Source: a virus
Taxonomy: Duplodnaviria > Caudoviricetes
Virus record (IMG/VR): IMGVR_UViG_3300021399_000102
Location: 137,558 to 201,557 of that record
Length of the DNA: 64,000 nucleotides
Direction: 5' to 3' (one strand)
Part shown: piece by piece, positions 1 through 64,000 of the stretch
How positions within the stretch are numbered: position 1 is the first letter of the stretch
How the letters are laid out: the number at the start of each line of letters is the position of its first letter
Program-made: the position numbers and the translations under genes
The notes under the pieces: generated by a model
Seen by the model: the letters and a program-made list of their open reading frames with translations, nothing else
What the model was told of the DNA's origin: nothing
Database searches by the model: none

Positions 1-245
1 GCGTCTCCATCCTTTGGAAGGACATAGATATTTTGCTGCTTTGTCCACTCTAAATAGTGCTTGTCCATGTTCCTTACGTGCCAAAGGACAAGTCCGCAAT
101 TGTTGAGATTCCATTTCTTGAGGATATTGACAATGAGCTGACTCTCGTTTACTGGACCCCAGCCCCAGTTGCGTATGTTTCCAACCTCCTGAAAGGTGAG
201 TGGAAATTCATTGTCTTCAAGGTCATGGCATGGGCTTTGTTTCAT
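1..245 (-). CDS. hypothetical protein, 3' end runs off the window
   Basis: ATG at 245, frame open to position 1 (MKQSPCHDLEDNEF...), continues the minus-strand gene run. Confidence 0.55.
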   Translation of the reverse strand, partial: MKQSPCHDLEDNEFPLTFQEVGNIRNWGWGPVNESQLIVNILKKWNLNNCGLVLWHVRNMDKHYLEWTKQQNIYVLPKDGD

Positions 246-259
246 TGTGCGAACCCCCG

Positions 260-655
260 TTAAATTGTGTTTCTTGTCTTCGTTGCGACTATTGCTTCCA
301 TCACTTCGGCGTCGATGTTGCTTGTATGGTCTTCTGATTCAACAAGTGCGACTTCAACTCCCATTCCCGGTATGTTGATTCCCACTATGGTATGCGTCAA
401 GGACAACTCCGAAAGGTCAGAAACAATCCTGTCCATCTTGTTGGGCATGATATACAACTGTTCTTGGCAGAACCAATCAATGCCATTCTGAAACAAGTAG
501 AATACCTTCACTACGCTACTGCACCTTTGCTTCTTGGCATTCAACTTCTTGAGCAATTCATCCCTCTTCATGGGCAAATGCGCACTTCCAATCCAACGCC
601 ACATTGGATTGTCACGTTCAACCAAATAATATAGTTCATTGTCCATGAAGACCAT
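260..655 (-). CDS. hypothetical protein, 'SLTH...ES.DG.TNI' paralog family
   Basis: C-terminal motif SELSLTHTIVG...ESEDHTSNIDAEVMEAI shared with six other ORFs. Confidence 0.8.
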   Translation of the reverse strand: MVFMDNELYYLVERDNPMWRWIGSAHLPMKRDELLKKLNAKKQRCSSVVKVFYLFQNGIDWFCQEQLYIMPNKMDRIVSDLSELSLTHTIVGINIPGMGVEVALVESEDHTSNIDAEVMEAIVATKTRNTI

Positions 656-656
656 T

Positions 657-1163
657 TTACTTGTTCCACTCCTCCCAAGCGATATAGTCGTCCTCGGACT
701 TGGCGTTGTCCTCGAACGTTCCCCACTTCAAGACGCAACCGGCGAGACCAGAGGCAATCCAAATGGGATAGCACCAATACTGATATGCGTCCCTAATGGA
801 CTCTGCGGAGAAATCAATGCCCATTCTCTTATCTTCTGGCTTGATGTCTTTGTTGTTGTCAAGTTCCACGATATGACGGGCGTTGAAGATTGCCACTTCC
901 CTGGGAGTAGGGGGTCGGATTTGATGCTCAGAGAACTGCTCATCCCAAATGTTGAGAAGGTAGTTAAGATAGTTGTTGTCGTCAATGAAATGCCCGTTGA
1001 GCCAACGAAGATACTGATAGGCGTCCGGATTGTTTAGCGGAAGGCGAAGATTGTGCAAGTCCTTGTCCTTCATATAGTGCAGAAACTCCATGTAGTCAAC
1101 GCTCTTGATGGCGTTGAACTCCTTGTCATCCTTCGGACGCCATTTGATTTCAGGTAATTCCAT
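657..1163 (-). CDS. hypothetical protein
   Basis: 168 aa ORF with GAGG RBS, downstream of a sigma70-type promoter at ~1195-1225. Confidence 0.75.
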   Translation of the reverse strand: MELPEIKWRPKDDKEFNAIKSVDYMEFLHYMKDKDLHNLRLPLNNPDAYQYLRWLNGHFIDDNNYLNYLLNIWDEQFSEHQIRPPTPREVAIFNARHIVELDNNKDIKPEDKRMGIDFSAESIRDAYQYWCYPIWIASGLAGCVLKWGTFEDNAKSEDDYIAWEEWNK

Positions 1164-1302
1164 ATCAACCTCGCTTTCCTTGGCTTCAACACATATATTA
1201 TCTCATATTCCGAACAGAATGTCAATAGACCTTTGGTCTATTCCTGCTATTCTTCAATACCCCCTTGGCATTCAATCAAACTTGTTTGATTTCAATATCT
1301 CC

Positions 1303-1728
1303 TTATGCGGATAGTTCAAGCCCACACGCTTCCCAATGCGCCAATGTTTGGTACTTTCTCTTGTCCTTCAACTCCATCAACCGATTGTAGGTGGAATCGA
1401 GGATGTCAAAGGTTATGTTGGTCTGCCCATCATTTGAGGGAACCAGATGCCATTCAAGGAAGAAGTTCCCGTTGATTTTGGCTATTGAGTGTGTAAGAGA
1501 CCACTTCATCATTTCTGCATAGAACAAGTCCTTGTCTTCATTTTTGCGAAGGTCAAGCTTTATTTCCTGCCGTTTGCATCCATTGTCGCAAATGTTTATT
1601 ACTATGTAGCAATTCTCAACCTTGAGTTTCTGTATTTCTGAGGACAACTGCCCCTCAGATGGAATCTCTGATGGAAGGTCTACCTTGAGGTAACTTCCCT
1701 TGTATTTGTTGTAGAATGGCTTTCTCAT
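1303..1728 (-). CDS. hypothetical protein, SLTH paralog family
   Basis: KWSLTHSIAKI...PSNDGQTNITFDILD. Confidence 0.8.
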   Translation of the reverse strand: MRKPFYNKYKGSYLKVDLPSEIPSEGQLSSEIQKLKVENCYIVINICDNGCKRQEIKLDLRKNEDKDLFYAEMMKWSLTHSIAKINGNFFLEWHLVPSNDGQTNITFDILDSTYNRLMELKDKRKYQTLAHWEACGLELSA

Positions 1729-2108
1729 ATCCTAACATTGAACTTCTTGAGAATTGATTCAATGAGCTTTCCATCCACGTTCGTGTTTCCGATGGATTCC
1801 CGTATGACTATAAGGAGATTTCTCTTTCCACATGGGTCGTTGTCCTTGGTTATTCCAATGATTTCGTGGGTCAAGGAAAGGTCGAACATGAACTTGACGA
1901 ACGATTCAACCTCCTCCGGTATTCCAAAGAATTTACGATAGCAGGTTTCCTTATCAACCGGATTGAAGATGTGTATGAACAAAGATTCCAATTTTATTGC
2001 ATCCAGAAGCGGAAATAAGGCGTCAGTGGTCAATGATGGCTTGTTCAACCACGTTTCGCGCTCTTTCAATGTTATTGGATTGAAATACATTTCTCGATCT
2101 ATGATCAT
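1725..2108 (-). CDS. hypothetical protein, SLTH paralog family
   Basis: FDLSLTHEIIG...RESIGNTNVDGKLIE; ATGA overlap with neighbours. Confidence 0.8.
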   Translation of the reverse strand: MIIDREMYFNPITLKERETWLNKPSLTTDALFPLLDAIKLESLFIHIFNPVDKETCYRKFFGIPEEVESFVKFMFDLSLTHEIIGITKDNDPCGKRNLLIVIRESIGNTNVDGKLIESILKKFNVRI

Positions 2109-2497
2109 TTTTCATACCTTTGCGACAGTGCATCAATCAAAGTCGGCGTTATGTTGGTGCATCCATTCTTGGATTCAACCAAGGTGATTACGTCAGCATA
2201 GATGTTCTCCCCCAAGTTGTCTGAGTAGATGTTCCTTCCTATGCAGTAGTCTATGATGGTGTTGTTCAAGGACATGTCGAACAAATGTCCTATAAGCTGT
2301 TCTGCTCCACTTGGAACAGTGAACGTCCATGCAGTTCCCCATCCATCGTTGGTCAATCTCCTGACGATTACGGTCTTGATGAACTGTTTGGTGTTGTGCT
2401 TGATGTAGTTCACCACCCAAGTTGAATCATAGGGTTGCCAAGTTCTGACCATCTTGTTCTGATAGAATTGTTGTCTGAATCTCTTTCCCTCAATCAC
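2105..2497 (-). CDS. hypothetical protein, SLTH paralog family
   Basis: FDMSLNNTIID...VESKNGCTNITPTLID. Confidence 0.8.
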   Translation of the reverse strand: MIEGKRFRQQFYQNKMVRTWQPYDSTWVVNYIKHNTKQFIKTVIVRRLTNDGWGTAWTFTVPSGAEQLIGHLFDMSLNNTIIDYCIGRNIYSDNLGENIYADVITLVESKNGCTNITPTLIDALSQRYEK

Positions 2498-2973
2498 CCT
2501 TCCACCACCATTCCATTCAATTCCTCGTTCAATGTCTTGATTGGCCGCTTGACAACCTCAAAGATAAGCTCCACGATTTCGTCAGTGATGTTCGTTGTGC
2601 CATCCTCAGATTCCACCACATAGATGGTTGCTGATCTTGGATTCACCCCAAGAATCCTATGGTTCAAGGACAAGTCGAACATGTCAGAGACAATCCTGTT
2701 TATGTTCATCGGCAACTCGTATGCCCTGGTGTTGAACAGGTATTTTGGGGGAACCCAGTTCATATGGGATGTTTCCGGATCCAGTTGCTTCACCTTCGAC
2801 ACGCAAACAACCCCACAGAACCACTCTTGGATTGGCTTGATGTCCAATATGTCATTCTTGAGTTGGGCTTCGTCATAATCCACGAAGAACTTTGCCACAG
2901 ACGAGAATTCCCCGGAATCTCCTGGCTTCCAATAGCCCCGGGTATCCATCATCATCTTTGTTGAACTTGACAT
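2494..2973 (-). CDS. hypothetical protein, SLTH paralog family
   Basis: FDLSLNHRILG...VESEDGTTNITDEIVE. Confidence 0.8.
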   Translation of the reverse strand: MSSSTKMMMDTRGYWKPGDSGEFSSVAKFFVDYDEAQLKNDILDIKPIQEWFCGVVCVSKVKQLDPETSHMNWVPPKYLFNTRAYELPMNINRIVSDMFDLSLNHRILGVNPRSATIYVVESEDGTTNITDEIVELIFEVVKRPIKTLNEELNGMVVEG

Positions 2974-3386
2974 CTTGGCTTCCTTTTGTTCAATTGCTTG
3001 GCAATCTTCTTATGAATGTCCATCATCGCCTCCATCACTTCATTGTCTATGTTGGTGCTTCCATCCTTGGACTCCTCCACCACCATCTCCAGGTATTGGG
3101 CATCCACCGCAATCAACTTGTGGGTCAGGGAAAGCGAGAACAAGTCAGAGCAAAGCTCGTCCAATCCATGACCTGACGTCATGTCGTAGCTTCCCAACAT
3201 GCGAACATTGAGATATTTTGATTGTCGAACCTCGTAGATGTTGATGGAGAACATGAAGTCCTCAACCACTTTCCTTCTCTTCGTGTCGTTGTATGACTTC
3301 TTCCAAGTGAGTTTCCTTCCCTCCTTCACAAGGTCGCTCATTCCCTTGCTGGCGTCACTCCAATCGTTGTTGTCTTTGATTAGCAT
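2952..3386 (-). CDS. hypothetical protein, SLTH paralog family
   Basis: FSLSLTHKLIA...EESKDGSTNIDNEVME. Confidence 0.8.
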   Translation of the reverse strand: MLIKDNNDWSDASKGMSDLVKEGRKLTWKKSYNDTKRRKVVEDFMFSINIYEVRQSKYLNVRMLGSYDMTSGHGLDELCSDLFSLSLTHKLIAVDAQYLEMVVEESKDGSTNIDNEVMEAMMDIHKKIAKQLNKRKPRCQVQQR

Positions 3387-3389
3387 TTC

Positions 3390-4382
3390 TCACAACCTCC
3401 AATCTGGGCTCAACTTCTCCAGCTCGTTCCAATCAAATGGAAGGTTGAAGAACTCAAGCAATTCTGTGTTCTCCTTCATTCCATTGAAGATTTTTGGTGC
3501 ATGGATGTATATGTAGATGAACAAGTCCATGACATCGAATTGAGTCTCAATCATATTCATCTCAAACACAATTTCCTCGAAAGTCCGAAGATCCTTGAAG
3601 AGCCTTTCACCAAACACAGATGGAATGCGCTCGAACTGATCAGACCACAGTTTCTCCAATGCTAGTGTGTTCGTGGAATTCAATTGAAGGACATTGACAA
3701 CCCAATTGAATGTGTTAGTTTCACCAGAGACGAGAAGTTGCTTGAGCAATGTGTTCACGGCGTGGGCAAGGTAGGGAACCGAGCTTCTTGCTGACCATCC
3801 AGTTACGCCAAAGATGTCTCCAATGGATGACAATATGACATATTGCGTCCTGGTGGAGAAGCCAAGGAAATTGCCAGCCATCAGCATTGACCTGGCGAGA
3901 TAGGACTCCCGAAGGAACATCTTGACATCCCCCTTGTCTGCCGAGATTGCCTCCACGAGCTTGTTGAAGTCAACGTCTCCTGACGCTACTTTGTCGTCTT
4001 CAATGAACCGACCCTTGTACCCATCGCTTCTGAACCTGATGAGGTTGGCGTTTCCGCGAAAATTGTCCCTCAGTTCCTTCATGATCTCTGGATAGATGTC
4101 CTCTTCCACCAGGAAATGTGCGAGGGATTCTTCTGCGAAGCACATGTCCAATGGATGAAGAGATTCCACATGTCTTGCGAGAAAGTCATTGACCCTGTAT
4201 GGATGGGCAGCAAGGTCATATAGGTCGTACACGAACGCACTGTGCTTGTAGATGTCCTCAATCTGACTTTCGTGGCTCTTAAGGAACGCCACAACCACCT
4301 TGAAGTCGGTTCCATCCATAAACATCTCGTCCAGAACCCTTGACAAGGACACTTCTGTCGATATGGAATGATCGTAGTTCAT
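3390..4382 (-). CDS. hypothetical early protein
   Basis: 330 aa ORF, AAGGAG RBS, directly behind a consensus sigma70 promoter. Confidence 0.8.
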   Translation of the reverse strand: MNYDHSISTEVSLSRVLDEMFMDGTDFKVVVAFLKSHESQIEDIYKHSAFVYDLYDLAAHPYRVNDFLARHVESLHPLDMCFAEESLAHFLVEEDIYPEIMKELRDNFRGNANLIRFRSDGYKGRFIEDDKVASGDVDFNKLVEAISADKGDVKMFLRESYLARSMLMAGNFLGFSTRTQYVILSSIGDIFGVTGWSARSSVPYLAHAVNTLLKQLLVSGETNTFNWVVNVLQLNSTNTLALEKLWSDQFERIPSVFGERLFKDLRTFEEIVFEMNMIETQFDVMDLFIYIYIHAPKIFNGMKENTELLEFFNLPFDWNELEKLSPDWRL

Positions 4383-4415
4383 GTGCCTATTTCTCCTTTG
4401 CTCAACAACACCAAT

Positions 4416-4451
4416 ATTATATCATAAACTGGCTTCTGATGTCAATACCCC
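4416..4451 (-). promoter_or_regulatory. early sigma70-type promoter
   Basis: GGGGTA-TTGACA-N18-TATAAT with TG before the -10. The same architecture recurs at 25324-25359, 36332-36368, 44198-44232 and ~1195-1225. Confidence 0.8.
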
Positions 4452-4551
4452 TTTGTAGGTATTCATGCCAACTTGCTTGGCAATCAATACCCCTTTGGAA
4501 CTTCACGAAATGGCTTGGAAGTGGTATAATTGGGAATAAAGGAGAATAGGA

Positions 4552-5601
4552 ATGATTGACTTTGAGGAAGATATATTGGAGAACTCTGGAACTGGGGAAT
4601 TCGCGCCAACAAGGGATGAGGGACTTTGGGTCACTAAATACCGACCAAGGACATTGGAGCATTTTTGCCTTGACCCAAAGTTGAAGGCTCTATTTCAGAA
4701 GCAAATTGACGCAAATGACGTTCAGAACGTGTGTTTGGTTGGGGGTCCAGGAATTGGAAAGACAACTCTGGCCCTGATTCTGGCCAATTCAAGCAAGGAT
4801 TCTGACATATTGTTCGTGAGTTGCGCATCTGGCGAGGGCAAGGTGGAGTCAATCCAGTCAAAGATTATCCCATTCTGCCAAAGCGCATCGAGTGGTCGCA
4901 AGTTCGTGATATTGGACGAATTGGATTCAGCGTCAGCAACGCAAGCCAACTCCTTCCAAAAGGCTTTGAGGAACGTAGTGGAGGCATTCCCAGATTGCAG
5001 GTTCATTGCCACTGCAAACTATCAAACCAACATCATCGGGCCACTTTGCCCTTCAAGGCTTCCTCCCAAGATGTTGAGTTTCTCGGTGTCAGAGATGATT
5101 TCCAATCTTCTCTATATCCTTGGCGAAGAGAACATTGAGATTGTAAGCGAGGCGACAAAGACAAAGCAGTTCCTAGGTAGCCTCATCAAGTCCTACTACC
5201 CAGACATGCGTTCGGTTGTGGGTCAATTGCAAGCAGCTTGCGTTGGTGGGACATTGGATGTGGAGAACATCACCATCAACAACAAGGAGGCAATCAAGAA
5301 CGCATTGGCTCAATTCCTCTCGCTCGTAAAAGGAGCGGGAACGCCACTTGAAATGCGCAAGGCGTACAACAACGAGATTCTGGCGTTTGGAAACAATGGC
5401 AATCTTTCCAAGCTTTACTCACCACTTGGTCTCGCCGAGGAAATCTTGAACTACTTGATTGAAAATTACAACATAGATCCAGAGGACTTGATGGTACTCG
5501 TGGAGTACATCTACAAGATTGAGCATTCTGTGGATGGCGAGACCCAGTTCTTTGGGTTCTTGCTCAAGGTAAAGACAATCGACTTCAACAAAGGAGCATG
5601 A
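4552..5601 (+). CDS. clamp loader ATPase subunit (T4 gp44 / RFC small subunit-like)
   Basis: LWVTKYRP box, Walker A GGPGIGKTT, Walker B ILDELD, FIATAN, YYPDMRS. Confidence 0.92.
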   Translation: MIDFEEDILENSGTGEFAPTRDEGLWVTKYRPRTLEHFCLDPKLKALFQKQIDANDVQNVCLVGGPGIGKTTLALILANSSKDSDILFVSCASGEGKVESIQSKIIPFCQSASSGRKFVILDELDSASATQANSFQKALRNVVEAFPDCRFIATANYQTNIIGPLCPSRLPPKMLSFSVSEMISNLLYILGEENIEIVSEATKTKQFLGSLIKSYYPDMRSVVGQLQAACVGGTLDVENITINNKEAIKNALAQFLSLVKGAGTPLEMRKAYNNEILAFGNNGNLSKLYSPLGLAEEILNYLIENYNIDPEDLMVLVEYIYKIEHSVDGETQFFGFLLKVKTIDFNKGA

Positions 5602-5602
5602 G

Positions 5603-5815
5603 ATGACGTTCGAGGAATACTACAATTATTGCAGAAGCAACAAGATTGACATTACAAAGTGGAAACTAAACACTCTCCATCAGAAGTTGATGGACAACAA
5701 CCAACCACTTACTGAATCTGAAGTATGCGCCAAGTTGTTTCTTGAAAAGGTTGGGTATGTCACTTGGCTATGGGACAATCCACCACAACCAATTGACGAC
5801 AAGGCAAAGAAATGA
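5603..5815 (+). CDS. hypothetical protein
   Basis: AAGGAG RBS, follows the clamp loader. Confidence 0.65.
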   Translation: MTFEEYYNYCRSNKIDITKWKLNTLHQKLMDNNQPLTESEVCAKLFLEKVGYVTWLWDNPPQPIDDKAKK

Positions 5816-5940
5816 AGTTAGGTTTGGGGCTTTGCACAAGGCAGACAATTGGACATTCGTTGGCATGGCAGATGGAAGCACGAAGACGAAACTGTGTGAG
5901 GAATACACATCTTCTATGCTATGATGTGTAAATACATGCA

Positions 5941-6354
5941 TTGAAAGCAACTATGGAAAATAATTCACCAATAGATTCAGGACTTCCAAGAAACCCAACA
6001 GAGTTCAAGGGGGCAATAACAAGGTTGAGATATTTTGGGGATTGCAGGAACACAGTTGATGTAGATGGCATGTGGGATGCAACCCAAATGGCAGGTGTTG
6101 TTGGTCAGTCAAGCATAGTTCCATTCAAGTCAATAGTCTGTGAGTTCATGGATGGAGACAGAAAGGTTCCTGCGAAAGTCAGAAAATGGATGGCAAAGAA
6201 CCAGAACTCCCTTGAAGATACCTCCAAGATAGTGTTTGGGCTTAACGAACATCAAGGTATATTCTTCGCGTACATAACTGACTTTGACATTCATTTCTTC
6301 TTTGACGCAAAGTTCGAGAACTGGAAGGAAATCCCAAAGCCGAAATCTGTATAA
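5941..6354 (+). CDS. hypothetical late protein (start may be ATG 5953)
   Basis: GTAAATA at 5928-5934 upstream. Confidence 0.7.
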   Translation: MKATMENNSPIDSGLPRNPTEFKGAITRLRYFGDCRNTVDVDGMWDATQMAGVVGQSSIVPFKSIVCEFMDGDRKVPAKVRKWMAKNQNSLEDTSKIVFGLNEHQGIFFAYITDFDIHFFFDAKFENWKEIPKPKSV

Positions 6355-6459
6355 TTGAATGTGTGAATAGCACGATAATTGCCTAAAAGAGAAACATCAA
6401 AGAACCGTAGGTGCTGGGTGGCATCTACGGTTTCTTCATCTTGTCATGTGATGTGGATG

Positions 6460-7308
6460 TCAGGAATCCATCGTGCAGTATGTCTCGCCATCTGATATGT
6501 TTGCGGCGAATATCCACAATGCCTTTTCGGCCAATTCCCTTGCATCCATCTCAGCAAGCTCCTCCTCGTCCCATGCTCCATATTCCCTCAACCACCTTCT
6601 GGCACGTTCCACTGGGAAGTTCTGGTCGAACTTAAGTTCATCCACCCAAACAGACACATCGTCGTCAACCCGTCCTGGATGCGAACATGCCTTTACGCAC
6701 TCGTCTGGAAGTGGTGACTTGTCTGGATCTATGCCAAACTCGTCTATTGCCCAATCAGGTGGAGTCAATTCCCCAATTTCGTTGAACCAACCGGATTCCC
6801 CATCTGAAAGGTAAGAAGAACCTTCATTCACGGCAGAGGAGTTCCTAATTTCATGATCAACTATGTCGATTGTGTCCAATGTGTCGCCGCGAAGAGACTC
6901 CACCCACGAGAACAAGTCACTGTCCTCCCCAAGTGCAGTCCTGACGTCATCTGACACATCCTATAGTCTTTGACCAATCTCGTCTAGTCTTCTCCTTGTT
7001 CTCTGAAGCAGAAACCTCTTCGCGTTGCCATTTATGCTTGGTGTGCCGGCGTCCCTGGATTCAGAAATATACTCATCATCGGTATCATCCGACCTCTCAG
7101 CAAGAATGCCCTTGATGTCGTCAATGGTGTCGCCAAGATCCATTGAATGTGAGTCGAGTCTTGCGAAAAGGAAGGTCTCGCCACGTGCATCACGTATTGT
7201 GTTCGCAGCATCGTCCAGCAGCTGCTTTGCCTTGATGGTCGCTTCCAACGCCTGCTTAATCAACATATCGTCATTGGAACTTCTTTCCTTGATTGTTCTT
7301 CTTTTCAT
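6460..7308 (-). CDS. acidic late protein, possibly head-internal; 1 in-frame TAG read as Gln
   Basis: ORFs 6961..7308 and 6460..6957 are in one frame joined by TAG at 6961; AGGAG RBS; GTAAATA at 7338-7344. Confidence 0.8.
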
Positions 7309-7344
7309 CTCGTATCTCCTATTCTAAACTATAGATATATTTAC

Positions 7345-8094
7345 TCAAATCTTCTACCCATATCTCCTCAGGAAGTCCTCCCTTGCAGCCTTTTGCATCT
7401 CCATCATCTTCTGCTGTTGCTCGTCTTGCGCCACCGGTGACTTCATTTGCGTTTCCATCCCGTTCTTGTCAAGCAACACGAAATGCGTATATGCGCAAGT
7501 GAAGGAATGTTGGATTTCATCTGCTTCAGAATAGGACAATTGAAGGTCAGAGAATGCCTTTATCCAACAGTTCTTGAACCTGAATCCAACTATGGGCTTC
7601 TTGTAGGGCGAGAGCAATGTAACATCTATGTCGCAGGCGTTTATCAAACCATTTGCCTCTACGTTTCCAGTATCAAGTGCATTCACACCCTTGTTTACAG
7701 GAGCGTTGTTCATGCACCAATTGTAAAGCGCACGGTAGTCTGTCCAATCCGCACTCACGAAGTAGTTGAATGTGATTTCCTTGCTGCCAGGAGACATTGT
7801 ATATGTCGGCCTTTCAATCTCAATGGAACGATACATAACCTTGTCAGTACCCATTTCAATTGAAGGAATCGTGAATGTTGATAGACGGAGATTGACATTT
7901 TGAAAATCTGGCCCGAGGCACAAATAAATCGGAATATCTGCCACCCATTTGTTTTTGGCAGCAAAAGCATTTTGATTAGAAATCCCGTCATTTGCATTGA
8001 CATTGATTCCAGGATACACCAACTACTATTTCCTGTTCAAGTTCCTAGTTTGGTTTGGATGTTGAAAGTGATTGACATTATTGGGTATAGACAT
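7345..8094 (-). CDS. tail completion protein, T4 gp3 / tail-tube fold; 3 in-frame TAG
   Basis: ATG at 8094 has an AAGGAGGT RBS, then tandem TAG TAG (8026, 8023) and TAG 7354 before TGA 7345. Pattern FTIPSI..RP..ITFNYFV..DWTDYRALYNW..FKNCWIKAFSDLQLSY..CAYTHF resembles gp3/gp19. Confidence 0.8.
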
Positions 8095-9520
8095 GCTTGA
8101 ATACCTCCTTTAGGTTATTGATGTCTTTTCCACGAAGTATAGTGACATTGTTGGCAAGCATGCATTGATGCTTCGCTTCAAACTTTGCACATTCTCTGGC
8201 ATATCGTTCATCGGACCATTTTTTGTTTCGATATGGATTGAACATGACTTCATGTCCCGATTCATCCACCTTGAAGAATTGATCTCCCTTGACTTCATAT
8301 ATCTTTCCATTTATAAGAAAGTCGGGTTGATATATCCATTTCCTTTCACAACATTCATATGTGAAAGATATATTTGGTTGATATTCACACGCTATATTGA
8401 TGTTCTTGCAATAGTCATATACCTTAATTTCCCATTTGGAATCAAACCACATCCCATCATGCCAATATCTTTTCCTTCTTCGCACATGACAGACATGAGT
8501 TTGTTGGTATAATATGCCTCCGTGGTTTCGTCTATTAGTTTCTTGGCATTTATTCACCAATTCTTTCTTTTCTTGTTCGGACTTTTGCTCCCATTTCAAT
8601 TTCCTGGCTTCAATGGCTTCTGGTCTGTTTCCTGGATCGGATGTTCCATATGTTTGCTGGAAAGCACATCGTATCTTTTCATTAGTCTCTTTTGATGCAA
8701 ACCCTATTCCATTGTATCTGTCCATCTGCGTTTCCATTGCCCTGTTAAGTATATCTTTTGATTGCATTGGATTCTTGACACCAATCTTCTCCAAGCAAGT
8801 TCTTTCCCTGGATTCGACTGTTTGTCTAATCTCTTCCTCGGTTTTCTTGCTCCAAGTTTCATTTAACATGTCCTTGAATTCTGGTCGTTGAGTTGGATAA
8901 TCCACATTCCATTTTCTTCTGCAGGTTGCTTTTCGCTTGGCCTTCCCTTCTTTTGTCTGGCATGCCAATTTTCCGCCATGATTCATCCTATCGTGCTTTT
9001 GTGTCAGTTCTATATTGTTGTAATTTTCGTTTCCATACTTCTCTTTCAAGGTAGCCTTGGACTTTCTTGTTCGTTCGTCAATTTCCTCTTTAGTCTTGTT
9101 CCTCCAAATCTGACGAAGATGTTCTTTAGCCTCTGGCAATTGACCCCAACAATTCACGCCATGCGCTTTCTTGAAATTGTCTCGCATTGTCTTTTTTGTC
9201 TCTTCTGACTTCATTGCGCAAGAGTTGCAACAATAATCGCAATAACCCCTCGGGACGGAATCTATGTTCTTCCATTCAAGCGGTTTATTGCATTCTGGAT
9301 TCTTGCATCTTGGAAAGTCTGTCAAGTCGTGGACAATCCAATACAGCTTTGTTCTGAAGGTATAGAATGGGTCAGAAAGATGTGTAGAGGTCTTCCACTC
9401 CACGAAGTCCTTGAGGTACGATTTCTTCTTGAAGATCATGCCATAGGACTTATACTTGGAGCATATGTCCTTCACTTCTGTGGTATATTTCTCCACCTCT
9501 TCTGGCGTATATTCTTCCAT
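8078..9520 (-). CDS. free-standing homing-endonuclease-like protein (repeats plus C-terminal PD-(D/E)XK domain)
   Basis: CKNPEC/CCNSC Zn motif, repeated KATxxEKYG/GVxNPMQ units, FDSKWE...YQPDFLINGKIYEVKG. Confidence 0.75.
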   Translation of the reverse strand: MEEYTPEEVEKYTTEVKDICSKYKSYGMIFKKKSYLKDFVEWKTSTHLSDPFYTFRTKLYWIVHDLTDFPRCKNPECNKPLEWKNIDSVPRGYCDYCCNSCAMKSEETKKTMRDNFKKAHGVNCWGQLPEAKEHLRQIWRNKTKEEIDERTRKSKATLKEKYGNENYNNIELTQKHDRMNHGGKLACQTKEGKAKRKATCRRKWNVDYPTQRPEFKDMLNETWSKKTEEEIRQTVESRERTCLEKIGVKNPMQSKDILNRAMETQMDRYNGIGFASKETNEKIRCAFQQTYGTSDPGNRPEAIEARKLKWEQKSEQEKKELVNKCQETNRRNHGGILYQQTHVCHVRRRKRYWHDGMWFDSKWEIKVYDYCKNINIACEYQPNISFTYECCERKWIYQPDFLINGKIYEVKGDQFFKVDESGHEVMFNPYRNKKWSDERYARECAKFEAKHQCMLANNVTILRGKDINNLKEVFKHVYTQ

Positions 9521-9528
9521 ATATTCAA

Positions 9529-9714
9529 TTATACCTTGTGTATTTCACCTGTTGCCTTGGTATTTTTATCGTCCTCAACAAAGAACAAGCTCCCCTCAAA
9601 CGCCTGGCGTCTTTCTTCAGCTTCCTCAGAACCATCTACGCCTTGTCCCATGGACTTGCGCAAACGGTCATATTCCTCTGGAGTTACTGAATAGAATCTA
9701 ACTGGAATTGCCAT
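9529..9714 (-). CDS. small late hypothetical protein
   Basis: behind GTAAATA 9742-9748. Confidence 0.55.
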   Translation of the reverse strand: MAIPVRFYSVTPEEYDRLRKSMGQGVDGSEEAEERRQAFEGSLFFVEDDKNTKATGEIHKV

Positions 9715-9803
9715 TGTCTCTCATCTTCGTTTCGTTTATGGTATTTACCATTCTCGCTATGCAAAGGTAAATATTATCCAACAACCAATACACAACACAT
9801 AAC

Positions 9804-9974
9804 ATGAGCTACAACCCAAGGAAAGACGACGTATATCGTCGGCTTCAGAATCTTCTTCAGTCAATTAAAATGGACAGTTTCAGCTTGACCAGCGACGATT
9901 AGTATTTTCTGGAGATGAAACTTGACGAATTCAAGAAACTGCTTGACGAGAAATACGACAACAAATCAAATTGA
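9804..9974 (+). CDS. small late protein (56 aa) with 1 in-frame TAG; absent from the ORF track
   Basis: GTAAATA 9767-9773; MSYNPRKDDVYRRLQNLLQSIKMDSFSLTSDD*YFLEMKLDEFKKLLDEKYDNKSN, TAG at 9900. Confidence 0.65.
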
Positions 9975-10054
9975 TTTACTACTACAAGTGAAATCAAACG
10001 GACTACCTCACATAGAAGAGGTAGCCGTTGTTCCTTTGACACATTAATAATGTA

Positions 10055-11875
10055 TCAATCTTGCTCATATTGGTATTTGACTTTAATGAGCTTGAGACCC
10101 TTTGCAACGATTCTGTTGTTGGCAATCTCGCTTTGAGTGAGTTCAACTGGCTTCCATACCTTGTTCCTGATTTCAATTGACAAGGCATCGGAAATTTCTT
10201 CGGAATCTCCCTCCAACGCATCTTCAGTGAATGAACCAACTCCACCAGTATGGCTGATGAAGAAAGAATATCCATCTGGGTCGAGAACGGTATATCTCTC
10301 GGTATAGGGGAATGCCCCGCCATAGTCGAACACGCGCCATCCATCTGATTCAGAATCAATGGACTCGTCATATTCCTCGCCCGCATCTTCATCTTCTTCG
10401 TCTTGGTCGTAGATGCTTTGATATCCAGAATTCACTGCGTCAGCCAAGTCAGGAGCATTGAGTTCAATGTCAATGATTCCAGCATAGTATCCGGAGGTCT
10501 TGACATCAATATGGTCTGCCACAATCTTCTCCCTTGGAAGATCTATATGCATCCATCCATATCCATAGCTGAATGTGATGTCAAGTTCCTGATTCTCAAC
10601 CTCATTCCTCAAATCTTGCTCGGACTCCTCGTCGTCTTCCCATTGCTTGGAATAGACCACGGTCGCCACACCACCATCAATCTGGGCTGTTGGCGTATCG
10701 CCAAACTCATGGGCTTGCCAGAAGAAGTCGTTCTCATAATCCTCTGCACCAATCTCGTATTCACTAGGAAGGATTTCAACTTTGCATTCGTAATAGCCAT
10801 AGTATTTGTCCGGAACGAGCTTCTTGCTCAATATCTTCCCGAACTTCAAGCCCTTGATTGTCACGGTATAGCCAGCGCCAGCTCCTTCCTTCACAAGTTT
10901 CTTGGATTCTTCCATGTTGGAGTTGTCCAAATGTACTGTCTCTCCCACATCCAATTCCTTCAACTGCTTGGTTGGAATATCCTTGAGACCATATGTTTGA
11001 AGGAATGCATGAATATGCGTCAAAGTAGTTGTAGAGAGGTAGTCGTTGAGAAGCGAGAAGTCTTGTCCGTTTCCACCTTCACATCTTTCAATTCTGGCAA
11101 CCGGAGTGTCGTATGAAAGGAGCGTGAAACCATCTCCATCGTCCTCTACATACGCCTTGCGTCCAAATGAGGCGCGTCCATTTGTGGGTTCAAGTTCGCG
11201 TCTCATTCCCTCGTTATACCTCATTCCGAGTCCATCGTCTTCCACCAAACCTTCGTCTGTCCAAAGCAACCAATCCTTGACTCGCTTCTTGTCCCTTTCG
11301 CTGGCTTCGCTTGGATAGACATCATCAACACTATATCCAAAGTAGTCCTCAATCATTCCAGAGAGGTTCATTTCCCCATCACCTTCGTAGATATATGAAG
11401 GAACTTTGATGTATACACTCGTTGGCAAGCCTTCCGGTGGCTCATCACCTTCTACATCCCAAGCAACGGAAACACGAAGGAAGGTATATTCCTCGTCGTT
11501 TGCGATTCTGTCATTGAGTTTAGATTCTTTAATTTTTTTCATGATTTTGCTCTCTTTTTTGCAGTTGTTGCGATCAAGGACGAGTTCACCAATCCTTATC
11601 AGTTTGCCAAGATATGAATTCAATCCAGCAAGGGAAGTGCGTTTTCCAATTCCAATCGCGGTTTTCAGGTCTTCGTCTGCGCCAGGTATCCCATCATAGG
11701 AGTCCAGAATGTCCTTTGCCAGTATGTCCAAAATATTGGCGTTCTATGTGTTCCCGCCAAATTGCATCTGATATTCGTACCATTTGCGAACATTCTCTAT
11801 CGTCTAGTCGTTCAGTTGCATGCCTTCAAGTGGCATGTCTCGCAAGCTCTCGTTGAATCTTGATATTGTCTTCAT
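10055..11875 (-). CDS. large acidic late protein (606 aa), candidate head-internal protein; 2 in-frame TAG
   Basis: frame extends from 11731 through TAG 11744 and 11804 to ATG 11875, 8 nt after GTAAATA 11884-11890; repeated KIKES/KLVKE/FNES motifs. Confidence 0.75.
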
Positions 11876-11901
11876 GATGTTATTATTTACAATAAACACC
11901 A

Positions 11902-12897
11902 TCAAAACATCGCTGAGGCCTTTACGCCAATGACAGTTACATATATCTCAGACTTCGCGTTCTGAGACATGACATTGAGATTGAGGTGCATGAGGTTCAG
12001 CTTTGATATGACAATCTCAATGTCCTTTGCCTTGGAGGTTGCCACAAAGCTTCGGCAGGTGGTTGCCAATGAGTCCAAGATGGTCTTGTTGCAAAGGAAC
12101 ACGAAGTTCAGGGCAGTGCTGTTGATTGGGCAGATGTCCTTGTAGTTCTCTGCTGCGAACGTAATCTTGCCAAACTCCACACTCACCTTGTTTCCAATGT
12201 TGGACTTGACGAGCTTTTGGTTGTCAGAGATTGTGGCATAGAGGGTGTTTGTCAATGGGTCTTTGATTACGTCATCTTCAATCTTGGCTTGCTCTGGCGT
12301 CTGAACCTTGATGGAGCTTTCTGTGGTCTCTGACAAGGTGGACATGAGATCGTTGATTTCACTGAACTTGTTGGCATTGACCGTGGCAGTCATCAAGAAG
12401 TTTGAGTTCAAGTCCTCAAGGTTGGCCGTTTGATGGACGACATTGCCATATTTTGATGGAACCAGAACCTTCTCGATGTTTCCAAGTTGGCTTTCCATTA
12501 TGGCGTTCGTGGATAGCTGGAACTTGATGTTGTATTTGGGCGAGGCGATTCGGATATAGCTTGCTTTGTCGCAAACCATCAACTTCACCTTACCTGAACT
12601 GAACAACGTGCTGTCCTTGATGTCGTAGTATTTGCCAATGTTCTTCAACACCACTATGAGCTTCTTCACGTTTGGGATGAACAACGTGATGTTGTCAGGA
12701 CAGCCTTCTTGCTCTTCCTCAATGTGTATTGATGATGTGAACAAGTCAGACTTGCCAGTAGCCCACTTGTTGAACATCGTGGTTTCCTTCAACCCAATCG
12801 TGGCTTGGCAACATGAAGCTGCCAAAGTCGTGTCAAATGTCGTCAATGCGCCGAGCAGTTGCTCGAAATCCTCTACCTTCAACTTGAATTCTGCCAT
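11902..12897 (-). CDS. hypothetical protein, possibly sliding clamp (gp45-like)
   Basis: 331 aa ORF near replication genes; alternating helix/strand pattern only, no diagnostic motif. ORF is solid, product is a guess. Confidence 0.45.
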   Translation of the reverse strand: MAEFKLKVEDFEQLLGALTTFDTTLAASCCQATIGLKETTMFNKWATGKSDLFTSSIHIEEEQEGCPDNITLFIPNVKKLIVVLKNIGKYYDIKDSTLFSSGKVKLMVCDKASYIRIASPKYNIKFQLSTNAIMESQLGNIEKVLVPSKYGNVVHQTANLEDLNSNFLMTATVNANKFSEINDLMSTLSETTESSIKVQTPEQAKIEDDVIKDPLTNTLYATISDNQKLVKSNIGNKVSVEFGKITFAAENYKDICPINSTALNFVFLCNKTILDSLATTCRSFVATSKAKDIEIVISKLNLMHLNLNVMSQNAKSEIYVTVIGVKASAMF

Positions 12898-12916
12898 TGT
12901 CTATACGCCTTTCCAA

Positions 12917-13609
12917 TCAGTATGAAGCAACCAACCAAAGCCTGTCTTCGGTGTCCATCGTCTCCTTTACGACTTTCCGTATGTTCTCCTGGTAGTGCTT
13001 CACGTCGATAAAATCAACAAATGGATCATTCACCTTCAAGTCCTTCAGACAATCGCCCAAGATTCTATATCCAATCTTCTGGGAGAAGTAGCCAATCCAT
13101 TTCGCAATTCCAAACTCCAACACCTTGCCATTCCATTTTTCCCCCATTACCCAAACCCTATATGGATCAATCTCCCTGATGAAGTCCCCGCATGGCTTGA
13201 GTGGCCGATTGTCCCTTCTGCACTCCTTGAACAAGTCATAGAGATTCCAAGAGCAAGAGTCGAATATGGTTGTTCCAGGGAGCTTGTCGCAGTCGAAATT
13301 CAGGTGCGTGTTTCCATCTTCGTGGCCAGAGATTGAATCCACAATCCACCTCAAATAGACATTGAAGTCTGAATCGCGCATCCGGACGAGGCACTTCACG
13401 AGATCTTCTGACCCCGATACATTCTTGAGAATGTCATCCTTTGTCAGGGTTTGGCACTTGTCCTTGAGTTCCTTCCATTTCTCTGCCCTCTTCTCCTTCT
13501 CGTCCCCCAAATACCAGCAAAATCCACTTTCTATGGCTTCTCTCAATGCGTAGATTTCCTCAAGGTCTATGCTTTTGGGTGTGCGAACCACTGACATGTC
13601 AAGTCCCAT
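12917..13609 (-). CDS. hypothetical protein (MGLDM-start phage family)
   Basis: 230 aa ORF, AGGAG RBS, TG-TATAAT upstream. Confidence 0.75.
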   Translation of the reverse strand: MGLDMSVVRTPKSIDLEEIYALREAIESGFCWYLGDEKEKRAEKWKELKDKCQTLTKDDILKNVSGSEDLVKCLVRMRDSDFNVYLRWIVDSISGHEDGNTHLNFDCDKLPGTTIFDSCSWNLYDLFKECRRDNRPLKPCGDFIREIDPYRVWVMGEKWNGKVLEFGIAKWIGYFSQKIGYRILGDCLKDLKVNDPFVDFIDVKHYQENIRKVVKETMDTEDRLWLVASY

Positions 13610-13735
13610 TCTCGTCTCTCCTAATTTGTTGTCTATTCAATTATACACCATCTTGGTTGTTGAATTAAGCGTTTACTTCCATTCGTGGGAATGGTATAAT
13701 TGAGAAGAACTGCAAGAGGATTTCACAGACGACCT

Positions 13736-15259
13736 ATGGCGAATTACAATGGCAAATCAAATGACGTGTTCAAGGAAGAATTGTCGAGCAAGACCCTTGA
13801 ACTTATGTTGTTTCGGGAAATGATTGTCAATCAAGAGTTTCTTGGGAGACTTTCAGATGTGGTGGATTTCAGATGGTTTCGCACCCCACACATACGCTTG
13901 ATGGCAGAGTTTGCAGTTGGATACTTCAGAAAATATGGTGGATTGGTCTCAAGGGACTTGATTGAGTCCATGATTCAGAGAAGGAACGAGAATCAAGTCA
14001 TTGAAGCGAACAAGATTGACCTCAATGTTGCATTATACGACTTCAACAAGGCGAAGGAGCTTGACCTTGGCTCAATGGAGAAGTCAGCACAAATCTCCAA
14101 GATTCAGGAGTACGTGAAGCAAGAAGCAATGAGGAATGCCCTTCTGGATTCAGCAACAAGCCTTGAAAGCAAGGACACAGATGGGTTGATTGAGAATACC
14201 CTCAAGAAGTTCGACGACATTCAGAGGATTCTGTTCGAGGAAATAGATTTTGGCGTGGAGATGTCAGCAGAGGAAGTTGATGCATCGCTTGAAGACCACA
14301 TCGACTTTCTCACAAATCCCTCAGCGAGAATTCCCACTCTTTGGGGATGCCTTGATGATGTCACCCACGGTGGATTTTTCAAGGATGGAAAGTTCTTGGG
14401 GGTGTTCATGGCTCAGGCTGGCCTTGGAAAGTCCAACATCTTGGCGAATTTGGGCTACAACTTCTTGAAGCAGAACCTCAAGGTGGCAGTGATCTCGATG
14501 GAGATGAGCCAGAATGTGTATCTTCGCAGATTCGACTCGCTCATATCCAAGATTGACATCGACGAATTGGGGTTGTCCAGCATGGTTGGGCAGTTGAAGG
14601 AGAAGGTTGAGAGGTTCTACAAGTTCGACTATCCGGGTGCAAGGCTCAACATCAAGGAGTTTCCACCCAACAGCAAGTCGGCGAAGAACTTGGAGCAGTA
14701 TGTGGAGGAATTGGTGGTGGCGAAGGGATGGAAGCCAGACGTCCTCATCATAGACTACCTCAACCTGCTCAAGCCAAATGGTGGTTCGTCAAAGGGTGAT
14801 GCCTCACTATATGAAGATGGCAAGATTGTGTCAGAGCAACTTCGCGCATTGTCATATCATCTTGAGATTCCAGTTCTCACAGCAGTTCAGTGCAACTCCA
14901 GTGGCTTCAACACAGCAGACATTGGAATGCAGAACATCGCTGAATCCAGGGGCATTGCCCATACTGCCGACTTCATCGCTGGTCTATATCAAACCGAAGA
15001 CGAGCAAGTTCAAGGCGTGTTCCACATGAAGATATTGAAGTCCCGTCTTGGCGAGAGCAAGAACTTGAAGTTTGAGTTCGACAAGCACACGATGGAGTTC
15101 AGAGACATCAATGACGTTGTGGATACCAATGAAGCGAAGGAAATTGTCGCAAGTTCCACAAACTCAAACCTCATCAAGAAGTCACTTGGATTGCCAAAGT
15201 GTCAAGTTGATGACATTGAAGCAGACATATTGTTCAAGAACGACTTGGGGATGCCGTGA
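13736..15259 (+). CDS. replicative DNA helicase (T4 gp41 / DnaB-like)
   Basis: Walker A AQAGLGKS, ISMEMS, LIIDYLNL, TAVQ, IAESRGIAHTADF, ILKSR. ATG 13736 preferred over TTG 13700. Confidence 0.92.
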   Translation: MANYNGKSNDVFKEELSSKTLELMLFREMIVNQEFLGRLSDVVDFRWFRTPHIRLMAEFAVGYFRKYGGLVSRDLIESMIQRRNENQVIEANKIDLNVALYDFNKAKELDLGSMEKSAQISKIQEYVKQEAMRNALLDSATSLESKDTDGLIENTLKKFDDIQRILFEEIDFGVEMSAEEVDASLEDHIDFLTNPSARIPTLWGCLDDVTHGGFFKDGKFLGVFMAQAGLGKSNILANLGYNFLKQNLKVAVISMEMSQNVYLRRFDSLISKIDIDELGLSSMVGQLKEKVERFYKFDYPGARLNIKEFPPNSKSAKNLEQYVEELVVAKGWKPDVLIIDYLNLLKPNGGSSKGDASLYEDGKIVSEQLRALSYHLEIPVLTAVQCNSSGFNTADIGMQNIAESRGIAHTADFIAGLYQTEDEQVQGVFHMKILKSRLGESKNLKFEFDKHTMEFRDINDVVDTNEAKEIVASSTNSNLIKKSLGLPKCQVDDIEADILFKNDLGMP

Positions 15260-15291
15260 AGACATTGTTGGCGATGTCATTTTCCAACAAT

Positions 15292-16674
15292 TCAAGTATA
15301 AAAATTGGAAACAGCAAGTCTTCTGCAGGTCGGAACCAATATAGTGGACTGGACCCAGTTTATCCCATCGGTCGAATAGAGAGTTGGGTTGTTTGCGTCC
15401 CTGTATTGATGTACATTCGCGGCCTATGAACTTGAATTGATTACTGAACGAAGAGCTAACACAAACATGCTTCCAGTAAATATAAGATGTGCTCCAGAAG
15501 TCTGGACAGTAACCGTTGGCTACTGTGATGAATATTGCGTTTCTTTATCAAATGTCACTGTTGGCAGTTTCTTGACTTGTCTCCATCCAGAAAGTAGGTT
15601 TCCATTTGCTGTTTTTGTATAGATATAGTCCTATGCGACAAGAACATAAACGCCATTGCCTTCCACTATACGCACCCTGTAATGATAATCCCATTCAATT
15701 GGTATTGAGTTCCCATTGGTGTCAGTTGGGTATTGGTCATATACCCATGAAATGCCATCTGAACCGAGTGTTCCAATGCAAAAGCAAACGGTGTGGTAGT
15801 GCATAGAATCTATCGAAGCACCGGCACATACTATTTGGTTGTTTATTATTGTGCAACTGTTGTAATCGAAATTGGTAGCAGATAGACGATTAAGTGCGTT
15901 AGTGAAAGTCTATCCCCCATCAATGGAGAAGTCCAATTTCCCTCCACCACATGTATGCATGACCAAAAACACGTCTTTCATCTCGTTTGATACGGTTATG
16001 CGTCCGTAGCAACAATCTTCAAACACATCAGTAGTCATGTAGACATCTGTCCCAGCAGTGTTAAGTTTAGACCGTGTCCAATTTATTCCATCGGTGGAAT
16101 ACCATGGACCCACGTAGTCTCCTGCTGTTTCCCCTGGATAAACTGGATCGCACACAACTATGTATCTTGGTGAGTTTTCGTACAGTCCACCACAGCAAAA
16201 TACCATTTTCTACATTTTTGTATTGCCATCTATCCAATTTATTCCATCGGTGGAATATTGGGGTCTTGCGCTGGTTCCAGTAGTATACACAGTACGTATG
16301 AACTTTCCTTCGGGTCCAGACCAGCACACGCTTGATACTGGCAATATGCTTGCATCTTCACTATCTCTCCAATTGAAGTTTGTTTCAGTTGCGTCGCCAA
16401 CATATTGGGTTGCTCCCATCGTGCTGCTATCATATCCATTTATTCCTGTAGATAGACCGAATGCTCCAACAACAGTACTATACTATCTCCATATGGCATA
16501 TAATGTCGTGTCTCTTGGAAAACCGGCTTCTACATAATCGCCATCTTGGTATTGCACATTGATGGCGTTTTTATCTGTATTCCAACCCATGAAGTCGAAT
16601 CCTGGACGAACAAATGTATTTGCGTTCAGTTTTGTCTTCAAGTTTCTCAGTGTTCTTTGTGTTTGCTTCGCCAT
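15292..16674 (-). CDS. tail fiber / receptor-binding protein (460 aa): Listeria-Bacteroides repeat plus YSTDGINW (Asp-box-like) repeats; 6 in-frame TAG
   Basis: fragments 16483, 16210 and 15910 share one frame; TAG at 16483, 16210, 15910, 15631, 15520, 15424; TGA at 15292; three YSTDGINW repeats span the TAGs. Confidence 0.8.
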
Positions 16675-16688
16675 GTTGATATTTGTCC

Positions 16689-17594
16689 TTATGCTATCTT
16701 TATATCCAATTTAAGTATTTTCATAGTTACAACATCAAACTGGCTCTGTGTCAAGTTGTAGCCAGTTGGTCCTTTGTAGTACAACCGGATCACATTGTCT
16801 CCAGTGGTTTTACTTACCAATTTGCTGTTCAATCCTGTCGCCCCCAAAGCCTTGAATTCTTTGTATTGGGGAAAAGACGATGGATACTAAAGCTATACCA
16901 CATAGTTTGTATTTGGGCAAAACCTGATGCCAAACTAACTATATGTGTTACTATCTGCGTCATTGTTTATAACAATCCAATTGTTAGAAGTTTGGGTAAT
17001 TCCAAACATTCCACTGCTAACACCACTACTAATTGCTGTGAAGTAATTTCCACCTGTATTCAGGTTGTCGTTGATGAACTATGTTATTTGTTGTGGCGTT
17101 TGGTTTTCAATCGTAACAATCCCAGATTCCATTGTATTTGCATACACAAGTGGTACGATACGCAAGGTATAGGAATATGACGTAGTTGTAGGATTTATTT
17201 TTATGACAGATCCAGATCCACAATAAAACCCTACATCCGAAAATCGTGCCGGTACCGAAACAGAATCCACAATACAAGGTACACTAGTGGAGTCACCACC
17301 ATTAATATTTGTGCGATAATACCACACAAAGCAATCACACGGAATGGTAACCGATTGTTGCGAAAGTATTGAACCTACCGTAATCGTAGATCCCCAATCC
17401 GGGATATTTCCATTGTATATGTTCCCGCTTGTATTTCCTAAGTTAGATATTCCTATTTTGGATCTCAGACTTGCAATGGATACCTTCTTCGACCTATTTG
17501 TTCTTTCGCTTGTGTCTACGATGTATAGGATGTCATCGTCGGCGATGTCATTTTCCTGCAACTCGGTCATTTCACTTACTTTTATGTTTGACAT
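16689..17594 (-). CDS. virion fiber-associated protein (301 aa); 4 in-frame TAG
   Basis: N-terminus IKVSEMTEL..DDILYIVD..SKKVSI typical of fiber attachment domains; TAG at 17079, 16935, 16893, 16887; TAA at 16689 followed by the RBS of the next gene. Confidence 0.75.
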
Positions 17595-17610
17595 TATTTG
17601 TTTCCCCCTA

Positions 17611-20600
17611 TTATTCGACGATTATGTTATCGTTATTTTCTGCTATTATTGGAATGTCGTCCTCTGTGACAAGAAACTCATCCCCATCGTTTGAGTCGAA
17701 TGTCAATGTCACAGGATCTTCAATCCACTTTGCATACAACGTTTTGTCTTCTGCAAAATCGCAGATGTGTGCGTTTTCTCCAGACGATGTGTAGTATTGC
17801 ACTCCTCCTCCATTTGGGTAAGAGTAGTATCCACCAAAGATGTATCCTGTCCTCGTTGGTGGGGTTATGGTTGGCATTGCCTCACCATAGGTTGCTGTCA
17901 CGCCTGATGTTCCACCAGTCCCGTTTTGCCTATTGAATGTCACTGTACATTGAATGGCTTGCCATGTAGGAGTCATTGTAATGTCACCGAATGTATTGGC
18001 AGGAATGTACAATTTTTCGGGGTCAGTGCTGATCACATAAGGACTTGTACCACTATACCCAGAAAATGTCCAACCAGATATTCTATATCCTGTTCTTTCA
18101 GGCAATGTAATTGATATGTTGCTTTGCAAACTTGAAGATTTGTAGTAGTGGTTTGGTGTAGTGAAGCCAGAAGAACCACCATTTGGATTGACAGTTATTG
18201 TATATCCATTGCGCCACCAAGCATATAATGTATGGTTATTCGGTGTAGTTACCGTGGTACTTGAATCCACCAATGTCCCAGATGAAGTGTCAGACTGGGC
18301 TTCTGTATACCACCCACTAAACAAGGTATACTATACATTGGTTGTTGGTGTTGGCAATTCTCCATATGGAGAACCATATGTAACCAACTTGGATGTGGGG
18401 GATACCGAACCATGTCCTGGATTGAAGGTCACGGTATATTTGGGAGATTCCCAAACAGCATATAAATCAACTGTCGCTCCATCTGTTGAAGTAAGATTCT
18501 TCACACTTTGTCCATTGTTGTATTCTTTGTTTCCATCTCTGCTCTTTGCCCAACCTTGAAACGTGCTGCCTGTTTTGGAGAAACCATTTGGACTCAAGCT
18601 CTATTCAATGCCATATGTGAAGTTCTATGGATCCATAGTCCCGGTTCCACCATTCGGGTTGAATCTCACCGAATAGGTGTTTGGTTTCCATTGTGCTGCA
18701 ATTGTTACCTATCCATCATTCAATTCTGTCAAGTTATTGAAACTCACTGCACCACTTGGACTTCCATTTGCGCATAGCATTGACGAAGATGTTATGATAT
18801 TATTGCACGATGATATGGATGTTCCATATTTTGCGGTAGTTGTATTCAATCCACTTTCCACACACCAACCCTTGAACTGGTATCCTGTTCTGACCAAGGC
18901 GTCAACAAGAAATGCGTTGTCAAATGTTGCAGATATGTCAGAGAGAGTCCCACCATATCCATTGCTTATATGCACAAAATATGTGTTCGCCTCCCAATTT
19001 GCGATTATCTCCATATCCTCTTCTGGGGCAATATCAGAGGAAACAACTTTCCTTTCCAACGTCTCATCATCAGTATACCAACCAGAGAATTGATATCCTT
19101 GTCTCACAGGAATTGGGAAATCTCCAGATGGGGTGTTTCTTTCGTAACTAAACGCCTGCCCTGTCCAACAACTCCTTGTCTATGGAACATCATCCTCAAA
19201 GTAGCCCAAGTTCGTATTGAAGGTAAGTGTCATCTTTCCATCCTTCCAATGGGCATAAAGCGTGTGGTTGCTTGGAGTTGTCACTATTGTGCTTGACTTT
19301 ACTTCAGAACCTCCTCCCTCACGTGTGAACCATCCAATAAAGGCATAATCGTCGTGAGTTGGCGTTGGCAATGTTCCATATTCCTGTCCATATGTCACTG
19401 ACTTTGTTTGATGCTCAACATTCCCCTCTGTTGGGTCAAATGTCACGACGTAATTGTTGGCAGTCCAATGGGCATACAATGTTGTTGGTGCTGATGGTTG
19501 ATATTCCTGTCCAGAACCATCTATCTCGATTCCATCATTGTTCGGGGAAGTCCACCATTTGGTGAATGTATATCCTGTCCTGTTGGCGTTTGGCAAATAT
19601 ATATTGCCCCAATTTCCCCATTTGGCATACAATGTTATGCTGGTTTCTGTTGTCAAGTTCTTGACATTCTATTGGTTGTTGTAGATCTTGTCCCCGGCGG
19701 CGCTCGTCGCCCAACCCAAGAATTCCCTATATGAAGTCAAACTGGATTCTGTTGGATATCCACCGTTTCCGTTGAAGCTTACCACCAAAGAGTTAGAGAA
19801 CTCGTTCTATCTCAACTTCTGATATACATCGTATGTGAATGTCTGATCTTCCATCGTACCAGTTCCACCGTTGGCATTGAACTTCACGATGTATATTCTG
19901 ATATCCCAATTCGCCACATAGGACTTGTTTCCTGTTGAACCTGTTGGAATGGATACTTCGGTTTGTGGCGTATTGCCATTGCTTCCTGTCCATCCAACGA
20001 ATTGACGGCCAACATATTCTGGCGTAAGCAAGTCATACTTGTTTGACTCTATATTATAACTTGCTCTTGGTGTTTGACCAGAACTCCAACTTCCACCATT
20101 GAGGTTGTATGATATGGTATAGTTGGTCAAGTTCCAATGTGCGTAACATTCAAAGCTATGCTCCACTGTCAAGTCACTTGTTATTTGTTCTCCATCTTCT
20201 GACCACCAATGGTCTTGGCTATATCCTGTTCGGTTTGCTATTGGAAGCGTACCAACTTTAGAGCCATATTCCCTCTCTGAGGTAAATGTCTCGCATCCAG
20301 GATAGTTTGGATTCCAAGTGATTGTGTATGTATCGGCTATCCACTGCTCATACAAGTTCAAGTCGTTATATACCTTCTTTGTTGCAAATACTTGATCACC
20401 ATCTGTCCTTGCAGTAAACCATCCCTTGAATGTATATCCCTATCTTGTTGGGTTTGGTGGAAGTTCCCCAAGTCTTGCACCCTGTCGTATTTTTGGGTGG
20501 CGTCCAGATTCACCATCCCATATTATGTATGGGGCCGTTTCGTTTTCTTTATAGAATCTAATGATATATTCAGGAACTTCTGGCTTGTTCCAATGGGCAT

Positions 20601-23088
20601 AATATGTTACGTTGTCGTTTATTACCTTCCACGATTCGTCAATCTTGCTTCCCTGATTTGGTCTATGGTCTGTATACCATCCATCAAATCCAGTAACCAT
20701 TTCTGGAAGTTCATCCGGAATTGGAAGAAAGCCAATCTCATCTCCATGATTGTATGTCCTCTTGAAAATCGTGTCTGAACCCCCAAGACCACAATTTGTG
20801 GATGCGCAGTTGTATTTTGCAGTATGTTCATTGACATTGAATGTCACTGTATGCTTGATTGTCTGCCATTGTGCGGTATAGTAGGAATTTCCCTACACAA
20901 TGTCGTTTCTTACATCAGTGTGGTTCTTTATGCTTCCATCCGGACATTTCCATCCAATTAATTCATATCCTGTTCTCTCTGGTTTCACGGGAGGAAATGG
21001 ATATTCACCAATAGTTTCGCCAATAGTCTTTTCACCCGCCCAGTTTCCATATGGGTCATGTCCAGCTGGCTTGAACATACCTCCATTTCCCAAGAAGTAC
21101 ACTTTGCACTTGTTGTCCTTCGGCTCACCTGTTATCTCGCGTTCTGCGTCAGTAAGTTCAGTGCACTCCCAAATATATACCTTCATGTAGGGGGGCAAGT
21201 TGTCGTGGGGCAACGTGATTTCATTTTCCTTTTTGCTTGGATATTCAAGAGGGCTTATTTGATAGTTCCTGTTTGTGTTCTCGATTTTAACAGAGTTTCT
21301 TGTGTCACTGCTTGCCAAGGCTGTATTGACGATTTTCGCGTCGCCTCCCTTGTTCTTTGCCATCCACTCCTGCTCTCGTGTCGTTATTTGACTTTCGTTT
21401 GATGGTAGAGTTTCTGAATGGGAATGGATAGGTATGTTGGATTCCCTCAATTCCACATATTCCTCGCCAAGCTTCTTACCTGGGATGTCTATAGTAATAT
21501 CATATTCCTTTACATGTGATTCATCCCATGCTCCTGGACTATGATGTTGTATGAATACATAAACAACATTATTATATCTTACCAAGTCCCCAATCTAATA
21601 TTCGTTTGATGTGTTAAATATGGATATTGTTGAAATGTCCATATTGACTCCCCTCAAGAAGTTCTCTATTCTGCGCCAAGATTTTCCACCATAGTTTGCT
21701 ATGACCTTTTGCTCTGTGTCGTCGGTGTATGATATTATGATTCGTCCAATGTAGTTCAATGGTGGAACTGACTTGCAAAGTTGTTCAGCAATTTCAATCT
21801 TCTCTTCTATGGCATCCAAACGCTTGGAAGCTTGGTTGTACCATTGCATGAATTCAGATACTGGCATGAGAAGACCATCAAGAAGCTTCATCAACAATTC
21901 ATTCATCGAGCCATCTTTGGTGGAAAGTTCCTTGTTGGTCTTGTCTGAGAATATGTCAAGGAGCATTTGCAGTCCCTGACGCCACAGTTGGATTTGTTGC
22001 TTTCCATCATAGGCTATTCTCAATATGCAGTCATGTGGAGTAAGATTCTCTTCAATGTAGTCCGGAAGCTCGCACACCATTGCTGAATCGTATCTGGATT
22101 CTGCTGCGCTATTTTGCCTTTTTCCGTCTTCGGCTTGTCCATCTCGGATTTCGGCGATTCGCTTGACGATTTCTTCGTATGTTTCAGTAGATTCAGTAAA
22201 TCCTCTTATGGTTGGTTGATTTGCATCCCAATATCTGACGTATATGTTCAAGGAAGGTGGGACATTGTTGTGTTCTTTCTTTGGATTTCTCCAATCCAAT
22301 ATGTTCTGTCCCCAAAGTGGATATGTCAATGCTTCATTTGTGGCGTGTTCCAAAGGGGTTGCCTTGCCTCCAATAGATGGTCCGTATTTTGTACCCTATG
22401 CCACCAACTCCTTGCTTCCAATCGTGAAGTCTCCAATCAATTGTCCACCACCAAACTTGTCAGAAAGAGGACCAGTGAGGGTTTCCGCCATTGTGTCCGG
22501 GTGTTTATGCTGCAATGGGAGACTGCCAATTGAAACGTCGTCTAAACCACCAATTGTGGCTTTGTTGGAATCCGTGGTCTTACACCATATTTGACCAAGT
22601 GAATAGGACATATTTCTGTAAATCGGGCCAAATATGCTATCGTCAGAAGGATTCAATTTCCAAGTAAGTTTCCTTGTGTTGTTGGATTGAAGTTCAACTG
22701 CTCCAGCATAATCCAGAACACCCTTGCGCCTCAATCCCAATATGATGTCGTCTAAGCCATCTTCAAGATTCTTCAATTTCTCATCAAAGCCATTCATGAA
22801 CGTTCTGGCTTCACTGCTCCTGACATAGTTCTTGAACTTCTTAGCTATATCAGTTTCATCAACCCCTGATGGACTTATCTTTGGTGGGTTCTGACTATAA
22901 TCCAACAATTCACCAAATATGGACTCTTTCAACTTCGTGAACAAATCACTCTATTTCAGAGCCATATATCCTCTGGTTGATGTTGATGTTGGGAAGAACA
23001 AGAAGCAATCGTTGTCATTGTCTGACAACGTGAGTTCATGCACCGAAATTGGATTGATTCTGAGGTACTCTCTGACGTCAATGTTCAT
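17611..23088 (-). CDS. giant baseplate/fiber adhesin (1825 aa) with many Listeria-Bacteroides (Flg_new / InlB B-like) repeats; 12 in-frame TAG
   Basis: nine track ORFs in one frame joined only by TAG (22951, 22396, 21595, 20893, 20440, 19807, 19669, 19180, 18709, 18625, 18601, 18331); ATG 23088 is 9 nt after GTAAATA; repeats VTFNxNGG..PTRxGYxFxGW..LYAxW; collar-like PHDNLPPYMKVYIW. Confidence 0.88.
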
Positions 23089-23097
23089 GGTAAATGA

Positions 23098-23104
23098 TAT
23101 TTAC
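23098..23104 (-). promoter_or_regulatory. late promoter motif GTAAATA (T4 TATAAATA-like)
   Basis: same heptamer at 5928+, 7338-, 9742-, 9767+, 11884-, 28869-, 30520-, 30553+, 46312-, 55130-, 57607-, 59632-, 61955-, in each case just upstream of an ORF start. Confidence 0.8.
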
Positions 23105-23107
23105 CAT

Positions 23108-23434
23108 TTATCGGCGGGTTCGTTCGTAGCATATCTTCTTGCGCTTGCTCTTCGGTAATGGCTTCTTAAGCGTTGAATTCTTCATATTGAAGAGCGTGGC
23201 ATAGATGTCCTCCGTGGATTCTCCAATAAATGTGGAATAGTCAATCAACATGGACATCATTTCCACTGGGCAAGCTTCAAACGCCTCGACATCATTCGCC
23301 AGTTTGGATGCCTCCTTGGACAAGGACTTGAGTTTGGAACGCATTTCCTTGAAGTGCCAATAGAGGTCGTCACTGTGCTTCTTGAACTTGCCGAATTTAA
23401 TCTTGAACTTGTTTATGGATTCTGTTTTCTTCAT
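23108..23434 (-). CDS. hypothetical protein
   Basis: 108 aa basic, coiled-coil-like ORF. Confidence 0.65.
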   Translation of the reverse strand: MKKTESINKFKIKFGKFKKHSDDLYWHFKEMRSKLKSLSKEASKLANDVEAFEACPVEMMSMLIDYSTFIGESTEDIYATLFNMKNSTLKKPLPKSKRKKICYERTRR

Positions 23435-23447
23435 GTTGTATTATACC

Positions 23448-23876
23448 TCATTGCCAGGACTTTGTGAATAGCACGCCCATCTTCTCTCTCTGTTTTCTCC
23501 ATATGGCTACCACATCCACGATTTGGTCTATGATTTTCCAGGTTATGTTGGTAGTGCCATCCTTGCTTTCGGTGAATGCAAACAGAACGCTTCTTGTCCA
23601 TGGCTGCTTCACCTCCACATATTCCATGGTATATGCCAACGACCACTTGGCGAGGGTTTCTATGAGTTGTTCCTTGTTGATTTGCCGAACATTCAGTGTA
23701 TCGCCAATTTTCCCATTGGACAGGTATATGGAATTGACATCCTCAGTTTGCACTCGTAGGAGGACTTGCCCAATCGCCTCCACAACGTCACTGTCGTCGT
23801 GTATCCAAATTACCCGTTCCATATTGGGAATTAGATGTTGCGGTAGTCGGGCTTGTAGACCATCTTCTCGCCCCAT
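23448..23876 (-). CDS. hypothetical protein, dispersed member of the SLTH paralog family (true start probably ATG 23822)
   Basis: AKWSLAYTME...TESKDGTTNITWKIIDQIV. Confidence 0.7.
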   Translation of the reverse strand: MGREDGLQARLPQHLIPNMERVIWIHDDSDVVEAIGQVLLRVQTEDVNSIYLSNGKIGDTLNVRQINKEQLIETLAKWSLAYTMEYVEVKQPWTRSVLFAFTESKDGTTNITWKIIDQIVDVVAIWRKQREKMGVLFTKSWQ

Positions 23877-25297
23877 TCCACGAAGTCCTTGGGCGCGTCA
23901 GGAGTGAGGACGAAGAGGGTCGGATAGGGCGGTGGGTAGGTGGGCATGGAAATGTACCCATCTGTGAAGGTAATGCAACAATTGAAGTCGTCGCCCAACT
24001 CGCGCAGCTTCTTGAAGGCTGGCCGGAAGTCGGATCCACCACCACCCTTCGCGTTGAACTTGTCGAACTCCATCGGCGTCTCGGCGTCATAGTTCTTGAC
24101 GTCCTGAACCTCCGCATCACACTGAACGAGCGTGATTTCGTACTTGCCAAAGGACTCAACGAGAGCCTTGAACTCAGCCAAGAACTTGGGCAAGTCCTGG
24201 AGGTATGAACCAGACGTGTCAAGGACGAGAGCTGCCTTGATTTTCATGTCGGTCTTCCCAGGGAGATAGTGACCACGCGCAAGAGCGTGACGGGAGCAAC
24301 GAGACCAGGAGTGTTCGCCACCAAGGGTCTTCGTCACGAACTGGGAAAGTGCTTCCTTCCAATTGATTTCGGGCTTGAGCATTTCCTTCACCAGGTTGTC
24401 GATGCCAGCCGGAAGGTGTCCCTGCTTGCGTTCGATGCTCTGAGCCACGGCAGTGACCATTTCCTTTATCTTGTTCTCAGCCTCACGGGCGTCACCCATC
24501 TTGGGGTTGAAGTCCGGGTCGTTTCCACGCTTGCCAAACTTGCCATCCTGCTCCTGAGCGTTTCCATTTCCATCACCCTCATATATGTGCTTGTCGAACT
24601 GATTTCCATACTGACACTTGTTGTTGCCATTGTTCTGACCCTTGCCATTCTGATTGCCCTTCTGCTTGCCACCATTGGAGTTGGAAGAGGAAGAAGAAGA
24701 GGACGAATCACCCTGACCATCCTGGGAGTCGCTATCCTGGTCACCTTCGCCACCACCTTGGCTCTGCTGACCCTTGCCACCACCCTGATTCTTCTGATTT
24801 TGCTGATTCTTCTGTTTCTGCTTCTGCATCTGCTTCATCAAATAGGCGTAGATGTCCTCGGCGTTCTTTCCTGCCACGATGGGATCAGGGAAACAAGCAT
24901 CCTTGAGAACTTCAAGACCCTCGTTCTGAAGCATGTGGTTGATTTCCATGTCAGTAGCCACGTTCCAAAGCATCTGGTCACGAGCCTGGCGCCGGATGAA
25001 GTGAAGGAAGATGTTGTGCCAAACCTCGTGGGCAAGGACGAACTCTCTCTGACCCTTCGTGAGGTTGGAGTAGAACTCGCAATCAAAGTAAATCTTCGAC
25101 CCATCGGTGGCTGCAGTCAAGCAGTTCTTGTCATAGGTGGGGATGATGGAGAATCGCAGAAGCATCTCGCCAATGAAGGGGTGCTTTTCCAGCAGGTTCC
25201 AACGGGCAACTTCAAGACCCTTGGCAACCTTCGTCTTCACTTCCTTGATATCAACTTCTGTCATGTTTCTGACTCCTATTGGCGAATTCATGGGCAT
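23831..25297 (-). CDS. HEXXH metallopeptidase-like plus VWA domain protein (DUF2201 type)
   Basis: TAATDG, FVLAHEVWH, ATDMEIN, Q/G/S-rich linker, LDTSGS MIDAS, GGGGSDFRPAF, TFTDGY. Confidence 0.88.
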   Translation of the reverse strand: MPMNSPIGVRNMTEVDIKEVKTKVAKGLEVARWNLLEKHPFIGEMLLRFSIIPTYDKNCLTAATDGSKIYFDCEFYSNLTKGQREFVLAHEVWHNIFLHFIRRQARDQMLWNVATDMEINHMLQNEGLEVLKDACFPDPIVAGKNAEDIYAYLMKQMQKQKQKNQQNQKNQGGGKGQQSQGGGEGDQDSDSQDGQGDSSSSSSSSNSNGGKQKGNQNGKGQNNGNNKCQYGNQFDKHIYEGDGNGNAQEQDGKFGKRGNDPDFNPKMGDAREAENKIKEMVTAVAQSIERKQGHLPAGIDNLVKEMLKPEINWKEALSQFVTKTLGGEHSWSRCSRHALARGHYLPGKTDMKIKAALVLDTSGSYLQDLPKFLAEFKALVESFGKYEITLVQCDAEVQDVKNYDAETPMEFDKFNAKGGGGSDFRPAFKKLRELGDDFNCCITFTDGYISMPTYPPPYPTLFVLTPDAPKDFVEWGEKMVYKPDYRNI

Positions 25298-25424
25298 CGC
25301 CTATTCTCCCTTGAAACACCTATATTATACCACATTCAGCTTCCGAAAGTCAATACCCCTTTAGACTTAATTTTTCATCCCCAAGGTGGTATAATTCCTT
25401 GAACGAAAATGACGAGGAAATGCA

Positions 25425-26417
25425 ATGAAAATACGCATATTTTCAGATATCCACGTGGATATAAACCAAAAGTTCCCTTTTTCCTTCAAGGAAGGGGAAA
25501 AAGACACTTTTACGCTTATAGCCGGTGACGTTTCCGGCAATGTCAAGCTCACCGCAAAGTGGATTCAGCAGAACATCCACAATGGCATGTTCATAGTCGG
25601 CAACCACGATCCATCCTACAACGATCTTGGATGGACGATTGGGAAGCAAAAGAAGTATTTGGCTCAGAAGTTCCCTGTGGATGCACCAGTGACTTTCCTC
25701 GACGAATCGGTTGGCGTGATGGCGAAGGAAATTCCTGGAACGAATGTCATAGTCGTGGCGTCAACCCTCTACACCGACTACAAGTATGTTTCTGAATGGT
25801 CTCAACGTTGCTTTGACGATGGCAACAGGAGACGTGAAGAGCATGGCGAGAAGAAGCTCACCATTGAGGAAATGAACATGAGCGCCGCAGGTCGGGGTCT
25901 CAACGACTTTCGATGGGGTCACGTTGAAGATGAGTTTGACGATAGGGGATTGAAGCAGAGGCTTGTGAGACCCGACGACTACAAGAAGTGGTTTGATATC
26001 ACCTTCAAGAAGATGACAGAAATCGTCGAATCCAACCAGAACAAGGACATAATCGTGATGACCCACCACTGCCCAACGCCAAAGTGCATATCAGAACGAT
26101 ATGTCAAGGATCATATGAACGCATCCTATGTCTCTGACTTGGAGAGGTTCATACTGAACCATACTAACATCAAGGTGTGGTGCTGTGGTCATGTCCATTC
26201 TCAGTTCATGGACAAGATTGGAGAGAACAACCAGTGGATAGTTTGCAACCCCAGGGGATACGAGAGGGAGATGGAGTCAGGAACTTGGAACCCCAACACC
26301 TTCATAGACACCGACACATGGGAATTGACCATCGAGCCATATGAGAATCAGAAGTTGGTGGAAGCAAGGAAGAAGTTCCACGACGACTTCATGAAATATG
26401 CTCCACTGTTCTTCTAA
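25425..26417 (+). CDS. calcineurin-like metallophosphoesterase
   Basis: SDIH, AGD, GNHD, THHCP, GHVH, NPRGY. Confidence 0.9.
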   Translation: MKIRIFSDIHVDINQKFPFSFKEGEKDTFTLIAGDVSGNVKLTAKWIQQNIHNGMFIVGNHDPSYNDLGWTIGKQKKYLAQKFPVDAPVTFLDESVGVMAKEIPGTNVIVVASTLYTDYKYVSEWSQRCFDDGNRRREEHGEKKLTIEEMNMSAAGRGLNDFRWGHVEDEFDDRGLKQRLVRPDDYKKWFDITFKKMTEIVESNQNKDIIVMTHHCPTPKCISERYVKDHMNASYVSDLERFILNHTNIKVWCCGHVHSQFMDKIGENNQWIVCNPRGYEREMESGTWNPNTFIDTDTWELTIEPYENQKLVEARKKFHDDFMKYAPLFF

Positions 26418-26418
26418 T

Positions 26419-26790
26419 ATGCGGAACATCCCCAGACTTTCAAGCAACGCGCTCCCAATCATCGTAAAGAGGTTGGGGAAAAAGGCGGCACAATCGAAGT
26501 CGAAGTACAGGATATCCGCAATGGGCTTCGACAAGCGGGGAGAGTTCATAGCTCAGGCATTCAATGGACTTCCACAAGATGGTGTCATTGGACCAGGGTC
26601 GGGAAGACACGCCGAATCCATATTGATGGCGAAATATGGAGACTTGCTCAAGACCATCGTGATTTCAAGGATTGGTCATAGTGGCGAGTGGAGACCAATA
26701 AAGCCATGTCAGAATTGCAAGAAGATGGCTGACAAACTGGGCGTGAAGTTGATTACCATAGATCAGTGCAAGGGAGAAGACGATGATTAA
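26419..26790 (+). CDS. zinc-dependent cytidine/dCMP deaminase-like protein
   Basis: HAE and PCxxC (KPCQNC) motifs. Confidence 0.75.
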   Translation: MRNIPRLSSNALPIIVKRLGKKAAQSKSKYRISAMGFDKRGEFIAQAFNGLPQDGVIGPGSGRHAESILMAKYGDLLKTIVISRIGHSGEWRPIKPCQNCKKMADKLGVKLITIDQCKGEDDD

Positions 26791-27076
26791 GAAGAGTTGC
26801 GTACACTACCGTTGGAATGGAGACTATTCCCAGGACTTGTGCATGAGGAATGGCGAACACGCAATCACCGACTTCAACTGCAAGGATTGTCAGGACTTCA
26901 TCACCCACAACAGGGGACTTAAACCATGCCCATTCTGCGGTGGAAAAGCGTATTTGGACAAGACCTACGAATTGAAGGATGAATGGGAGGTCTTCTGCCA
27001 GAAGTGCTTCGTCTCCATGAAGAAGCGTGGAATCAAGAAAGTTGTTGACGCTTGGAATTCTCGCAAGTCTCTTTGA
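26783..27076 (+). CDS. Lar-like restriction alleviation zinc-finger protein
   Basis: LKPCPFCGGKA...CQKC...AWNSR. Confidence 0.75.
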   Translation: MIKKSCVHYRWNGDYSQDLCMRNGEHAITDFNCKDCQDFITHNRGLKPCPFCGGKAYLDKTYELKDEWEVFCQKCFVSMKKRGIKKVVDAWNSRKSL

Positions 27077-27731
27077 TTATGTCCTCGCAGGACTGATATG
27101 GATTTGCGAATGGAGAGAACTCCCCATAGTGGATTCCTGCCTTGAATCTCCACCATTGATACCCCTCCTCGTATGTGTCGAAGGTCTCGTTGACAAAGCA
27201 TGTCCTATTCTTGCTCATGTATTGAAACTCACCTGACCTCAATCCTTCCTCCGCTTCTGCCATTGTTGGATATGACTTGGAGAATGTGAACTTCCACTTG
27301 CCATTCTTGAGTTGATGTCCATGCTTCTTCATCGAGTTCCACCCATTCTGAATTGAGGAACATGTGCGTAGATTCTGGATTCTGTTGTCAAGTCTATTCC
27401 TGTTCTTGTGGTCAATCACCTCGCCCCAATCTGGTATCATATCATTCAAGTATGCAACGACTTGATGCAATGGAACGCCAAAGCAAGAGACATAACCATT
27501 CTTGTTCTCACGCCAACCAGACCAAGGCAATTGAAGCCAAGTCGCGCCATCCAATATGAATTCGTTTGATTCTCCATTGGAACTGCATTGATAATTCAAC
27601 GGTTTTACGACCGCAATGCCATTTACGATATGGAACTTGTTCTCAATCCCAGGTTCCTTTATTTGTTGATAATGATTGCCAAATCTACGGATGAAGTTGT
27701 ATGTCATATGGCAATTATATTGAATTGTCAC
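27033..27731 (-). CDS. HNH endonuclease
   Basis: LHQVVA...VIDHKNRNRLDNRIQNLR...NGWN, AP2-like C-terminus ending HYGEF. Confidence 0.85.
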   Translation of the reverse strand: MTIQYNCHMTYNFIRRFGNHYQQIKEPGIENKFHIVNGIAVVKPLNYQCSSNGESNEFILDGATWLQLPWSGWRENKNGYVSCFGVPLHQVVAYLNDMIPDWGEVIDHKNRNRLDNRIQNLRTCSSIQNGWNSMKKHGHQLKNGKWKFTFSKSYPTMAEAEEGLRSGEFQYMSKNRTCFVNETFDTYEEGYQWWRFKAGIHYGEFSPFANPYQSCEDIIKETCENSKRQQLS

Positions 27732-28864
27732 TTGTATCTTCCAATCACTTGAACCCTAAACAGATTCTCCCATGGAACTCCTATATTGAACTTCTGCATT
27801 GAGTTGAAGTATGTATGTATGGGAAGAACTATGGTGAATCCAGATGCTCTTTTGTTCATCAGCATTGGTCTGGAAACCACGGTGTCGTAGGTTGGTTCTG
27901 CTCGGCTTTCAAGGTCAAACTTGTCGTATCCAAACACGAAATCACCAGAGCCATAGGTGTCGAAGAACACGCAATATTCGTCGTTTGCAAATGCCTCTGG
28001 GAACACAATCTCCCTGAAGAACACGTTTGTCCCATATCGCAAGTTGTTGAAGTTCTGGCCAGACTTCAACGCCACAGAGAACATATCGTCCTCAATGTAC
28101 TTCTTGGAGAATATGGTATCGTCAGACTCGTCCCATATTGGGGACTTTTGGTAGAAGTACCTCTTGTCCTTTATCTTGATTTCTTGGTTTGCCCTCATGT
28201 CGAAACCATATCTGATGTTGTACTCCATTATGCCATTGGTGCTTTTGGTCTTTCTCCCATTCCAACTGACCTCGTTTATCTTCTCTGTGGAATTGACCAA
28301 CGAATACTTTCCAACTTGCCAAGGCGTTTGCAAGTTGGAATAGTCTTTCTTGACCAAGTTGTTCGCTATGTTCTCAGAGCCAATGAGACCATGTTCGTTT
28401 CCAACGTGTTCCTCTATGAGATTCTTGAACACTTCAAGCACGACAGAACGCATCTCGTTGAGGTTCTGAAGCAAATAGGACAATGGATTCAACAACTGCC
28501 ACTTGGACTTCGTGAATACAGGTATGTGGTCAACGATGTCGTAGTTCGGAATGTTGGTGTTGTTGTTGGCCAGGGAAACCAATATGAACACGAATTCACG
28601 CTTCCCTTGCTCCACAGAGGTCTGTTTGCTCTCTTCCTTGAAATAGACGACCACATCACCTTCACTATATGAAATGTTTGGATCCCAGAGGGTCAATGAC
28701 AGGGTTTGCCCAGCAGCAAGCTCCTCCATCTCTGAGGTCAGTTGGGACATCTCGTTTAGAATCCTCTTCACCCCATATGTGGTCAAAGGCTCATTGGGCG
28801 AGAGAAACCTTACCTTCCCAAGTTTCTCCTTCAATTTCTCTATCTGATTGGTTGTAGTCATCAA
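27728..28864 (-). CDS. late virion structural protein (baseplate/fiber-associated)
   Basis: GTAAATA 4 nt before ATG; WDPNISYSEGDVVVY carbohydrate-binding-like motif; IVFPEAF H-lectin-like tail. Confidence 0.65.
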   Translation of the reverse strand: MMTTTNQIEKLKEKLGKVRFLSPNEPLTTYGVKRILNEMSQLTSEMEELAAGQTLSLTLWDPNISYSEGDVVVYFKEESKQTSVEQGKREFVFILVSLANNNTNIPNYDIVDHIPVFTKSKWQLLNPLSYLLQNLNEMRSVVLEVFKNLIEEHVGNEHGLIGSENIANNLVKKDYSNLQTPWQVGKYSLVNSTEKINEVSWNGRKTKSTNGIMEYNIRYGFDMRANQEIKIKDKRYFYQKSPIWDESDDTIFSKKYIEDDMFSVALKSGQNFNNLRYGTNVFFREIVFPEAFANDEYCVFFDTYGSGDFVFGYDKFDLESRAEPTYDTVVSRPMLMNKRASGFTIVLPIHTYFNSMQKFNIGVPWENLFRVQVIGRYK

Positions 28865-29334
28865 TGGTTATTTACCATCTTTGGCGACTTATCCAACTCG
28901 TAGTCAATCAAATGACGAACATCATCTTCGTATTCTGTCTGGAACGAACCAAACGAGATTTCCTCGTTCTTGAATATGCAGTAGAAGCACTGACCATAGT
29001 CGTCAAAAAAGATTGGTACGCATTGTCCGCGATATACTATGGTTTCAACGTACTCCAAACGCTCGAACTTCATCAAACTCTGGCCAACTTCCTCGAAAAG
29101 CTCAGAGAACTCTTGGTAGTTCTTGTACAAGTCCTCGCAATCAGTCCATTCGTTTCTGTCTTTGGAATATTGAGCATCGTGGGGATAGTCCATGCCAGAG
29201 AGGTCATAGGTTATTCTATAATACCCTTTCTTGAGCTTCTTGCCCTTCACTGTCATTGGCTTCTCCACCCAATAGATTACGTAGTAGGTGGTCTTCTGTT
29301 CCTCTTGAATAGATTTCTTGTTCTTGGATGCCAT
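28861..29334 (-). CDS. hypothetical protein
   Basis: AAGGAG RBS, 157 aa. Confidence 0.7.
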   Translation of the reverse strand: MASKNKKSIQEEQKTTYYVIYWVEKPMTVKGKKLKKGYYRITYDLSGMDYPHDAQYSKDRNEWTDCEDLYKNYQEFSELFEEVGQSLMKFERLEYVETIVYRGQCVPIFFDDYGQCFYCIFKNEEISFGSFQTEYEDDVRHLIDYELDKSPKMVNNH

Positions 29335-29368
29335 GATAATCTCCTTATATGGAAATTATACTACAACC

Positions 29369-30514
29369 TCAGTATGGCGTATAGTCGTCTGTCCCCATTG
29401 GATTCTGCGCTTGCAATTCTTCTTCTGTTGGAGATATGGTGTCATCCACGTCCAACCACGGTCGGGTCTCTATGGGCTTGTAGGGCATGCCATATTGATT
29501 CACATAGTTCTGAGATTGCAACGTCTGCGTCATGTGGTCTGGCGTGACCTCAACCTCTTGGTCGTACAACCTATGCTTCTAAGCAACGAAAGTCAAGCCA
29601 TCGCCAGCTTCAGGGACATAGCCAAATGGCTCGTTTGGATTCGTCCTTGGAACAAGCATCCCCGTATCAGGATCTCGTTCATAATCCAGAATCCAGTCTA
29701 TTTGCTCGTATTCAGGATAGGGGATTTTGCCATCATCCAACTTGCCAAGGTAGTTATCTATGGTCATTTCCTTCACTGCACCCAAATCCTAATCACCAGC
29801 ACCAAGATGCCCAGCTTGGTTTCTCTTGACATCATCTGAATCTGGCTCCAAATATGGCACTGCATGGATTTCAGCAGAGATCTTCGTGATTGGTGCAACA
29901 TATGGATTGATGGCAGTGAGAGGTTCTTGCTTCGTTCCACCAAATATGTGCGTCTTGTAGGTGAAAGAAAGCTCAGCAGTATGGATTTCGTCAGCATCCT
30001 TGGAAATCTCTGGCTCTGAAGATATGGATATGTCCGGGGACATCACCACCTATGATGTGTATTTCACGTTCGTGTATTTGGGATGTCTCGATGATACATA
30101 TACATCAGTGTTGAAGAATGGCAATATCTGCCCCAACATCATGTCTATGTCAGACAACCAACGAGACACCAAGCACACCTTGAACTATAGGTCTATTGGA
30201 GTTGGCGTGTAAAGGTCATAGTTTATCCTTCCCTCAATCTCCTGGTTCTTGATTTCGTTGTGCAGGTTCGTTATTCTTGAAGTCGCTATTGAAATGCCAG
30301 TCCTCTACACGGTAATCATTGGAAGCTGAAGCGCCTGCTGCTTCTCCAAGTTCTTGAATATGCGTGACCGATCACTGATAACTACCGGCACATCAATCGT
30401 AACCCTCGTCTTGTTCTCCTAATCCTATGAACGAGTTATCCTGAAGTTACGAAACAAGGATGCGAACAAGATGTTCGCTACCCGAAGTTCACTATTCCAA
30501 TTTCTAATTTGCAT
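29369..30514 (-). CDS. tail terminator / sheath stabilizer (T4 gp15-like, 381 aa); 7 in-frame TAG
   Basis: visible only with readthrough (TAG 30425, 30419, 30305, 30185, 30050, 29789, 29579): FASLFRNFRITR..IDVPVV..LPMITV..YTPTPIDL..DIDMMLGQILPFFN..AELSFTYKTHIF parallels gp15; GTAAATA 5 nt before ATG. Confidence 0.85.
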
Positions 30515-30594
30515 ATTGTTATTTACCATTATCGGTTTTCAATTCAATTTTGGTAAATATGAGATGACATCACAATCAAAGAAGGTGATATGAC

Positions 30595-31332
30595 ATGAAT
30601 CGAAATCTCAAAGTAAAGCACTTGATCACAGAATCTGACATGCACGACTACGACCTCATCAAGGAATCCACGAACGATGGTTCTACTTTGTTGAAGTTGG
30701 CGGGTCCATTTGCAGTTTGCGAGACCTTGAACAACAACAATAGAATGTACCACTTGGAGGAAATGGTGGAAGAATGCAAGAAGTATCAAGAGGTGATTGA
30801 TGCTCATCGGGCGTTGAGCGAACTTGAACACCCAGACGACATCAACATCAATCCTGACAGGGTTTGTGCCAGAATTACGAAGTTCTATCAAGATCCACAT
30901 GACGAAAAGACTTTCTTGGGCGAAGCCATCATCATGCAGGGAGACCCCAAGGCTGGCATCCCTGGCACTCCTTGTGGCATAATCGTAGGCTCTATGCTTC
31001 AATATGGCACGAAGATGGGATTCTCAACAAGAGGTCTTGGCAATCCAGAGGAAGATGAGGATGGAAACACCTATGTTGGCGATTATCAGCTCATCTGTAT
31101 TGACCTCGTGACCGATCCGTCAATTGGTCGGTTTTGCGATGCCAAGCAGGAATCCAAGGCTGTGAATGGCATATTGGAGTCAATTGAATATTTGGTGGAT
31201 TCCAATCAGTTGGTCGTCGAATCCCGTGTGGTTGATAAGTTCAAGAAGGACTTGAAGGTGTTGCCAAACGACAGCGCAGAGAGGTTCATGAAGTTGAAGG
31301 GTGCTGTTGACAAGTTTCTTCGTGGAATATGA
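30595..31332 (+). CDS. prohead core protease (T4 gp21-like)
   Basis: NNNNRMY, SELEHPD, GFSTRGLG, IDLVTDPS; GTAAATA upstream. Confidence 0.92.
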   Translation: MNRNLKVKHLITESDMHDYDLIKESTNDGSTLLKLAGPFAVCETLNNNNRMYHLEEMVEECKKYQEVIDAHRALSELEHPDDININPDRVCARITKFYQDPHDEKTFLGEAIIMQGDPKAGIPGTPCGIIVGSMLQYGTKMGFSTRGLGNPEEDEDGNTYVGDYQLICIDLVTDPSIGRFCDAKQESKAVNGILESIEYLVDSNQLVVESRVVDKFKKDLKVLPNDSAERFMKLKGAVDKFLRGI

Positions 31333-31373
31333 TTTATGTAGAACAATCTGCAAACAAAATGAGGTAAAGCAAA

Positions 31374-32123
31374 ATGGCAATATACATAAACAAACTTAAT
31401 GGCGGAAACATCACGATTGGATCTAGTGGTGGATCTGCTCCAACAGGACATCCAGAAACCAGATTCACACTTCAAGATGGAACTGTTGAAACATACAACA
31501 TAACAGGTACGCTTAATAAGCAATGGTTTATTGACAATGGGTATTTTGATGAAGATGCAGGCATGTGGCTAAAGTCCATAACCCAAGTTGACATCGGAAA
31601 TACCATAACGAGCATCGATAATGAGACGTTCAATGGCTGCAGCGGGCTTATGTTGTTCATTGTTAGTGATGACAACACCAATTATAAGTCTGTCAACGGG
31701 TTATTGTTGTCTAAGGATGGCAAGACGCTTATTGCGGGCGTAAATGGCGATGTGACGATCCCATCCGGCGTGACGACCATTGGAGATTATGCGTTCTACG
31801 ACTATAGTGGGCTTACGAGCGTGGAGATTCCCAACGGCGTTACGAACATCGGGAATGGGGTGTTCTCCGCATGCTATAGTCTTATGAGCGTGACGATCCC
31901 TGACAGCGTGACGAGCATCGGCAATTATGCGTTCTCTGGCTGCAGCGGGCTGACAAGCGTGACGATACCCGACAGCGTGACGAGCATCAGGTATGGGGCG
32001 TTCGAGGATTGTGGAAGTCTTACGACCATCACCGTCATGGGCAAGACTACAGCAGATGCTCAGACCTTGCTTGCTAATGCTGCGGTTCCAGCAGGCTGCA
32101 CGATAGTTGGCGAACTTGGCTGA
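31374..32123 (+). CDS. BspA-type leucine-rich repeat protein
   Basis: tandem LTSVTIPDSVTSIGxYAFxGC repeats. Confidence 0.9.
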   Translation: MAIYINKLNGGNITIGSSGGSAPTGHPETRFTLQDGTVETYNITGTLNKQWFIDNGYFDEDAGMWLKSITQVDIGNTITSIDNETFNGCSGLMLFIVSDDNTNYKSVNGLLLSKDGKTLIAGVNGDVTIPSGVTTIGDYAFYDYSGLTSVEIPNGVTNIGNGVFSACYSLMSVTIPDSVTSIGNYAFSGCSGLTSVTIPDSVTSIRYGAFEDCGSLTTITVMGKTTADAQTLLANAAVPAGCTIVGELG

Positions 32124-32780
32124 CGTGGCAATAATCAATGCCGAAGAAGAGACCACCAAGATGAACTGGTGGTCTCTTTCTTTATGCAACCATCTTGACA
32201 ACGACAATGCCCAAGCAAATCAACCAAGCAATCTCTACACCTCATAGGGTTGTTGCGAACATGAGCGTCTGAACAAATTGCTTGACGCTTTTCAGAAATA
32301 CCATTAGAAGTCCCTCCAAACCGACTTGTGCATAACAATGTCGTTGCCATAGGTCTTGTACAACCATTTCTCCACTTGCCAACTATCACAGAACAATGTA
32401 TGCTCTGGCCAAATATCCCTCCAGAAGAAGAGGCAAACCCTCATTTGGGGTCTAACATAAATCGGTCGTGCCCAACCTGCGTGGTGTTTGCTGCATCCTG
32501 TGGCAAGCCTAAAGTGCTTTCTCATTGTGTTTCCCTCAATGAAGGTTTCTATGTTCGTTTAGAACGTCGCCATATGGCTTTTCCCATTTCTCTGTCGGGT
32601 TCCAAAGCTCCATATATTCGCCAATTTGCTCCAAGAAGGTCTTGGCATAAACCTCTGACGCAGTAAGTGGAATTCCCATTTGACTCTTGTCGCAAAGGGT
32701 CAATATGTCCCAATCGCACATATTGAAGGAGAACCCCTTGGTGTTGCCAAGCAGCTTTATGTGCAGTTTCTCTATCCAGC

Positions 32781-34007
32781 TCATGTGATAATTAAGTCTT
32801 TGCTTTTTAAGTAGGGTGTTGGGTCAAGCAACCTCTTGTCCCTCTCGCCATCAAGTTTCCAACCATCCAGGTGGCAAGTCTCTGTTCGGAGTTCAAGATG
32901 GAGCATCGCAACTGAGTGGTTCCTGATGTCGGGTCTATACTTCTCTGGACGAAGAACAGGCGTAACTCTTCCAATCAATCCACCCGCTCTTACCTTGTCT
33001 CCAACCTTGATGTTTCGAGGCTCTTGAAGTTCCCCATATGTGACAACCCCCGACTTGCCATCGACCTTGACGCACCAAGTCTCGTTCCACCAATCGCAAT
33101 CTGCCTTCTTGCCAGTGAATTCGTATATGGCAGTGACAACGCCATCTTCAACTGCGAACACGTCAGCGCAATCGTGGGTGTAGATGTCCACTCCCTCGTG
33201 GATGTCGAACTTGCGTATTGCGCCAAACGCGCCAGGCTCGTAGAACCTTGGAATGTAGTCCCTGAACTTCTCCCTGCACTTTCCACGGACAAACTCGTTG
33301 AGCATGTCGTCGCAAATGAACTTTCCGAACATGCCCTTCGCTATCTCTGCTGGTTCATTGTATGTTGGCTTTCCAAGCAAGTCCTCCTGCTTGATTGGCT
33401 GATGCCAGACGTGGCCTTCAATGATGTTCTTGATTGTGCCTATGTCAGCAAGGCCACCAATGCCAATTCCTCCACAAGCCAGGTTCTTCACGGTTGGCTC
33501 TATGAACCTGACGAAGTCGAGGGAGTCAAGATATGTCCTGTTCCTTTGATATATCGGCCCCTGATACATCATTGAGTTCATTGACTCGCAAATGTAGAGC
33601 TTCTTTCCACACCCCATCCATGCGGCAAGGACGCTTGAAACGAAATCGTCGGCAATCCCATTCGCCATCTTGCCGATGATGTTGTAGTCTGCTGGGCAAA
33701 CAACGCAAACGTCTGCCCATCGGACAAGGTCTATATGCTGTACTGGATGTCCAGATTTGTCATGCCAATCTGCTATCTCATGATAGAGCGTGTAATAAGA
33801 AGAGAAATGGTCAGTATAGAAGGATTGGCAGAACGAAACATTGGTGTCATCTGTGGTAGATAGACTGCCTTTGCTGTACATCATCAACTCTCCAGCAGCC
33901 TTGGTCATGTAGTGCTTGACTTCATGTCCATCTTCCTTGAGATGATGCGCCAGCTTGTGGGAGAGGTAGGCAGAGACAGATCCAGTTGAAAGAAGAAGTA
34001 TGTTCAT
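32781..34007 (-). CDS. coaC: phosphopantothenoylcysteine decarboxylase (CoaC/HFCD flavoprotein) fused to an M23-like peptidase domain
   Basis: TGSVSAY, HIDLVRWAD, PADYNIIGKMANGIADD, SMNSMMY, LACGGIGIGGL; C-terminal HEGVDI..FAVEDG..VKVGDKV-like..LHLE..DPTPYL. Confidence 0.85.
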   Translation of the reverse strand: MNILLLSTGSVSAYLSHKLAHHLKEDGHEVKHYMTKAAGELMMYSKGSLSTTDDTNVSFCQSFYTDHFSSYYTLYHEIADWHDKSGHPVQHIDLVRWADVCVVCPADYNIIGKMANGIADDFVSSVLAAWMGCGKKLYICESMNSMMYQGPIYQRNRTYLDSLDFVRFIEPTVKNLACGGIGIGGLADIGTIKNIIEGHVWHQPIKQEDLLGKPTYNEPAEIAKGMFGKFICDDMLNEFVRGKCREKFRDYIPRFYEPGAFGAIRKFDIHEGVDIYTHDCADVFAVEDGVVTAIYEFTGKKADCDWWNETWCVKVDGKSGVVTYGELQEPRNIKVGDKVRAGGLIGRVTPVLRPEKYRPDIRNHSVAMLHLELRTETCHLDGWKLDGERDKRLLDPTPYLKSKDLIIT

Positions 34008-34762
34008 GCATTATGTTCCTTGAAGCACTCATCCACGACATTCTTCGCAAGTGGATACACAAGGAAGGGATGTTTATCCGGCTTCTTGTACTTCCTTGGA
34101 TTTGCATCATGTTTGGAGATGACAAGAAGTTGGTGGTCGTCGTTCTTGATGTCCCGAAGATCGTTTCCTATGACGAGATCGACATTGGATTCCGAAATCT
34201 GCTTCCTCATCGCGTCAAGCAGTTCGTCCTCTGTGGAATCGACAAGCAACTTGAATCCGCATATTGTTGCGATTGGGGCGAGCTTCCTCATGATGGGCAG
34301 AACCTTGGGGAGCTTGACGAGCTTGATGCACATATCGTCCTCCCTCGACCGGTACTTGCCATTGTAGTAGTTGGCAACGCCATAGTCAGATACTGCAGCT
34401 GCCACCACGATGATGTCATAAGTCTCTTTCTTGAGAAGTTCCTCTATGCCAGACTTGTAGTCGTCGAAGGTGGAGTAGCTGATGATGTCTATCGGCCGGT
34501 ATCCATCTTCATATGTCTCGTCGTTCAAGGACTGAGCTGTTGGAAGTTTGCCATTCTTTGCTGTGAAGAACGTGATTTTCTCTATGGGATTTCCGTGTTC
34601 ATTTCCTGTGCGAAATGCCTCAAGCCCCTCGTCGAAGAATGCATCAGCTATCCGTGAGCCGAATGTCCCTCGGCTCATGTTCGTAATGCTGCGTACACGG
34701 TCGATAGGGACTTTCGTTCCCCCAGATGTTATGAGTATCTTCATGGCGAATTTCTCCTTCAC
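34004..34762 (-). CDS. coaB: phosphopantothenate-cysteine ligase (CoaB-like)
   Basis: ILITSGGTKVPIDRVRSITNMSRGTFG, AAAVSDY, GFKL, VIGNDL. Confidence 0.9.
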   Translation of the reverse strand: MKEKFAMKILITSGGTKVPIDRVRSITNMSRGTFGSRIADAFFDEGLEAFRTGNEHGNPIEKITFFTAKNGKLPTAQSLNDETYEDGYRPIDIISYSTFDDYKSGIEELLKKETYDIIVVAAAVSDYGVANYYNGKYRSREDDMCIKLVKLPKVLPIMRKLAPIATICGFKLLVDSTEDELLDAMRKQISESNVDLVIGNDLRDIKNDDHQLLVISKHDANPRKYKKPDKHPFLVYPLAKNVVDECFKEHNA

Positions 34763-35178
34763 TTCGCAAGGTTGCGCGTGGATTCAAGTATGGGCAAGCC
34801 ACCCTCGGTCGGGATGTAGATGATGGTCTTGTCGTTGAGGTCGTTCTGCTGACGAACCCAAAGATACCTGATGTAGGTCTCTGTGAGCTTTCCATTCTCA
34901 ATCTCAATCGCGGCAGCGGCACCCTTTGCGCGTTCAACCTCGGCCTGAGCATTGAGCTTCTCTGCCTCCAGATTGGCTTTCGCTTCCTCAATCTTGATTT
35001 GGCGGTTCTGCTCGGCGCGAACGAACTCAGCACGTCCCTCCAACTCAGAAGTCCAAACCTTGTACTTCGGGAGGGCAAACATAAGCACAACAACCACCAG
35101 TACGATTGTCGCAACTATGCCAAATATGATTCCAATTTCGCTTGTACCTCTCCGGCTCTTGTATTCTTCGTAGTCCAT
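34759..35178 (-). CDS. membrane-anchored coiled-coil protein (band-7/SPFH C-terminal-like)
   Basis: N-terminal TM helix, AEVERAKGAAAA, YIRYLW..IYIPTEGGLPILE. Confidence 0.7.
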   Translation of the reverse strand: MDYEEYKSRRGTSEIGIIFGIVATIVLVVVVLMFALPKYKVWTSELEGRAEFVRAEQNRQIKIEEAKANLEAEKLNAQAEVERAKGAAAAIEIENGKLTETYIRYLWVRQQNDLNDKTIIYIPTEGGLPILESTRNLAK

Positions 35179-38100
35179 TTGATTATCACTCCTTTGATGT
35201 CATATTATACATCATTTGATGGCATTTGTAAACTGCTCCACCATTCCCCTGAAGCAACTGCCACACAGGTGGTGGTGCGTCATGCCTATGTTGAACATAT
35301 ACTCAGAGTCGTTCTTTCCGCATATCTCGCAAAGACCCTCCACAGCATTTGGATTGTGTTCAACATTGATGCCCTTCAGGTATCTTGATTCAACCTTTGG
35401 CTGCTCCATTGGAAAGTCCCATATCTTCATGGTGTTCTCCTTTCTATAGTCCCATTGGGGTTCCAGACAACAACAGAAGAAAGGGAGTTTGATGTCATGT
35501 TTAACCTTACTTGATACACCTCAATATCTTTCGACTGATTCTCTGGTTGCTGCAAATACTTGGTTATGGCATCCTCTGCCTCCGCTTTAGTCTTGTGATC
35601 GCCAAGAAAGCTCAAGCACCACCAACCATCCTTCCCAGGGTCGTAGGCGTAAACTCTATAAACAGACTCACAAATATCCGGACTGCCATCAATGTACCCC
35701 ATGTGGCTTGTTCTCCTTTGTTGTTCTCAATGTGTGAGAAGATACCATATCCCGAACCCAATTCCAACCAGCAAAATGATGCAGAACGCCGAACATACAA
35801 CTATGGCTTCTTCTATCTCGTCCTCGGTAATAGGGTCAGATTCGCCCTTTGGGTCTTTCTTGTACTCCGCTATTCCGTGGAGGAACCATTCATCCCCCGG
35901 CTTACATGTGGCATCGTGTGCAATAGCTGCTGCCAGTAATCCATTCATTGCGTCTTCTCCTTCTCCAGTTTTTCAAGGCTCTCAATTGCGTGTTTGACTA
36001 TTGCCTTGAACTTGTAGTCAAAGACATAGAGGTTTGTTCTGTCCAGCAAGTTCTCAAGCCAAAGGCAATCGTACCTGTCTATGTGGTATCTCCTGGCAAT
36101 CTCATAGTGCATGTCGTGGAGATCCTTGTCCTTTGACTTCCAATAGGCAGGATCTCGTGACACATCCTTTGGCATCCACCTTCTGTCGACGCCGCATACA
36201 TCAACAAATGTAGCAAGCCTGGTTTCAAGGTATTCCTCGACCAGTTGCTCTCGCGTATAGTCCTTGTAGATGTCCATATACATTGTCTCAACTCAAATAC
36301 ACTGCGCCCGAAGTTCCTCGGGGAGATATTTCTATTATCTCATATTTCGGTCAGAAAGTCAATACCCCTTTGGAGGAATTCTGCTTCAGTCTCTTGCCCA
36401 ATCTTCACGGGTGAATGGCTTGACCTGGATTGAATACCCATCTTCAAGCTTCTCCCTGACGAACTCCAATGTCGGGTCAATCCCAGTCCAAGGTATGGCG
36501 TTTGGGGGATTTCCTGGCTTGTTGTACAACACCATAAACTTTACGTATTTCCCATCCATTTCTCCCCCGTTCCTTTCAATTTGGATGCTTGTAGTCGATT
36601 CCAACATAGACCAAACCATCGTCAGAACCATCGTTGTAGTGTTGCACCCAAAATGGGCGTTCCTCGCAATCGTATTCGTCATGTCCATTTGGCTTTGACC
36701 CACACACCTTCGCGTCAATAGGCATCTTCCTCAATGCTGCCATCAACTCAGATACGGTTGTGACGTTCTCGCTGCCCTTAAGGTCGATTTCCTTCCCATC
36801 AAGCAGTTTGTCGCTTTCATCGTAACCCATTTGACCACAAGTGAAGTAGCAGGCGCGTTCGCCATCCAAGGGACAATTTGCGCAACTTGACAACTTGCTG
36901 TGACCGTATTTGGCGCATTGGTTGTCGAAACGTTGGCTTTGCTCGTCAGCAGAACCAACATCGCAATTTCTCAATGGGTAATCAAGAACGGAATTGCAAA
37001 TGGACATGATTTGGTCGAACTTCGCATCCATTGGATTGCAAAGTTCCTTGATTTGACGTATCGCTTCAATTGGATTCTTCGTCATATGGCATTCCCTTCG
37101 TTCTCAATTGCCCTCTGAGTTTCCTCACCTCGTCACAAAGCAACGGAACCACGTAGTCCCAAGCCAATCTGGATATGTCTCCAGTGGAAGCAAGCTCTGT
37201 CTTGGAACGTTCCTTGAACAAGTCAAGATCCTTGTCAGTTATTGGCATTTTCGCATCTCTCCCAGTTGTCACATACATAAATCGGATATGCGTTCATGCT
37301 CCATCCACGGTTTTCATATGGACTTTCATGCAATCCATCCCTATCATTGCTCTTCTGAAGCAGAGGATGAAAGCAGTCCGTTTCTCCATCAAAACCGATT
37401 CCATTGCCCCATTTGCAATTGCCGCAGCATTTTTCGCATCTTCGGTAGCCATATCTGGTCTTGAATTCGTTTGCATTCATTTGTCATCCTCGTCCAATTG
37501 ACTCAACCAAGCAGTTGCAATGGCGCGTTCAATGTCGTTGTAGCAATCCTTGCAAATGATGAACTTGCCATCGTCCTCCTTCATCCGACCCATCAATATG
37601 GCAAGTTGGGTGGCATCCAAGCCAGTTGGATGTACCTTCTTGCAAATCTCACATTGGCAAATCATCTTGACGTGTCCTCCGGCGTACCCCAAATTGGTGC
37701 TTCAACATTGCATTTCTTGTCGAACCTCATTGGACAAGGAATTACACCCCAAGCTCCGAATATGCGATTGCACTTCTCGCATTTTCCGCAGAACTCCTTC
37801 ACTGAATACCCATCCTTGCTGAACTTCAACTTGAACCAACAAAGAACATCCCTCCAATGCCACATTCGTATCTTCATGGTTCCTTCACCTTGTACTTGAA
37901 CTCTTGTCGGTTTGGCTCACAGAGAACCTTCTCCAATTTGATGACATCGACTTCCTCTATCTTGCGAACCTCTCTGCTCAACAAGCCAACATAGTAGTGG
38001 TTTCCCTTGGTGTCCTTGACAACATACGCAAACACACCATAATCGTCAGTGCAAGCCGCAACAATTTCTGTATTCTTGGGTATGGAATACATTGGTGTAT

Positions 38101-38468
38101 TGGCAGCAAGATGTCCAATTAGTTCATTGTTGGTAGTGGTATTCTTTGGAGGGATATTCTTTGGCTGGAAATTGAGGATGATGCCGAGGAATATGCCAAA
38201 GCCAAGTGCTACCATAAGAACAACATAGAGCAACCACTTGATGCAATTCCACATGTCAGTAGTGTCTATCATATCCTATTGCCCTTTCGGTCAAGAAGTT
38301 CCCGTGCGGAAGTTAGCCAAGATTCAATGTCCTTCACGAACTTGTCGTCTTGATAGCCCTCCTTGCTCTTCATTACTTCAAGAAGCAGAGCCATCGCAGG
38401 TTGCGCCTTGAACACCAATTCAATTGCCTTTGGTTTCTTCGCCATAGTCGTTTCCTTTCATGTACAAA

Positions 38469-38780
38469 TCACCTGCAAGCCGATGGAACTCCAAGGGCGT
38501 CAGATGCGTCAATTTCTATCTTCTCCAGCATGTACTTCTTCACGATGGTTTGTTCGCTCCACCCCAATATGTTTCTGACATATCCCAATATCCTCTCCAA
38601 CGCCTTGTTCTGAAATCGGGTGTTCCATTTCTGAACTGCCATTTCCACCGGATTCATTTCGTCTATTGCCTTTACAGATGCACCACATTTGCAACATTCT
38701 ACGGTTGCCATGCATCTCAAGCCACCATGGAGAATCCGAGCTTCCCCACCACAGAACGGACATGGTTCAATCTCAATCAT
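38469..38780 (-). CDS. second Lar-like zinc-finger protein
   Basis: IEPCPFCGGEA...CCKC...KWNTR; start approximate. Confidence 0.65.
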   Translation of the reverse strand: MIEIEPCPFCGGEARILHGGLRCMATVECCKCGASVKAIDEMNPVEMAVQKWNTRFQNKALERILGYVRNILGWSEQTIVKKYMLEKIEIDASDALGVPSACR

Positions 38781-41377
38781 CGTTTCCTTCCTTTCTGTCA
38801 AATTGAAACAACACTTGGATTCCATCATAGTCGTCAAGTCCAGTTCCATGGTTGTCCCACCATTCCTCAACTTTCTTGAGCATTTCCTTCTTGGTCAAGC
38901 GATCTTCCAAATGTCCTTGGATGAAGGAAGCCTCGCCTCCACGCTTGAATGTGGTTATTGAAACAAGCCGTTTGTTAGATGATTTCCCAAACATCACTTT
39001 TCCTCCATGTGATCAGCGACATATTTGTACATTTCGTGCATAACCTCTTGAATCTCTGCTTCTGCGTTGGACAACTTGCGCCTTGATTCATCTGAAAGCA
39101 ATTCATCCGCACCCAATCTGTATATGTGTTGGATTCCATCTGCCACATTTATCAAGTTTGCATATCCACCACACATCTTTCTCTCTTCATATGTCATGCC
39201 AAATCCCCTTACTGATTCTCGTCCACCAACTTCTTGAGTCGATTCATCTTCCTCAAAAGGCTTTCAGAAACCAGGTCGATGTTCCCATTGTTGATGTTGA
39301 TGATATAGTCGAAGGTAAGGCAAGCAGCCACAAATGGCGCAAGTTGCTTGTCGACCTCCGGACGTTCACTGACAGATTCCAGATGATCAAGAAACGTCTC
39401 CACGATGTAATCTTCACGCTGATCTTTGGTCATATCTCCCTCCATCCTTCAAGTCCTTGAGTCGTTGAAACTCGTTTGTTATCGTGGATGCGCATTTGGC
39501 GAGAGTCTGTTCAAACGTCTCGGCATACGGATCCATTGGAATTGGAAGGTTGTCAGTGATGTGCCTGGTCTCTGATGGTTCGAGACCATAGAGAGCTGCA
39601 AGCTCCTTGTGCAGATACACTCGGTCTTCGTCGTCCCTTCCCTGAATTACGGCGTAGCAATACTCCACTGCCTTGTCGTAGAGGGAGCAATGGCCAGAGG
39701 GAGACCAGGAAATTCCCTCTGAATTGTAGAATGTGTCACAATCTTCCATCACTCACTCCTCTTCTTCCACGCATCAACCCTCTGAATCTCCGATATGAGG
39801 GTATTCTCAAGATGTTCAATGCAATCTTCGCAAAGTTCCCAGGTCTTTGGAAGTTGCTTGTAATCACGCCATGTCCTCAATTCCCTCTGGCACTCGAACA
39901 ATCGGCCCTTGGCAAGCTCCTTGCCACAGCAATCGCAAACGTGTATTGTCTTTGTCATTTCATGACCTCTTTCAAGTCCACTGAACCAACCATCTTGGAT
40001 TCAATCACGCCAATCCACTTCTTCATCAATTCGTTGTAGGCTTTCTCAGCCTCTTCCTTGGTCTCGAAGAACCCAGTCCAACACCAACTGCAAGTTATCT
40101 TGTCTATGTAGCCACGCAATTCTAAATGTTGGTCGAATGGATCTGGTTCCGAAGATTTCACGAATATGCCCTCTTTGTCAGCTTCGGCCATTACAATCTT
40201 CACCTTCTTGAAGATGACCTTGTGATTCTCTGGCTCCCAAGGATTGAACTTGAATGCACAGACCCACATTTCGTCGAGAACTGGTGCGTATAGTTCCTTG
40301 ATGGTTAGATTCTTCTGCTTCTTGAATATGTTGAATAGTTTCATTTCCCTTCCTTTCTCCATTCCTCGTACTTGTTCTTGTTTCTGTTCCAATCGTGCTT
40401 GCAATTGGAGTTGAAGATTGCGTTTCTCGCCATCTGAAGTGGCTTGTTCATCTTGCACCACATCTGGTCGAATGCCTCGGCGTTCTTCTCGGTCTTTTTC
40501 TTCATGAACTTGAAGAAAGCCTTGTCGAAGTCGTCCATCACCATGGACATTGCAGACTTGGCAGAATTCCAATCGTGCGAAGTCCCATGCGCCGGAGTCT
40601 TTCTGTTGAGAATGTCATAGGCATAGACAACCGACTCGCGCAGCTCCATTGAATCGTTGTAGAACGCATCCAGTGGAGACGTGTGCTTTATCTTCGCCTT
40701 GTAGTAATCCCACATTGTCATTCGCCGTCCTCCTTGCCATCTCCTGACTTGTTGAATGAATTGTCCTTTACGTCCTGAAGCATGAATCTGATTGTGGATT
40801 CCCGTTCATCAATCGCAGACGAGCAATATCCCCTATCCTCATGGCAGGCTTTCTTCGCTTCCTCAACCGTATTATACACGTCGCAATTTCGGCTGCCAAT
40901 ATTGCTCCGAAGCATCTCAATGGTGTCGCAAAGAAGTTTCGCAGTGTCGTGGGTCGCTCCCCTCCAAGTGTCAGACTTCTGAAAGTCTCTCCCAATTTTG
41001 AGAATGTCATCCACACTCATCGTGTTAACGTCAAATGAGGCTTCCTTTGTTGCGTTTCTCTCGTTGGAAAGCTTGCCCTCGTATTCCTTGATCTTCGCCT
41101 TGTATGCCTCGTCCCGCTTCTCGCACTCGTTCAAGTGATTGCGATACAATCTGATGAAAGTCTCAACGTAATTCTGCTCCTTTGAGAACGCCCACCAACC
41201 AACGCCAGCGAGACACCAGCCAATTCCAGATATGAACCCACCATCAGCGAATTCCAACACTGCTACCACGAAATAGCCAAATGTGGAAATCCAGTTCCCA
41301 ATTGTCCCCCATATGGACTTCTTGGTTTCCTTGTTCTCGTCAGTTTCCATATTATTTTCCTTGTTTGCCATGTCATA

Positions 41378-42655
41378 TTATACCACATCGAGGTTAGCCT
41401 GTTCAAGACGGTTCTCAGCAATCTTGAAGTATTCTGGTTCCTTCTCAATCCCCAAGAATCTCCTCCCAATCTCAATCGCTGCCACGCCAGTAGTCCCACT
41501 TCCCATGAATGGATCAAGCACCAACGCGCCCTTTGGAGCGACAAGCTTCACAAGATACTTCATCAACTCAATGGGTTTGACTGTTGGATGTATGTTCTCC
41601 CGACCCTTCTCCTTCTTGCTTGCCTTTGGACAATAGAAGAAACGTGCGGCAGAGCCAATGGACGTGTCAGAGCCGGCAGAGGTGTAGTCCGTAGGCTCTC
41701 CATTGTTGTTGAATGGGCGCGCCCCATTTGTCCGATTCCAGGTTCCACCCTTCACATTGTCAGGGAACACTTCAAGAACCTCGTCAGAGCCATCGTGGAT
41801 GAGGTTTGCTGGGAAACGTCCCCTGTTCTCCATCCAAGTCCCCAAGTCCTTGTGACCACTGTCGTATATCATCTCTTTCTTTGGTGAATGTATCACCACT
41901 GGCTTGTCAGATTCCACCCTGCACTCGTCTATGTTCAGACCACCAACACCCCACTTCAGAACATTGTCGGCTATTGTCCCCTCCACTGGCTTCCTCGCAA
42001 GGACAATAGGCTCGAACGCTGGCTTGAGGCAAGTACCCCAACCACTCCACTTCTTGGCTTCCTCAGTAATCGGAATCAAGTCCTCTCTTGGACATGTGCA
42101 AGGGTTGGCCGAGAAGAATGGCTTTCCGCACTTCGGACATCTGTTCTTCATTCCAAAGTCAATCGTTCCCTCATGGTCTCCAACAGCAGCCCTTACTGCC
42201 CTTTGCGCACCCAACTTCTTGTCAATTGCCTTTGAGATGTCCATAGACTTCGGCATGCCCGAGCTGTAAATCCACCCAAGGCATTCTCGACATTCCCACC
42301 CAGCATCCTCTATGGCGCAAGTCAAACGATGATATGTCCGAGTTCCACCAAACGCCAGAAGATGCGCACCTGGTTTCGCAATTCGAAGCATCTCCTTGAA
42401 CAATGGGGTCATGTCGGCTTGAAACGCCTGATTGTCAGTCATTCCCTCCTTCTTGAAGGTGTCAAACCCCTTGCTCATGAACGAAATGCCATAAGGGGGA
42501 TCTGTAACGATTGCATCAATCGAATTGTCTGACATGCGCTTCATCACGTCAAGACAATCAGCATTCACTGCCCCATAGAGCTTTCCACCACTCTTACACA
42601 TCTCTGTTCTTCTCGTCTTTCTTCTTATCAGTTCCAATTGCCCTTCTAATGACAT
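41378..42655 (-). CDS. DNA amino-methyltransferase (N6_N4 family, beta class, probably N6-adenine)
   Basis: IVTDPPY, GRFPANL, HPTVKP, DPFMGSGTTG. Confidence 0.92.
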   Translation of the reverse strand: MSLEGQLELIRRKTRRTEMCKSGGKLYGAVNADCLDVMKRMSDNSIDAIVTDPPYGISFMSKGFDTFKKEGMTDNQAFQADMTPLFKEMLRIAKPGAHLLAFGGTRTYHRLTCAIEDAGWECRECLGWIYSSGMPKSMDISKAIDKKLGAQRAVRAAVGDHEGTIDFGMKNRCPKCGKPFFSANPCTCPREDLIPITEEAKKWSGWGTCLKPAFEPIVLARKPVEGTIADNVLKWGVGGLNIDECRVESDKPVVIHSPKKEMIYDSGHKDLGTWMENRGRFPANLIHDGSDEVLEVFPDNVKGGTWNRTNGARPFNNNGEPTDYTSAGSDTSIGSAARFFYCPKASKKEKGRENIHPTVKPIELMKYLVKLVAPKGALVLDPFMGSGTTGVAAIEIGRRFLGIEKEPEYFKIAENRLEQANLDVV

Positions 42656-45317
42656 ACCCTATTGTGGATAGAGCCATTCCAAACATCCCAAACAAAATGC
42701 CAATCAATACGACAGCACCACCGACCAGAAGCAGAAGGAGAACAGAAGGCCATAAGAACGCCAACATCCCAATAGGAATGTATAAATCAAACACGACATT
42801 CAAGTCCAACTCGTTCCACTTGATGTCTTTCCCAAACCACATTCCAACCAAGATTGGGAACAGAACCACACCCACCCAATAGATTATCCAAAGCATCGTT
42901 TCCATATCAGTTGTTCTCCCCTTTCTTTGTCATTCTGCGCTCATACCACCAATCAGAAATCTGATTGCACCAATCCTCGCCCTTGTACATCAAGAACTGA
43001 ATAGGCTTGAATACAAGAACAAACAATACTCCAATCACAAGACCGGCCACAATTGCGCAAGCCAGAAGAACTGGCCAGAACAATATCATGATCAAGAACA
43101 CCAAAATGTCAAAGTTGTCGAACCTGGCTCTCTTTGGATGCATATACGCTCCCAACCCAATAGTTGCAATCAATACTCCAATCAAGTACAATGCAATTGC
43201 TGCTTCAATAGGCATGATGATTCCCCCTCTCTTGATAATTATATATTGTCATCTTGCTTACCAACATGTCTCAATGCCCCTTCCTCTTCCTGTCATGCTC
43301 GTCCCTGGATTCATAGGTCTTCTGCTTCAAGACATTTACGCAATAGTCGTTCTCAGTCAATATCGCAGCAACCTTCCTTGAAAGTTCCCTCACCTTCTCC
43401 TCAGCATAGGCAAACACCCTGATGTCGGGCATTCGATCCTCTGGCCACTTTCCGGTCATCCAGGGGTAATTAGGGTCGTCCATGTCTGGGTTCTGCTCCT
43501 TCGTGGGCTTTGGAAGCTTCTTGAACAAGTCGTTGCGCTTCTTCAACTCCACTTGCATGTAGATTGCAAGTTTGCACCAATCGTGATCGGTGTCATGCGC
43601 CGGTCTCTCAGACCTAATCCTGTCCAAGAGCCACTTGTACCACTTCGTGGTCTTCTTCCACCGATCGTATTCAGACCCATAGGGAATGAATGGATATGAT
43701 TTTCTAAACTGGTCAATGGTCATTTCACAATCTCCTTCATCCCTTTATTTTTCTTTCCGTATTTGCGATTTTCCCCAAAATCTCGTTCGTCTCAATTTCT
43801 GTGACCGTAGCGAACCCATTGAGCAACATCATAGTTCCACCAAGGATGCAATAGAGGGCAATACTGTTCTTGCCATGACCCTTGGCGACCCCAGCAATGA
43901 AGCAGAATATTCCAAACGTCAAGATTGATGCGAACTTTATGAAACCCTTCATGTCATCAAAATCCTTTCTTGTGCATAATCCAAAGCCAACCACCAGCAA
44001 CTATGGCAGAGAACAATAGACATATTCCAAGGCAAATTGCGACATCTTTGCCATCTGGGGCTTGATTCTGCCTACAAGCGAGATCTTCGTTGTCATCCAT
44101 CAATATTGTATTGTAGATGTTCCCAGGAACTGCCATATATGCCGGACTTGTTAAGATATTGTTGTTCACAATTTCTCCTTGTTCAATATTCGACCCTATT
44201 ATATCACATCAGTGTCCGAAAGTCAATATCCCTTCGTCAATCTTCTGGAGACAACACGAATTGGGCAAAGCATTGAAGTATGTTCCCACACTTCCAACTG
44301 TCAGAATCCAGAAGCCCGATTATCTCGCCCCTTCTCCTAATGCATCCCATTGGACATCCTTGTTCGCAATAGTTGCAATGTTCCACAAACGCCTTGACCA
44401 ATTCCGAGGAACTGTTGACAACATCGCATTTCCGTTTGGACTTCCTCGCCACATTACCCCCTTCTGCCAAGAATTCGCTTGTACTCGGCGATGTCATTGT
44501 CCAAGTGTTTGTTGTACCTGTCCACAATGTCATAGTACATATTCTTCCAACTCTCCTTCTCCCTCCACAACTTGCAACAAGCGGAAAGAAGCGTCTTCAT
44601 GTCATTTTCAAGTGGTCTGCCATCCTTCATCTTGTCCACAACGCGAAGCATGAACGTCTCCAACTTCCCACGGTCTATGTTGCCGGAGGTTGAATCCAAT
44701 ACGTTCTCAATCATCACCTTCAGGATGTCGTCGAAGTTGTCGTCAATCATTGTCTTTCTTCTCCATTTCAATCTTGCATTTCCAATATTCGGTGGCATAG
44801 TCAAGCAAGTTCCCACGACACCTTTGGCACAAATCCACCAAGGATTCAATGCTTGTCGCGCCAGAGACATCAAGCCTGCCTGCTGTCTCTGCCATGACGT
44901 GTATGGCTTCTTCAGCCTTCTTCAAGAGGTCATTTTCATTCATAGGAATATCCTTTGCCATATTATACCACTTTTCCTTGAAATGGTAAAGTTCAATCAG
45001 AATCCAGATTGTATCATCTGCCGAAGACGACAAAAAGATGGTTCTTTTGTAACCAAAGAAACCATCAAAGAAGGATCGGGGTTTTCTCGCCAAGGACAAT
45101 CCCACATCGCACACCGATGGGAACATCTTTTAAGGCGAAGGACGCTGTGCTGCGCGTATATCGTCTATGCCAACCCCCATACCCGCATAGACACAACCCA
45201 CCGCCTGTCAATCCATTGCAATAGATGTTCCGGAAACACCAAGTTGGTGGATATGGCTGCGCATTGGGAAGATGATTGGGACCTATTGAACAAGCCAATC
45301 AGGATATAGAAGGAAAC

Positions 45318-45392
45318 TGGAGCCTCCACCCCGGGTCGAACGGGGACGAGCTGATTACAAATCAGCCATTCTACCATTACAATTATAGAGGC
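45318..45392 (-). tRNA. tRNA-Thr(UGU)
   Basis: GCTGA-tt TGT aa-TCAGC; CCA encoded. Confidence 0.9.
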
Positions 45393-45402
45393 AACTTGAA
45401 AC

Positions 45403-45477
45403 TGGTGGACCGCCGGGGAGTTCAACCCCGCTATCTGCCGTGCAAAGGCAGTGTAATAAGCGATATACGAGCAGCCC
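45403..45477 (-). tRNA. tRNA-Ala(UGC)
   Basis: CTGCC-tt TGC ac-GGCAG; G3:U70; ACCA. Confidence 0.85.
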
Positions 45478-45507
45478 ATTGTAAATCCTATTGTCAATTA
45501 TACGAAA

Positions 45508-46266
45508 TCATTTAAGCAGAAGTGAATCATTCAAAATTATTTTTCCATCTACAAAGTCTTTATATTGTTTCTCACCAATAAAGTAGATTCTTATTCCTGG
45601 ATTATTTTCCAAGACAAGACTCATCTTTTCCTTGTCTTTGTCTGAATAATAACCCTTTACTTCAATATACTCGTTTGTATCAGGTAAGTAGAAATCTGGA
45701 TTATAGGTCTTGCGTATTCCATCCTTAATGTATTTCAATGATTTGTTTCTGATCCAATTTATGTCGGTTGAAGTTAATTTGTTGGCAACATTCTCCTCCC
45801 AGTGACCCCGTACAGTATATTCAACCCCATCTAAGTTCTTCACTTTATACCAACCAACATCTTTGAATCCCCCTTTACACGAATCAAGATATTTAGAACG
45901 AATTTCAGAAAGTTTCTCTCGTGTTTCTTTGGTGTGAGTATGATGTAAAATTCTTTTTTGTGAGATTTTATTTTTCTCTGCTATTTGTCTTATTTTTATT
46001 GATGTCTCGCTGGTCAATCCCTTGTTCCATGCCATTCCCTTCTTAAATCCATGTTTCTCTTTTCTATGGATTTGCATTTCTTTTCTTGTACAGAAAATAC
46101 TTCCACAAATTGTACACTTCCAAGTGTGTTGTTGTCTATTCACATTAAAATTGCACACATGATGTTTGACTTGTTTGCCAATGAATACATGCCTACAATG
46201 ATTGGAGCAGAATCTTCCGCTCCCATATGTCCCATCATGGGGATTTCCACAATTCTCACATTTCAT
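45508..46266 (-). CDS. free-standing endonuclease (Zn fingers, NUMOD-like, PD-(D/E)XK)
   Basis: MKCENCG..GSGRFCS, C2H2 finger, AWNKGLT, YNPDFYL..YIEVKG. Confidence 0.8.
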   Translation of the reverse strand: MKCENCGNPHDGTYGSGRFCSNHCRHVFIGKQVKHHVCNFNVNRQQHTWKCTICGSIFCTRKEMQIHRKEKHGFKKGMAWNKGLTSETSIKIRQIAEKNKISQKRILHHTHTKETREKLSEIRSKYLDSCKGGFKDVGWYKVKNLDGVEYTVRGHWEENVANKLTSTDINWIRNKSLKYIKDGIRKTYNPDFYLPDTNEYIEVKGYYSDKDKEKMSLVLENNPGIRIYFIGEKQYKDFVDGKIILNDSLLLK

Positions 46267-46376
46267 AATTTTACCTTTAGTTTAATGTCGTTGTTCGCTC
46301 AACGACATCTTTATTTACAATTATACGAAAAGTTGTCCTCGAATCTGTTGGAGCGAACCATGAGTCCGAGGGCAAA
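46267..46376 (-). promoter_or_regulatory. kissing-loop leader motif, copy 1
   Basis: hairpin loop TTCGCT complementary to downstream hairpin loop AGCGAA; TATAAT-t-GTAAATA between them. Confidence 0.7.
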
Positions 46377-46378
46377 AT

Positions 46379-46471
46379 TGGTTGGGGAGGCGGGGCTCGA
46401 ACCCGCGATTGATGTAATCTCAAGAACCAACTACGTTTCTACGGCTTATAAGACCGCGTCGCTACTCCCCA
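46379..46471 (-). tRNA. atypical tRNA-Ile(UAU): no D arm, about 34 nt variable region
   Basis: acceptor TGGGGAG/CTCCCCA-ACCA, GCGGT-ct TAT aa-GCCGT, T arm GCGGG-TTCGAGC-CCCGC. Confidence 0.65.
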
Positions 46472-46496
46472 TTGAAATTAAAAGTTGAAGCCCAAG

Positions 46497-46752
46497 AAAT
46501 GGGTCAAATACATCGGTTTTCTTCCGAAGTGAAATCCCCATCTTCGCCGTTTAGACATTTCTGATTTATAACTCTTGGACTTCTGGGAGTTATACCCGGC
46601 GCGTTCAATCACTCCGCCACCATACCACAGGCTGCGATAGGGAGGGATTCAAACCCCCGGTCGAAGATTCGCCTTTCAGCAAAAGATAACACCCAACAGC
46701 AACCGGTTTGCGGTGGGTATTCTTCGACACCGAACACTGTTATCTCCCATTT
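46497..46752 (-). ncRNA. Y-RNA(YrlA)-like RNA with circularly permuted tRNA domain
   Basis: order T arm, closed acceptor stem, D arm (core 46596-46660); ends pair AAATGGG/CCCATTT. Confidence 0.55.
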
Positions 46753-46763
46753 AACTTGAAACC

Positions 46764-46840
46764 TGGAGCATCAGATGGAACTCGAATCCACAACCTCGTC
46801 CATGGCAAGGACGCGCTCTGACCAATTGAGCTACTGACGC
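46764..46840 (-). tRNA. tRNA-Gly(GCC)
   Basis: CGTCC-tt GCC at-GGACG; TCCA. Confidence 0.92.
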
Positions 46841-46922
46841 AAGATTGCCGTGCGATTTCACTGCCGACCGATGTGCCCGAAGCATCTATCATTCGCCCGA
46901 TCAAGCTTCAACACGGCAAAAG

Positions 46923-46997
46923 TGGATCGAATGATGGGTGCTGCTCCCACTTAATCCAACCTGGCAGATTGGTGTACTGCTGATGTACCACATTCGC
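46923..46997 (-). tRNA. tRNA-Gly(GCC), atypical T loop
   Basis: CCAAT-ct GCC ag-GTTGG; TCCA. Confidence 0.75.
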
Positions 46998-47004
46998 ATT
47001 AAAT

Positions 47005-47080
47005 TGGTGCGATGTGCCGGTGACGCTCCGGCCCGTTCAGCTTGGAAGGCTGACATCCTGCTAACATAAATGAACATCGC
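47005..47080 (-). tRNA. tRNA-Gly(UCC)
   Basis: TCAGC-ct TCC aa-GCTGA; CCA. Confidence 0.85.
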
Positions 47081-47119
47081 AAAAATCCTTAAACCATGAC
47101 GAAAGGGAAGCATTGAAAC

Positions 47120-47194
47120 TGGTTGTCCCGCCAGGATGTGCGCCTGGTCTAAGGGTATCAAAAACCCCTGTGCGGACTGATACACCACAGGACA
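47120..47194 (-). tRNA. tRNA-Gln(UUG)
   Basis: GGGGT-tt TTG at-ACCCT; U1-A72; CCA. Confidence 0.82.
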
Positions 47195-47884
47195 TACATT
47201 GAAATTGGGCAGGGTTTGCTTTTCCGGGGTCACCTGCGTTCTCCCCAACCGAAGACCCACGAGGGGCTTTTGATGTTTCTCGTTCGGCATCCACCTGGGG
47301 GATGGCGATACACGCAGTAGGCTACGCTGCTCCCTGGGTCTGCTGTTCCCCCAGCTCAGCCCAACACGTTCTTGGGACTTCACCAACGGTCGATTCGTCT
47401 ACGTCCTGTTGGCTTGCATATGGCGTTGTTCGTGATATCCCACAATATTGAACTCAAGCAACACGTCGGGATTCGGACCACGGTCTCCCCCCATACGAGA
47501 GGTATTCTGCCTTTTTGAACTATTCGTGTCTAATCCTCATGTGACGAACAACACCTAAAGAGGGAGTGTTTGCAGAGCAAGACTTCACCGGTAGCCACCA
47601 TCTTGCTTTTCGACTGCTGGGGTTTCTATCATTCACTCTTCCAGAATGCATCGAAACTAGGAACTTGCGCGTTAACCTACACACATCACATCCCCTGAAC
47701 ACACAACCCATATTGAAATTCTTGAAGCGGAGTTTGCTTGTGGATGCGTCTATAGCCACAGAGCCACCATGTTTACGGACCAGGAAAGAAGCTTTCTGAC
47801 CCCTGAATCCTATTTGTCCATTCATGACTGAACAACCCTCAGACGCTTATTATGTCTTCTCCGCACAATCTATCTGAGGGAAAT

Positions 47885-47960
47885 TGGTGTCCCAGACTTG
47901 AGTCGAACAAGCCACCTGATTCTTAGGAGGAATCCGCTCTTCCTGATGAGCTACTGGGAC
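47885..47960 (-). tRNA. tRNA-Arg(CCU)
   Basis: GATTC-ct CCT aa-GAATC; CCA. Confidence 0.92.
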
Positions 47961-48075
47961 ATTGAAATGCAGGAAGGAAGAAGAACGTAGTGGACTCGAA
48001 CCACCTCAGCCGTCGCATTCTCAATCAAGAGTGGGAACACCCATCCCAGATGTACGTTCTTGCTTCTCTCTCAAA

Positions 48076-48149
48076 TGGCGGGGTATCCGGGTGCTGCCCC
48101 CGGGACGCAAGTTAGACAGACTAACGTGATACTGTTTCACCAATACCCC
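48076..48149 (-). tRNA. tRNA-Asp(GUC)
   Basis: loop ct GTC ta, weak anticodon stem; GCCA. Confidence 0.75.
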
Positions 48150-48526
48150 CTTGAAATAGCAAGGTCTCATTTTTCAACCACTCGCCACCCATCCTACTCG
48201 GATTTTGAGATGTCTCCTGTACGGGGAGCCACGTATACTTTCGCTCGCCACTACTCGCGCACCGCCCATATTGGCGGCCTCTACTGTCCTTTCAGCCTTA
48301 GCCTTGTCCGTTGTATGAGACCCATATGTGAATCTGTTGCGTTCACGTGTTCTACGCAACTTCTGGCATGCCGAGGGGATGATCCACAATCCCCAAATCA
48401 AATCCATTCACTTGTCAAAGAACAACCTTTGTCTAATGCGCAAGCATTATTCAAAGAGCAATGTCTTTCCGGATGTTCTTGGACACATCCATCAAAGAGC
48501 AATAGCCATCAAAATTGGCATAGATA

Positions 48527-48555
48527 ATTATACAATACATCACGACCCAAGTAAA
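48527..48555 (-). promoter_or_regulatory. internal sigma70 promoter of the RNA array, followed by boxA-like sites
   Basis: TTTACT-N17-TATAAT; TGCTCTTTGA at 48492-48501 and 48451-48460; GTTCTTTGACAA at 48412-48423. Confidence 0.75.
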
Positions 48556-48573
48556 GGGAATTTTCAACAAAAA

Positions 48574-48651
48574 TGGTCTTCACGGAAGGAATCGAACCTT
48601 CGACCTCCACTATGTCAAAGTGGCACTCTTAACCTACTGAGCTACGCGAAG
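48574..48651 (-). tRNA. tRNA-Val(GAC)
   Basis: CCACT-tt GAC at-AGTGG; ACCA. Confidence 0.9.
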
Positions 48652-48653
48652 TT

Positions 48654-48728
48654 TGGTGGATGAGGAGAGAATCGGACTCCCAGCACATACCATGTGAAGG
48701 TATTGCTCTACCATTGAGCTACTCATCC
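48654..48728 (-). tRNA. tRNA-Val(CAC)
   Basis: ATACC-tt CAC at-GGTAT; ACCA. Confidence 0.9.
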
Positions 48729-48738
48729 ATATTGAAAT

Positions 48739-48815
48739 TGGGTTGTCTTGCTGGTTCTGCCCCAGCGATTTCCCCGTCCACAGCGGGGCGTCTTCACTAC
48801 TCGACCAAAGACAAC
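48739..48815 (-). tRNA. tRNA-His(GUG)
   Basis: CCCCG-ct GTG ga-CGGGG; G-1:C73; CCA. Confidence 0.85.
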
Positions 48816-48824
48816 ATCTAAATT

Positions 48825-48907
48825 CGGAGTGTGATAGATTTGCACTATCGGATGCTTTCACATCACAGATTTCCAATCTGACCCAATAACTACTCTGGCA
48901 ACACTCC
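48825..48907 (-). tRNA. tRNA-Ser(GGA)
   Basis: CAGA-tt GGA aa-TCTG, long variable arm, no encoded CCA. Confidence 0.82.
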
Positions 48908-48914
48908 ATAAATT

Positions 48915-49009
48915 CGGAGTTGGGTGGATTTGAACCACCACAGGGACTTTGACATCCCCTACTAACGGTTTAGCAAACCGTGGCCTTACCTGGTTAGGCT
49001 TACAACTCC
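48915..49009 (-). tRNA. tRNA-Ser(GCU)
   Basis: ACGGT-tt GCT aa-ACCGT, long variable arm, no encoded CCA. Confidence 0.88.
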
Positions 49010-49016
49010 ATAAAAG

Positions 49017-49105
49017 TGGAAGAGGGTATCCGATTCGGACGGATGGACGCTATTAACGCCACAGAGGTTCAAGCTCTGCTCAATAGACCACTCTGACAAC
49101 CCTCC
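49017..49105 (-). tRNA. tRNA-Ser(UGA)
   Basis: CAGAG-ct TGA ac-CTCTG, long variable arm. Confidence 0.85.
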
Positions 49106-49116
49106 ATTGAAATCTA

Positions 49117-49202
49117 CGGATGGAGCTGGACTTGCACCAACATGTGGCTTTCACCACCCTTGCTTTCGAGGCAAGACCTTTACTATTTAGGAGAATCCAT
49201 CC
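49117..49202 (-). tRNA. tRNA-Ser(CGA)
   Basis: CTTGC-ct CGA aa-GCAAG, long variable arm, no encoded CCA. Confidence 0.8.
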
Positions 49203-49776
49203 ATCTTGAAATTGAAAAGGAATATGGCGTTCCTGTTTCGCAAGGTTATGAGCCTTGAATACGACATGGACTCAGATGACTACTCGCTGTGGCTGGTCAC
49301 ATCTTCCGGAAGTTTTGCGGACTTGACTTTTTTAGTCCCGCCAGTTGGAGCATTGCTTTCGCACCACTTGTTGCTGTATCGCACAAGCATATTTCGTCAT
49401 TCAGGCTTGCCATCAAGCCTTGGCTTTTCTGCTACCCCCAGGGAGAGAAATGCCAACAAAGAGACATCGTTGAAATTGAACCAGAGACCAGAATTATTCG
49501 GCATGAACTTGCTTGGCATCGTCACACCAAGTATGTAGGTTCATACGTCAACCTTTAACGACTGCAAGAGTTGGACGTACACGAGGTTGCTATCCATTGG
49601 TACGTGTGGTCTTCTTCGGCGCTTATCTCTGTTCAGACCATCTTCATGCGAGTCTTATGACTGGAATGCGAATCCAATCAAAATGATGGAAGCAGTGGGA
49701 TTCGGGCCCACATTGGGGATTTCACCCATCCGCTTACCGAAGATTCCTTTCCTGTTCGGTTTCATGCTCCCATAAA

Positions 49777-49862
49777 TGGTCGGAGTGGAGGGATTTGAAC
49801 CCCCGAGGCTTTCGCATCTGCTCCCAAAGCAGACCCGGTACCAGGCTACGGTCTACACTCCG
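49777..49862 (-). tRNA. tRNA-Pro(UGG)
   Basis: TCTGC-tt TGG ga-GCAGA; C1-G72; ACCA; small extra variable hairpin. Confidence 0.9.
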
Positions 49863-49875
49863 ATGTAAATTGTAA

Positions 49876-50291
49876 ATGAACCATCCGACTGGGAGTTGCC
49901 CCACCTTGCGTCTAAACAAACGCTGCGCAAGCAACCATCGCAGGACATCCCACGAATTTTCACCATATCCCATTTATCTGCATCCACCTGCAACGGATGT
50001 ACCCCTCCACTTTTATTGTGTGAATCATTGGGATCCGCCAAGGCAGATCGTTATCTAGGACTTTCCATTGCTCATGGGTAGCCTTTCTTTCGGGTATGCA
50101 CCTTCGTTTATACGAAGCATCTCCTCTTCTCGGAGAAACCTTCGCAATCAGCATGAGTTTTGCTACTCTACTCACCACTATAGTGCGCCCATTCACTCAT
50201 TAAGGGGCTTGGTTTAACTTACTTTCCATTGTGGTGTAAGGCTGCCGTTGAAGCATTAAGCATACTGGGTTTCACTCCCCATCTGGTTCAT
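49876..50291 (-). ncRNA. candidate large structured RNA (~415 nt)
   Basis: closing helix ATGAACCA/TGGTTCAT, many hairpins, CAATGGAAAGT twice, no credible ORF, directly after a promoter and boxA. Confidence 0.5.
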
Positions 50292-50371
50292 AAAGTCGAT
50301 TGTCAAAGAGCAATCTTTGTCTATGCGAACTTGTCGCACATCAAAGATCTACGTTCAAATGAACGTATTCA

Positions 50372-50400
50372 ATTATACGCGCAATTGAACGTATTGTAAA
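50372..50400 (-). promoter_or_regulatory. internal sigma70 promoter plus boxA
   Basis: TTTACA-N17-TATAAT; TGCTCTTTGACAA at 50300-50312. Confidence 0.75.
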
Positions 50401-50402
50401 GT

Positions 50403-50477
50403 TGGCATCCCTGCACGGTAACGCTCCGTGGTCTGGTGGATGAAAACCACCCGATCTTACTTTTAATCTACAGGGAC
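50403..50477 (-). tRNA. tRNA-Glu(UUC)
   Basis: GGTGG-tt TTC at-CCACC; GCCA. Confidence 0.85.
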
Positions 50478-50521
50478 ATTGAAAGAGCAATGGTTGTTTG
50501 ATTTGCAAACACACATTGAAA

Positions 50522-50595
50522 TGGCAGCTCTGCACGGTATCGCGCCGTGTTCTCCTGCGTGAGAGGCAGGCGATCTGCTTCTAATCTACAGAGCC
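50522..50595 (-). tRNA. tRNA-Glu(CUC)
   Basis: CCTGC-ct CTC ac-GCAGG; GCCA. Confidence 0.85.
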
Positions 50596-50677
50596 ATTGA
50601 AATTGAAATCCAATTAAACGACATCGCTCTTTATTTGATGTGGCAATCACTGCCACATGGCAGTTTATTTTGTTTCG

Positions 50678-50761
50678 GACAGAGCCTTGCCAACCTCTTA
50701 ACCATCATTGGGAACGATGGATGGAGTCGAACCATCATGTTTGATTGCATAACCAAACGTC
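50678..50761 (-). ncRNA. second permuted tRNA-like (T-AS-D) domain, Y-RNA-like
   Basis: GATGG-TTCGACT-CCATC, CATCGTT-ccc-AATGATG, GAG-gttggcaagg-CTC. Confidence 0.55.
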
Positions 50762-50908
50762 TTGAAAATTGCTTGGCAATATTCAACCAATGTTCCAAGG
50801 GGGAATCGGACCCGTTGTTGCCTATCGTCATACTTCTCACCAGAGTAAGAACATCAATCATGGAATTGCCTTAACCATCTTGCAAGTTGGATAAATGAAC
50901 AAGTCATT

Positions 50909-50987
50909 TGGAGAGCGAGGTGGGAATCGAACCCACATTATCGCGGTTTTGCAGACCGCGCCCAGTGCCAATATCGAGAACTCGCCC
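50909..50987 (-). tRNA. tRNA-Cys(GCA)
   Basis: GCGGT-ct GCA aa-ACCGC; TCCA. Confidence 0.9.
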
Positions 50988-51111
50988 AAATTGACAAGCG
51001 ACACCCGGTCTGGTTTGACGGGGCAGAGCTGCGCAGATTGCACCCCTCCAGCATCTCGCCGTGCGCAATGGCGCGTTCTGATTGAACTACGTATGTGTCG
51101 CAAATTATCTA

Positions 51112-51795
51112 TTAAATTATACGGCCTTTTCTCCAACCATTTGGAATTGGATTTGTTTTTAGAATGACTTTGTTCTCACCAGTTAAATCATTACAAATCC
51201 ACATCTTTCCAAATTGATTGTTGTTTCTACCTTGTTTCTTTTCTGACATTTTTCTACGAGATTCGTTTGAATGATGCTTACCATACATGGGGTTTAATTC
51301 GCCCGTTTTAGGATGACTTTTGGCGTATTGTTTATTTGCCATTGAATTCTTTTTACGCCATTCTTCATATTTCTCAGGATTATTTTCTTTCAACCGTTTA
51401 GCCCACCCTTTTGATGGATATTCACCCGTTTCTTCAAAAATCCTTTTACATGTTTCAGAAAGTGGCTTAAAATTTCCACTATGATTTAATCCAGTTGTGT
51501 TCAAATAATCCCAACCACCTTGACCACCAAGTTTGATGTTATAGACATCATTACGATTCAAAAAATCTTCATTTACGAGTTCAGCTTCCTTTGCGTTCAT
51601 TTCCTCTTGTGAAGAACACTCAAATAGAATCTCTCGCTTGAAATTCTGTTCGCCATACTTCTCTATGGCGCGTTGGATTAGAATGCCCGAACCCAAATAT
51701 CCATCATCCAGGTTGTCCGTTTCATGTTTGCCAATGTAGATTTTACCATTGACCAGATTAGTGGTCTTGTAAACCAAATAATGTTTCTTCTTCAT
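51112..51795 (-). CDS. GIY-YIG (Seg-like) homing endonuclease with NUMOD3
   Basis: YLVYKTTNLVNGKIYIGKH..DGYLGSG..YNIKLGG; NPMYGKHHSNESRRKMSE. Confidence 0.92.
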   Translation of the reverse strand: MKKKHYLVYKTTNLVNGKIYIGKHETDNLDDGYLGSGILIQRAIEKYGEQNFKREILFECSSQEEMNAKEAELVNEDFLNRNDVYNIKLGGQGGWDYLNTTGLNHSGNFKPLSETCKRIFEETGEYPSKGWAKRLKENNPEKYEEWRKKNSMANKQYAKSHPKTGELNPMYGKHHSNESRRKMSEKKQGRNNNQFGKMWICNDLTGENKVILKTNPIPNGWRKGRII

Positions 51796-51910
51796 GTTCT
51801 TTTACCTTTAGATTTACGAGGTTGTTTGCTCCAACCTCATTACTGTTTACAATTATACTCAGATTAAGTCCCCACATCCCTGTTGGGAGCAAACCATGAA
51901 GGAGGGGGAC
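51796..51910 (-). promoter_or_regulatory. kissing-loop leader motif, copy 2
   Basis: loop TTTGCTC complementary to loop GAGCAAA; TATAAT-t-GTAAACA between. Confidence 0.7.
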
Positions 51911-51915
51911 AAATT

Positions 51916-51988
51916 CACGGTCTGGTGGAGTCGAACCACCCTCTTCGGATTTGGAGTCCGAGGCACTCTCCATGAAGACCAAGACCGT
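51916..51988 (-). tRNA. tRNA-Trp(CCA)
   Basis: TCGGA-ct CCA aa-TCCGA; no encoded CCA tail. Confidence 0.85.
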
Positions 51989-51995
51989 ATTGAAA

Positions 51996-52071
51996 TGGCA
52001 CTCCCACTCAGATTCCAACTGAGAATACAGAGTTCGTAGCCCTGGAGTTTATGCGATTAGCTTATGGGAGC
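51996..52071 (-). tRNA. tRNA-Arg(ACG)
   Basis: CAGGG-ct ACG aa-CTCTG; GCCA. Confidence 0.85.
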
Positions 52072-52081
52072 ATTCAAGAAA

Positions 52082-52155
52082 TGGCTGGGGATGATGGTAT
52101 TGCGCCACCTCTAAAAGGTTCAGAGCCTTCTGTACCACTTTTATACGAATCCCCA
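52082..52155 (-). tRNA. tRNA-Gln(CUG)
   Basis: GAAGG-ct CTG aa-CCTTT; TGGGGAT/ATCCCCA-GCCA. Confidence 0.88.
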
Positions 52156-52549
52156 ATTGTTAAAAGAGCTGAGCGTTTTTGCCGATGTTTGGTTATCTAT
52201 TCATTGATATCCATACATTGGGGAGTGGAGGATGTACACCATCAAAGCTCGTGTACCGACCCATGAAACACACAAACCACCTGGTCTTATGGTGATTCCA
52301 GGAACCAATCAATCCCACAATATCTGAATAAGTGGAGTCAAATCGTAAATTGAAATTGGCGGCAACGTCCGATTCTCACGGCACAAACAGCTCCCTGCTG
52401 CCATGCTCATATGGTTTCCCTATCTAGAGTCAAGAAACCACGTCCCTTGTTTCGGAGCAAGGCGAATTCAATTCCTTTGACTCCTTCGTGGATTACATCA
52501 TATTGCCAAAATTGGTGGAAGTGTCGCACAAGGGGACACGTACCATAAA

Positions 52550-52623
52550 TGGTGGACACGTCCGGTAACGCTCCGGAGTCTCCTCAATGCCATTGAGGTG
52601 TTCTACTATTGAACTAGCGGCCC
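52550..52623 (-). tRNA. tRNA-Ala(GGC)
   Basis: CCTCA-at GGC at-TGAGG; ACCA. Confidence 0.85.
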
Positions 52624-52625
52624 AT

Positions 52626-52699
52626 TGGTGGAGTCGTCGAGAATCGAACTCGGATCTCTTGAATGCGAATCAAGCGTTCTACCACTGAACTAACGCCCC
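52626..52699 (-). tRNA. tRNA-Ala(CGC)
   Basis: CTTGA-tt CGC at-TCAAG; ACCA. Confidence 0.88.
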
Positions 52700-52943
52700 A
52701 TTGTGAAATCTTGGCGTGAGAGGGAGTCGAACCCTCGTCTCGTTCATTGCCATTGAAATGTCCCGGCCGTAGAACCAATGACATTGAGTTGTTCTGCCGT
52801 TGAACTATCACCCCATCTTGAAATTGGTTGGAACAACCCTACCTTCAGTATCATGAACTTTGACCCGTTTCAATCAAGAAACTGTCGGTCCAATAGGCTT
52901 GCGTTCCCAAACAGGAAATCTTCACGTCGTCATTCCAAAATTA

Positions 52944-53019
52944 TGGTGGAAGAGGATGGGATCGAACCATCACCTTTGGATTTTCAGTCCATAGTACACA
53001 CCAAGTATACGACCCTTCC
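52944..53019 (-). tRNA. tRNA-Phe(GAA)
   Basis: TGGA-ct GAA aa-TCCA; ACCA. Confidence 0.88.
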
Positions 53020-53155
53020 ATTATGAAATTGGTGGCTGTCTTGTGGTTATCTACTCCACTGTCTCCCCAACGGGCGATGCATCAACCCATAACGTCAGGG
53101 AACCCGTTTTACGCACGGGACAAGACCAATTACTTGCGTATCAAGCCATTGAAAC

Positions 53156-53242
53156 TGGTTGTGAGGGTTGGAATTGCACCAACGTTGTTTCTAATGTGGC
53201 GGGTTTACAGCCCGCTGCGTTCGCTACTACGCTAACCCCACA
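53156..53242 (-). tRNA. tRNA-Tyr(GUA)
   Basis: GCGGG-ct GTA aa-CCCGC; long variable region. Confidence 0.88.
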
Positions 53243-53251
53243 ATAAAATCT

Positions 53252-53339
53252 TGGTTGGAGAGGTGGGACTCGAACCCACGACAGAATTACCATGCGGGTG
53301 TATCAGACCCGTGCGTTACACCAACTTCGCCACTCTCCA
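53252..53339 (-). tRNA. tRNA-Ile(GAU) with long variable region
   Basis: CGGGT-ct GAT ac-ACCCG; ACCA. Confidence 0.85.
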
Positions 53340-53359
53340 ATTGAAATCTCGAAATCGTT

Positions 53360-53434
53360 TGGTGTCGGATGGTGGAGTCGAACCACCTTATAACGCCGTA
53401 TGAAAGCGCACCATGACCGTTCTGGCAACCCGAC
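53360..53434 (-). tRNA. tRNA-Met or Ile2 (CAU)
   Basis: GCGCT-tt CAT ac-GGCGT; ACCA. Confidence 0.82.
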
Positions 53435-53437
53435 ATT

Positions 53438-53512
53438 TGGAGCTGGAAATTGCACTCGCAGCAATGTTATCCGTCTTACGAGGACGGCGCCTGACTTCTC
53501 AGCCATTCCAGC
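53438..53512 (-). tRNA. tRNA-Thr(CGU)
   Basis: CCGTC-ct CGT aa-GACGG. Confidence 0.85.
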
Positions 53513-53649
53513 ATACTTGAAAGGTTGCTTGCATTCACATGAGTGGTTGTTGGTTTGTTCTCCAACGAGGAATCGGGAACTCATGAAGAAAGAACCATAC
53601 CGAAGAACATCTTCGTGCAATGCAAGGCTTGAAATTCATCGTGAAATCT

Positions 53650-53724
53650 TGGAGCTGACGGAAGAACTCGCATCTTCGTGTTCCGTCATACCAAGACGGC
53701 ACCTAACTTCTCAGTCACATCAGC
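53650..53724 (-). tRNA. tRNA-Thr(GGU)
   Basis: CCGTC-tt GGT at-GACGG. Confidence 0.85.
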
Positions 53725-53734
53725 ATTGAATCGT

Positions 53735-53813
53735 TGGTAGGGATGATGGGATTCGGACCCATACTGTACACGCCCTGAACGTGTCGCCTGCTGCCAAATT
53801 GGGCTACATCCCC
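53735..53813 (-). tRNA. tRNA-Leu(CAG), short variable loop
   Basis: ACACG-tt CAG gg-CGTGT; ACCA. Confidence 0.88.
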
Positions 53814-53825
53814 ATTTGTCGAAGT

Positions 53826-53911
53826 TGGTCGCCAAGGAGGGACTTGAACCCTCACGTACTTTCGTACAATAGATTTTGAGTCTATCGCGGCTGCCATTAC
53901 ACCACTTGGCG
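53826..53911 (-). tRNA. tRNA-Leu(CAA)
   Basis: ATAGA-ct CAA aa-TCTAT; long variable arm. Confidence 0.9.
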
Positions 53912-53912
53912 C

Positions 53913-53989
53913 TGGTCCTGGTGGAGGGAGTCGAACCCACACTACACGGAGTTTGAAACCGCCGGCTCTGCCAATTGGTCTACACCAGG
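53913..53989 (-). tRNA. tRNA-Leu(CAA), short variable loop
   Basis: GCGGT-tt CAA ac-TCCGT by alignment to the neighbouring Leu(CAG). Confidence 0.72.
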
Positions 53990-54000
53990 ATTCTTGAAAT

Positions 54001-54093
54001 TGGTGCGGGTGAGAGGACTTGAACCTCCACGGTACTATGATTTCCCAACAGCCCCTCAAGCTGTCGCGTACTGCCAAATTTCGCCACACCCGC
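54001..54093 (-). tRNA. tRNA-Leu(GAG)
   Basis: ACAGC-tt GAG gg-GCTGT. Confidence 0.9.
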
Positions 54094-54280
54094 ATTTGAA
54101 GTCGCCGGACTAACTGCTCTATAAACAAGGTTCGCAATGTCCTTGCTGGTGAAGAGACTAACACCACGTCACCACGCAATGCGTTCATCCAGTAAAAATG
54201 GTACTTCCACTCGGAACTGCCCCGAGATATAGCCGGTAAGAGCGGCTGGTCTTCTAGTTGACTTATGGAAGCATTGAAGA

Positions 54281-54355
54281 TGGTACTCCGCGCGGGAGTC
54301 AAACCCGCAACCCAGGGTTTAAGAGACCCTTGCGCTATCATTGCGCCAGCGGAGC
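54281..54355 (-). tRNA. tRNA-Lys(CUU)
   Basis: AGGGT-ct CTT aa-ACCCT. Confidence 0.9.
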
Positions 54356-54362
54356 ATTGAAA

Positions 54363-55082
54363 TTATTCATCTATGAACTCTTTGGCAATCCGAATATACT
54401 TCTTTGGATTGTGGAATACATCTTTCCACTTGAGTCTCAACAATTGCCATCCTTCATCCTTTAAGAGTTCATTCTTTCTCAAATCCCTTTCTATTTGCTC
54501 TGGGAATATTTCGTGCTGCTTGCCATCAATCTCAATGCACTTCTTCTTGTGTTCCCAGGCAAAGTCCAACGAGAACCTATGAAACGGTCTTTCACGCACA
54601 TAGTTCTTGTCAGCAAATTCGTTCTCAATCACTTGCATGAACCACTTCTCGGGCCATGAAGGTTCATTGTTCCATCTGCACTCGCCAATGTTGTGCGCAC
54701 GGCCTTCTGCGTGAGCTTTCTTCATTGACTCAGAAATCTTCTTTCGCATTTCATCCGGGAGATGCTTTCCTTCCCAATGGAACTTTACCAATCCTTCTGA
54801 AATTCGTTGTTTAAGCGTTTCAACACCTTTGGCAATTCTTGGGTCTATGTCTTTCGTCAAACCCTTATTCCAACATCGTTTCGATTTGTGTGCTTCATGT
54901 TTGTGCTTATACATTAAGCTACGAGACTTAAATTCTTCGCCACATTGGTCGCATATCCAAGGTGTGCCTTTCTGGTGTTTTCGTTCGCAAGAGTGAGCAT
55001 ATGCTCCTCTACATTCCTTGGAGCAGAATCTTCCGCTTCCATACGAGCCATCATGCTCGTTTCCACATACTTCGCATTTCAT
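54363..55082 (-). CDS. free-standing endonuclease (Zn fingers, NUMOD3, DUF559/Vsr-like nuclease domain)
   Basis: MKCEVCG..GSGRFCS (same N-terminus as 45508..46266), GKHLPDEMRKKISES, LDFAW..IEIDGKQH..RDLRKNELLKDEGWQLLR. Confidence 0.82.
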   Translation of the reverse strand: MKCEVCGNEHDGSYGSGRFCSKECRGAYAHSCERKHQKGTPWICDQCGEEFKSRSLMYKHKHEAHKSKRCWNKGLTKDIDPRIAKGVETLKQRISEGLVKFHWEGKHLPDEMRKKISESMKKAHAEGRAHNIGECRWNNEPSWPEKWFMQVIENEFADKNYVRERPFHRFSLDFAWEHKKKCIEIDGKQHEIFPEQIERDLRKNELLKDEGWQLLRLKWKDVFHNPKKYIRIAKEFIDE

Positions 55083-55195
55083 AATTTTTGCCTTTAGTTT
55101 AGAGACGTTATTTACGGTAACGTCATCTCTATTTACAATTATACGAAAATTTGTCCCAGACCTATGTTGGCCGTAAACCATGATGGAATGGGACA
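55083..55195 (-). promoter_or_regulatory. kissing-loop leader motif, copy 3
   Basis: loop TTTACGG complementary to loop CCGTAAA; TATAAT-t-GTAAATA between. Confidence 0.7.
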
Positions 55196-55200
55196 TTAAG

Positions 55201-55478
55201 TGGCTGATGAGGAGGGACTCGAACCCCCAGTTGCTTTCGCCACGGATTACCTGCTACATTGGTTTCCCATTGTAGTCTGGACTATCTCATCATCCCATTT
55301 CTGGGAGCGTCCTCTATAGTCTCTACGCATTTACGCATTTCTGCGATTTAGTTCTGTGATTAGCATGTTGCATACGCAATTTAGCCTCTCCAGAGTTAGG
55401 GACGTGTTTCAATCAAGGTTGCCCTTGAAAGCTGCCATATAGGACAGTCCGCTGCCTTACCATTCGGCTCACTCATCA
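55201..55478 (-). tRNA. tRNA-Asn(GUU) interrupted by a group I intron (exons 55444-55478 and 55201-55249)
   Basis: spliced arm GCGGA-ct GT^T aa-TCCGT; U1-A72, G73, CCA. Confidence 0.88.
55250..55443 (-). ncRNA. group I intron (194 nt, no ORF)
   Basis: 5' exon ends in U paired to G in P1 (CTGT^C / GGCAG); R element GTAGAGACTATA, S element GATAGTCC (P7); terminal G. Confidence 0.88.
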
Positions 55479-55659
55479 TCAAATCGTTCTAAATTGACGT
55501 GTTGGGAAGGATTCGGACCTTCATAGGGCATTATGCTAACGAATGTTTCCATGCTTGGAAACCACCTCTCTAATGTCCAATCGGCGGCCTTTGCCGATGC
55601 ATAGCCCGTTCTATGCTGCTTCAACACACGAAACTTGTTTCAGCACTATTGAAATTCGC

Positions 55660-55731
55660 TGGGATGTGTTGGAATCGAACCAACCTAGTCACCCCTTATC
55701 ATAGGGCCGCCACACCAGTAGCTTACATCCT
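55660..55731 (-). tRNA. tRNA-Ile(GAU), divergent second copy
   Basis: GCCCT-at GAT aa-GGGGT; canonical T arm; no CCA. Confidence 0.65.
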
Positions 55732-56479
55732 TTATAGCATGTCTATTGTGCTTCGCCGCACGACCTTACACCCACGTCTGGGCATTTTGCGCAAAATTGA
55801 AAAGGTCTTTCTCAAAGGCAATCTATCATATTCTCGGCGCCAACTGGTCAATTACTCCAAATGGCGTTGTTCCTCAATATGAGGTGTGGGGTTTCTTTCC
55901 ACGGTTGTTCCAAACCAATCGCAGGCTACTTGTGGGTTTTCTGCCCAATCCGTGCTTCTTACACCATAGAGCAATTCGCCTTGCCTTTGATTCAATTGTG
56001 TTCCCCTTGGTCAACCACTCGCTGCCCATCGTCTCGCTAAAGATCTGACGCCGAAGCCTTGTCCGTTGCAGGGGAAATCTTGAAATTGTAGAAGTGGCTG
56101 GGCCCGAGGGTCATACCTATCATAAGAGAGTTGCATCCGGATCCACATTGCTCTCCCATATTTCAGCTGGGTCTCTCAGTCATGCCACATTGAAATTGAA
56201 CAAGGCACTATTTGGATGACAAGTATCCAAAAGATTCCCAGCTCCGAACCGGGCGTTTCAATAACTAAGGCATAGATTGTCCAACTTGTCATAATGGTCA
56301 TCTACACCCATAGCGGAGGCGTTTATCTCCTCAATCTTGTCGTGCCGTCAACTACCTAACCACCAAAAGATGGGCTAAGTTTTCCGTGAGTTACCTCCGA
56401 CGATTGGCTCGTTGACAGAGCCTGCCAATCAGATTGGGTTTCAGCAATTAGAAAACCAACGAGATTGGGTGTATGAAAT

Positions 56480-56554
56480 TGGTAGCGGGAATTGGAGTCG
56501 AACCAACCATCACCGGGGTATGAACCCAGTATGCAACCGCTGCACCGTCCCGCA
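56480..56554 (-). tRNA. initiator-like tRNA-fMet(CAU)
   Basis: 1:72 mismatch, GGG/CCC anticodon stem, tt CAT ac; ACCA. Confidence 0.85.
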
Positions 56555-56895
56555 ATCTTGAAAATGGTGTTGCTGAGGGAGTGCGCTACGCTCCAATGTT
56601 GGGTATTCCTTCACACTTGGCAAATTCTCCACCCCATCGGGCCCTATGAAATGGCGTCTTCCAAGATTCACTGTGAAGTTTAGTTGTATTTCCCAACTCC
56701 CTCATGCAAGAGGGTATGTTGCTTTCCATCACTCGCAACGAAATTGAATAGCCATTCGCTTTAGACCCAAGGTTCCCTAATGGGTTTCCTCCAAGGGCTG
56801 ACTCGCGTATGATGTTCCTTCCTCAGGAACAGTCTTTACTACATCGTCATTCAATTGTCAAAGATCCTATTGTCGCTTTCACAAACAACACCCAT

Positions 56896-56928
56896 AGTAT
56901 ATCACATCTCGGTGTTCTTGTAAAGGGG
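56896..56928 (-). promoter_or_regulatory. sigma70 promoter of the RNA array plus boxA
   Basis: CCCCC-TTTACA-N17-TATACT with extended TG; GATCTTTGACAA at 56855-56866. Confidence 0.8.
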
Positions 56929-56948
56929 GTTTCCAAACTTTTTCAGTT

Positions 56949-57025
56949 TGGTCACGGTGACGAGACTCGAACTCGCATCCCACGGTTTAAAAGACCGTTG
57001 CAGAAACCTATTTTGCTACACCGTG
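56949..57025 (-). tRNA. tRNA-Lys(UUU)
   Basis: ACGGT-ct TTT aa-ACCGT; ACCA. Confidence 0.9.
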
Positions 57026-57251
57026 TTGTTGAAATCCACTTGAACCGTCAGCTCTAGACCTATGGCTAATGACTTCCCCATAGGAAGACTCGCTCTGACT
57101 TCATGCAGTCTTTACTTCTGTATCCCACGATTGATTGTTTCTTTTTTTGTGAAACCATCAATCGGTCCTAATATTCAATTGTCAAAGATCCATGTCCTTT
57201 TGCCCCTGGACTTGGGGGTGTCTCAACTTCTTTTTCGTTTCAACACTGCAT

Positions 57252-57285
57252 ATAATATCACATTTCGTTCCGCTTGTAAAGGGGG
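57252..57285 (-). promoter_or_regulatory. first promoter of the RNA array plus boxA
   Basis: CCCCC-TTTACA-N17-TATTAT; GATCTTTGACAA at 57179-57190; upstream hairpin 57302-57332. Confidence 0.78.
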
Positions 57286-57702
57286 TTTCCTATAAAATTT
57301 TTGGGATGACCTTTTTCTTTTTAGGCCATCCCATCTTCCTCATTTCTTGAAGGATACTCGCTTTACTTGCTTCCCTTCACCCTTGGTCGATGGTAGACCC
57401 ACATTCAGATGCTTTCTCATTCGCCAAATTGCGCTTCATGCTGCCACAATACTGAAGTCGAATGCTATCGGTGGCAACGGGCAATACGCCATTGGCTATC
57501 TGAGACATAAATCTCAGATTTGCATGGCTTACTGCGCCAAATTGCTGTCTACCTAACTTCATCATCTGTTGTTGTATCTCCCAGTTTCCTTGGGTTGTTC
57601 ATTTCTTATTTACGCAGAAGTTCTGCGAAACTACAATCAATTATACCAGATTTCTGCAGAAAGTTAAGTCGTATAATTGAATCATAACGGAAAGACCCCA
57701 TT

Positions 57703-58536
57703 ATGCGAAACAAGACACTTCAGGACAACACCATAGTTCTTGGTTCTTGCCAGGATGTTGCACCATTGATAAGTGGCGTTGATGTCGTATTGACATCCCC
57801 CTTCTACAACACTTCAACCAAATCCAAGATTGTGCCAAGGGAGAAACTTGGCAATGCGAACCAGCGCGGAAGATACGACACCATAGTTGATACCTACACA
57901 CGGGAGGGATATTGCGATTTCATGGTTGATTTGTTCAACAAGATGCACGATGGATTGCAGGATAACGCAGTTGTCCTGTTCAACATTTCATATTCAACTG
58001 GCAATCCCGATGGCTATATGTTCGCGTTGTCTGACATAATTCGGAGGACAGAATACACCTTGGTCGATCAAATAGCGTGGAAGAAGCCAGTTTGCATACC
58101 TGACATATCAACCCCAAATCGGTTGAGCAGAATAGTTGAGCCTATATACGTGTTCTGCAAGAAGGGGTTTGAGAAGACGCACTATTGCAACAAGCCAGAG
58201 ATTTCGCAAGGGGCAGCTTCACATCGTTGCTACAAGCCAATGTACAACTTCGTGGAGGCAATGTGTGGAAACAAGGAGAAGGACGAGAAGAAATGTCCCT
58301 ACAATGCAGCGACATATTCCATAGAGCTTTGCGTCAAGTTGTTGAGGATGTATGCGCCAAAGAACGCCTTGGTGTATGACCCATTCATGGGAAGTGGAAC
58401 GACAGCAGTCGCTTGCAAGAGAATGGGATTGCGTTGGTTGGGTTCTGAGATTTCTGAGAACCAAGTGAAGTGGGCTGAGGATAGATTGAAGAACGCAATA
58501 TCCCCGTCAATTGTTGAGGGGAAGTTCGATGATTGA
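57703..58536 (+). CDS. DNA amino-methyltransferase (N6_N4 family, probably N4-cytosine)
   Basis: LTSPFYN (SPPY variant), IAWKK, DPFMGSGTTA. Confidence 0.88.
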   Translation: MRNKTLQDNTIVLGSCQDVAPLISGVDVVLTSPFYNTSTKSKIVPREKLGNANQRGRYDTIVDTYTREGYCDFMVDLFNKMHDGLQDNAVVLFNISYSTGNPDGYMFALSDIIRRTEYTLVDQIAWKKPVCIPDISTPNRLSRIVEPIYVFCKKGFEKTHYCNKPEISQGAASHRCYKPMYNFVEAMCGNKEKDEKKCPYNAATYSIELCVKLLRMYAPKNALVYDPFMGSGTTAVACKRMGLRWLGSEISENQVKWAEDRLKNAISPSIVEGKFDD

Positions 58537-58896
58537 GTTTGCGTTGGTCAGGACAAGGCTTCCATCGACATCCCTGAACAGCTTGACAATGTTGATCAAG
58601 TCCTCAAGCTTGATTGAAACTGCATTGGTTGGGGCTATTGAATGAAGTCCCCCAAGTTGGAAACACACTGTCTTGTTCGTGTTGATTTCAGCAGACATTG
58701 ATTCTATCGTGGTGCTGAATCCCCATTTTCTGTACTTTACCTTGTAGCCTTGATCAACGATTACATATTCAACTGGATTGGTCTTGCTTGATTCAGAGTA
58801 TATTGGAAGGGCGAGATTCGGACGCTTGTCCACCGTGACCGTGGCAAAGCATCCAGCAAGAAGGAGAGCGCATAGTATCAATGGGATTCTATTCAT
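58507..58896 (-). CDS. lipoprotein (possible spanin / lysis accessory)
   Basis: lipobox LLAGC after a hydrophobic signal; coupled to the upstream membrane protein. Confidence 0.65.
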   Translation of the reverse strand: MNRIPLILCALLLAGCFATVTVDKRPNLALPIYSESSKTNPVEYVIVDQGYKVKYRKWGFSTTIESMSAEINTNKTVCFQLGGLHSIAPTNAVSIKLEDLINIVKLFRDVDGSLVLTNANSIIELPLNN

Positions 58897-59540
58897 CGTT
58901 TGACCTTGGCCATGTTCCTAACATTGGCCGTGTTCCCTACATCAGACGCCACATCAAATGTCACCATCTTGATTTCCTGAGTTCCAAATATCTCTGACAT
59001 GAAGTCCTCGAACCTCTCTTTCACATCATGGTTGCCACCAATTGATGTATAGTACTGAAACTCCTCCTTGAGTCGCTTGTACTGCTTTTGCGTTATCTTC
59101 TTGGTTGCCTCGTGGAAGTCTATTGTCTTGATGATGTCGTCTCTCAGAAGCCAAATCGTCCCCTCCTTCGCTTGCTTCATCATTTCCTTGTGAGTCTTAT
59201 CAGATTTCTCCACAAGTTCCTTGTATTCCCTACCAGACTTTTCATGTGCTACTTGCTCTTGCTTGTTGAAATTTTCCAACTTTTCGGAGAATCTCGTGGA
59301 AATCTTGTCGAAGCCCCAAAGCATGGATACAATGATTACCACATCAAAGAGGAGAGACCATCCCATCCCAAGCAACGTAGATGTCATTCTGGACATTTCC
59401 CTTTGGTTTCCACAATTCTGATTGTATGTTGCCCCACTTCCAAGATTCACAGTAGTGCCTTGTTGATTGAAGGAATCATCAACCTTGGAATTGTCCTCCA
59501 AGTTTGCGCTCAGATGTGGATTCGTGATAGGTATTTCCAT
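58893..59540 (-). CDS. membrane protein, holin-like / lysis-cassette family
   Basis: single TM helix, coiled coil, LLRDDI...YTSIGGNH motif; GTAAATA 59632-59638. Confidence 0.6.
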   Translation of the reverse strand: MEIPITNPHLSANLEDNSKVDDSFNQQGTTVNLGSGATYNQNCGNQREMSRMTSTLLGMGWSLLFDVVIIVSMLWGFDKISTRFSEKLENFNKQEQVAHEKSGREYKELVEKSDKTHKEMMKQAKEGTIWLLRDDIIKTIDFHEATKKITQKQYKRLKEEFQYYTSIGGNHDVKERFEDFMSEIFGTQEIKMVTFDVASDVGNTANVRNMAKVKR

Positions 59541-59684
59541 TTGGCATCACCTCGTAGTTCAAGATTGGGTTATGTTTGGCTATGAACGTTACATGTTGTA
59601 TCTATGTGTTGATTCTATTTATGTCAATCTATATTTACATATAAGATGTCAGAAATTAAAGCCATATTGCATTTTTGGGGAGAT

Positions 59685-60416
59685 TCAGTTTGTTAATTTG
59701 GGGGACGTTTGGTTGAATCTCATTGACAAGGGCAATAAATGCCCATCTTGGCCGTAGATTGGTTCAAGGCTCTTCACTTGATTTGGCTTGAACACGATGT
59801 ATGAGGTTGGATCGTGTTCAACGTCAGCCTCATAGTCGTTTCTATATATTATGCCATCGTAACGGCTCTCCAAGCAACTCTTATGCAAGATTTCCTCATA
59901 CTATGGCTTCAATTGAACCCATTGTGGAGAATCAATGCACCTATGCCAATCAAGTGCGGTTTTCTTGTCAATTCCAACGGATTTCAGAAGCCTCCAAGCA
60001 TCCTACGCAACAGACCTTTGCTCGTAGAGATACATAGATTGTTGAGATTGATAAGGGATTCCGAGCAACTTCAGGGCTGCCTTCTGTACGATGCTTCCAA
60101 CATCCCAAGAATCAAGGTCATTGTTCAACATTATGGGATTGTGGAGCGAAATTGCAACGTGAATGAGCTTTCCATTTGGAAAATCGTGGCGTTCTGCTTC
60201 GTAATATGTGTCGTAGATTCTGTTCTATGCCACTTCCTTGTCCTTTGCGAAATGGAAGCCAATGTCGCCCTTGATGAACTCGTCGAAATCAACATATGTC
60301 CCGTGCCAAGCTTCAAGATTGTAGCCCTTGGACTATGCGACTTGAAACGCAAGATGGCTGCCTTGCTCCAGGCAACCACCTTGAATCAGTTGTTCATATT
60401 CTTGGTCGATGTTCAT
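59685..60416 (-). CDS. ADP-ribosyltransferase-like protein (ART-PolyVal type, 243 aa); 4 in-frame TAG
   Basis: readthrough of TAG 60333, 60225, 60003, 59901 joins AWHGT..FDEF..GFHFA..HNP with YDGIIYRNDYE..SYIVFKPNQVKS; ATG overlaps the upstream TGA. Confidence 0.8.
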
Positions 60417-60754
60417 CTGTACGCTTCTTGAACGAGTCTATAGTTTGCTTCGTCCCGCTTGGATTGCATTGCCAAGTCAGAAATATCCACAAGCAAGCAA
60501 GTGGATGAGTTGTCTTTCATGAAGCCATTTACGATGCAATACATCCTCAACGCGAACAGAAGTTCCTTTGAGTAGACGCAATCGCAAAGCCCAATGTAGT
60601 ATTTCGCACGGTTGAGATACTCTGTCTTCTTCTCCATGTGCCATTTCGTCAGCCACTTGATGATGGACGCAAGGCAGAAATCCACCTTGAATGCACGTAT
60701 CAGGTCTATTGGCTGAATGACCAACTTTGCATATGACTCGCCCATTATGCCCAA
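60413..60754 (-). CDS. DUF3310-like phage protein
   Basis: IQPIDLI..FCLASIIKWL..EYLNRAKYYI. Confidence 0.65.
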   Translation of the reverse strand: MGIMGESYAKLVIQPIDLIRAFKVDFCLASIIKWLTKWHMEKKTEYLNRAKYYIGLCDCVYSKELLFALRMYCIVNGFMKDNSSTCLLVDISDLAMQSKRDEANYRLVQEAYR

Positions 60755-61155
60755 TCCTCATTTGAATTAACTATCGTTAGATCCCAAATCACTAATTTTG
60801 TCGATTCTTTTGATGCCTGTATTCCAATTTTCACATTGAGAAGCCCATCTTTGGACAATGATGGAATCACCTTGGTCGAATATACGATTTCCTCTTGTTC
60901 AATTGGATACAAAATAGCCTCTATTCCATGTTTGATTTCGCTCAAATCTTTTTGAGTTAAATTATCTTCCCAAAGCCATTTTCTGATATAACCTTTTATG
61001 GCATATTGCAATCCTGGTTTGAGTTCTTCCAATGTTGGAGATGCATTCACCTTGATGCTCTCAACATTTTCTGCTTTTGACGACATTGGGATTGCAGATG
61101 CTGCAACGCCAGAAACCAACGCCCCCATGAAGTCTCTTCTTGATGTTGTGTTCAT
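60745..61155 (-). CDS. Tat-signal protein with a tail-sheath C-terminal-like domain
   Basis: MNTTSRRDFM + hydrophobic segment + SKA; WLWEDN..IKHGIEAIL..DGLLNVKIGI. Confidence 0.6.
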   Translation of the reverse strand: MNTTSRRDFMGALVSGVAASAIPMSSKAENVESIKVNASPTLEELKPGLQYAIKGYIRKWLWEDNLTQKDLSEIKHGIEAILYPIEQEEIVYSTKVIPSLSKDGLLNVKIGIQASKESTKLVIWDLTIVNSNEDWA

Positions 61156-61180
61156 TGTTGTTTTCCTTTAACCAAGTCAA

Positions 61181-61945
61181 TCATATCATCACAGTCTCAC
61201 GTAGAACCTTGATGTTGTCTTTGCCCTGCCACATTCCTCCATATATCCATTCAAGTTCAATGTCATAGACACCTTTTTGGTTTCCATGTGGCTTCACATC
61301 CAATTTCTTGCCAACACCGTCAATGAACTGCTCGTTGGAAATTGGGTTATATGATTTCTTGATTGCGCTGCAACATGCCTTTTCATTCCAACTTGGATCA
61401 AATTCCAAACCTTTTAGATCTTCAATCCATTTGTGGAAATTGCCAGTTACCATTCCATCAATGTCGTCATATGTTTTGCTGCTCCAATCTTTTGCAAAAT
61501 CATGCAACTCAGATATGCAAGTCATTCCTATTCTCATATATTTGGTTTCTGAGTCCGCAGTTCTCCTTGTTCCACATATGACACCAATCATCCCTGGCGT
61601 GGGAATCACCACCAAGAACCGTAGACTATGCAACTTTCCACCATCAACATAGCACTTTGTGTCCTCGTATAGATCATTCTCAAGATGCCAAGCGTCGTTC
61701 ATGCAAAATCCCCATTTGTAGGCATCTTCTGCATTAATCACGCCATTGTTCCTTTTCAGATGATAGTAGCCTTGGGTCGCTTTGTGAATGTGCTTTTTAA
61801 GATGTGTCAGCACCAATTCATAGATGGTTCTCTCAACATTGTCATCACATGGCACAATGTCAGATAGGCATGGTACTGCAACAAGCGATGCAAGTCCAGA
61901 TATGAAGTTTCTTCTTGATGTGGTGTTCATTTCAATAACCCTCAT
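61181..61945 (-). CDS. Tat-signal protein
   Basis: MNTTSRRNFISGLASLVAVP; GTAAATA 61955-61961. Confidence 0.65.
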   Translation of the reverse strand: MRVIEMNTTSRRNFISGLASLVAVPCLSDIVPCDDNVERTIYELVLTHLKKHIHKATQGYYHLKRNNGVINAEDAYKWGFCMNDAWHLENDLYEDTKCYVDGGKLHSLRFLVVIPTPGMIGVICGTRRTADSETKYMRIGMTCISELHDFAKDWSSKTYDDIDGMVTGNFHKWIEDLKGLEFDPSWNEKACCSAIKKSYNPISNEQFIDGVGKKLDVKPHGNQKGVYDIELEWIYGGMWQGKDNIKVLRETVMI

Positions 61946-62643
61946 TTCTTCACATATTTACCAATGTAGTCCGACCACAGGGAAATCGCACGTTCCTCAA
62001 GCGAGATGATGGCTTTTGCGTTCCTGAACTTGTCCAAGGAGTTTATCATCTTCGTGACGACATCTACTGCATACAAATCAGCAATGCGTCCAATTTCCAC
62101 ATTGATGTTGTCAGAAGCAAATGCCGCTGGCTTTTCAAGCGGTGAATTGCCTTGTGGCATGTCCTTTTCACCACCATTATCCATCTTCAACGCTGCTTCA
62201 TTTTCGTTTGGTTCCAGTTCTGCCTTATGAAGCAATTCAATTTCTTCAGGAGTCATGAGGTTGGACATCATGTGATCCCAGAACTTGCATTGTTCTTCCA
62301 CCGAATCAAACTTGATTGTCTGCTTGCTTTGGGTGAAATAGGAGTTTCCATGCTCGATGCGCATTTTTGATGGCGATTTTGTGTTGGGGAAGTCGCTATT
62401 CACAAACACATGGAAGCCTCTGCATTTGGACAATTGGATTGATTTGCTGTCGTCCATCCAACTTTCAAGATCATAGCGATTGATGCCAAACGCATGCAAT
62501 GAATCAGACATTTGGTCAGAGTCATCGACAAACCATTTGCATGCATCCATTTGCTTGAGAATCTTCTCTGAACGGTTCTTATCTACCTCAATCTCGTCAG
62601 CCTCCCCATTTTCGGGATTAAGCGCATTTACTATTAGTTTCAT
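61942..62643 (-). CDS. hypothetical protein
   Basis: 233 aa, AAAGGA RBS. Confidence 0.75.
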   Translation of the reverse strand: MKLIVNALNPENGEADEIEVDKNRSEKILKQMDACKWFVDDSDQMSDSLHAFGINRYDLESWMDDSKSIQLSKCRGFHVFVNSDFPNTKSPSKMRIEHGNSYFTQSKQTIKFDSVEEQCKFWDHMMSNLMTPEEIELLHKAELEPNENEAALKMDNGGEKDMPQGNSPLEKPAAFASDNINVEIGRIADLYAVDVVTKMINSLDKFRNAKAIISLEERAISLWSDYIGKYVKK

Positions 62644-62665
62644 TGTTGTTCATCCTTTCGTCAAA

Positions 62666-63166
62666 TCAATCCAATGTCCATTCTTCGTTGTCCCGAAGAT
62701 CCTTGACAACGACCTTCCCATCATCGTTTATCCTCGTGGAATACAAGTCGGTAAGCTTGGAGAAACCTTCATATGGATCAATGCCGTTTTCGAGGAACTT
62801 GAGGAATTGGTCTTCAAATTCACTGAAGTGCTTGGCTGATGTGGAATCCTCCTTGCCCTGATCGTCGTCCCTCTTCTGCAGCATGAACTTGACGCATCGC
62901 CACTCTCCTTCAGCCATGTCAGATGTGCGCCACTTTAGATGTAGGGACATGTCGTACATTGGTCTCATGTCTGTTGCCTCAACCTTGATGGACTGGAATA
63001 TGCCATGATTTTCCAGTGGATGTAAAAGGTTCAATATGCGCTTCGGTTCAGTAAGTACATCGCAGTTGGATTCATTGAGAATTCCAGTGACGGCAAGTAT
63101 CATGATCGTCTCGACGTCGGATAGATTTTTCTGACCATCTTGTATCTTGAATAGCGTGTCTGTCAT
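62666..63166 (-). CDS. hypothetical protein
   Basis: 166 aa, TGATG coupling to the upstream gene. Confidence 0.72.
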   Translation of the reverse strand: MTDTLFKIQDGQKNLSDVETIMILAVTGILNESNCDVLTEPKRILNLLHPLENHGIFQSIKVEATDMRPMYDMSLHLKWRTSDMAEGEWRCVKFMLQKRDDDQGKEDSTSAKHFSEFEDQFLKFLENGIDPYEGFSKLTDLYSTRINDDGKVVVKDLRDNEEWTLD

Positions 63167-64000
63167 CAGTCCATGTCCTCTCCAACGAGCTTGTCGAGGT
63201 TCTTGGCTGGCTTCTGTTCCTCAACTTCCCGCTCTTCATGCTCTTCCGGTTCTTCAACTGGCTCTGCGTCATCTGGAGCCGCGTCAAGTGGGGCTGGCTC
63301 GTTGCTTGGCGTCAGAATCAATTCAGTGACAACTGCAAGCATCTCCTGGTTCTTGGAGTTCTCGTGATGCTTGTCGCACTGCTTCTCAACGATATCTGTG
63401 GCTTTCTCAGCATCTCCATTCATCGACAATTCATCGGTTTTCGCCTGAAGTTCTGCAAGCGCACCAAACTGCGCTTTTTTGATGCCCTTGGGGTTGCTCT
63501 CAGAATACTTCATGTTGTCTGGAATGTTCTCGAAGATGACATCCTCAATCTCCGCGTTCTTCTCGAACATTTCGTTCTGAACGTCTGCCGAGCGTGTGAT
63601 GTACCCGGTGATGGTCTTCTGGTCGTCCTCGTTGTTCGCAAGGTCAAGATTCGTGATGGGCTTTGTGAAACGAAGCTCAATGCCAGCAGTTTCAAGCGCC
63701 CGACGAACCTCTGGGATTAGCCTTGATGCATAGAGGTTGGTGATGATGTCAAGTGCATATGTGTCTGCCTTTGGTGGCGTGTTCTCCTTTGGCTTTCCAC
63801 CCTTCTTGAGGTACTCGAAATCTGAACTCTTCTTGAACATCTTGCCAAAGAAGGACTTGAGCGCACCCTCAATCTTCTTCTCGCGTTTCTTCTTGTCCTC
63901 AACGTCTGCAAACCCATTGAACAAGCCAAGCCTCTCTGCTGTGGTCTTGAACTCGTCTGCCACGTTGTCGTACATAAACTCCGAGAAGTCAAGATCGGAA
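63166..64000 (-). CDS. hypothetical acidic protein, 5' end probably outside the window
   Basis: frame open from the window edge to TGA at 63166. Confidence 0.75.
   Translation of the reverse strand, partial: SDLDFSEFMYDNVADEFKTTAERLGLFNGFADVEDKKKREKKIEGALKSFFGKMFKKSSDFEYLKKGGKPKENTPPKADTYALDIITNLYASRLIPEVRRALETAGIELRFTKPITNLDLANNEDDQKTITGYITRSADVQNEMFEKNAEIEDVIFENIPDNMKYSESNPKGIKKAQFGALAELQAKTDELSMNGDAEKATDIVEKQCDKHHENSKNQEMLAVVTELILTPSNEPAPLDAAPDDAEPVEEPEEHEEREVEEQKPAKNLDKLVGEDMD

Follow-up and report, generated by a model that had tools for sequence, protein, structure and literature searches.

The locus at positions 55201–55478 raises the question of what interrupts the anticodon of a phage tRNA gene, which tRNA the two halves encode, and whether the gene can still work. 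The window (the whole stretch of DNA analysed, 64,000 nt) is the final 64 kb of a 201.6-kb IMG/VR virus record (G000), which has a CheckV completeness of about 48% and encodes phage-like proteins (DnaB helicase, HNH nucleases, methyltransferases and an endolysin-like domain); the phage genome is put at roughly 400 kb. An array of ~40 tRNA genes, to which the interrupted gene belongs, occupies the minus strand between 45.3 and 57.0 kb of the window. Sequence comparison and structural modelling indicate that the locus is very probably a working huge-phage tRNA-Asn(GUU) gene, split at positions 35/36 by a compact ORF-less group I ribozyme.

The split tRNA-Asn gene and its orthologues

The tRNA gene runs from 55478 to 55201 on the minus strand and consists of a 35-nt exon 1, a 194-nt intron and a 49-nt exon 2, the same coordinates and anatomy that an earlier note on this DNA had given. 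Exon 1 (55444–55478, minus strand; tRNA nucleotides 1–35) comprises the 5′ strand of the acceptor stem, the D arm, the 5′ strand of the anticodon stem and C32 U33 G34 U35, thus ending in CUGU, and is identical to the intron-less orthologues described below or changed from them by compensation. Exon 2 (55201–55249, minus strand) begins UAAUCC and contributes U36 A37 A38, the 3′ strand of the anticodon stem, a 13-nt variable arm, the T arm and the 3′ strand of the acceptor stem, ending in GCCA (G73 plus an encoded CCA). The default ARAGORN run missed the split gene; the joined exons were called as an 84-nt tRNA-Asn(gtt) with a cloverleaf, a 7-nt anticodon loop CUGUUAA, U33, a purine at 37, and G73 as discriminator directly before the encoded CCA. 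In E. coli, G73 is an identity element for AsnRS.

In three complete genomes of related huge phages (G002, G003 and G004), this unusual tRNA occurs without an interruption; all three share its anticodon arm and 13-nt variable arm, and G003 has the D arm in common as well. These intron-less copies are called tRNA-Asn by both ARAGORN and Rfam (56.6 bits for the G003 copy with the Rfam tRNA model), and all read CUGU followed directly by UAAUCC. The junction is therefore CUGU/UAA and the anticodon GUU (Asn) rather than GGU (Thr), so that alignment with uninterrupted alleles places the intron between anticodon positions 35 and 36, as the earlier note had proposed. The 13-nt variable arm, which has a GAAA loop, is identical in five huge-phage genomes, and still longer variable arms were seen in the tRNA-Asn of other huge phages (loci compared: window 55213–55241, minus strand; L238, L239, L240; L048, L118); the variable arm of class I tRNAs is normally 4–5 nt.

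A second tRNA-Asn was not called anywhere in the whole 201-kb record, relaxed thresholds included, nor was another found in the fetched stretches of the array of G001 (see below), in keeping with the description of this gene as the only Asn tRNA of the array. Near 48788 there is a clean anticodon arm for His, and 48149–48076 holds an Asp-like GUC tRNA; ARAGORN missed both. Since the His and Asp arms are present and no other Asn tRNA is, the 20-amino-acid tRNA set of the array is plausibly complete only with the split tRNA-Asn; of the earlier proposal that splicing completes this set, the sole Asn gene thus stands and completeness itself is graded as plausible. Beside the tRNA-Asn gene, at 55495–55627, lies an RNA of ~130 nt that has a T arm and a stem resembling an acceptor stem, a region in which Rfam reported no group I match.

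Scans with exact patterns recovered the split gene from G001, a complete genome of 418,068 bp that has terminal repeats and in which the pre-tRNA is 93% identical to that of G000; a 418,130-bp metagenome contig (L259) has a pre-tRNA identical to that of G001, and two further metagenome contigs (L252 and L260) belong to the same allele family. Related introns occur at the same position in L247, where a different phage-like array of tRNA genes holds an ordinary tRNA-Asn of 76 nt, and in L262, a Saccharibacteria MAG contig that carries Obg and glycosyltransferase genes and the tRNA-Asn of which is split after CUGU. In its intron mode ARAGORN also calls 'Gly i(36,96)' and 'Ser i(33,115)' in G001 (L237:158-334 and 2063-2266). 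The T loop of the G001 gene (L237:1509-1789) reads UCCGAGU and that of G000 UUCGAGU, the near-universal U55 being replaced by C in G001.

Two of these alleles are mosaics. L252:1488-1770 and L260:610-887 are reciprocal, each joining the 5′ exon of one allele to the 3′ exon of the other with the switch point inside the intron, and three acceptor-stem mismatches would result; they are either broken copies from real recombination or assembly chimeras. G29C occurs in one mosaic contig and C41G in the other, as if a third allele, consistent in itself, had been divided between them.

Intron structure and covariation

The intron (55250–55443, minus strand; 194 nt) contains no ORF of 40 or more amino acids, and its last base, at 55250, is the terminal (omega) G. 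On the Rfam alignment, a hand-built model and covariation the intron is assigned to group I. RF00028 aligns over the full length of the model (window 55256–55490) with P3, P4–P6, P8 and P9 in register and with E values of 2.6e-5 on 14.5 kb and 7.3e-7 on 411 nt, although the scores of 33.1 bits (G000) and 27.4 bits (G001) do not reach the gathering score of 50 bits; this was the Rfam comparison that the earlier note had suggested. The same-type intron of the Saccharibacteria MAG (L262) scores 71.1 bits. In Williams 2020 (bioRxiv 10.1101/2020.01.27.920355) the RF00028 seed sequences are described as non-bacterial; this depresses the scores that bacterial tRNA introns obtain. Pair-by-pair checking of the hand-built model found that every helix pairs, and the minimum-free-energy fold of the intron alone gives P2, P3, P4, P5, P5a, P6a, P8 and P9 (z = −2.45).

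P1 (55432–55447, minus strand) would pair exon bases C32–U35 and intron C1 with the internal guide GGCAG (intron positions 8–12), with U35.G9 as the splice-site wobble and a 6-nt L1. All three lineages compared (the huge-phage allele family, L247 and L262) can form both the guide pairing and the U.G pair, with L1 differing by indels. RNAalifold proposed a different P1, in which intron C1/C2 pair with G9/G8 and U35 is unpaired; this form is impossible in L247 and L262 and was dropped, and the U35.G form is preferred because it can be made in all copies.

The remaining features (all on the minus strand) follow in group I order. P2 (55413–55428) has 6 bp, five of them with compensatory changes, and a GCAA tetraloop. 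The 5′ strand of P3 (55398–55404) pairs around a bulged A with the 3′ strand (55308–55315), which was placed by the hand model and by covariation; five of the seven P3 pairs covary and 100% of the cells are paired. The P4–P6 domain (55325–55394), recovered by covariation, the hand model and the minimum-free-energy fold, consists of P4, A-rich J4/5 (AGA) and J5/4 (AAU), P5, P5a, P6, and P6a with a GAAA loop. P5 of G000 holds an 11-nt-receptor-like motif in an isosteric A.C form, and the P5 internal loop of L260 is the canonical CUAAG/UAUG tetraloop receptor, which by analogy suggests an L9–P5 type of brace as in Azoarcus. Within this domain, an 8-nt unit AAAUGCGU occurs as two tandem copies (window 55325–55340), making up the 3′ strand of P6a and a stretch into P6 and J6/7; the duplication offers an alternative pairing partner for the 5′ strand of P6a.

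The P7 5′ strand (55316–55323; G121, bulged A122 and G123–U128) is invariant in all six copies compared. P7 is formed by G121–C165, the bulged A122 and then GACUAU/AUAGUC, within which G123–C164 would, by analogy, be the guanosine-binding pair. P8 (55293–55306) is a 5-bp hairpin with a GAAA tetraloop, the 7-nt J8/7 and the 3′ strand of P7 (55279–55292) are supported by the Rfam alignment and the hand model, and P9 (55254–55275) has 9 bp with one A.A mismatch and a GAAA tetraloop. P10 is weak, with only two pairs. The features named in the earlier note, namely the lack of an ORF, the U.G pair in P1, the GACUAU/AUAGUC strands of P7 and the terminal G, are thus all present, and its group I assignment holds on all three counts, Rfam alignment, hand model and covariation.

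Covariation was assessed on six copies from three lineages (G000, G001, L252 and L260; L247; L262). RNAalifold recovered the anticodon stem, P1, P2, P3, P4, P5, P5a, P6a, P8 and P9 from this set. Once P6 and P7 are included, pairing reaches 94.7% of cells, compared with 29–41% in slid-partner controls, and 26 of 57 pairs show double (compensatory) changes (2–7 in the controls), most of the signal coming from the two divergent sequences, as four of the six copies are closely related; none of 500 shuffles matched the observed covariation values. Between G000 and G001 the introns differ by six substitutions and one 3-nt loop indel, and four of the six substitutions make up two compensatory G–C to A–U swaps, in P2 and P3. 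The exons of the same pair differ by three swapped acceptor pairs and a T-stem G–C to C–G change, and such compensatory exon changes indicate that the gene is under selection as a tRNA.

Neighbouring nuclease gene and possible mobility of the intron

The free-standing endonuclease that the earlier note had placed next to the tRNA is encoded by the ORF at 54363–55082 (minus strand), the product of which has a cysteine-rich, zinc-finger-like N-terminus and a DUF559/Vsr-like nuclease domain (PF04480, 4.3e-10). Its leader (55083–55200) begins 1 nt past the tRNA-Asn. BLAST synteny showed that a segment at 54284–55193 (minus strand), holding the nuclease gene, its leader and a tRNA-Lys(CUU), is missing in G001; this segment is 910 bp long and bounded by copies of a UUUCAAUG-like spacer.

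Intron and nuclease might together form a collaborative homing pair, in which the nuclease would cut the intron-less tRNA-Asn alleles of co-infecting phages, the intron would shield its own genome by splitting the target site, and repair would copy both elements in. The position of the leader is in line with this, as are the presence of a nuclease gene beside the tRNA in three of four intron-containing lineages (G000, L252 and L260) and the lack of any nuclease homologue within 1.5 kb of the three intron-less alleles (G002–G004). The intron is also better conserved between G000 and G001 (~97% identity) than the exons (~88%), although this fits either strong constraint or recent spread, and L252 and L260 resemble exon mosaics with crossovers inside the intron, although these may be assembly artefacts. 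On the other hand, the complete G001 genome keeps the intron and has neither the nuclease gene nor the tRNA-Lys(CUU) at this site, which makes collaborative homing optional at best. Moreover, the tRNA-adjoining nucleases differ, that of L252 lying in the same place with 63% amino acid identity and that of L260 being a different gene behind the same leader, with an N-terminal match only; similar nuclease cassettes occur elsewhere in the array, as expected of Seg-like elements with targets of their own; and G003 retains an identical, uninterrupted target sequence. We therefore consider the homing pair unlikely. The nuclease is a mobile cassette in its own right, SegB-like and variable, and the sequences suggest that cooperation with the intron, while possible, would not be required.

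A broader proposal, that the intron is actively mobile among co-infecting huge phages with the aid of free-standing DUF559-type nucleases, variably present immediately 3′ of the tRNA, that the L252/L260 mosaics and the better conservation of the intron are footprints of homing, and that the intron type came to be shared through transfer between phages and CPR bacteria, seems to us more doubtful still. If it were true, the co-conversion tracts would end inside the intron, and the sharing of the type with Saccharibacteria would reflect phage–CPR transfer within the same habitat.

Predicted splicing and splice register

By analogy with the standard group I pathway, we infer the catalytic steps and their timing as follows. 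The array transcript would fold so that C32–U35 pairs with the guide GGCAG, forming P1 with its U35.G wobble, and free guanosine bound at the P7 pair G123–C164 would attack after U35. The terminal G (55250) would then enter the same P7 pocket, and the 3′-OH of U35 would attack the 3′ splice site, joining the exons as CUGUUAA and freeing the 194-nt intron. P10 is weak, and the anticodon stem of the tRNA probably keeps the two exons together, a role it also plays for the tRNA-Leu intron of Anabaena. The tRNA predicted to result is 84 nt long, has G73 and an extra arm of 13 nt, and is the sole tRNA-Asn of the ~40-member array.

Alternatively, the ribozyme could be inactive, the split gene being a pseudogene or in need of a protein or trans-acting factor, with a host tRNA reading the Asn codons. 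An RF00028 score below threshold, the weak P10, and the L252 and L260 alleles with their mismatched acceptor halves would be compatible with inactivity, but the core is intact (the U.G pair, the J4/5 adenines, the P7 pocket with its bulged A, J8/7 and omega-G) and the substitutions between G000 and G001 are compensatory in both intron and exons, which would not be expected of a decaying gene. The chance that the ribozyme is inactive thus appears small. The working gene remains our preferred reading, and under it we take the intron to be, most likely, a selfish passenger that splicing renders harmless; its type ('Asn position 4, U/G') is common in Saccharibacteria-class bacteria.

The placement of the intron one base upstream, as reported by ARAGORN with introns allowed (the same 194-nt intron, labelled Thr(ggt), intron (35,194)), would yield a second tRNA-Thr(GGU) that folds as a cloverleaf too, but this register was dropped as scarcely credible, since it fails both the U/G rule (the base ahead of the 5′ splice site would be G rather than U, and the intron would end in A in L247 and U in L262 instead of G; only in the 35/36 register do all three lineages have U at −1 and G at omega) and the intron-less orthologues with their GUU anticodon, and since the discriminator is G73, as in tRNA-Asn, and a Thr(GGU) gene is already present at 53650–53724.

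Comparison with known introns and distribution

The background given in the earlier note, that bacterial tRNA group I introns are classically found in Leu, fMet, Ile and Arg tRNAs, agrees with Williams 2020 (bioRxiv 10.1101/2020.01.27.920355), where four classical bacterial types are widened to 21 intron-split tRNA types, many of them in unnamed metagenomic phyla and with phages outside its coverage. The note's further statement that phage introns lie mostly in protein genes is matched by Hausner 2014 (PMC3984707), which places every phage intron known at the time in a protein gene, although phages have many tRNA genes. A literature search for phage tRNA group I introns and for CPR tRNA-Asn introns found only Williams 2020.

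The closest counterparts are the tRNA-Asn(GUU) 35/36 introns of Saccharibacteria/Patescibacteria, which under the naming rules of Williams 2020 (bioRxiv 10.1101/2020.01.27.920355) would be 'Asn.4Ug'. The phage intron is of this kind, lying after the fourth anticodon-loop base with U at −1 and G at omega, and it shares with the Saccharibacteria introns the tRNA, the insertion point and the guide GGCAG; compared with the MAG copy (L262), both strands of P7 and the core motifs beside them are identical. It differs in that its host is a ~400-kb phage and not a cell, its tRNA has the 13-nt extra arm, P5 has the 11-nt-receptor-like motif, and identity outside the core is low (~78% over 56 nt). The intron is thus of a known type in a new host.

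In the class to which the L262 MAG belongs, 50 of 151 sampled genomes match the split tRNA-Asn of the MAG, and the CUGU-intron-UAA layout was seen in the fetched loci of at least 11 of the 151, with the query MAG additional; the earlier note's mention of Asn 35/36 introns in CPR bacteria is thereby confirmed, in the Saccharibacteria MAG as well as in those 11 or more genomes. The MAG itself (G005, ~0.7 Mb; L263-L270) has eight RF00028 matches, five of which lie where ARAGORN, with introns allowed, calls split tRNA genes, six in all. These calls are Met, Asp, two misregistered Thr(tgt), and Arg and Ser at one shared locus, one of the Thr(tgt) calls being the L262 tRNA-Asn gene. A large share of the tRNA set of G005 seems, from these calls, to depend on self-splicing.

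The classical IC3 introns (Azoarcus tRNA-Ile(CAU), Anabaena and plastid tRNA-Leu(UAA), Synechocystis tRNA-fMet and Agrobacterium tRNA-Arg(CCU)) are likewise ~200-nt anticodon-loop introns with P1 formed from anticodon-loop bases, a P2, and no P5abc or P7.1/7.2. The phage intron has a P2, GNRA loops and the P5 receptor-like motif, which may point to IC3, and the GNRA loops on P2 and P9 together with that motif suggest, by analogy, an Azoarcus-like bracing. The phage intron differs from the IC3 introns in its tRNA, in its position (35/36 and not 34/35, 33/34 or 36/37) and with respect to the L2–P8 contact, as its P8 is a plain 5-bp hairpin without a receptor.

With the introns of phage protein genes (T4 td, nrdB and sunY, Twort, SPO1, and the Jug gut phages with ~18 introns per genome; PMC12880540) it has in common that it is phage-borne, small and of the self-splicing type, with free-standing homing-type nucleases nearby; unlike them, it interrupts a tRNA rather than an ORF. 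It is also the only RF00028 match in the complete 418-kb G001 genome, which leaves a Jug-type, intron-rich phage unsupported. The 'enigmatic' tRNA introns of Lak megaphages (Devoto 2019, PMC6784885) likewise lie in tRNA genes of huge gut-type phages, are highly conserved between genomes and have junctions fixed by intron-less alleles; those introns were not classified as group I, whereas the tRNA-Asn intron has a complete group I core. The adjoining nuclease resembles SegB, a free-standing GIY-YIG enzyme of the T4 tRNA cluster (PMC2330249), in lying between phage tRNA genes and varying in presence among relatives, but its fold is DUF559/Vsr-like PD-(D/E)xK. Free-standing nucleases that target intron insertion sites have been described for cyanophage psbA and T-even mobE (PMC2790892).

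A BLAST search of the locus against cultured phage records (n=50,697) gave no match. In IMG/VR, a tighter core pattern found G001 as the only genome, and a looser one returned more than 113 unrelated phage introns, none of them close; the split tRNA-Asn intron is rare in IMG/VR. The 12 soil metagenome contigs from the same scan have an R/S core near-identical to that of the phage tRNA intron, and in L249 and L250 two introns of this core family are no more than ~250 nt apart, in host genes that look protein-coding. A different kind of interruption was seen at L041:4439-4902 (IMGVR_UViG_3300029858_000001), where the tRNA-Asn(GUU) of another phage, with intron-less orthologues in L008, L016 and L019, is split one base further on, at 36/37, by a 464-nt insert. 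Nearly all of this insert is a PDDEXK_5 ORF (PF11645, 3e-28), with 27 and 14 nt outside the ORF, and it was ruled out as a group I intron, having no Rfam group I match.

Significance

Standard tools miss or mislabel this gene, and the phage then looks as though it were without a tRNA-Asn; the correct reading completes a near-full tRNA set in a ~400-kb phage. The finding also bears on a gap in the literature: the 2014 review (PMC3984707) knew of no phage tRNA gene with a group I intron. The alleles described here constitute a natural test set, with intron and nuclease together in G000 and L252, the intron alone in G001, and intron-less genes in G002–G004, and this set suits tests of the cooperation between free-standing nucleases and ORF-less introns. 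Phage tRNA arrays are also home to an intron type that is typical of Saccharibacteria.
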